32,051 nt of DNA from the NCBI GenBank assembly GCA_011773575.1, contig WVXJ01000137.1, forward strand, positions 1-32,051. The letters run 5' to 3'. Positions 1 through 32,051 of the stretch are shown one piece after another (the stretch's first letter is position 1; each line of letters starts with the position of its first letter). A program made the position numbers and the translations under genes. The notes below the pieces were generated by a model. That model had not been told where the DNA came from and did no database searches. It saw only the letters and a program-made list of their open reading frames with translations. This stretch comes from Armatimonadota bacterium (GTDB lineage: Bacteria > Armatimonadota > Hebobacteria > Hebobacterales > WVXJ01).

Positions 1-556
1 CGGCATCACTCTGTGAGCGAGCAAGCTTCATCGCGTCCTCAATGTTGAAGTGGAACGAGTCACTCTTGTGGACCTTGAGAGTTCCATCTTCATAGAATCC
101 GACTAGGCTGACAGTACTATTGTGTTCAGCGTTGACCAGTGAATCACAAAAAGCCCTCAGTTTTAGCCCTTGCAGGGTGACTGCCTTGTTGTTGCCGGGT
201 TTGATCGGGAGCGAGAAGTCGTCGCCTCTTTCCGGATACGCGTTGTAAGGTGAATCTTCTGGATATGGTGCACCGTCTGGCAGGTATATCCCGGCACTGA
301 CTACTTGCACAGGAACGTTGCCATGGTTGACGGCTATTAGGTGCAGACCGTCCCGGTATTGAGAACCTCCTTCGAGAGTAACGCGGCCGAGGACCAGCTT
401 CACCTCGAGTCGCCTTGCTCCGTAGTACCACTGCAGATAGAGACCACAAAGGGCTATCAAGATCAAGAGTACCCCACCGCCCACGATCTTGCCCCACCAG
501 TCTCGGGCAGTACGTTGCTCTGTGACAGGTTGCTTCGTCTTAGCTCGTTTCGTCAT
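1..556 (-). CDS. Hypothetical protein with an N-terminal membrane anchor. Partial: the 3' end runs off the left edge, so only the first ~185 codons are present.
   Basis: Absent from the ORF track because no stop codon lies inside the window. The reverse-strand ATG at 556..554 opens a stop-free frame down to position 1: MTKRAKTKQPVTEQRTARDWWGKIVGGGVLLILIALCGLYLQWYYGARRLEVKLVLGRVTLEGGSQYRDGLHLIAVNHGN... It has a basic N-terminus followed by one hydrophobic helix. About 185 stop-free codons in ~50% GC DNA is unlikely by chance. No family recognised. Confidence 0.6.
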   Translation of the reverse strand, partial: MTKRAKTKQPVTEQRTARDWWGKIVGGGVLLILIALCGLYLQWYYGARRLEVKLVLGRVTLEGGSQYRDGLHLIAVNHGNVPVQVVSAGIYLPDGAPYPEDSPYNAYPERGDDFSLPIKPGNNKAVTLQGLKLRAFCDSLVNAEHNSTVSLVGFYEDGTLKVHKSDSFHFNIEDAMKLARSQSDA

Positions 557-679
557 GACGATTCCAGAGGAAGTTTCTTGGTCTAGTCTACTTTCTATTC
601 CTACTAATCACACCCCTGCTGTCCTGCCAAAAATGTCGTTTGGCAAAAATGTAACCCAAATTAGATCCTAAGTATCGTC

Positions 680-1039
680 CTAATGCTTGGATTTCTTGGC
701 GCGATCAATCAGGCCGGAAAGCATTTTGGAGATTTCTTCTAGCTCGGCTCTTAATTCAATACAAGTTTGATCATTTATTAGTCTCTTGCGGCGGCACAAT
801 TCGATGAGTGGGACGCACTCATGTATGGAGCCTCTGGCAATCCCAAAGAAGTTTTTCCTATCCGCCTGTGTCCAACGGCCATTGCCTTCCGCGATATTCA
901 ATGATATGGAAAGGCTGGCGCGGTTTAGCTGATCGGCAAGATACCAGCAACCGCGTGGGAAGTCAGAAGTGAAGTTAGACATGTGTTCAGCAAAATTGAG
1001 GGCTTTCTGATATACGGCAAGTTTCTCGAAAAGGAACAA
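680..1039 (-). CDS. Four-helix-bundle protein (23S rRNA intervening-sequence protein family)
   Basis: TTG start at 1039, preceded by a G-run SD-like element. The sequence FEKLAVYQKALNF...QLNRASLSISLNIAEGNGRW...FFGIARGSIHEC...ISKMLSGLI carries the family hallmark RAxxSIxxNIAEGxGR ... ARGSxxE. The gene is about 45% GC by eye, against more than 60% for most of the window. Confidence 0.85.
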   Translation of the reverse strand: MFLFEKLAVYQKALNFAEHMSNFTSDFPRGCWYLADQLNRASLSISLNIAEGNGRWTQADRKNFFGIARGSIHECVPLIELCRRKRLINDQTCIELRAELEEISKMLSGLIDRAKKSKH

Positions 1040-1167
1040 GTTCCCCCCCTAAAAGATGAAATTAGAAAGCAGAAACTAGACCGAGAGGTAACGCTGAGAG
1101 ATGCAGTTAGCGTTTATCTTCGGCAGTTAGTTCTTCCGAATCTACCTTTCAACTCTCTCACCTCTCT

Positions 1168-1200
1168 CCACCAGCCATAGCCTTCGGCGACGGCTGGTGG
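1168..1200. repeat. Inverted repeat: 9-bp arms ccaccagcc / ggctggtgg around a 15-nt spacer that contains a gcc/ggc mini-stem
   Basis: Read directly from the sequence. It lies in the 435-bp non-coding gap between the four-helix-bundle gene and the 3' end of the glucan operon. There is no flanking T/A run, so it is not a canonical intrinsic terminator. Confidence 0.5.
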
Positions 1201-1474
1201 AGGAAAGCATCCTGGCATCGAAACTGCGGGCCATCGGACGAGTCAGTAGATTTCGATATCAGAGCGTTCTGGTCGTGGTTCACCATGCAGTCATCACCTA
1301 TGCTACGGTGGTGATTAAGATTTTGCCGCAACAGCTGCCGGCGAAATCGCTCGGTGAGTCGGTGTACGCTTTCGCCAGGTGTGTCGCGATCTCGCTGCCC
1401 GAGTCCGGGTCGGCAGAGGGCGGCAAACCGGACGGCTGAGTGCCTCTCCCGGGCAGATGCCTCTTGCGGGGGTT

Positions 1475-3463
1475 TTACGGTCCGGCCTGCGCTAGTGCGC
1501 CCTCGAAATCAATGCTCATCTTGGTATGCCAGGGTTCGTGGGGTCCGAGGCGCAGGCGCCAGTGGGCCGTCACTGAGCTTCCCTGGTAGGCGCGCGTCGG
1601 ACCCTCCAGCCCCTGAGAGACTGTGAGAAGCGGGAAAGTCCAGATCTCTGTCGCCTCAGGGAAGCGCAGCGTGGCGCGACACCCCAGCCATTCGTCGACG
1701 AGAGCAACAGCATTCGTGCCGTCCCGGACCTCCATGCTGTCCAGCGGCGGCATGTTACCGCTTCCGTTGAAACGATAGTAGCGGCCCTCGGCAGATCCCG
1801 CAGAGAACACGAAGTTGCTCTCGCACCCGAACCAGAGCGGCAGAGGTCCGGAGGCCGCGTGCATCACCTCGTACTCGATGTCGATGCGCGGCGACTCCTC
1901 GACGAGGCGCAGCCGCTTTGTGACCGTCACGGGCTGGAACTCGCCCTCCGCCCAGGCCCCGCCCTCGCGGCGCAACACGATCTCGGCGGCACCTTCTCGC
2001 TTTGCCGTCTCTATCTGGTAGGGCTGGTTGACGAAGTCCCCCTGCTCGCCGTATTCGCACATGGCGAAACTGTCGAGGGTCGTGTCATCTCGGAAGAAGT
2101 GATCAATCAGCGCTCGCCTAGAGTACCAGTCGTAGCGGAGCGGGAGCAACTGCCGGCCCTGCTCCGAATCGGCAAGCCTTTCGTGGTAGCGCTCAGACCG
2201 GCGTCCCATAGTCGCCAGGAAGTTCCATCGTACCTGACGGTGGTCGAGTTCGAACGCCTGGCCGCCGATCCGGTGGAGATAGCAGTTTATGTGAGGAGTG
2301 CTCACCAGTACCTCTTCCTGACCGTCTCCGTCGTGGTCGCGCGAGCGAACGCGGACAGCGTCTATGGGCTCGCTGATGTTCTCCGCAGAGATGAGGTTCC
2401 GATAGGCGTCCAGGCGCAGGTGCAGCAGGTAGAGGCCGCCGAAGACACCGTGCCAGTAGGGGCAGTTGGCCTGCCCGCGGTAGAGGTGATCGCGCGCGTG
2501 CTGCAGCTCCTCTCCCGTCCCAGACATCTCGGCCACCTCGTCACTGACTTGAAGCATCTTGCGGTATATCAGGTTGCTCTCCGGATAGCGATCGAGAAAA
2601 TGACGCCAGGAGCCGCCCGACCACTCCATCATCTCCGGGTAGGAGCCGGGCGGGATATCCACCCGGCCCAGCGGGGGCTCCTTGTCCATGAAGTCGGCGA
2701 GCGTGGTCGTCTCCATCCAGTCGCGATTCTGCGCCAGCAGGTCAAAGAAGCGGTCTAGCCAACGCTCTTCATAGACGAGGCTGTGGGTGCCGGGCCATTC
2801 GCCGAACTTCTCCCCATCGTCGGCGAAGACGACTAGAGGAGTGCCGCCTACCTCCGCCAGCCAGCGAAGATGGTCGAGAACCTGCTCCGGCGGCTGGAAA
2901 GGAATGGAGCGGCGCACGACCGCATTGATGGGGAAAACGCTGATCGTCTCTCTCTCCGGCCCATGGGCGGTGAAGTAGCCGAGGCTCTGCCTCTCGGCGA
3001 GTCCGGCAAGTTGGAAGTTGTTGTCATCCACAATGGTGTAGTCGACGTCGGCGCGGCGAAGCGCCGGAATGAGCTCTGGTTGCCAAACTCGCTCCGGGAG
3101 CCACAAACCCCTGGGTTCCGCCTCGAAGTGCTCCCGGAGGTAGCGGGTTAGGGAACGCACCTGACCGACTTTGTCTCTGTCCGGAATGATAGGAAATATG
3201 GGCTCGTAGAGGCCCCCGGTCATCAGCTCCACACGCCCTTCGGAGACGAGCTCCCCTATGGTGCCGAAGATTGCAGGTCGGTGCTCTTCGAGCCACTTGA
3301 GGATGCCCCCGGAGTAGTGCAGCACGGCCTTGACCTCATGATGCCGCCGAAGTACCTCCAGGAAGGGGCGATAGGCCCGGTCGTAGATTTTCTCGAAAAC
3401 GAACTGCAGGTTGCCGGGAGGCTGGTGGTTGTGTACTACGAATGCGACGTGAATCCGAACCAT
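1475..3463 (-). CDS. GH57 family 4-alpha-glucanotransferase-like enzyme (Thermococcus litoralis TLGT type, with a C-terminal beta-domain)
   Basis: All GH57 signature regions are present: VVHNHQPPGN, GGLYEPIFP, GLWLPERVWQPEL (nucleophile Glu), VVFADDGEKFGEWPG (acid/base Asp) and CPYWHGVFGGLYLLHLR. At 662 aa it is collinear, including the GDFVNQPY C-terminal region, with the 659-aa T. litoralis enzyme as I remember it. It is the last gene of the operon. Confidence 0.88.
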   Translation of the reverse strand: MVRIHVAFVVHNHQPPGNLQFVFEKIYDRAYRPFLEVLRRHHEVKAVLHYSGGILKWLEEHRPAIFGTIGELVSEGRVELMTGGLYEPIFPIIPDRDKVGQVRSLTRYLREHFEAEPRGLWLPERVWQPELIPALRRADVDYTIVDDNNFQLAGLAERQSLGYFTAHGPERETISVFPINAVVRRSIPFQPPEQVLDHLRWLAEVGGTPLVVFADDGEKFGEWPGTHSLVYEERWLDRFFDLLAQNRDWMETTTLADFMDKEPPLGRVDIPPGSYPEMMEWSGGSWRHFLDRYPESNLIYRKMLQVSDEVAEMSGTGEELQHARDHLYRGQANCPYWHGVFGGLYLLHLRLDAYRNLISAENISEPIDAVRVRSRDHDGDGQEEVLVSTPHINCYLHRIGGQAFELDHRQVRWNFLATMGRRSERYHERLADSEQGRQLLPLRYDWYSRRALIDHFFRDDTTLDSFAMCEYGEQGDFVNQPYQIETAKREGAAEIVLRREGGAWAEGEFQPVTVTKRLRLVEESPRIDIEYEVMHAASGPLPLWFGCESNFVFSAGSAEGRYYRFNGSGNMPPLDSMEVRDGTNAVALVDEWLGCRATLRFPEATEIWTFPLLTVSQGLEGPTRAYQGSSVTAHWRLRLGPHEPWHTKMSIDFEGALAQAGP

Positions 3464-3490
3464 TTCAGCACTCTTTCCGAAGCCGGGATC

Positions 3491-4774
3491 TCACCCCGCC
3501 GTTGCCGCCGAGGCCGGGGGCGACTCGGTGTCGGCTCCGACGATCGGAAGCGGACTGCCGCCTTCTCGAGCAAGACGCTGAGAAAGCATGTCTATGAACC
3601 TCTGATAGACCCGCCTCATCTCTGCCAGCAGGCGCACGTGTCCAAGATGCCACCACTCGTCGGCGGTAAAGTAAGCCGACACCTCTGCCTCGGCACTGAA
3701 TTCTTCATACCACTGTAACAGGTGCAGGTTGTCCGACTGGGATAGCCACAGGGCGATGTCGAGTAGTTCGGGGTCTCCGGAGAGGACGGCCAGGTTGTAG
3801 GCGTGCCGCATGAGATGGAAGAGGTCCTGCTGAACAGAGTTGCCCAGGAAGCAGGACATATCGCCTCTGCCCGCCCAAGTGGTGGGTGAGGCGGGTATGT
3901 CGATCGAATGCACGTGGCCGCCATACCGATCCAGCGCTTCGCTGGCGGTAAGGGTCGTGACACCATGATGGTCGAGCTCGCCTGGCAGCCACCGGAGGAA
4001 CTCGAAGATGCCGCTGTCGAGGCGGTGGTGTTCGCCGAAGGTCTCGAAGTCCCACCCCAGAACGGCAAACTCTCCGCCAGTGTCGCGGATCCAGCGCGCA
4101 TAGTCGCTCGCCTTCAGCGGGTAGCCTTCCCAATCCTTATTGGAGAAGCGGTATCCGACGTCATCGCTCAACCTGTTATGGCGCGGGAGGATGCGGAGAT
4201 GGTGGTCCGTCTGCACGTAAGTGTGGGTCGGCTCACGCCATTCGAGCAGCTGGCGACCTTCCGCGAAGACTCCCCGGAACCCCAACGATTCGACGGCCGC
4301 GTAGATTTCCGGGCTGAGGATCATCTCGGTAGTGTCCGTTACCTGCACCGGCTTACCAAAAAGATCCGTGAGCGCCTCCCTCATCCACGCCATGCGGCGC
4401 CGGAAATGCTCGAGGTTTAGCCAGAAAAGGAACGAGTGATATGGCTCGACGCCGATGACCTCCAAATTGGGTCGGGACACAAGGCGGCGGAGCTTGTCGA
4501 GCAGCTCTGGATCCCATGCCTCGGCCTGGCGCAGGAACGAAGAGGAGAAAGCGATGTTGATCTTGAGCCCTCGGTCGAGGTGACCGAGGAAATCGTCAAC
4601 CGCGGGATGGTAGCACCAGCGGGCGACTTTGCGGAAGTAACGTCGATTCAGCGTCTCGTCGAAAATCGCGGCCGACAGCTCTTGTGCTGAGGCGCGCGCA
4701 GGCAGTGGTGCAGCTGGCAGCAGCGGGCGTCGAGGCTGGTGAACGACGAGGTAGATGACCGCGTGTTCCGGCAT
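3491..4774 (-). CDS. GH57 family protein, short AmyC-like type, catalytic signatures intact
   Basis: The start was moved to the ATG at 4774 (MPEHAVIYLVVHQPRR). This places the HQP motif about 10 residues from the N-terminus, as in its neighbours, and the ATG lies 1 nt after the stop of the upstream micro-ORF. Motifs: VVHQP, VTDTTEMILSPEIY (aligns with TLGT TERVWQPEL, Glu kept) and GWDFETFGEHH (Asp/Glu kept). Confidence 0.8.
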   Translation of the reverse strand: MPEHAVIYLVVHQPRRPLLPAAPLPARASAQELSAAIFDETLNRRYFRKVARWCYHPAVDDFLGHLDRGLKINIAFSSSFLRQAEAWDPELLDKLRRLVSRPNLEVIGVEPYHSFLFWLNLEHFRRRMAWMREALTDLFGKPVQVTDTTEMILSPEIYAAVESLGFRGVFAEGRQLLEWREPTHTYVQTDHHLRILPRHNRLSDDVGYRFSNKDWEGYPLKASDYARWIRDTGGEFAVLGWDFETFGEHHRLDSGIFEFLRWLPGELDHHGVTTLTASEALDRYGGHVHSIDIPASPTTWAGRGDMSCFLGNSVQQDLFHLMRHAYNLAVLSGDPELLDIALWLSQSDNLHLLQWYEEFSAEAEVSAYFTADEWWHLGHVRLLAEMRRVYQRFIDMLSQRLAREGGSPLPIVGADTESPPASAATAG

Positions 4775-4775
4775 A

Positions 4776-4910
4776 TCATCCGTGTCCAATCGCCTGGGGG
4801 ACATGCGACCGCCACTCGAGCCGACAGTCGGCGCACTTGAGAGATCCCAGGACGGTATAGTAGCTCGTGTAGCCGGTGCTCGTGTCGCTCTCGCAGAACC
4901 AGCACTTCAT
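4776..4910 (-). CDS. 44-aa zinc-ribbon micro-protein (CxxC...19...CxxC) embedded in the glucan operon
   Basis: This is an internal Met of track ORF 4776..5060. The ATG at 4910 is preceded by GGAGGAAG with a 5-nt spacer. It lies 20 nt downstream of the preceding stop, and its TGA (4778..4776) sits 1 nt before the next ATG (4774). Sequence: MKCWFCESDTSTGYTSYYTVLGSLKCADCRLEWRSHVPQAIGHG. Third-position GC is about 80% by hand count, like the flanking genes. Confidence 0.65.
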   Translation of the reverse strand: MKCWFCESDTSTGYTSYYTVLGSLKCADCRLEWRSHVPQAIGHG

Positions 4911-4930
4911 CGTGTCTTCCTCCGATGTTA

Positions 4931-6130
4931 CTAGATGATCGTGGCAATGCCCGTTTCGGCAGTCGCCTGCCGGTAGGAGTGGAGCAGTTGTCCCGAAATG
5001 GTAGGCCAGCCGAAGGCGTCTTCCACCGCTCTGCGGCCGTTCGCGCCCAGCAAGCGGCATCGTTCGAAATCCTCAAATAGCGAAAGCACACCCGATGCCA
5101 GACCGGCAGATGTGTCCTCCGTCACGCAGCCGGTCACATCGTGCCAGACGAAGGCGGCCGCGGCGTTTCCCCGCGCTATAACGACCGGCTTGGCAGCGGC
5201 CCAGGCATTGAGGCAAGGGGAGACCAGCGACCGGGTGCGCTGTGGCAGACAGATCACATCGCTGGCCTGGCAGAGCTGGGCAAGATCTCTGTCGGAGACT
5301 TCTCCCGTCAGGCGGACAGCCTGTTCTATATTCAGCACGCGCGTCCTATCGGTTAGGAACTCGATCATTTCTCCATCGCCGGCGAAGATGACCTTGGCGT
5401 TCGGATGTTTCTCCAGTACCAGCGGCATGGCTTCTAGCAGAAGGCCCGGTCGCGCCTCCGGCGTCAGATGCCCGCTGGCGAGCACGACCGGATCGAAGGT
5501 TTTGCAGCCCAGGGCGGCCTTCACCTGAGCCGGGTCAATAGGCGGCCCCGGCCAGTTCGGATCGATGCCCGGATACAAGATCTCGACGCGCCCCCACGGC
5601 AGGCCCCAGTGGGCGAGGAAGGACCGCTTGAGATCTTCCTCCGGCGCGAAGATCCGGTCCGCGAAATCGTCCGGGTGGTAGCTCCAGGTTGGCTCGAGAT
5701 TCGGCCTATCGAGCATCCAGACCGGAGGTTCCCATCCGTGGTCCGGTCGAGAGAAGGACCATGCTGTGGTGTGCTCGCCGGTACGACGCAGCTCGCCCAA
5801 TATGGCGGCCGTCGGCCACTCGAACCCGTGCACGACGGCGAATCGTTCGCCTTCCTCGGCGCGGCGGAGTCGAGCGAGCACCGCGCTGGTGAAGTTGCGT
5901 GTCTCCTCGCTGGGGTTGGGGTCTGCGTCGTGAGCACAGCGATGGTAGTGCACTCCGTCGAAATGGCCCTCTGCGGCCTGGCGAGGTCCGCAGGCAGTGA
6001 AGACGTGCACTTCGTGCCCGGCGACGACCAAGGCGCGCGCTGTCTCGCTGGCTATGATCGCCGCATCCGTCCACGCTGGTCCGTGCAGAGTCTCCCAGGA
6101 CAGGATGGCTATCTTCACGCGCTTACTCAT
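4931..6130 (-). CDS. GT4/GT-B glycosyltransferase-like protein with degenerate catalytic motifs (probable pseudo-glycosyltransferase)
   Basis: The start was moved to MSKRVKIAILSWETLHG at 6130, an ATGA overlap with the upstream stop. It aligns along its whole length with the GT at 7334..8491. However, IPSRNEPFGIVVLEAWAAGKPVV (the EX7E motif) is replaced by LPQRTRSLVSPCLNAWAAAKPVV. GRMVYQKGPD becomes GHLTPEARPG, the N-terminal SIAVGGMSAHV becomes GPAWTDAAIIA, and SGGPGEYV becomes GNAAAAFV. Confidence 0.75.
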   Translation of the reverse strand: MSKRVKIAILSWETLHGPAWTDAAIIASETARALVVAGHEVHVFTACGPRQAAEGHFDGVHYHRCAHDADPNPSEETRNFTSAVLARLRRAEEGERFAVVHGFEWPTAAILGELRRTGEHTTAWSFSRPDHGWEPPVWMLDRPNLEPTWSYHPDDFADRIFAPEEDLKRSFLAHWGLPWGRVEILYPGIDPNWPGPPIDPAQVKAALGCKTFDPVVLASGHLTPEARPGLLLEAMPLVLEKHPNAKVIFAGDGEMIEFLTDRTRVLNIEQAVRLTGEVSDRDLAQLCQASDVICLPQRTRSLVSPCLNAWAAAKPVVIARGNAAAAFVWHDVTGCVTEDTSAGLASGVLSLFEDFERCRLLGANGRRAVEDAFGWPTISGQLLHSYRQATAETGIATII

Positions 6131-7332
6131 TTCTCGGGAGCACCAAGGACCTGACGCGCGCGCTGCAACTTCTGCTTCGCCGACTCCACCAGCTCGCGAG
6201 CCTTCGGCGTCCAGGTGTCGCCCCAGAAGAAATAGCATGACGTTTCGGCACGCAGGATATCTTCGTGCGCCGAGCGCACGAGTTCTTCCGGCTCGCCGGC
6301 TCGCCGGCTTTCGGCCGGAAGAGAGTCGAGGTGGTGCCGCAGGTAGCGGTAGTCCTGACTCGCGTGCCACACTTCCTTGAGAACGGCCTTCTGAGTCGGG
6401 CTACCGGCCCACTGTGCGAAGTCGAATCCGCCGGTCATACCCACGTTCCAGGCCCCGGTGCGCACCTCGGCGGTGTGGTGCGCCGGATGCTCTGACAGAT
6501 AGCGGCTGATGAGAGTGGGGCGAAGCAGGTAGGCGCCTCGGTGGATGCTTTCCATATAGGGCGCATAGAAGTGGCCCCAGAAGCCCGCCTCCTCTGCGGT
6601 CTGCCGGAACCACCCCCCGTTCTCGCCGTCTGACCACGTTGTCAGCAGCGCCGGGCGCTTGATCCGCGTGCTCCAATGTTGGACCTGTCCGACCAGCCAG
6701 CCGGGGTCCAACCCGCTCTCTTGGGCATTGGAGATGTCGCGGTGGCGCGGCACGACGGTGATCTCGACCTCGCCTCGTCGAGCCAGATACGGGTGGACCG
6801 CCGCGTCCTCCTCTCCCAGCGATTCCTCCTCAGGACTCACGTGGACGTGGTCGACGACTACGTACTCGAACCCGGCCTTCACGAGCGCCGGGATCATGTC
6901 CATCGAGAAGGCCATCTCCGGCGGCCAGAAGCCGCGCGGACGCCGCCCGAAGATCTCCACCATCATATCGACGGAGCGCTGCATGTGCTCCTCCCAGTCC
7001 GGGGTGGGGATGAGGGGGAAGACTGGATGGAAGTAGCCGGTCGAGAGTAGCTCTATGTTCTCCGCCTCCGCATAGCCGGCGAGCATCTCTTCGATGTCCA
7101 CCACATCGCGATAGAGGCCCTTGACCGTTGGATCGAGAAACTGCTCCAGCAAAATGCCGGAGAAGTCGACGTGGAAGCATCCGTGGTCGCGGTAGGCCTG
7201 CGCGTACATGATGGGCCGCTGGTAGCAGAGCATGATCTGCCGGGCCTCCCACTCGTCGGTGTGCCAGAGCAGCTCGAGGTTGCCCGGTGGCTGATGCATG
7301 TGGAACCCGAGGGCGTGACCGATGTCTGGCAT
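6127..7332 (-). CDS. GH57 family protein (~400 aa), catalytic signatures intact
   Basis: The start was moved to MPDIGHALGFHMHQPPGN at 7332, 1 nt after the upstream stop. Motifs: HMHQPPGN, STGYFHPVFPLIP, RGFWPPEMAFSMDMIP (Glu) and TTWSDGENGGWF (Asp). Confidence 0.82.
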   Translation of the reverse strand: MPDIGHALGFHMHQPPGNLELLWHTDEWEARQIMLCYQRPIMYAQAYRDHGCFHVDFSGILLEQFLDPTVKGLYRDVVDIEEMLAGYAEAENIELLSTGYFHPVFPLIPTPDWEEHMQRSVDMMVEIFGRRPRGFWPPEMAFSMDMIPALVKAGFEYVVVDHVHVSPEEESLGEEDAAVHPYLARRGEVEITVVPRHRDISNAQESGLDPGWLVGQVQHWSTRIKRPALLTTWSDGENGGWFRQTAEEAGFWGHFYAPYMESIHRGAYLLRPTLISRYLSEHPAHHTAEVRTGAWNVGMTGGFDFAQWAGSPTQKAVLKEVWHASQDYRYLRHHLDSLPAESRRAGEPEELVRSAHEDILRAETSCYFFWGDTWTPKARELVESAKQKLQRARQVLGAPEK

Positions 7333-7333
7333 C

Positions 7334-8491
7334 TCAGTTCCAATAGGCCCAGATCGTACGGTCCGCGATCGTATCCCAGTTGAAAACGGTCTCCACAGCG
7401 ATCCGGCCGTTGTGGCCCATCCAGCGAGCATGGTCCCAGTTGTGCATGATCGTTCCCAGGCCCCAGGCTATCGACTCGGGGTGTTGGTAGACCATGTAGC
7501 CATTTACATCGTGCCAGACGTACTCGCCCGGACCGCCGCTGTGCGTCACCACTACCGGCTTTCCGGCAGCCCACGCCTCCAGCACGACGATCCCGAAGGG
7601 CTCGTTGCGTGAGGGGATGCAGACAACGTCGCAGGCGTTGTATAAATTGATCACCTCGTCCTCGGGGACGTATCCGAGGAAACGGCAGACGCCGGCCGCC
7701 CCATTGCCGTTGGCGATCTCCTCGACATACTGACGCATGTCGCCGTCTCCCACGAAGATGAACTTCGCGTTACCGTAACTGTTGAGCACCTTCGGTACTG
7801 CCTCCATCAGGATGTCGGGTCCCTTCTGGTAAACCATTCGGCCGGCGAACAGTACCACCGGGTCCAAGGGCCCGAATCCATAGCGGCCCTTCACCTCGCC
7901 CGGGTTTAGCCAGCGCCCGTATTTATGCGGGCTGACCGCGTTGTGGACCACGCGAATCTTGTCGGAAGGCACCTCGTACATCCACTGAATCTCGCCCTGC
8001 ACCGACCCCGAAACCGCGAGGACCCGGTCAGCCCCCCACGCTGTTCCTCGCTCGATGCCGCGAATGCGCTCCGAATTGCCGCCCCAGAACTGATTCCCGC
8101 AGCGGCCGTATTCGGTCGCGTGCACGGTCCAGGCTGTTCGCCGCCCGCGGCCCTCCTTGATCCAGCTGAGGGCGGGGCCTGTGAGCCAGTCGTGACCGTG
8201 CACGAGGTCGAACGGGCCGATGTAGTCTTCCGTCTGAAAGACGTGATGGACCAGGGATCGCGAGAAGTTGTGTATCTCGCTGGAGAAGTCGGGATCGAGG
8301 TCGAACGGGCACCTGTGATAGTGGACGCCGTCGATCTGTTCGTAGTACGGCTGGTTTTCACCCATGCGGGTGAAAACATGGACCTCGTGTCCCTTGCGCT
8401 CAATCGCCGCAGCCAGCTCCGTGACGTGGGCGGACATGCCGCCCACCGCAATCGAATGCAGGGACTCCCACGTCAGCATTGCCAGTTTCAT
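7334..8491 (-). CDS. GT4 alpha-glucosyltransferase / glycogen-synthase-like enzyme (Rv3032-like), catalytic motifs intact
   Basis: The start was moved to MKLAMLTWESLHSIAVGGMSAHV at 8491, an ATGA overlap with the upstream gene. Motifs: HGHDW, VHATEYGR, GRMVYQKG, the EX7E motif in PSRNEPFGIVVLEAWAAG, and THSGGPGEYV. Confidence 0.85.
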   Translation of the reverse strand: MKLAMLTWESLHSIAVGGMSAHVTELAAAIERKGHEVHVFTRMGENQPYYEQIDGVHYHRCPFDLDPDFSSEIHNFSRSLVHHVFQTEDYIGPFDLVHGHDWLTGPALSWIKEGRGRRTAWTVHATEYGRCGNQFWGGNSERIRGIERGTAWGADRVLAVSGSVQGEIQWMYEVPSDKIRVVHNAVSPHKYGRWLNPGEVKGRYGFGPLDPVVLFAGRMVYQKGPDILMEAVPKVLNSYGNAKFIFVGDGDMRQYVEEIANGNGAAGVCRFLGYVPEDEVINLYNACDVVCIPSRNEPFGIVVLEAWAAGKPVVVTHSGGPGEYVWHDVNGYMVYQHPESIAWGLGTIMHNWDHARWMGHNGRIAVETVFNWDTIADRTIWAYWN

Positions 8492-9690
8492 CTTTCCACC
8501 CCTTTCTCGGCATGTAGGGCTGCCGACCGGATAAAGTTGTCGTAGAGGGTAATCACCTGGTGGGCCGTGTCGCCGTAACCGGGATTGGACGTCCACCAGT
8601 CGATGTGCCGGTAGGTCGGGGGGCGGCTGTCCGGATCGCCCGCGAGACGGGGAAGGGAGAGGTTGACTCGCTGCAGTAGCCAGTCGCCGATCCTCTCGCC
8701 CCAGTAGTTACCTCCCAGTTGACCCACATGGTAGGCCTGCTGCATACGGCTGAAGAGCACTCGCTCGGTCCATCCGCCTCCACCCGCCTCCTCAATTGGA
8801 AGCCGGTCTGCTGCTGTGAGCGTGGGCGGAGCCTGCTCCGCCGCTCGAGTCGCGAACTTTTCTGTTGCGGCGCTTATGGTCAATGGGCGGATGCCCCGAT
8901 GGGAGCAGCCGTCGGCCAGTCGAGACAGCACCTCTGCGCCGCGCTCGGGACCGCCTGCCCCGAGGGCAAGGGAAACGAGAGGGAAAGAGATTACGGCCAG
9001 CTCACCGGGCATATGCGCCAGAGTCTCACACATCGAGTGGACATCCTGCAGACCCGCCCGAAGATGATGGCGCAATTCGTCCGAGAGCCACTGCAGCCGG
9101 CGCGCCATCAAGGGGCCGCCGCCGTAGCGGGAGAGGTGTGCCGGATGGCGGCCATAGTTGACGCGGCCCGCTCCCTCCGCGAAGACTGTCTTTATGCCGA
9201 GCCGCCCGAGGGCATGGTAAACCTCGTGGTTGATGGCGAAGCCGCTTACCTCCGCCGCGCGCACAGGCCGGCCGGTCAGCTCCCCCAGTTCGTCCCGGGC
9301 CACCGCCATCGTCTCCGTGAATCTGGAGATGTCGAAGGCGAAGAGGCAGCCGTCTCTGGGGTCCGCAGCCACCGGCTCGACATTGGGGGCCCGCAGCATC
9401 TCTCCGATGGCGGTGGTCAGTTCGGGTGTCCAGCGCTTACTCATCTCCAGGAAGCCAGCAGAAACGGAGATCGAGAGAGGGACCCCCCGCACGGCGAGCT
9501 GGGTGAGGGCGGCTATCGCTTTCGTGAAAGTCGGCGCGACGATATCGCAGAACGCCGCCTCGGCTGCACACAGGTCAAAGAAGCAACGCTCCGCATCCTC
9601 CTGCGTCGCCCCCCGCGATACCGGAATCGCCGGCAGGCGCAGCGGCAGTGGAGTGTGCACTGAACTGTAAAGCACGAAGTTGTGTGCCAC
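8488..9690 (-). CDS. GH57-like protein, paralogue of 3491..4774, with catalytic residues lost (probable pseudo-enzyme). First gene of the operon.
   Basis: GTG start at 9690, preceded by GAGGA. It aligns with the AmyC-like paralogue across its full length (for example GFRGVFAEG / GIKTVFAEG). However, VHQP becomes VHTP, TDTTEMILSPEIY becomes AEVSGFAINHEVY (nucleophile Glu to Gly), and GWDFETFGEHH becomes ISFPLVSLALGAGG (acid/base Asp and the following Glu lost). Confidence 0.75.
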   Translation of the reverse strand: MAHNFVLYSSVHTPLPLRLPAIPVSRGATQEDAERCFFDLCAAEAAFCDIVAPTFTKAIAALTQLAVRGVPLSISVSAGFLEMSKRWTPELTTAIGEMLRAPNVEPVAADPRDGCLFAFDISRFTETMAVARDELGELTGRPVRAAEVSGFAINHEVYHALGRLGIKTVFAEGAGRVNYGRHPAHLSRYGGGPLMARRLQWLSDELRHHLRAGLQDVHSMCETLAHMPGELAVISFPLVSLALGAGGPERGAEVLSRLADGCSHRGIRPLTISAATEKFATRAAEQAPPTLTAADRLPIEEAGGGGWTERVLFSRMQQAYHVGQLGGNYWGERIGDWLLQRVNLSLPRLAGDPDSRPPTYRHIDWWTSNPGYGDTAHQVITLYDNFIRSAALHAEKGVER

Positions 9691-10180
9691 TAGTCCTCAC
9701 TCACTCAGCAGGATCTGTAGATCCGCATTCAAGCCCTAAGTGAGATGTTTGGTGATTCAGGGCAAGTGTAGTCCTCCTTCGTCTGCCGGCCGTGGCATAT
9801 TGGTCCGGTCCTTCGAACGAAAGAAATGCGTAAGCCGTGTTGTCCAGCGCAATGGGAGACAGTTTCCTCATTCCTCACCCTACCGATACGTCAGATAGGA
9901 GCCCAGCGTCAAATTCCCTTCACCGAAACGCTCGCTTGTCGCAGCGAACGCCGGCAGCCCAAGAAGTTTACGACATTGGCATGGGATCGCGTTCGGTAGA
10001 ATGACGATGGATGGCAGGCTGTTCGAACAACGCGGCTGGTTTCATTACAAGATTGCAGAATCTGGCAGGGTGAGCATTGGCGCTGCAAGCAAGAACAGCG
10101 TGCTTCGCGGAGCGGTAAGTGCAGCGCGCCGACAACACTGTCGGCTTCGCGAAAGGTATTATCAAGCTTGTGGTAACGCC

Positions 10181-10993
10181 CTACGACATAGCTGTCGAGG
10201 CGCGTCGGCTCGCCATATGTCTGCGGCGGCAAGGTGCCCAGAGCAGCCAGACATACAGGGCCTCCGGCAAAGTCGTTTTGACTGATTGTAGCGCAGTCTC
10301 GACGGCCGAAGAAAGGCGCGAGCTCTCTTGTTCGGCGTCCTCCAGCTCGCTACACCGGCGCTCGTACTCCCCCTGCAGATCGCCGACAGTTCGCAGTTGA
10401 CCGCGCTTCTCCGCCAACGCGAGCGCTGCCTCATTCAGCCGCGCCTTGCCCCAAGGTCTGAGAATCCTGGCCTGCGACTTTTCCAGTTCCTCAGCGACCT
10501 TCGCCGGGGACACCGCTGTGCCCAGACCGGCGCCGTATATCCTGTCCGTGATGCCCTCCGCGTCCAGTGTGTCCAGGCCTGCAAGCTCGGCAAGCCCAAA
10601 TGCGAACACACCGCGGCAGACTTCTTCGGGGATGTGTGCCAACAGACCAGAGAGTGCCGCTGCCGGTAGCTCCGCTCCGGCGTCTTCGTAGACTCGCACC
10701 GGGCCGCCCTTGCTGCCCGAGAACCGCTCGACCCATATCCGCCTGTCCGTTCCATCTGATAGCAGCACGCGACTCCCGTGTCGACCACCGGCAAGCGGAG
10801 GATAGCGGTTCTCCTTCTTCCTAGCATCCGGAAACCCATACATTAGTCCGCGGAGAAAGGCGAGTAGGGTCGTCTTCCCGGACTCATTCGGACCTGACAG
10901 GACGACCAGCCCTGAATCGAATTCACCTTGATCAGGGATCTGGCGGCCGTGGAACATGCCGGATCCGTCTATCGCCAGTCTCAGCAGCCTCAA
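10181..10993 (-). pseudogene. YhaN/SbcC-like AAA ATPase, N-terminal ~235 codons only (3'-truncated)
   Basis: The N-terminus is typical for the family: MRLLRLAIDGSGMF...VVLSGPNESGKTTLLAFL (Walker A), followed by the beginning of a coiled coil. The reading frame decays after ...SSAVETALQSV into TLPEALYVWLLWAPCRRRHMASRR and stops at 10181. Family members are ~900-1000 aa and carry the signature motif and Walker B at the C-terminus, and none of that is present here. The start overlaps the upstream nuclease gene by 4 nt. Confidence 0.75.
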
Positions 10994-12261
10994 CTTCGGT
11001 CCCCCTCAAGTAGCTCCAGGCAGACTGCCTCTGCTCTGGCCAACCAGATCAAGAGCTCAGCGTCCTCGGCAACGAACTCACTGCCGAGCGCCTTGCGCAT
11101 CTGCGTCTCAAGAGGAGCGAGTTCCTCCCGGATCTCGGCTATGGCATCCGGATGGGCACGGATCTCGTCCGCCACCTCAAGAAGCGTAGCCGCGAAGTCT
11201 TGTGCTCGTTTCCTTTCCTCCCGGTCGTATCCACGAGCCGTGCGAACCCGCAGCCGGTCAACCCACACGAACGGGTCATTGCTGCTGTGCTCGTTACGAA
11301 GGTGCTCAAGCACTCCATCCACGTAGCCGGGCCTGCTGAGATCGTGATGGAGATCGCCCGAGCCGACGAGGTCAATGGAGCAGACCACTGGTCTGCCCTC
11401 GCTGTCCTCCATGATCTCACGACACTTGCCATCGAGCTGGTCCAGCAACTCCTGATCCTCCACGAGGTCACCGATTGCGACCTCTTCGCTAAGCCAGCGG
11501 ACAGCATCTACCGGCACTAGTTCTTGTAAGAGTCTGTCGGCGTCAGCCGATACCAAGCAGCAGTACCGCTCTCCCGCTTCTGCCCGGCTCCTGCCCTGAG
11601 TGTTGCCAGGGTAGACGACAGCCGGGCTCTCCGTGCGCAGGACTTGCTTGTTGTGAACGTGCCTCAATGCCCAGTAGTCCATGCCCGCGACCTCCAAGTC
11701 ATCCAGGCAACAGGGTGCATAGTCCTCGTGGCCCCCAATCCCCTGGACGTTCGCGTGGAGCAATCCGATCGCTAGCCCCGGTTCCTGGTTCGCTCTGAAC
11801 TGCTGGGCGAGGTTGGTTCTTACCTCCTTCTGGCCGTGACTGATGCAGTATACCGTCGCCAAGCGCACGCCATTCCGAATGACCGGCACGGCCTCTACGT
11901 TCTGCGCCCCAAAACAGTGTGTCGCCGCAGGCCACTGAATGCGAGCCGACCACCCACCAAGCGGATCGTGGTTCCCGAAGACGACAAACGACTCGATGCC
12001 GGATCGCGCCAGGCGGGCCAGACCATCCCGGAATCGAAGCTGCGCCCGAAGGCTGCGGTCCTTGCCGTCATAGATGTCTCCTGCGATCAGGACGAAGTCC
12101 ACCTGCTCCCGTAGCGCGGTTTCGATGACTCGATCATAGGCCGAGAAGATTGCCTGCTGCAGGGCACTGGCCACGTGTTCCGGCGCAGCCGAACGCAGCC
12201 CGACGAATGGGCTGTCGAGATGCAGGTCGGCTACATGCAGGAACTTGAACCGCATCATCAC
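10990..12261 (-). CDS. SbcD/YhaO-like metallophosphoesterase DNA-repair exonuclease
   Basis: MRFKFLHVADLHLDSPFVGL, FVLIAGDIYDG, VVFGNHDP and LLHANVQG are calcineurin-like phosphoesterase motifs in Mre11/SbcD order. The gene is 423 aa and is followed by a 4-nt overlap with the ATPase gene. Confidence 0.85.
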   Translation of the reverse strand: MMMRFKFLHVADLHLDSPFVGLRSAAPEHVASALQQAIFSAYDRVIETALREQVDFVLIAGDIYDGKDRSLRAQLRFRDGLARLARSGIESFVVFGNHDPLGGWSARIQWPAATHCFGAQNVEAVPVIRNGVRLATVYCISHGQKEVRTNLAQQFRANQEPGLAIGLLHANVQGIGGHEDYAPCCLDDLEVAGMDYWALRHVHNKQVLRTESPAVVYPGNTQGRSRAEAGERYCCLVSADADRLLQELVPVDAVRWLSEEVAIGDLVEDQELLDQLDGKCREIMEDSEGRPVVCSIDLVGSGDLHHDLSRPGYVDGVLEHLRNEHSSNDPFVWVDRLRVRTARGYDREERKRAQDFAATLLEVADEIRAHPDAIAEIREELAPLETQMRKALGSEFVAEDAELLIWLARAEAVCLELLEGDRS

Positions 12262-12353
12262 CCTCTTCTGTTAACCGCCGCCACTGTTCACCACTGCCCG
12301 CAACGACCCCCACTCGGCCGCACACGCTCGGCGATCTAGATGGCGGAAGACGC

Positions 12354-13151
12354 TCATCCTCGCTTCTCCAGCCTCAGCCCCTCCGCCACCTTCGCCAACG
12401 CCTCGTTGATGCGGTTCACCACATCATCCGGCAGATTCGGGTCGTCGACCTCGACCCGAAGGACAAACTTCAGCTCGTGCTCCACGGCGGCGGCAACGAT
12501 GCTCGCGACTTCGTCGGCGAGATTCTGGATCTCGCCGGTTGTTAGTTCGGCTTGGGCTGCATATGCACCCGTTGGTACCTCGACAGGCGGGCCGACGGGA
12601 GGCTTCTCGGTCGGAACCCTCAGATGGATCGTCTGCGCTGCGGACCAATCACAGGGCCAGGGGCCGGAATCTTCAGTGCGCTCTACCATGCGAGTGCGGA
12701 TGGCGCCGTCGATGGCAGCGCACACTGTAGCCCAGGGAAGATTGACACCGGCCTTCGCTGAGAGCGCCGACGCGACAGCGATCCCGGTGGTCGCTCCATC
12801 CTGCCATGCGTCGGGCAGACTCTCCGGCAGAAGATCGATTGGGCTGATGGCCGCTGGCTGCGGCCCGAGAAGCGCCTGTTCAGTAAGGACGCCAGAGGGC
12901 ACGTCGTCCTTGAGGATACTGGCAGGGCCATTGCGCAGCCACAGGTAGCCTTGTGACACAGCAGCGCGGACAGCCCCCTCTACCACGTCTCGGGCAGTCT
13001 TCGGGACGGCTGTCGGCTGTTCATAGCCATTGCGCGGTATTCTGGCCACCTTGGTGCCGTCGAAGTAGGCGAGCATCTGAGCAAATGGGATCGCTTCCGG
13101 CGGGTCGGCCCATAAGTCGGGGAGCACGCCAGGCTGAAGCAGGCCAGGCAA
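12354..13151 (-). CDS. Hypothetical 265-codon ORF without a canonical start. Possibly the 3' remnant of a larger gene.
   Basis: The ORF caller begins it at a TTG directly after an in-frame TAG, with no SD-like element. The first ATG is codon 26. Composition and third-position GC look coding (...YLWLRNGPASILKDDVPSGVL...LPWATVCAAIDGAIRTRMVERTED...ELKFVLRVEVDDPNLPDDVVNRINEALAKV). No family assigned with confidence. Confidence 0.45.
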   Translation of the reverse strand: MPGLLQPGVLPDLWADPPEAIPFAQMLAYFDGTKVARIPRNGYEQPTAVPKTARDVVEGAVRAAVSQGYLWLRNGPASILKDDVPSGVLTEQALLGPQPAAISPIDLLPESLPDAWQDGATTGIAVASALSAKAGVNLPWATVCAAIDGAIRTRMVERTEDSGPWPCDWSAAQTIHLRVPTEKPPVGPPVEVPTGAYAAQAELTTGEIQNLADEVASIVAAAVEHELKFVLRVEVDDPNLPDDVVNRINEALAKVAEGLRLEKRG

Positions 13152-13318
13152 ATCAGACTACCCACAGGGCTGATGTTGTAGCCCCGATAGAGCAGTCCGA
13201 TCAGGGTCGGCTCTCCCGTCGGCCCCTCGAAGGCGATCACCCACCAGGTCAGGACGAAAAGACCCATCCCCCAGATGAGGGCGCAGGTCAGCGCAAAGGC
13301 TCCCGTATTCAGTCTCAT
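12980..13318 (-). CDS. Small membrane protein. The 5' two-thirds look native, and the 3' end is probably disrupted at about 13155.
   Basis: The ATG at 13318 is preceded by AAGGAGGA with a 5-nt spacer. The sequence MRLNTGAFALTCALIWGMGLFVLTWWVIAFEGPTGEPTLIGLLYRGYNISPVGSLI looks like a conserved ~80-aa two-helix membrane family. After ...VGSLICLA the second helix is cut short and the frame reads through Arg/Ser/Pro-rich text that overlaps the 265-codon ORF in another frame. Confidence 0.5.
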   Translation of the reverse strand: MRLNTGAFALTCALIWGMGLFVLTWWVIAFEGPTGEPTLIGLLYRGYNISPVGSLICLACFSLACSPTYGPTRRKRSHLLRCSPTSTAPRWPEYRAMAMNSRQPSRRLPETW

Positions 13319-13358
13319 TCTATCCTCCTTAGGCCAGAGCAAGAACGCTAGCCGCCGC

Positions 13359-14519
13359 CTACCAGCGGAAGATCGCCGCTATCGGCCCATCGGTTGGCAT
13401 GTCGTTGTCGTCTATCACGAAAACGCGAGCGCCGCTCGTGAATGCGCGAACGGCTGCCAGGTTCAGAAGTTCTTCATCGCCGGGTTGGGGACTGTCATGC
13501 ACTCGCATCTGACGCTTAGCAGAGCCAAATGTGCCCCAGCGTTGCGCTCCCTTCTCGACAAACAGAGTCGCGACGCGGCCATCGGTCGCAGCTCGGATGA
13601 CATCGGCGAGGTTCGTCGAGGCCCGCTCACCTGCTTTGAGCTGCCCGAAATCTTCAATCGCCTGAGTCTGCGCCTGGCGAACGAGCGGCGCGACGATTTC
13701 CCATGCTCGGCCCCTGAGTTCGTCCTCGCTCAGGTCATCAGGATTCGTCTTGACCCCCTCGTCGGTGAGGTTACGATAACTGTTAGCCTCGCGGTAGATG
13801 GGGTGAAGGTACTCGATTCCAGCGAGCACGAGCGGCACCGCCTCATCTCTTACGATGCCCTGGAGGGCTTTGTCGATCTGCCGAAAGTAGCGCAGGATGT
13901 TGGTCTTACGGTCGTCGGTACCGACGCCGTGGCCGTGGAAAACCGCGGTATGCCGGTCCCCGCCCGCGCCTGCACCGCTTGGCACCGTATGGGATTGGAG
14001 CTGCTTTTCCGGTTCATCGAAACGGAGAGCATCTGCCAGGTCCTTGGGCATCTGCTCGACAGGAATCTCGGCGATCTCGTACTGTGTTCCCTGAAAGAGC
14101 CTGGTGCCGCCCAGCCCCAGCGCCAGCACGAAATAGCGACCGTCGTCTGCGATCACAGAAAGAAGCGGAATGAGGTGGAAGCGGCTCTGGACGATCGCGG
14201 ACTCCTCGACAGGTACAGGCAACTGGTAGTATTTGAAGAATCCGGGCGCAGCGAAGAGGGCCATGCCGTTAGCTTGGTTCTGCCAGAGCGTAGGCTCATC
14301 AAGCAGCCCTTGAACAGGTTTCAGGAAATCTCCTCGTTCCTTTGCGGCAATCCCGTGCTCCTCCAGCAGGCTCTCTGCCTCCCGGGCCAGGTTCTTGAGC
14401 CGGGTCATGTTCTGCGAGGTCCCTGCGCCAACGTGGGTCGTGGGGAGGTAGAGCGAAAGACACGGCTTGCCTTCTAGCTCAGCGAGCAGTCTGAGTTCAT
14501 CTCTCGAGGGGAGGCGCAT
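13359..14519 (-). CDS. Bacterial archaeo-eukaryotic release-factor-like (baeRF / eRF1-Pelota-like) family protein
   Basis: The start was moved to the ATG at 14519, preceded by GGAGGG with a 5-nt spacer. The layout matches what I recall for baeRF families: N-terminal ...PCLSLYLPTTHVGAGTSQNMTRLKNL..., central ...RYFVLALGLGGTRLF..., ...PLVLAGIEYLHPIYRE..., and C-terminal ...ATDGRVATLFV...GPIAAIFRW. The assignment is from memory of the family pattern and was not searched. Confidence 0.6.
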   Translation of the reverse strand: MRLPSRDELRLLAELEGKPCLSLYLPTTHVGAGTSQNMTRLKNLAREAESLLEEHGIAAKERGDFLKPVQGLLDEPTLWQNQANGMALFAAPGFFKYYQLPVPVEESAIVQSRFHLIPLLSVIADDGRYFVLALGLGGTRLFQGTQYEIAEIPVEQMPKDLADALRFDEPEKQLQSHTVPSGAGAGGDRHTAVFHGHGVGTDDRKTNILRYFRQIDKALQGIVRDEAVPLVLAGIEYLHPIYREANSYRNLTDEGVKTNPDDLSEDELRGRAWEIVAPLVRQAQTQAIEDFGQLKAGERASTNLADVIRAATDGRVATLFVEKGAQRWGTFGSAKRQMRVHDSPQPGDEELLNLAAVRAFTSGARVFVIDDNDMPTDGPIAAIFRW

Positions 14520-14566
14520 TGCAGCCCTCCTGCGGATCATACTTCACCGCGCCGATCCGGTGGACA

Positions 14567-15304
14567 TCACTCCCGCCAGTACCTCGGCCGACCGTAGTAA
14601 TCATAGAGACGCATCTCATACTCGCGGTTGACAGGGGATGAGGGATCGTACTCGGGGCTTCCCTCAATCACCGCTGGGTCGAGATCTGTCTGCATCTGGC
14701 GATCGTGCCAGTTGATATGCGTGATCCAGCCTGGCGAGACGAGTACCTTCCTGCCGGCAAGCCAGGAGCCGATGTCAGCTACAAGGTAACGAATGGTCCA
14801 GTCATCGGTGTCGGCGATGACGTCGTCGACCTTCCCGATCTCTCGGCTTGCAGCGCGGATGCGATAGCCGATGACCTCGTTGACACTCCGCAGGTGCGGA
14901 TCGCCGCGGTCTTCCTTTTTCTCCTTCGCCGTCTCCGCGCTTCGCACGGGAACAGCCACAGGCGCACCCATACCGGCGACCGGCCAGTATGGGGCCCAGC
15001 GGTAGTAGTCTGCGAGGGCCGCTTCTTGCTGACGGCTGACAGGGCGATCAGTGCCAACGGTAGGGCTCTTCTCAATCTGCTCAGAGGAGAGTGACAAGGG
15101 TAGCCTCTGAGCCGACCACTCTGGCTCGCCCATGGACTCAGGGGATATCAGAACCTGTCGGCCTGACAGCCACCCGCCGGTGTCAACGACGAGATACCGT
15201 ACAACCAAAGCAGCGTCATCGAAATAGAAGTCCGCAACCTTGCCGATATCCCTGTCCGTCGCACTGATCTTGTAGCCTACTACCTCGTTCAGGCTCCTGA
15301 TCAT
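14567..15304 (-). CDS. Tandem PRC-barrel domain protein
   Basis: The ATG at 15304 is preceded by AAAGGAGGA. There are two repeats of the PRC-barrel signature (VVGYKISATDRDIGKVADFYFDD...VRYLVVDTGGWLSGRQVLISP and VIGYRIRAASREIGKVDDVIADTDDWTIRYLVADIGSWLAGRKVLVSP). They are joined by an Ala/Pro/Lys/Glu-rich linker. Confidence 0.85.
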   Translation of the reverse strand: MIRSLNEVVGYKISATDRDIGKVADFYFDDAALVVRYLVVDTGGWLSGRQVLISPESMGEPEWSAQRLPLSLSSEQIEKSPTVGTDRPVSRQQEAALADYYRWAPYWPVAGMGAPVAVPVRSAETAKEKKEDRGDPHLRSVNEVIGYRIRAASREIGKVDDVIADTDDWTIRYLVADIGSWLAGRKVLVSPGWITHINWHDRQMQTDLDPAVIEGSPEYDPSSPVNREYEMRLYDYYGRPRYWRE

Positions 15305-16135
15305 TTCGTTTCCTCCTTTGCCGACTCACTTGTCGGATTCGCATGTGGCCTTCGAAATAGCACGTCTCCTTCGCTGGAAACAGCGATCCACTTGCTCCTG
15401 CCAGCTCAACAGTGCTTCCTCCCAGGAACCACGTACCGGGACCAGGCACCTAACCTCCTCTTGCGATTCCCCATTCTGGGATCCACCGCACGCTGCTCTT
15501 GGCTCTTCCGTGCTCTCCTTTGCTTTGTCGCCGTTCTCACTTTGCTCCGTTCCCTTCGTGGCAGCATCTCCCCCTGCCTTGCGGCGGGCAGTAGAGAGCG
15601 CAGCTGACGCGGTTACTCAAACTACGCAATGCCGAGGCATCGAGTTCCTGCACCCCCGCCTCGATGGCTATCCCGGGCCGGTTCAGGGTTCGGGAAGTTG
15701 CAGACATGTGTACAATACTGCGAGCATCCACGCGGCCTTAAGTGCGGCCACTGGTTGCTTTGATCGTCACCCCTCGCCACTGCCTTGCTTAAGAGTAGCT
15801 TGGCCGAGATTCACACGAACCCCTCTACAGCAATGTCCAGAAATGGCACACGCGGTTTGGCTCGCCGAAGGACTTGATGTGAGCTCAGAAGAACCATTTC
15901 CTTGAGGAGGCCTGGCAGAGCGATGTCGAGTCGACCCTCGACACCGCAGTTACAGTCGCAGAGCCTATTCGGAAGTCCGCTCTGAACTCTGGCTGCGTGC
16001 CGCCGCGGAACGCACCGGCAATATCCCTGCGGCTTCCCGACTGCCTGTGAGCAGCCACAGGAGCTAGCCTGCATGACAGGAAACCTCTTGGCTATAGACG
16101 ACAACTGGCGAGAGCACACGGGAGGAGCAAAGCCC

Positions 16136-16351
16136 ATGTCCGACAGTGTCTACAAGGTGATCGAGCTGATAGGAACCAGCGAGAACTCGTGGGAAGAAGC
16201 GGCCCGCAACGCGATTGCGACTGCGTCGAAGACCCTGAAAGAGCTACGGGTCGCTGAGGTCGTTTCTCTCGATATGCAGCTGGATGACGGCAAGGTTGTG
16301 CGCTATCGCGCCAAGATCAAGGTTTCCTTCAAGTACCTCGAGAAGGAATGA
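16136..16351 (+). CDS. Dodecin family (flavin-binding) protein
   Basis: The start was moved to the ATG at 16136, preceded by GGGAGGAG. The sequence MSDSVYKVIELIGTSENSWEEAARNAIATASKTLKELRVAEVVSLDMQLDDGKVVRYRAKIKVSFKYLE matches the ~70-aa dodecin pattern (YKViEivGtS...W..A...a...A.kt...l....V......v..g.v..y...v.v.F). Confidence 0.85.
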   Translation: MSDSVYKVIELIGTSENSWEEAARNAIATASKTLKELRVAEVVSLDMQLDDGKVVRYRAKIKVSFKYLEKE

Positions 16352-16365
16352 ACTCTCATATTGCT

Positions 16366-16406
16366 GGCCTATCGCGCCGGAGACCGCCGAGGCGCTAACA
16401 TAGGCC
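16366..16406 (+). promoter_or_regulatory. Imperfect stem-loop (ggcctat-c-gcgcc ... ggcgc-taac-ataggcc) between the dodecin stop and the RBS of the next gene
   Basis: Arms read directly from the sequence. The 3' arm ends one nucleotide before the AAAGGAG ribosome-binding site of the 16420 gene. There is no U-tract. Confidence 0.35.
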
Positions 16407-16419
16407 AAAGGAGATGCCA

Positions 16420-16581
16420 ATGTCCGGGGCCATCGTCATACACGGTACTGTTCTCGCTTCGATCATCGCCCTGATAGCGGGGATTCTGATCCTGATCAGG
16501 CCACGACTGCTCAACTACGTCGTGGCGCTATACCTCATCATCATTGGAGTGCTTGGTCTGCTGAGTGCAATGATAAGATGA
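16420..16581 (+). CDS. 53-aa two-helix membrane protein (DUF3096-like)
   Basis: Below the ORF-track size cut-off. AAGGAG lies 6-7 nt upstream of the ATG at 16420, and an in-frame ATG at 16414 is too close to the SD. Sequence: MSGAIVIHGTVLASIIALIAGILILIRPRLLNYVVALYLIIIGVLGLLSAMIR, with TGA at 16579..16581. Confidence 0.6.
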   Translation: MSGAIVIHGTVLASIIALIAGILILIRPRLLNYVVALYLIIIGVLGLLSAMIR

Positions 16582-16635
16582 CGCGCCCTCCGCGAACGCG
16601 TTGGCAGGACATGATCTGGTCAAGACACGAGGGTT

Positions 16636-16663
16636 CTTCTTGCAGTCGCCATCCGGCAAGAAG
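16636..16663 (+). promoter_or_regulatory. 8-bp perfect hairpin (cttcttgc / gcaagaag, 12-nt loop) directly upstream of the phasin-like gene RBS
   Basis: Read directly from the sequence. The 3' arm is immediately followed by aGGAAGGAG (RBS) and the ATG at 16681. There is no U-tract. Confidence 0.35.
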
Positions 16664-16680
16664 AGGAAGGAGTTAACCAC

Positions 16681-17028
16681 ATGACCGAGACGGGAATCAC
16701 CTCATGGCATGAACTGCTCAACCGGACTGTTGAGCTGGGACTGGGAGCTGCTCTGCTCACCAGGGAGTCTGCGCAGAGACTCGCGGACGAACTCTTGAAG
16801 AAGGGAGAGATGAGCCGCGAGGAAGGCAAGAAGCTCGTCTCTGACATGCTCAAGAAGGGGAAGGATCAGAAGCAGCGGATGGAAGAGTTCGTCACCGGCA
16901 TTGTTGAACACGCGCTGGAGAAGATGGAGGTCGCGCGCCGAGCCCAGATTGAGCAGCTCGAGAAGCGAGTCGCAGCCCTTGAGAAGCGGCTCGACCGGCC
17001 TGGGCGGAGGTTCGGGCGGAGCATCTGA
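16681..17028 (+). CDS. Phasin-like / PHA-granule-associated-protein-like coiled-coil protein (COG3937-type)
   Basis: RBS GGAAGGAG. The sequence ...LLNRTVELGLGAALLTRESAQRLADELLKKGEMSREEGKKLVSDMLKKGKDQKQRMEEFV...QIEQLEKRVAALEKRL is the typical helical pattern of this family. Its stop lies 1 nt before the ABC1 kinase start, which is a recurrent gene pair. Confidence 0.65.
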   Translation: MTETGITSWHELLNRTVELGLGAALLTRESAQRLADELLKKGEMSREEGKKLVSDMLKKGKDQKQRMEEFVTGIVEHALEKMEVARRAQIEQLEKRVAALEKRLDRPGRRFGRSI

Positions 17029-17029
17029 A

Positions 17030-18694
17030 ATGATGGCTCTCGGCCTCGGCCTTCGGCATCTGAGTCGCCTCCGCGAGATTCTGTCGGTCCTCGTCATCGA
17101 CTTCGGCTTTGGCCACATCCTTGACCAACTCGGTGTTGCCGGCCAGCTCCCCGGCGTGCGGAGGCGTCGGCCTGCCCGTAGGGTTGAGGAGGCACCCGAC
17201 CCGCGCCGGTTGCGGCTTGCGCTGGCCGAGCTTGGCCCCACATTCATCAAGCTTGGACAGATGTTGAGTGCCCGGGGAGATATCCTTTCCCAGCCCGTAG
17301 TCGCGGAACTCCGCCGACTCCAGGATGAAGGTCCCGAGGTGCCGTTTTCGGAAGTCCGGGGCGTCATTGAACGGGAGCTCGGCCGGCCCGTAGAGCAATG
17401 CTATGCCTCCAGCAATCCGAAGCCGCTCTCGGCGGCCTCGCTCGGCCAGGTCCACGCCGCAGTCCTTCCTGATGGACGAGAGGTGACAGTCAAGGTGCTC
17501 CGGCCGGGTGTCCGTCGCCAGGTCGAGATAGATCTTCAGGTCCTGGGCGACATCGCAGTACTCCTGCATCGCCGGGTACCGTCACTCCGCAGCCACGACC
17601 TCCCGAGTTTCGTACGCCAGTTCTCCACGCAGATGCAGGACGAGATGTCCTACAGGATTGAGGCGTACAACGCCGACCGGCTGCGAGTGCGGCTTGAAGA
17701 GGCCGAGATCAATGTTCGCATTCCCCACGTCGTCTGGGATCTGACAACCAAGGAGGTGCTCACGACGGAGCGCGTGTATGGTCACCGCGCTGACCGCGGT
17801 CTAGCGCTTCCGCCTGACATCGACAATATCGCGGTCGCATCCCAGATCGGCCGCGCCGTTTTGCACCAGATCTTCGTATGCGGTTTCTTCCATGGCGACC
17901 CCCATCACGGGAACATGCTCGTGGGCGAGGATGGCGCGATCGTGCTGCTCGACTTCGGCATCATGGGGTACTTCGATCCGCGCACGCGCCGGCTCGTCGC
18001 GGACGCCGTCCGGCATGTCTATGAGGAAGACATCGACGGCCTCACCACCGCGTTATGCGAACTTGGCGTCGTGGGTGGAGATGCGAATATGCAGTCTCTC
18101 CGCAATGAGTTGGCGCGCATCGTCAGTCGCTTTATGCTACTTCCGCGGCGGGAGTTTCCACTGGGTGAGGTCTTGATGCAGACCCTGCGCGCTCTCTGGC
18201 TCAACAGCGTACGCGTGCCAGCCGAGCTTTCCCTGGCCGCCAAGGCGCTGCTATACGGCGAATCCGTCGCCACAGATGTCGATCCCGACTTCGACTTCCG
18301 AGACCTTACGCAGCCGATCCTCCGGGATGCACGCGCTCGCTCGCTCGCGCCCGGCGCGCTCGCAGATCGCCTTGCACGCGGCGTCGAGGATGCCGCCAGC
18401 CGCCTCTATCGAATGCCGATTCACCTGGAACGGGTGCTGTCTCTGATGCAACAGGGAGGGTTGCAGGTACGCGTCGAGGATGTGCAAGTGGAAACACGCT
18501 GGGGACGAATTGGCCGCGTGCTCAACCGAGTGGGTCTCAGCCTGCTCTCGGCCAGCCTGCTCGTCTCTGGCACGATGTTCATGGTTCAGGGAGAGCATGC
18601 CACTCACATCTGGCTAGGCACAACTGCCCTTTGTCTCGGTTTCGCCTGCGGCCTCATCGTAGTTGTCCGCAGCCTCCGGCCGGGACAGCTTTGA
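17030..18694 (+). CDS. ABC1/UbiB-family atypical protein kinase with C-terminal transmembrane helices
   Basis: The start was moved to MMALGLGLRHL at 17030. Motifs: LAELGPTFIKLGQMLSARGDIL, AAASLGQVHAAVLPDGREVTVKVLRPGV, GFFHGDPHHGNMLV and IVLLDFGIMG. The C-terminus has two hydrophobic helices. Confidence 0.88.
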   Translation: MMALGLGLRHLSRLREILSVLVIDFGFGHILDQLGVAGQLPGVRRRRPARRVEEAPDPRRLRLALAELGPTFIKLGQMLSARGDILSQPVVAELRRLQDEGPEVPFSEVRGVIERELGRPVEQCYASSNPKPLSAASLGQVHAAVLPDGREVTVKVLRPGVRRQVEIDLQVLGDIAVLLHRRVPSLRSHDLPSFVRQFSTQMQDEMSYRIEAYNADRLRVRLEEAEINVRIPHVVWDLTTKEVLTTERVYGHRADRGLALPPDIDNIAVASQIGRAVLHQIFVCGFFHGDPHHGNMLVGEDGAIVLLDFGIMGYFDPRTRRLVADAVRHVYEEDIDGLTTALCELGVVGGDANMQSLRNELARIVSRFMLLPRREFPLGEVLMQTLRALWLNSVRVPAELSLAAKALLYGESVATDVDPDFDFRDLTQPILRDARARSLAPGALADRLARGVEDAASRLYRMPIHLERVLSLMQQGGLQVRVEDVQVETRWGRIGRVLNRVGLSLLSASLLVSGTMFMVQGEHATHIWLGTTALCLGFACGLIVVVRSLRPGQL

Positions 18695-18736
18695 TCCGGC
18701 GCGTGCGAGTGACATGAGAGAGGTCGGGAGGTATCG

Positions 18737-20473
18737 GTGACTAGAGGAAGGACGCGTGGAATGGACATAGAGGCTTCTGTACCCGTTCCCCTGGTGGCCT
18801 ACTTCTCCATGGAAATCTGCCTGGAGCCGGAGATTCCCACCTACAGCGGCGGACTGGGGATCTTGGCAGGCGATACCGTGCGAGCAGCTGCCGATCTCGG
18901 CGTGCCCATGGTTGCTGTTAGCTTAGTGCATCGTAAGGGCTACTTCCATCAACACCTGGACGAAGATGGCAATCAGTCAGAAGCGCCCAGCCCTTGGAGC
19001 CCTGAGGATGTGCTGGAGCCCGTATCCCCGCACGTCTCCGTGTCCATCGACGGTCGAACGGTGCGCGCGCAGGCCTGGCGCTATCCAGTGCAGGGCATCG
19101 GGGGGCACGCGGTACCGGTATATCTGCTTGACACGGCTTTGGCGGAGAACTCCGAACACGACAAGACTCTCACGGACTACCTGTATGGTGGCGATGATCA
19201 CTACCGGCTGCGTCAGGAGGCCGTTCTCGGACTTGGCGGGGTCTGCCTACTGCGCGAACTTGGTATCACCGAGGACGTCTGCTATCACATGAACGAAGGG
19301 CACTCAGCGCTTCTCGCTCTCGCTCTGGTCGAGGGGCAGATGGCCAGCAAGGGGCCCGAGGCCGCTACCGACGAGATCGTAGAAGCGGCTAGACAGCAGT
19401 CCATCTTTACCACGCACACCCCGGTGCCCGCCGGCCATGATCAGTTCCCCATAAGCCTTGTTCGAGAAGTGTTGGGCGAGCGCCGCGCGGCGCTGCTGGA
19501 GGCGGCCGGCTGTTGCCTCGACGGGAGACTCAACATGACTCACACTGCGCTGCGCTTCTCCCGCTATGTCAATGGCGTCTCAATGCGCCATGACGAGGTC
19601 TCCAGCGGGATGTTCCCAGGCTATCCCGTGAACGCAATCACCAACGGCGTGCACGCTGTCACCTGGACGTCGCCTGCCTTTCAGGCGCTGTACGACAAGC
19701 ATGTTCCCGAGTGGCGGCGTGACAACTACTACCTCCGGTATGCTGTAGGCATTCCACTTGACGAAATCCAGCAGGCCCACACTGGGGCCAAGAAAGAACT
19801 GCTGGCCGTGGTGAAAGAGAGAGCCGGGGTGGCCCTGGACAAGGATACACTGACCATCGGCTTCGCGCGCCGAGCCACAGGTTACAAGCGGGCTGACCTG
19901 TTGTTCTCGGATCTGGACAGGCTGAGGTCCATCGCACGCCGGATGGGACCACTGCAGGCAATCTACGCGGGAAAGGCGCATCCTCGGGATCAAGAGGGGA
20001 AGAACATGATCCGCCGCGTATTCCAGGCCGCGGCCGAATTAGGAGACACCGCTCCCGTGGTCTACCTCGAGGACTACGATGCTGCTCTCGCTCGCTTGCT
20101 CTGCTCTGGAGTTGACCTGTGGCTCAACACTCCTCTGCCGCCGCACGAGGCCTCTGGAACCAGCGGCATGAAGGCTGCGCTCAATGGAATCCCCAGCTTG
20201 AGCGTGCTGGATGGCTGGTGGATCGAGGGACACGTAGAAGGCGTCACAGGCTGGTCTATCGGCGACAGCGTGGGAACCTCGTCGGATTCGGCTGTGGAGG
20301 CCGCGTCACTATACGACAAGCTGGAGCAAGTGATCCTTCCGCTCTTCTGCCAGCACCCAAAGGCCTACGCCCAGATAATGCGTAACGCTATCGCCATGAA
20401 CGGTTCCTTCTTCAACACTCAGCGGATGATGTCCCAGTACGTGAGGAACGCCTACCCAGCGGCACGGGGATAG
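18737..20473 (+). CDS. glgP: Alpha-glucan (glycogen/maltodextrin) phosphorylase, short GT35 type
   Basis: GTG at 18737, preceded by GGGAGG with a 5-nt spacer. Motifs: YFSMEI, SGGLGILAGD, MNEGHSALL, ITNGVH, and EASGTSGMKAALNG (PLP lysine motif). 578 aa. Confidence 0.88.
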   Translation: MTRGRTRGMDIEASVPVPLVAYFSMEICLEPEIPTYSGGLGILAGDTVRAAADLGVPMVAVSLVHRKGYFHQHLDEDGNQSEAPSPWSPEDVLEPVSPHVSVSIDGRTVRAQAWRYPVQGIGGHAVPVYLLDTALAENSEHDKTLTDYLYGGDDHYRLRQEAVLGLGGVCLLRELGITEDVCYHMNEGHSALLALALVEGQMASKGPEAATDEIVEAARQQSIFTTHTPVPAGHDQFPISLVREVLGERRAALLEAAGCCLDGRLNMTHTALRFSRYVNGVSMRHDEVSSGMFPGYPVNAITNGVHAVTWTSPAFQALYDKHVPEWRRDNYYLRYAVGIPLDEIQQAHTGAKKELLAVVKERAGVALDKDTLTIGFARRATGYKRADLLFSDLDRLRSIARRMGPLQAIYAGKAHPRDQEGKNMIRRVFQAAAELGDTAPVVYLEDYDAALARLLCSGVDLWLNTPLPPHEASGTSGMKAALNGIPSLSVLDGWWIEGHVEGVTGWSIGDSVGTSSDSAVEAASLYDKLEQVILPLFCQHPKAYAQIMRNAIAMNGSFFNTQRMMSQYVRNAYPAARG

Positions 20474-20602
20474 CCCGCTGACGACGATCGGGCGAGAGCG
20501 ACCTGCCCAGGCACCAAAGGCGAGGCGACTGCATAGGGCCAAGTGACGAATCTCGACCTCCACAAACCGAAGTGCGGCATGGGCAGCACTCAGATCAGCG
20601 AT

Positions 20603-23329
20603 TCACTGCGACAATTGAGCGGACCGTCGAGCTAGGACGAGCTTGCCGACCTGCCCACCGATCAGTGGCAGCGCGCTCATCCCCAGAATCACCGACCATC
20701 CCGCCGCGTCGGGCGGGACGACCTTCAGCACGTGAGCCAGGAACGGGATGTACAGCGCTCCAAGAAGAAGCACAAGGCAGAGGCTTAGAGCGCCCCACAC
20801 ATAGGTGTTGGAAACGACGTCATTGCGAAGTATGCCAGACGCGGCGTCGCGCATGTTGAAGACGTGCCAGAGCTGGGCGAAGGCGAGAGTCAGGAAAGAA
20901 ACGGTTACCGCTCTGGGTGTATCTATGTGGAGCCAGAGCAGGGAGAGCGCCAGCGCCCCCAATACTGCGGCCGCGATCCCGGCTCCGTAGCCGCCGACTC
21001 CTTTCCAGTGGCGTGAGGTGAGGATCGGTTCGCGCGGGTCGCGCGGCGGATGATCCATGATGGCCGGCTCTCCTTTTCCCATGCCCAATGCGAGAGCAGG
21101 AAACACATCGGTCACCAGATTCAGGAACAGGATTTGCAGGGGCAGAATGGGCAAAGGCGCGTTGACGATGGAAGCAAGGCCGACAATCATCACCTCTGCG
21201 ACATTGCACGACAGCAGGTAGAACACGAATCTGCGGAGGTTGCGGAAGATGACTCGACCCTGTTCAACGGCGTGGACAATGGTGGCGAAGGCATCGTCGA
21301 GCAGGACCATGTCCGAGGCCTCGCGTGCTACCTGGGTGCCGCGCCGGCCCATGGCAATACCGATGTCCGCTTTCTTGAGCGCGGGAGCATCGTTCACGCC
21401 GTCGCCAGTCATCGCCACAATGGCATGGTTGCTCTGATACAGGTCAACCAGATGAAGTTTCTGTTCGGGGCTTACGCGGGCGAAGATGCGGGCCTCCGTG
21501 AAACGGCGGCGCTCCTCCTCGGATAGCTCCTCTACGGGCCGGATCTCGTCTCCCATGATCACATCCGCGTCGCCCTCGTCCCGCAGACCTAAGCTGTGGG
21601 CGACGTTACGGGCGGTGGCCGCTTGATCGCCGGTCACCATGACGATCCGGATACCGGCAGACTGCGCAGCACCAATCGGCCTTCGCACTTCCTCGCGCGC
21701 CGGGTCGCGCAGTCCCACGAGACCCACGAAGAGCAGGTCGCGATAGGGTTCGTCCTCGGGCGACTGCACGGTCTTCTCGGCCAGCGCCAGCACCCGCAGG
21801 CCGTCCTCGGCAAGATCTTTGTTGCGGCCGAGCCATCGCTCACGGTCGAAGTCGTTGTCGCCCTGGCTGCCAGCGGCATTGGAGCAGACCTCCAGCACGG
21901 CTTCGGGCGCGCCCTTGACAGCTACCCGGTAACCTCCTTCACTCTCATGGGCGGTAGCCATCATCTTCAGGTCAGGGTCGAACGCGTGCTCCTTGGCTTC
22001 GGACATTTCCTCCACCACATTGGGTCTCCGCAGGCCCGCCTTCTCACCTGCGACAAGCAGCGCCACCTCCATGGGATCGCCCACGGCCCTGTCTTCATCC
22101 TTCTCCGCATCCAGGTCTAGAGATGCGCCATTGCAGAGCACGCCGATCTCGAGGGCGCTTCGCAGCAGTGGCTCGTCCTCAACATTCACAGCCCGGCCGT
22201 CCCTGTGGAATTTGCCTTGGCGCGCCAGCGCGGCCCCGGTCACTTCCACGTCTCCATCTGGGAGAGCGAACAAGGAGACAGACATTCGGTTCTCGGTGAG
22301 GGTACCGGTCTTGTCGGTGCAGATGATGTTTGTCGCGCCCAGCGTCTCAACCGCGGAGAGACGGTTGATGAGCGCGTTGCGTCGTGCCATCCGCAGCATG
22401 CCGCGGGCGAGGGCTGCGGTAGCGACGATGGGCAGCCCCTCGGGAATGGTCGCCACGGCAAGTGCAATGGCCGTCTCAATAATGAGCAGCAGATCTCTGC
22501 CGCGGAGGAGACCCGCGGTCAACACCAGCGCGGCGATAACAAGCGTCACCCAGACCAGCCTCTGTCCCAGTTGATCGAGCCGCCTCTCCAGCGGGGTCGC
22601 CTGCTCGTGCGTCTCCTCCGCTAGGGTGGCCACGCGGCCCAATTCGGTGTTAACCCCGACTGCGACGACCACAGCCTCGCCTGTCCCTTGCGTAATGGCT
22701 GTGCCCTTGAAGGCCATGTTCGAGCGCTCAGCCAGGGGAGTACCTTCGGCGATATCTTCGACCTGCTTGGTAACCGGCACAGACTCTCCGGTGAGGGTGG
22801 ACTCGTCAAGCTGAAGGTTCGAAGCTTCAACCAGGCGCAAGTCTGCTGCGATCACGTCCCCGGCTTCCAGGATGGCGATGTCCCCAGGAACCAGGGCCCA
22901 TGCAGGCACGACGCGGACGGCGCCATTTCGGCGCACGGTGGCGGACTGGCGCCCGAGCCGTCGAAGCGCCTCCATGGACCGGGCGGCGCGTATCTCCGTG
23001 GCAAAGCCGATGGCCGCGTTGATCACGACTACCGCGGCGATGGCAATGCCGTCCACCCATTCCCCAAAGGCGAAGGCCACCAGCGCGGCCGCCACCAGAA
23101 GCAGAACCACCAGGCTCCTGAACTGATTCAGCAGAACCGCCCAGACGCTCATACGCCTGGCCTCGGGCAGGGCATTGACGCCGTGTCGGCGTCGCCTTCG
23201 CCTCACCTCATTGGCCGTGAGCCCGGTCTCGGGGGAAACGCCAATATCTTCCAGGACTTTGCCGGCGGCCTGCGCCCACGGCTTCATCGGCAAGCTTGCG
23301 GTCTGATGTTGGGGATCGGTCTTGGTCAT
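20603..23329 (-). CDS. P2-type cation-transporting P-type ATPase (Ca2+/Na+/Mg2+ class; specificity not determinable)
   Basis: Motifs: ICTDKTGTLTEN (phospho-Asp), TGESVPV, IPEGLPIVAT (TM4), MVTGDQ, MTGDGVNDAPALKKADIGIAMG, and LFLNLVTDVFPALALG (TM6). 908 aa. It starts 41 nt downstream of atpG on the same strand. Confidence 0.88.
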   Translation of the reverse strand: MTKTDPQHQTASLPMKPWAQAAGKVLEDIGVSPETGLTANEVRRRRRRHGVNALPEARRMSVWAVLLNQFRSLVVLLLVAAALVAFAFGEWVDGIAIAAVVVINAAIGFATEIRAARSMEALRRLGRQSATVRRNGAVRVVPAWALVPGDIAILEAGDVIAADLRLVEASNLQLDESTLTGESVPVTKQVEDIAEGTPLAERSNMAFKGTAITQGTGEAVVVAVGVNTELGRVATLAEETHEQATPLERRLDQLGQRLVWVTLVIAALVLTAGLLRGRDLLLIIETAIALAVATIPEGLPIVATAALARGMLRMARRNALINRLSAVETLGATNIICTDKTGTLTENRMSVSLFALPDGDVEVTGAALARQGKFHRDGRAVNVEDEPLLRSALEIGVLCNGASLDLDAEKDEDRAVGDPMEVALLVAGEKAGLRRPNVVEEMSEAKEHAFDPDLKMMATAHESEGGYRVAVKGAPEAVLEVCSNAAGSQGDNDFDRERWLGRNKDLAEDGLRVLALAEKTVQSPEDEPYRDLLFVGLVGLRDPAREEVRRPIGAAQSAGIRIVMVTGDQAATARNVAHSLGLRDEGDADVIMGDEIRPVEELSEEERRRFTEARIFARVSPEQKLHLVDLYQSNHAIVAMTGDGVNDAPALKKADIGIAMGRRGTQVAREASDMVLLDDAFATIVHAVEQGRVIFRNLRRFVFYLLSCNVAEVMIVGLASIVNAPLPILPLQILFLNLVTDVFPALALGMGKGEPAIMDHPPRDPREPILTSRHWKGVGGYGAGIAAAVLGALALSLLWLHIDTPRAVTVSFLTLAFAQLWHVFNMRDAASGILRNDVVSNTYVWGALSLCLVLLLGALYIPFLAHVLKVVPPDAAGWSVILGMSALPLIGGQVGKLVLARRSAQLSQ

Positions 23330-23370
23330 AATTCCTGCCAGTCGGGCCAGGTTGGGTGGCGACAGCGTGC

Positions 23371-24264
23371 TTACTGCTGTGACTCGGCGCTGAGTGCCTC
23401 GAAGCCGCCAACGATATCGAGCAACTCTGCTGTAATGGATGACTGGCGCTGCTGATGGAACTGCTTGCGCAGTTCCTGAATGCGCTCCTCAATGTTCCGC
23501 TCAGCGGCCTGCATCGAGGCCATGCGGCTGGCGTTTTCGGCTGCTAGGGACTCAAGCACAGATTGGTACACGGAAACAAGAAGATGCTGTCGGATCAGCG
23601 CGGAGAAGAGCGAGTCCCAACCCACGGTGAACATCGGGAGGGTCTTTCCGGTCCAGCGCCGTTCCTCAAGCGCTTGCAGCCAGTCAGCGTCCACCGGGAG
23701 GAGTTGGCGAGTATTCGACCGATAGCTTTGCCGAGAAGTCGGTTGATTGTGGAGAATCATCACGCGATCAACCCCGCGCTCGTCACGCCACCGGTCCATC
23801 TTCAGCAGAATATCCTGGACGAGGGGGGTGATCCCCGAAAGCGAAGTCGGGATTGAGAAGACTTCACCAGGTTGTATGCCGACCTGCTCCAGGGGAAACG
23901 GGAGACGGAGACCGATCGCGAGGATATCTCCATCGCTAGACGCAATACCCATCTCACCTATCTTCCGGGCCGCGTAACGAGCAATGTCCTCATTGAACTG
24001 TCCGCACATGCCCTGATCTGACCCAATAATGATGGCCCCCGCCCGCTTGCTGCCTATGGGTGCCGCGACGCTTAACTCTTCGGGCCGGTTGCGGAGCGCT
24101 ATCCGGAGTCCGAACTCGACTGTGTGATGGTAATCTCGGAGCGAGTCAACGGCCTCCTGGAAATGACGAATACTGAGTGCCGCCAGGGCTTTCATGGTCT
24201 TGACCACAGACCGCAAGTCGTCAGCCGTGTCGATCTTGGCTTGCAGCTCCTCAAGCGTTTGCAT
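23371..24264 (-). CDS. atpG: F-type (N-ATPase operon) ATP synthase gamma subunit
   Basis: The N-terminal sequence LEELQAKIDTADDLRSVVKTMKALAALSIR and the C-terminal sequence NASRMASMQAAERNIEERIQEL...RQSSITAELLDIVGG are typical of gamma subunits. It is the last gene of the atpDCQRBEFAG order. Confidence 0.88.
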   Translation of the reverse strand: MQTLEELQAKIDTADDLRSVVKTMKALAALSIRHFQEAVDSLRDYHHTVEFGLRIALRNRPEELSVAAPIGSKRAGAIIIGSDQGMCGQFNEDIARYAARKIGEMGIASSDGDILAIGLRLPFPLEQVGIQPGEVFSIPTSLSGITPLVQDILLKMDRWRDERGVDRVMILHNQPTSRQSYRSNTRQLLPVDADWLQALEERRWTGKTLPMFTVGWDSLFSALIRQHLLVSVYQSVLESLAAENASRMASMQAAERNIEERIQELRKQFHQQRQSSITAELLDIVGGFEALSAESQQ

Positions 24265-24266
24265 CT

Positions 24267-25796
24267 TCAGTCGCTCCCGAATGATTCCAGCGCCTGTCGC
24301 GCTGTATCCAGGATTTGCTGCTGGTCTTCGCTTGCGAGATGGTCGCCATGGTGAATCTTGTCCGCCGCATCCGACAGCCTGTCAGCGACGGCCTTCCTCA
24401 CTACCTGCTCGGCCCGCGCGATGTCTTTCACATCAATGTCGTCGAAGAGGCCGCGGGTAACCGCCAGAAGGACGGCCATCTGCTCGGCCGGGGGGATGGG
24501 CGCATATTGCGGCTGCTTCAGGCTCTCCCGAATCCTTCGCCCGCGCTCGATGGTGCGGCGCGTGTCCTCGTCGAGGCGTGTTCCGAAGCGCGAGAAGGCC
24601 TCAAGTTCCTCGAACTGCGAATAGGAGAGGCGAAGATCGCCCGCCACCTCCTGATAGGCGGGAAGCTGGGCCTTGCCCCCCACCCGCGAGACCGAACGCC
24701 CTACATCCACGGCCGGCAGCAAGCCTTTCTGCTGGAGATCAGGCGAGACATAGACTTGTCCATCGGTGATGGAGATGAGGTTGGTGGGGATGTAGGCGGA
24801 GATGTTCTGCGCCTCGGTCTGGATGATGGGGAGCGCGGTGAGGGAGCCGCCTCGATTCTCCTTGAGATTGGTGGCGCGTTCGAGCAGATGGGAGTGGATG
24901 TAGAAAATGTCGCCGGGATAGGCCTCTCTCCCTGGCGGCCGTCGCAGCAGCAGGGACAGCTCGCGGTAGGCCCGCGCATGGCGGGTGAGGTCATCGTAGA
25001 CAATAAGGACATCCCGTCCCTGCCGCATGAAGTGCTCGGCCATGCTGGTCGCGGCGTAGGGGGAGATGTACTGGAGGCCGGGTGCGTCGTCGCCGGTGGT
25101 GACCATTAGCGTGGTGTGGTCGAGGGCGTCATGATCGCGCAGATCGGCGACCACCTTGGCCACCGCCGAGCCGCGCTGCCCGATGGCGCAGTAGATGCAG
25201 AGCACATCGTAGTTCTTCTGGTTGATGATGGTGTCTACCGCGATCGCCGTCTTGCCTGTCTGGCGATCACCGAGGATGAGCTCGCGCTGCCCGCGTCCGA
25301 TGGGGATGAGGGCGTCCACTACTTTGATGCCCGTCTGCAGGGGGACGCTTACGGCCTGGCGTTCCATGATGCCCGGCGCCGGCTGCTCCACCTCGCGGCG
25401 GCGGGTAGTGTGGATGGGGCCGCGTCCGTCAACGGGGCGTCCCAGGGCGTCAACTACTCGGCCGAGGAGCGCGTCGCCCACCGGAACGTCGAGCAGGCGA
25501 TGCGTGCGCCGGACCTCGTTGCCAGCTTCGATGTGCTCGCTCTCGCCGAGAAGGACAACGCCAACCTCGTTGGGGTCCAGGTTGAAAGCAAGGCCGGGCA
25601 GGTCGCCTGGGAAGGAGATCAGTTCCTCGGAGCGGACTGTGGGGAGGCCGGAGACTCGAGCGATGCCCTTGGCTACGTAGGTGACAGTACCCGTCTCCTG
25701 GACCCCCAGTTGGAGGAGAGGGCGGTCAAGGAGGCGATCCAAGGCCTTCGTCAGGTCTTCGGTTACCGTTCTGAGATGCCGGTCGTCACTCGCCAT
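24267..25796 (-). CDS. atpA: ATP synthase alpha subunit (N-ATPase operon)
   Basis: Walker A motif GDRQTGKT, plus [54 protein letters not shown] and [11 protein letters not shown]. 509 aa. Confidence 0.92.
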
Positions 25797-26562
25797 TTCC
25801 GCCGCTCTCCTCGGCTAGTGCCTGGGAAAGGCTGTCGCTCAGGGCATCCAGATACTCGTTGACACTCCAGGCGATCTTCCGTCCGCCGGCATGCAGCTCG
25901 ATGCCGCAGATCAGCTTATCAGATGTCGTGAAGCTGGGGTGCAGGCTGCCCGAGAAGCACTCTTTGAGTGCTTCCGTCACCTTGCCTCGCGCCTCGTCCG
26001 GGAGCTGAAACGAACTGACGACCGTGAGGGAATCGGACGAACTGCCCGCCACATCGCCTATCTGCTCGCGGGCGTCATCGTCCATTTCGCGCAGGCGATC
26101 GAGGAAGACCCCCACGATGCGGGACTCAAGGCGTTCGTCGGCCAGATCGCGCAGGACGCGGCGCGTGATAGCGCATACCTGCCTGGCCGCCTGGTCCCGC
26201 ATCTCCCCGAGAAACGAGTCGTGCTGCTGGCGCAGCGACTCGCGCCAGCGGAACTGCATCTCGTCGACCTCCTTCCTTGCTGAATCGATCAGTTCGCGGC
26301 GCTTCTGCTCGGTCTCCTGCTTCGCCTGTTCGAGTGTCTCACCGCGCTTCTGCTCCAACTCCTCCCGTGCCTGGCGGTGGGACTGCGCCTCCTCTTCCGC
26401 CTCTTTCTCCCGATCCTCGGCCTCGCGCAAGCGGTCCGCGATTCTCTTCTCGCGCTGATCCATGGCCTTTACTATCGGCCCATACAGAAAGTGCTTCAGG
26501 AGCCCCACCAGCACCAGGAAGTTGACGATCTGCGCAACGACTGTGAACCAATCAACTTGCAT
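25786..26562 (-). CDS. atpF: ATP synthase subunit b with a delta/OSCP-like C-terminal domain (b-delta fusion)
   Basis: The N-terminal TM helix and charged coiled coil ([37 protein letters not shown]...) are typical of b subunits. The C-terminal ~70 aa ([63 protein letters not shown]) matches the delta C-terminal pattern V.SA..L.......l...L.......v......d..liGG..i..g...iD.Sv...L..L. No separate delta gene is present. Confidence 0.85.
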
Positions 26563-26568
26563 GGACGG

Positions 26569-26841
26569 TTACTTCCCGGACACAAAGTGGTTCCAGAATG
26601 GATTGGCGAAGATGACGATCATGGAGACGACGAAGCAGTAGATGGCGCAGGACTCGATCATCGCCAGGCCGACGAAGAGCGTGCGCGTGATCGTGTTCGA
26701 CTCGTCGGGCTGCTGGGCGATTGACGAGAGCGCCGACATGACGGCCCGACCCTCCGCGAGGGACGGACCAATGACGCCCAGGGCGATGGTGAGCCCGGCA
26801 GTGACGATGGAGACAATGGCGGTGATCTCTGTGCCTGTCAT
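26569..26841 (-). CDS. atpE: ATP synthase c subunit (rotor ring)
   Basis: 90-aa hairpin protein. Helix 1 is GVIGPSLAEGRAV, followed by the polar loop QQPDE. Helix 2, FVGLAMIESCAIYCFVVSM, carries the ion-binding Glu. Confidence 0.9.
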   Translation of the reverse strand: MTGTEITAIVSIVTAGLTIALGVIGPSLAEGRAVMSALSSIAQQPDESNTITRTLFVGLAMIESCAIYCFVVSMIVIFANPFWNHFVSGK

Positions 26842-27558
26842 TTAGGATTCTCCTCTTGATTGGTCTTGTTCCGGCTCTTGGTCCAGGCGCTCGCGTCGCC
26901 GGCGGGCGGCCGATGCGATATAGACCATAGCGAGGACCGCGAAGATGTAGGCCTGGACGAGGCCGACCAGAAGGCCGAGAGCGTGCATGACGATGGGGAA
27001 GAACAGTGGCGTCAGCGCCACCAGGATGGCCACGATCATTGAGCCGCTCATGATGTTGCCGAAGAGACGGACGGCAAGGGCGAGGGTCCGCGTGAGCTCG
27101 CCTATGAGATGGAAAGGCAGCATGAGAGGGGTCGGGCGAACATAATGGACGAAGTATCGCGCGACGCCCTGCTCCGCGATCCCGTGGGCCGGGACTGCCA
27201 CGAAGACGCAGAGAGCAAGGGCGGCCGTGGTGGAGAGCGAGCCTGTGGGCGGGTGATATCCGGGCACGATGGTGAGGATGTTCGAGACGGCAATGAAAAG
27301 GAAGAGACTGCCCACGAACGGTAGATAGGGGCGGGGATCGTGCTGACTGATCTCGCGAATCTGGCTGCGGATGCCGTTGACGAGGACCTCAAGCAAGTTC
27401 TGGCCTCGAGAAATGTCCGTGCCCGAGGTGAGCCGGCGTGTGACCAGCCACGAGAACAGCACCATCAAGACCATCACTACCCAAGTGAAGACGATGGTCG
27501 CGTTGAGCTTCAGCGACCCCATCTCCCAGAGTGTAATGCTGTCAGGTGTGATGGTCAT
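26842..27558 (-). CDS. atpB: ATP synthase a subunit
   Basis: The start was moved to MTITPDSITLWEM at 27558, an ATGA overlap with atpR. The essential stator arginine sits in LALAVRLFGNIMSG. The protein is multi-pass hydrophobic. Confidence 0.88.
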   Translation of the reverse strand: MTITPDSITLWEMGSLKLNATIVFTWVVMVLMVLFSWLVTRRLTSGTDISRGQNLLEVLVNGIRSQIREISQHDPRPYLPFVGSLFLFIAVSNILTIVPGYHPPTGSLSTTAALALCVFVAVPAHGIAEQGVARYFVHYVRPTPLMLPFHLIGELTRTLALAVRLFGNIMSGSMIVAILVALTPLFFPIVMHALGLLVGLVQAYIFAVLAMVYIASAARRRRERLDQEPEQDQSRGES

Positions 27559-27869
27559 GGCGCGGTACCACCTCTCGCAGGCAATCGGGCGAGACGCCGC
27601 TGGCCCCATCGCCGGACGAGGAATAGGCGCGCGGCGATGAAGCCGCCGAGCGCCAGCAGGAAGCGTCGCCAGTCGCCCGCGCCAATCAGGTAGAAGCCAG
27701 CCAGCGCGAGGACGACGCGAACGAGAAGACTCCCCAGGCTCAGCACCGCGGGGTGCCGCGAGACCGCCAGGCGTCGGAGGGTGATCCACAAGGCGGCGAA
27801 GTAGATGAGTCCGAGCGCGAACCCACCCACCGCCGCCAGAACAAGGTTGGCCGTGCTACTCATTATCAT
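27555..27869 (-). CDS. atpR: N-ATPase-specific membrane subunit AtpR
   Basis: Small protein of ~100 aa with three hydrophobic segments (LVLAAVGGFALGLIYFAALWITLRRL...), sitting in the position between atpQ and atpB that defines N-ATPase operons. The alternative start at 27863 has better SD spacing. Confidence 0.7.
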   Translation of the reverse strand: MIMSSTANLVLAAVGGFALGLIYFAALWITLRRLAVSRHPAVLSLGSLLVRVVLALAGFYLIGAGDWRRFLLALGGFIAARLFLVRRWGQRRLARLPARGGTAP

Positions 27870-28171
27870 CTTCCCCTGTTTTCTCGATCATCTTGCGCTC
27901 CCGCGACACCCAATACCAGGCGTTGAGAACGCCCAGCCCCACCCCGATGATGAGGAGCATGAGCGTCCAGGAGTGAGGACTCGGGTAGGTTCGGTCGATC
28001 CAGATGCCCAGGGCCACGCAGGCCAGCACTGGTATCGCTACCGACCAGCCAACCACTCCCATCATGCCCAGCCCGAACCAGATGCTCTCTTCTCTCTCGC
28101 GGCGCGCACGCATCTTCCGCTTCTCCTGGGCGGCGATCTTGCGGCCCAGATCGTCTTGGGAAGTGCTCCCT

Positions 28172-28188
<17 letters not shown>
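27856..28188 (-). CDS. atpQ: N-ATPase AtpQ (AtpZ/AtpI-like) small membrane protein
   Basis: The start was moved to MSNPGRG at 28188, preceded by GGGAGG with a 7-nt spacer. It has a charged N-terminus followed by two TM helices (SIWFGLGMMGVVGWSVAIPVLACVALGIWIDR...WTLMLLIIGVGLGVLNAWYWV), which is typical of the AtpZ/AtpI family. Confidence 0.7.
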
Positions 28189-30020
<1,832 letters not shown>

Positions 30021-30143
30021 TCATACCTTGATCCTTCGGTGGCCTCCTGCCCTATGGCAAGAATACGCCAAAACGTCGGGAACCTCCTATCAACACAGGC
30101 AGCCTTATTGTCTGGGCCAGACACATGTGACGCAACCAGGAGC

Positions 30144-30600
30144 TCACTGATCAGAGATGAGTCGGTTTACCTTCTCCCGCGCGGCCTGTATCGAGCCCGC
30201 GTACTTATTCATATCGCGCCAAGGGTCCTCCCGCTGACCGAGCCGGCGAAAGATGTTACGGATCGTGTAGCCAGTCGCCTTCAGGCCGGCATCGTTCACC
30301 TCCTTCCAGTCGAGCGGAGTCGCGACATAGGGTCGCTCGCGGGCGCGGACCGAGTAGAGCGCAACGGCTGTCTGCGCGTAGGCGTTCCGAGCGACATCAA
30401 TGAAGACGCGATTCCGGCGCTTGGCCTTGCGCTGCTCCGTAGTGAAGCGTTTGGGGTCTTCTCGAGCGATGCGACTCGCAAGGCGGCCGGGGAAGAAAGA
30501 GTGGCGTGTACTCTTCCCAGACGCACCGGATGGCGACTATGGGCTGGTCACTCAGACGGCCACGAACCTCCAACGGGTGGTGCGCGCTGTGCTGGATCAC
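30144..30600 (-). pseudogene. ligD: Remnant of a LigD-type NHEJ polymerase/primase domain (C-terminal ~130-150 codons, frameshifted, no start)
   Basis: One minus-strand frame (TGA at 30146..30144) reads FFPGRLASRIAREDPKRFTTEQRKAKRRNRVFIDVARNAYAQTAVALYSVRARERPYVATPLDWKEV...DPW. This matches the conserved PolDom C-terminus (...R.GKvFiDy.rN....T.vA.YS.Ra.pg.pVs.Pl.W.El). That frame is closed by a TAG at 30539..30537. The expected upstream segment (PIVAIRCVWEEYTPLF, compare lHvvvPl....W.ev..Fa) lies in a different frame, which implies a frameshift in the pyrimidine run at about 30489-30502. No start codon is present. Confidence 0.6.
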
Positions 30601-31291
30601 CTGAAGTCACAATCGGGCAGGAAATGGTACGAGTCCTACCTCAGGTTCAAGCACGGTATGCCAATGGTGGCTCTCGACCTCTTCCACACAAAGGCCACGA
30701 TGCAGTACCCGCCCGGCCAGGTACCCGACGAAAAGACTGTACGCGGTGATGCTGATCGCGAGGTGCGGAGGATGAGGATACTGATGGCAAGGGACCCCCG
30801 CAATCCCGAGGGTCGAGGGCCTCACCTTCAGAGCTTTGACTGCGATGAGAAGGCTGCAAAGCAAGTCCTCGGATCGAGCCGAGTGCTATCAGAGGTCGAA
30901 GAGTACGTCTGCAAGTCGGTCGTTCATCGGGTAGAGAGTGATGGCGCTCGTGAGTTCTTCATCATTAGGAAGGCTGACGGCGAGACGGGAGAAGGGTAGC
31001 GCCAGAGGATCGGCGGTGTCACAGCGCATGACGCCGCTGTCGTCCACTGGATACCCATCAGACGGAGGCTCGAAGTGTCGGAGTCGTCAGCCGATGACCA
31101 ATCGCCGCGGCCTCGAGGGCATGACCCGAGGCACTCCCTGGTTCGGTCGTCGCGGCCCCCACGAGCGGATAACAGCATCGGTGTCATGAGGAGGGGGGAA
31201 GTCGCTCCCCGACGAAAGCTGGAAGCAACAGGCGCTGAGCTGTGTGCGGACGCAATGGCCTGCTGGCTTATACAAGGAGCACGTGGCGACG

Positions 31292-31927
31292 ATGAGGGAG
31301 CAGTTCTACGGCGACTCACGCGATGTAAGCAAGTGGAGCGTGATCGCCCAATTGGCTGCCGGTCATAAGGTCAGGAACGTACTGCAGGTTGCGATGCTTC
31401 GCCCAGACAAGCCTGACACCCAGGGCTCGACGCGCCACGAACCGCTCTACTGCCATCCGGCGATCAAGGCATTCTTCGATGGAGAACGGCGAATCGGCGT
31501 TCGCGATCTCCGGAGAGTCAGCACTCTTCCGGCGCACTGCAACTTCGGTTTCGGAGTGGATGTGGTGGAAGAGGGCTTCTGGGGCGAAGGCTTCGGCCCC
31601 TATCGGGCTGCCTACTTCCGCAAAGTGCTGGCGAGGCTGGCGGCGCTCAGTGATCCCAGGTTGGTCCTGTTGGACCCGGATACCGGCATAACCACCGCAC
31701 GATACCCGCGTCCAGAGTATGTGGGAGTGAAGGAGCTGAGCGTCGTCTACGAGTACGTGAGCCACGGGGACGTGCTCCTCGTCTATCAGCACAAGCCGAG
31801 GTTCACCAGGACTGGTGCTGAGTGGTGGCTCAAGGCCGAGGGATTGCTTCGGGTCGCTGCGAGGGAGAGCGCATCAGTACGGTCCTTCATTGATGATGAC
31901 GTGGCGTTCATCGCTGCTGTCAGGTGA
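31292..31927 (+). CDS. Conserved-looking hypothetical protein with N-terminal FYGDxRDxxKW and central LLDPDTG motifs
   Basis: The ATG at 31292 is chosen so the N-terminus reads MREQFYGDSRDVSKWSVI. AAGGAG lies 12 nt upstream, and a GTG at 31244 is an alternative start. Third-position GC is high. Motifs: FYGDSRDVSKW, VLLDPDTGI, YVGVKELSVVY and VLLVYQH. No characterised family assigned. Confidence 0.7.
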   Translation: MREQFYGDSRDVSKWSVIAQLAAGHKVRNVLQVAMLRPDKPDTQGSTRHEPLYCHPAIKAFFDGERRIGVRDLRRVSTLPAHCNFGFGVDVVEEGFWGEGFGPYRAAYFRKVLARLAALSDPRLVLLDPDTGITTARYPRPEYVGVKELSVVYEYVSHGDVLLVYQHKPRFTRTGAEWWLKAEGLLRVAARESASVRSFIDDDVAFIAAVR

Positions 31928-32051
31928 ACCGCTCGTCTGTTGGCAAACGGGTGCCGGCCCTGCCCCCCGACCGCGTGGTCAAGCCCACAGGTTTCGACGC
32001 CAGGCGATCTTCGTTCAGCGTGTCCGAATCGAACCGCGACAAAATCGAGGG

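Follow-up and report, generated by a model that had tools for sequence, protein, structure and literature searches.

A Balon-like protein and a double PRC-barrel protein as neighbours in an Armatimonadota genome: a probable ribosome hibernation factor in a loosely conserved stress-gene neighbourhood

The locus described here raises the question of whether a gene coding for a tandem PRC-barrel protein, hereafter PRC2, and the gene coding for a bacterial eRF1-like (baeRF) protein that follows it form a ribosome-directed stress module, as suggested in an earlier note on the same DNA. The window, i.e., the whole stretch of 32,051 nucleotides that was analysed, corresponds to contig WVXJ01000137.1 of an Armatimonadota bacterium (GenBank assembly GCA_011773575.1). 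Both genes are indeed present on its minus strand, where they were confirmed with Pfam, and their features are collected in Table 1 together with those of their neighbours.

Table 1. Features of the PRC2/Balon-like locus in the window.
Feature	Positions	Strand	Evidence
Tandem PRC-barrel gene (PRC2), 245 aa	14567..15304	-	Pfam PRC, two stretches; AF2; Foldseek
PRC2/Balon-like spacer, 47 nt	14520..14566	-	Sequence and terminator scan
Balon-like (baeRF family 3/7) gene, 386 aa, three aeRF1-like domains	13359..14519	-	Pfam, profile, AF2/Foldseek
Small two-helix membrane protein gene, 3' half disrupted	12980..13318	-	Sub-cut-off NCBIfam holin_4 partial match
Divergent intergenic region between PRC2 and dodecin genes, 768 nt, non-coding	15305..16072		
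Dodecin gene	16073..16351	+	Pfam Dodecin, E 1e-26
P-type cation ATPase gene, 5.3 kb from PRC2	20603..23329	-	Pfam

The distance between the two genes depends on the start codon retained for the second one. The gap of 26 nt previously given holds only for a 393-aa reading (ATG at 14540, ORF 13359..14540). Since the ATG at 14519 is preceded, six bases upstream, by a perfect AGGAGG Shine-Dalgarno sequence and is the start common to all homologues, the 386-aa reading applies and the real gap amounts to 47 nt. Owing to this short gap, to the Shine-Dalgarno sequence and to the lack of any terminator-like hairpin in a terminator scan of the spacer, PRC2 and the Balon-like gene are likely co-transcribed. 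An 88%-identical relative keeps the pair, with a spacer of 111 nt and an unchanged Shine-Dalgarno sequence and start.

A small membrane protein gene had also been placed 40 nt past the baeRF stop codon; an ORF does occur there (ATG at 13318), but its 3' half is disrupted, the match to an intact 81-aa homologue (P0361, in L158) of a family of about 81 aa ending at 'SPVGSLI'. As a third conserved member of the locus this protein was rejected, with no homologue in 80 Balon-centred loci and one distant case at a PRC2 locus. The stress-type neighbours pointed out earlier, dodecin and ABC1 kinase, were both recovered on the plus strand, which further encodes a DUF3096 protein and a phasin-like protein. 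The divergent intergenic region presumably holds the promoters of the PRC2 unit and the dodecin unit, and no sigma-70-like match was found in it on the relevant strand. It is 92% identical to that of the relative, with 1-nt indels and a conservation equal to that of the flanking genes; taking into account these features and the absence of any Rfam family, a non-coding RNA was discarded. Similarly, a defence or toxin-antitoxin reading was abandoned, as PADLOC gave no match for PRC2, the Balon-like protein, the small ORF and a 265-aa ORF.

The assignment of the second protein to the baeRF families proved right. Its ORF passes five Pfam baeRF models, among them baeRF family 3 (157 bits for a cut-off of 31.5 bits) and family 7 (152 bits for a cut-off of 27.2 bits). 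A phmmer comparison with Balon (8rd8_B) covers the full length (E 1.8e-10, residues 16-392 against 5-368), and the family profile aligns to Balon (PDB code 8RD8) with an E-value of 1.2e-34 (positions 6-384 against 2-369), hhalign giving a probability of 99.6% for 8rd8_B over 359 columns. The best structural matches of the AF2 model (pLDDT 84) are Balon from Psychrobacter urativorans (AOC03_06830; PDB codes 8RD8, 8RDV and 8RDW) and its homologues Msmeg1130 and Rv2629 (PDB codes 8V9J, 8V9K and 8V9L): in the Foldseek ranking, chains of Balon and Msmeg1130 occupy places one to five, above aRF1, eRF1 and Pelota, and Rv2629 comes seventh, behind one aRF1. As judged from these profile and model comparisons, the 386-aa protein is an end-to-end homologue of Balon. 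The structure of Balon on ribosomes was solved in 2024 by Helena-Bueno et al. in Nature, and translation is inhibited by Balon, Msmeg1130 and Rv2629, all of which bind to the A site (PMC10901736). Balon from Synechocystis has been observed on hibernating ribosomes (bioRxiv 10.64898/2026.07.03.736309). The earlier statement that no baeRF family has been characterised is therefore out of date, in view of the P. urativorans, Msmeg1130 and Rv2629 work of 2024 and the Synechocystis preprint of 2026.

With respect to these characterised proteins, the window protein represents a relative outside both NCBIfam equivalog groups, belonging to a divergent subfamily: it is about 21% identical to Balon and scores below the cut-offs of both NF052287, the AOC03_06830 family (127 bits for a cut-off of 330), and the MSMEG_1130 family (16 bits for a cut-off of 480). 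It shares with Balon a three-domain aeRF1-like architecture, the lack of NIKS and GGQ and a stress-gene context, and its middle domain has a long loop that is predicted to be flexible. It also shares the superfamily and the fold of aeRF1 and Pelota (Dom34), with Foldseek E-values from 1e-14 to 1e-4; however, it is bacterial and lacks NIKS and GGQ, and its closest characterised relatives are devoted to hibernation rather than to termination or rescue. By homology and by analogy with these relatives, ribosome hibernation appears as the best reading of the Balon-like protein. Of the rescue, quality-control or hibernation functions proposed earlier, hibernation is supported, through end-to-end homology to a Balon solved on the ribosome, and not through the comparison with RimM on which the proposal also leaned.

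Neither the NIKS nor the GGQ string occurs in the Balon-like protein of the window; among its homologues, NIKS is found in 0 of 120 and GGQ, at any position, in 12 of 120. The loop that carries GGQ in eRF1 bears instead a near-invariant FHG[HQ]G motif, found in 119 of the 120 homologues. This middle-domain loop extends over residues ~153-201 (about 49 residues) and is predicted to be disordered, with a pLDDT below 50 at 169-200. It comprises the invariant residues Q175, H177 and T178, and the stretch F194-H-G-H-G-V-G-T-D-D203, with Q instead of H197 in part of the homologues. The loop lies at a place equivalent to that of the lasso loop and bL27 trap in the middle domain of Balon, but differs from it in sequence. 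Ahead of the helix of the middle domain, the loop of the window protein contains a 9-residue insertion, FHGHGVGTD, with invariant His and Gly residues, which Balon lacks. Owing to this His-rich loop absent from Balon, the contacts of the subfamily at the peptidyl-transferase centre may differ from those of Balon. In the N domain, the HP motif through which Balon contacts A1492/A1913 is not conserved either: Balon 'THREHPANDQDP' is aligned to 'TTHVGAGTSQNM', the positions of HP being occupied by G-A in the window protein and being variable across the subfamily, according to hhalign and to the alignment of homologues. The family consensus retains the flanking TH and Q(D)P, of which the window protein keeps TH and Q only (QNM). 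In the C domain of the AF2 model, the strands 328-332 and 337-341 align to the corresponding segment of Balon and may be the counterpart of the two-strand insertion by which Balon contacts EF-Tu.

PRC2 was recognized by Pfam PF05239 in two stretches (E 4.9e-17, 62 bits for a cut-off of 21.2). Its AF2 model (mean pLDDT 80) consists of two barrels, with a disordered linker at residues 110-134 and, behind each barrel, a helix/tail of conserved sequence (PV[SN]R..E..L..YY...YW). With Foldseek, the best matches are the archaeal cell-division proteins CdpB1/CdpB2 (PDB code 8QZO), reaction-centre H subunits and PDB 3htr. The two barrels are packed as in the CdpB1/CdpB2 heterodimer, but the identity is only about 10%, the proteins belong to another domain of life and no division genes occur near PRC2. 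RimM contains one C-terminal PRC barrel linked to an N-domain, whereas PRC2 has two barrels and no RimM domain in Pfam or NCBIfam; no RimM appears among its top 50 structural matches, its structural neighbours being CdpB and the reaction-centre H subunits. A RimM-like reading of PRC2 was accordingly rejected, and the argument that its barrels point to the ribosome fails. PRC2 also resembles AvaK/YsnF (PRC linked to DUF2382), another type of PRC-barrel stress/dormancy protein known as an akinete marker and associated with dehydration tolerance and, for AvaK, with stress (PMC9804601, PMC7660261), but it consists of two barrels and DUF2382, the C-terminal domain of AvaK/YsnF, was not found in it by Pfam. 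With at least 8000 members at 50-57% identity, its family is far larger than the Balon-like subfamily, and PRC2 is a widespread, soluble stress-island protein. Two other PRC matches occur elsewhere in the genome of the window.

The occurrence of the two genes close to each other extends beyond the genome of the window: at least about ten lineages, divergent from one another, have a PRC-barrel gene in the vicinity of a Balon-like gene. Starting from Balon-like genes, a PRC gene lies within 3.5 kb in 6 of 80 loci; starting from PRC2, a Balon-like gene lies within about 6 kb in 7 of 79 metagenome loci, in 3 of the 8 nearest relatives, and in about 20% of the well-flanked loci. Some 425 kb of PRC2 flank contain 7 Balon-like genes for about 0.02 expected from the density of such genes in the phylum-sample genomes. 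Depending on the lineage, PRC2 precedes the Balon-like gene with gaps of about 50 nt (the window, L126 and L052), follows it (the contig of P0122), or the two genes are 0.4-6 kb apart (L114, L116, L127, L129, L135, L149, L150 and G180); the pairs of different lineages are only 30-60% identical to each other and vary in order and strand. An adjacency restricted to the lineage of the window, as it appeared from the Balon-centred loci and two phylum samples, was overturned by PRC2-centred look-ups and a metagenome scan. A fixed conserved operon was equally rejected, since 76 Balon-centred loci are heterogeneous, with MgtE as the commonest family (6 of 135 neighbours) and PRC accounting for 2 of 135; the neighbours at 16 same-phylum PRC2 loci are heterogeneous too. 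The co-occurrence of PRC-barrel and baeRF genes is thus non-random but loose. Most genes of either type lack the other as a neighbour, so that the module once proposed is not a fixed two-gene unit and PRC2 is a recurring yet optional neighbour.

The genes that surround both proteins are of a similar nature. S2P-CBS protease, ferritin-like, BON, FKBP and P-type ATPase genes accompany PRC2 in 9, 9, 8, 8 and 6 of 79 loci, respectively, and S2P-CBS, ferritin-like, BON, P-type ATPase and dodecin genes adjoin it about as often as the Balon-like gene does. Dodecin genes occur near PRC2 also in L109, L127, L155 and L165, and the P-type ATPase family recurs beside it in L126, in the order ATPase-PRC2-Balon-like, and is present in L116. 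The immediate neighbours of the Balon-like subfamily include Usp, MscS, Na+/H+ exchanger and HPF genes, and an AvaK-type gene (PRC and DUF2382) immediately adjoins the Balon-like gene of Calothrix and lies at 1.7 kb from that of Fischerella. In this respect the subfamily resembles the Balon/baeRF stress operons, whose neighbours comprise RaiA/HPF, Hsp20, OsmC/Y, HdeD, RtcB and EmrB (PMC10901736, PMC6514570), both displaying variable, phylum-specific stress neighbourhoods. Neither the main texts of PMC10901736 and PMC6514570 nor the examined supplements of the former mention PRC-barrel, dodecin, P-type ATPase, S2P-CBS, ferritin-like or BON neighbours. By difference with the Balon group, HPF/RaiA is not adjacent in the genome of the window, which has a single Balon-like gene and carries its HPF/RaiA gene on a different contig. 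The closest named relatives by uL2 (Limnochordales, Armatimonadota, Bacillota MAGs) reach only 68-70% identity.

It is probable that the locus associates a Balon-type hibernation factor with PRC2 as two members of a loosely conserved and often reshuffled stress/dormancy neighbourhood, and not as the parts of a dedicated two-protein machine. Under starvation or ionic/desiccation stress, the Balon-like protein, co-transcribed with the upstream PRC2 as its 47-nt gap, Shine-Dalgarno sequence and terminator-free spacer suggest, would enter the ribosomal A site without mRNA being read. By homology, its N domain would face the decoding centre and its C domain the factor-binding site, possibly together with EF-Tu-GDP, so that ribosomes would be kept inactive and protected until regrowth. 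The pool from which the neighbours would be drawn comprises dodecin, P-type cation ATPase, S2P-CBS protease, ferritin-like, BON, Usp, YtxH and Na+/H+ exchanger genes.

A chance juxtaposition of unrelated genes, peculiar to the lineage of the window, would agree with the scarcity of both genes in the same-order relatives (Balon-like in 1 of 15, PRC2 in 0 of 15) and with the different neighbours of the next closest Balon-like homologues (51% and 49% identity), but it is contradicted by the proximity counts from both sides (7 genes against ~0.02 and 6 of 80 loci) and by the divergence of the lineages that possess the pair, and is deemed highly improbable. A direct partnership, in which PRC2 would bind either to a ribosomal protein, in the way the PRC barrel of RimM binds to uS19, or to the Balon-like protein, and load, stabilise or release the latter, has more in its favour: the proximity persists between such divergent lineages despite reshuffled order and strand, three of them share an identical operon-like layout, and PRC barrels are protein-binding modules whose top structural matches here are heterodimers. 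An adjacency that survives changes in gene order is, as a counterpoint to the stress-island reading, likewise expected from a direct functional link. This partnership is nonetheless considered rather unlikely, taking into account the low frequency of the association in both directions, the far larger size of the PRC2 family, the other stress genes that neighbour PRC2 equally often and the lack of RimM-like features; moreover, of the 17 further genomes of the two phylum samples that possess both genes, one has them close together and another, a weak case, has them separated by 5.5 kb.

An active A-site factor for rescue or peptidyl-tRNA release, with the Q..HT / FHG[HQ]G loop replacing GGQ, is more doubtful still. 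The catalytic loop of the aeRF1 superfamily sits at the same place, between three middle-domain strands and the next helix (PMC6514570), and the invariant Q175 and H195-G-H197-G198 (with the H197 to Q replacement) contrast with the weak loop conservation reported for the baeRF families of wide distribution. However, the protein lacks GGQ and NIKS, its characterised relatives are all non-catalytic and leave the peptidyl-transferase centre inert (PMC10901736), the long, predicted disordered loop resembles the lasso loop of Balon, and the gene context is that of stress/dormancy and not of RNA repair or rescue. A combined reading, with PRC2 as an accessory of Balon-type hibernation, e.g., a loading/release adaptor, and the His-rich loop (Q..HT / FHG[HQ]G) making a contact, or exerting an activity, of its own kind at the peptidyl-transferase centre, is likewise held to be unlikely.

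The discovery of Balon-type hibernation dates only from 2024. To this field the locus adds a subfamily of Balon (Pfam baeRF family 3/7) marked by a near-invariant loop motif of its own. It also adds a link to a very large double PRC-barrel family, which was measured and crosses phyla but is of low penetrance, and a set of stress genes that travel along (dodecin, P-type ATPase, S2P-CBS, ferritin-like, BON and YtxH). If PRC2 does not act on hibernating ribosomes, the locus would be a stress island of the ordinary sort, centred on a factor of known type; if it does, PRC2 would be the first accessory factor of the Balon pathway, and a function would be provided for thousands of hypothetical proteins annotated as 'PRC-barrel domain-containing'.

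The 386-aa eRF1-like protein encoded beside the tandem PRC-barrel protein (PRC2) is a homologue of the ribosome hibernation factor Balon. Its assignment to the baeRF families, proposed in the earlier note, holds: five Pfam baeRF models passed, the highest scores being 157 bits for family 3 and 152 bits for family 7. The NCBIfam model 'AOC03_06830 family ribosome hibernation factor', which corresponds to Balon, matched with E 1.2e-36 and 127 bits against an equivalog cut-off of 330, and the MSMEG_1130 family model gave 16 bits. Among the PDB sequences, the single sequence gave an end-to-end match to Balon chain 8rd8_B (E 1.8e-10), and a profile built from 22 family members aligned positions 6-384 against positions 2-369 of Balon (E 1.2e-34) and reached 1.3e-5 with Msmeg1130. 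Comparison with Balon by hhalign yielded a probability of 99.6% over 359 columns, with 21% identity. The five best PDB matches of the AlphaFold2 model (mean pLDDT 84, pTM 0.78) consist of Balon and Msmeg1130 chains (E 5e-22 to 2.5e-17), followed by an archaeal aRF1 at rank 6 and Rv2629 at rank 7 (E 1.4e-12), and the remaining aRF1, eRF1 and Pelota entries rank below Rv2629. Balon, Msmeg1130 and Rv2629 sit in the A site of hibernating ribosomes, according to cryo-EM, genetics and biochemistry (PMC10901736), and the Balon of Synechocystis was later observed on hibernating ribosomes (bioRxiv 10.64898/2026.07.03.736309), so that the idea of a baeRF group devoid of any experimentally characterised member is out of date.

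The subfamily departs from Balon in several respects. The HP motif of Balon (THREHPANDQDP) is aligned to TTHVGAGTSQNM, at positions which vary across the Balon-like family, the flanking TH(R) and QDP being conserved. In the aeRF1 superfamily, the catalytic loop is located between three middle-domain strands and the next helix (PMC6514570). The equivalent loop of the Balon-like protein, of ~49 residues, extends between the strands 129-152 and the helix 202-223, and its residues 169-200 are predicted by AlphaFold2 to be disordered (pLDDT <50). Despite this low confidence, conservation within the family is highest in the loop region (residues 153-203), at Q175, H177, T178 and the motif FHGHGVGTDD. 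Residues Q175, T178, F194, H195, G196, H197, G198, G200 and D202 are listed as invariant, with H197 replaced by Q in several homologues; FHG[HQ]G is present in 119 of 120 homologues, and NIKS in none of the 120. The Balon of P. urativorans lacks the FHGHGVGTDD motif, and nine of the conserved-loop residues form an insertion relative to Balon. This loop may act as the lasso loop of Balon does, or otherwise; that such a His-rich loop is catalytic or participates in rescue is possible but decidedly unlikely.

Features of the window around the PRC2 and Balon-like genes
Feature	Position	Strand	Description
PRC2 ORF	14567-15304	-	245 aa; two Pfam PRC-barrel matches, E 4.9e-17
Balon-like ORF, longest reading	14540 to 13359	-	393 aa
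Balon-like gene, favoured start ATG 14519	13359-14519	-	386 aa
Small membrane-protein ORF, ATG 13318	12980-13318	-	starts 40 nt after the Balon-like stop
Intergenic region between PRC2 and dodecin	15305-16072		divergent; 768 nt; 92% identity to close relative
ORF downstream of SbcD-like phosphoesterase	10181-10993	-	270 aa

The tandem of PRC-barrel and baeRF genes described in the earlier note is real, with a spacer of 47 nt instead of 26 nt: the second ATG of the Balon-like ORF is the start of all homologues (alignment A1) and is preceded 6 bases upstream by a perfect AGGAGG, both of which point to it as the real start. A terminator scan of the spacer found no terminator-like hairpin, and the two genes are therefore likely, as predicted from the spacer, to be co-transcribed. 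The window derives from a MAG of 2.68 Mb, 87% complete, which contains one Balon-like gene and carries its HPF/RaiA gene on a separate contig. Its uL2 protein shares 68-70% identity with the nearest named relatives, which belong to MAGs of Limnochordales, Armatimonadota and Bacillota. The dodecin and ABC1 kinase genes noticed earlier are present nearby on the plus strand, as are DUF3096 and phasin-like genes. A glucan phosphorylase gene and a P-type cation ATPase gene also occur in the vicinity. The intergenic region upstream of PRC2 displays 1-nt indels with respect to the close relative (88% identical), so its 195-codon ORF is not coding, and no Rfam match occurs in its 768 nt. Farther off, the N-terminal part of the 270-aa ORF weakly resembles, in PADLOC, the models of the SMC-like ATPases LmuB, PbeC and DndD (E 1e-6 to 3e-4), which fits a putative truncated SbcC/SMC-type ATPase.

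The small membrane-protein gene does follow the Balon-like gene, but the copy in the window is 3'-disrupted, since its resemblance to an intact 81-aa homologue from a metagenome locus (L158:1587-1835; …SPVGSLIGLIWAFADGLIGGAIFAWLYN…) is lost after 'SPVGSLI', at ~13155, where a start-less 265-codon ORF begins in a different frame. As the contig of the close relative (L083/L117) also terminates within this gene, the point may represent a rearrangement or a strain-variable junction.

PRC2 belongs to a very large and well conserved family (at least 8000 candidates scored, all but 2 passing E 1e-8), in which 50-57% identity across phyla is typical and a conserved tail, PV[SN]R..E..L..YY...YW, comes after each barrel. 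Its AlphaFold2 model (pLDDT 80) consists of two barrels and a disordered linker, and among PDB structures it best matches the division proteins CdpB1/CdpB2 of archaea, H subunits of reaction centres and a stand-alone PRC protein. The ribosome link argued previously from the PRC barrel of RimM falls away: neither a RimM domain nor DUF2382 was found in PRC2 with Pfam and NCBIfam, and RimM is absent from the top 50 structural matches. A RimM-like reading of PRC2 is rejected on the absent domain, the two barrels and the CdpB/reaction-centre H structural neighbours. In cyanobacteria, PRC+DUF2382 proteins (AvaK) are proteins of akinetes, dehydration and stress (PMC9804601, PMC7660261).

Seen from the Balon-like genes, the adjacency recurs outside the window's genome in divergent lineages, but among heterogeneous neighbours. 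In a sample of 80 genome loci (homologues 39-47% identical; simple longest-ORF calls, as in all related loci), a PRC gene lies within 3.5 kb in six: a tandem PRC gene directly upstream in a Spirochaetaceae (L052) or 3.2 kb upstream (L027), a PRC+DUF2382 gene directly upstream in two Calothrix loci (L024, L026) or 1.7 kb downstream in Fischerella (L008), and a PRC fragment (L025). The immediate neighbours (n=135) otherwise include MgtE (6), Phage_holin_4_2 (5), Usp, MscS and Na+/H+ exchanger (4 each), HPF (3) and PRC (2). The close relative retains PRC2, the Balon-like gene, the small ORF, dodecin, DUF3096 and phasin; 51% and 49% identical relatives have no PRC neighbour beside the Balon-like gene. 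Among 301 genomes of the window's own phylum, 52 contain a Balon-like gene, 37 a PRC2-like gene and 13 both, lying close together in the window's own genome and in G180 (1.2 kb, divergent); the corresponding figures for 301 Chloroflexota genomes are 37, 22 and 5, none adjacent, with one weak pair 5.5 kb apart. In heterocystous cyanobacteria (L005, L011, L017, L018, L033; L008, L010 and others), a same-strand gene encoding a membrane protein of 117 aa, most likely of the Phage_holin_4_2 family (PF04020) counted among these neighbours, precedes the Balon-like gene, and MgtE often follows it.

Seen from PRC2, the eight nearest relatives with usable contigs include P0122 (73% identical), whose family-3/7 baeRF gene lies immediately upstream, in reversed order compared to the window, P0144, with the order PRC2, YtxH, response regulator, baeRF, and P0181, with a baeRF gene 6.3 kb off across CBS, SpoIIAA-like, Usp, Na+/H+ exchanger, P-type ATPase and DUF502. 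When metagenomes were scanned with the PRC2 alignment, 80 loci were obtained, mostly from one sampling project, of which one is the close relative. A Balon-like gene occurs within the available flank in seven of the other 79, six of these belonging to the ~31 loci whose flank reaches 3 kb or more; L126 shows the P-type ATPase, PRC2 and Balon-like gene in order with a window-like gap of ~53 nt. The linked pairs are separate lineages, as their Balon-like proteins are 30-58% and their PRC2 proteins 32-60% identical to one another. Over ~425 kb of PRC2 flank, these seven genes compare with ~0.02 expected, by our own arithmetic, from a density of ~0.04 per Mb in the two phylum samples, the relatedness of samples inflating formal tests; the excess is large.

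Other genes are equally frequent around PRC2. Within 6 kb at the same 79 loci occur PAS histidine kinases (a broad cluster; 14 loci), a second PRC2 copy (11), an S2P/M50-CBS protease (9), BON-domain proteins (8), FKBP (8), P-type cation ATPase (6) and dodecin (3, and also close to PRC2 in L109), with SpoIIAA-like (PF11964), Usp, YflT, YtxH and MarR also recurrent. A ferritin-like (Ferritin/Rubrerythrin) gene lies directly upstream on the same strand in 9 loci (e.g., L140:41-697), separated from PRC2 by a median of 4 nt, a tighter coupling than that of the Balon-like gene to PRC2. The SpoIIAA-like/STAS small protein is found a few genes from the tandem PRC gene in L109, L111, L112 and L116, often with Usp, CBS or a Na+/H+ exchanger. 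PRC-barrel neighbours are unnamed in the Balon paper (main text and the supplements consulted) and in Burroughs and Aravind (main text). A direct partnership of PRC2 with the Balon-like protein, favoured by an adjacency which outlives changes of gene order, is thus rather improbable, given its low penetrance in both directions and these equally frequent neighbours.

The best-supported reading is Balon-type ribosome silencing within a reshuffled stress/dormancy gene neighbourhood. PRC2 and the Balon-like gene would adjoin because both are members of this neighbourhood, as the counts show. Judging from the spacer, the Balon-like gene would be transcribed together with that of a general-stress PRC-barrel protein and, by homology, its product would occupy the A site, so that ribosomes would be both silenced and protected.
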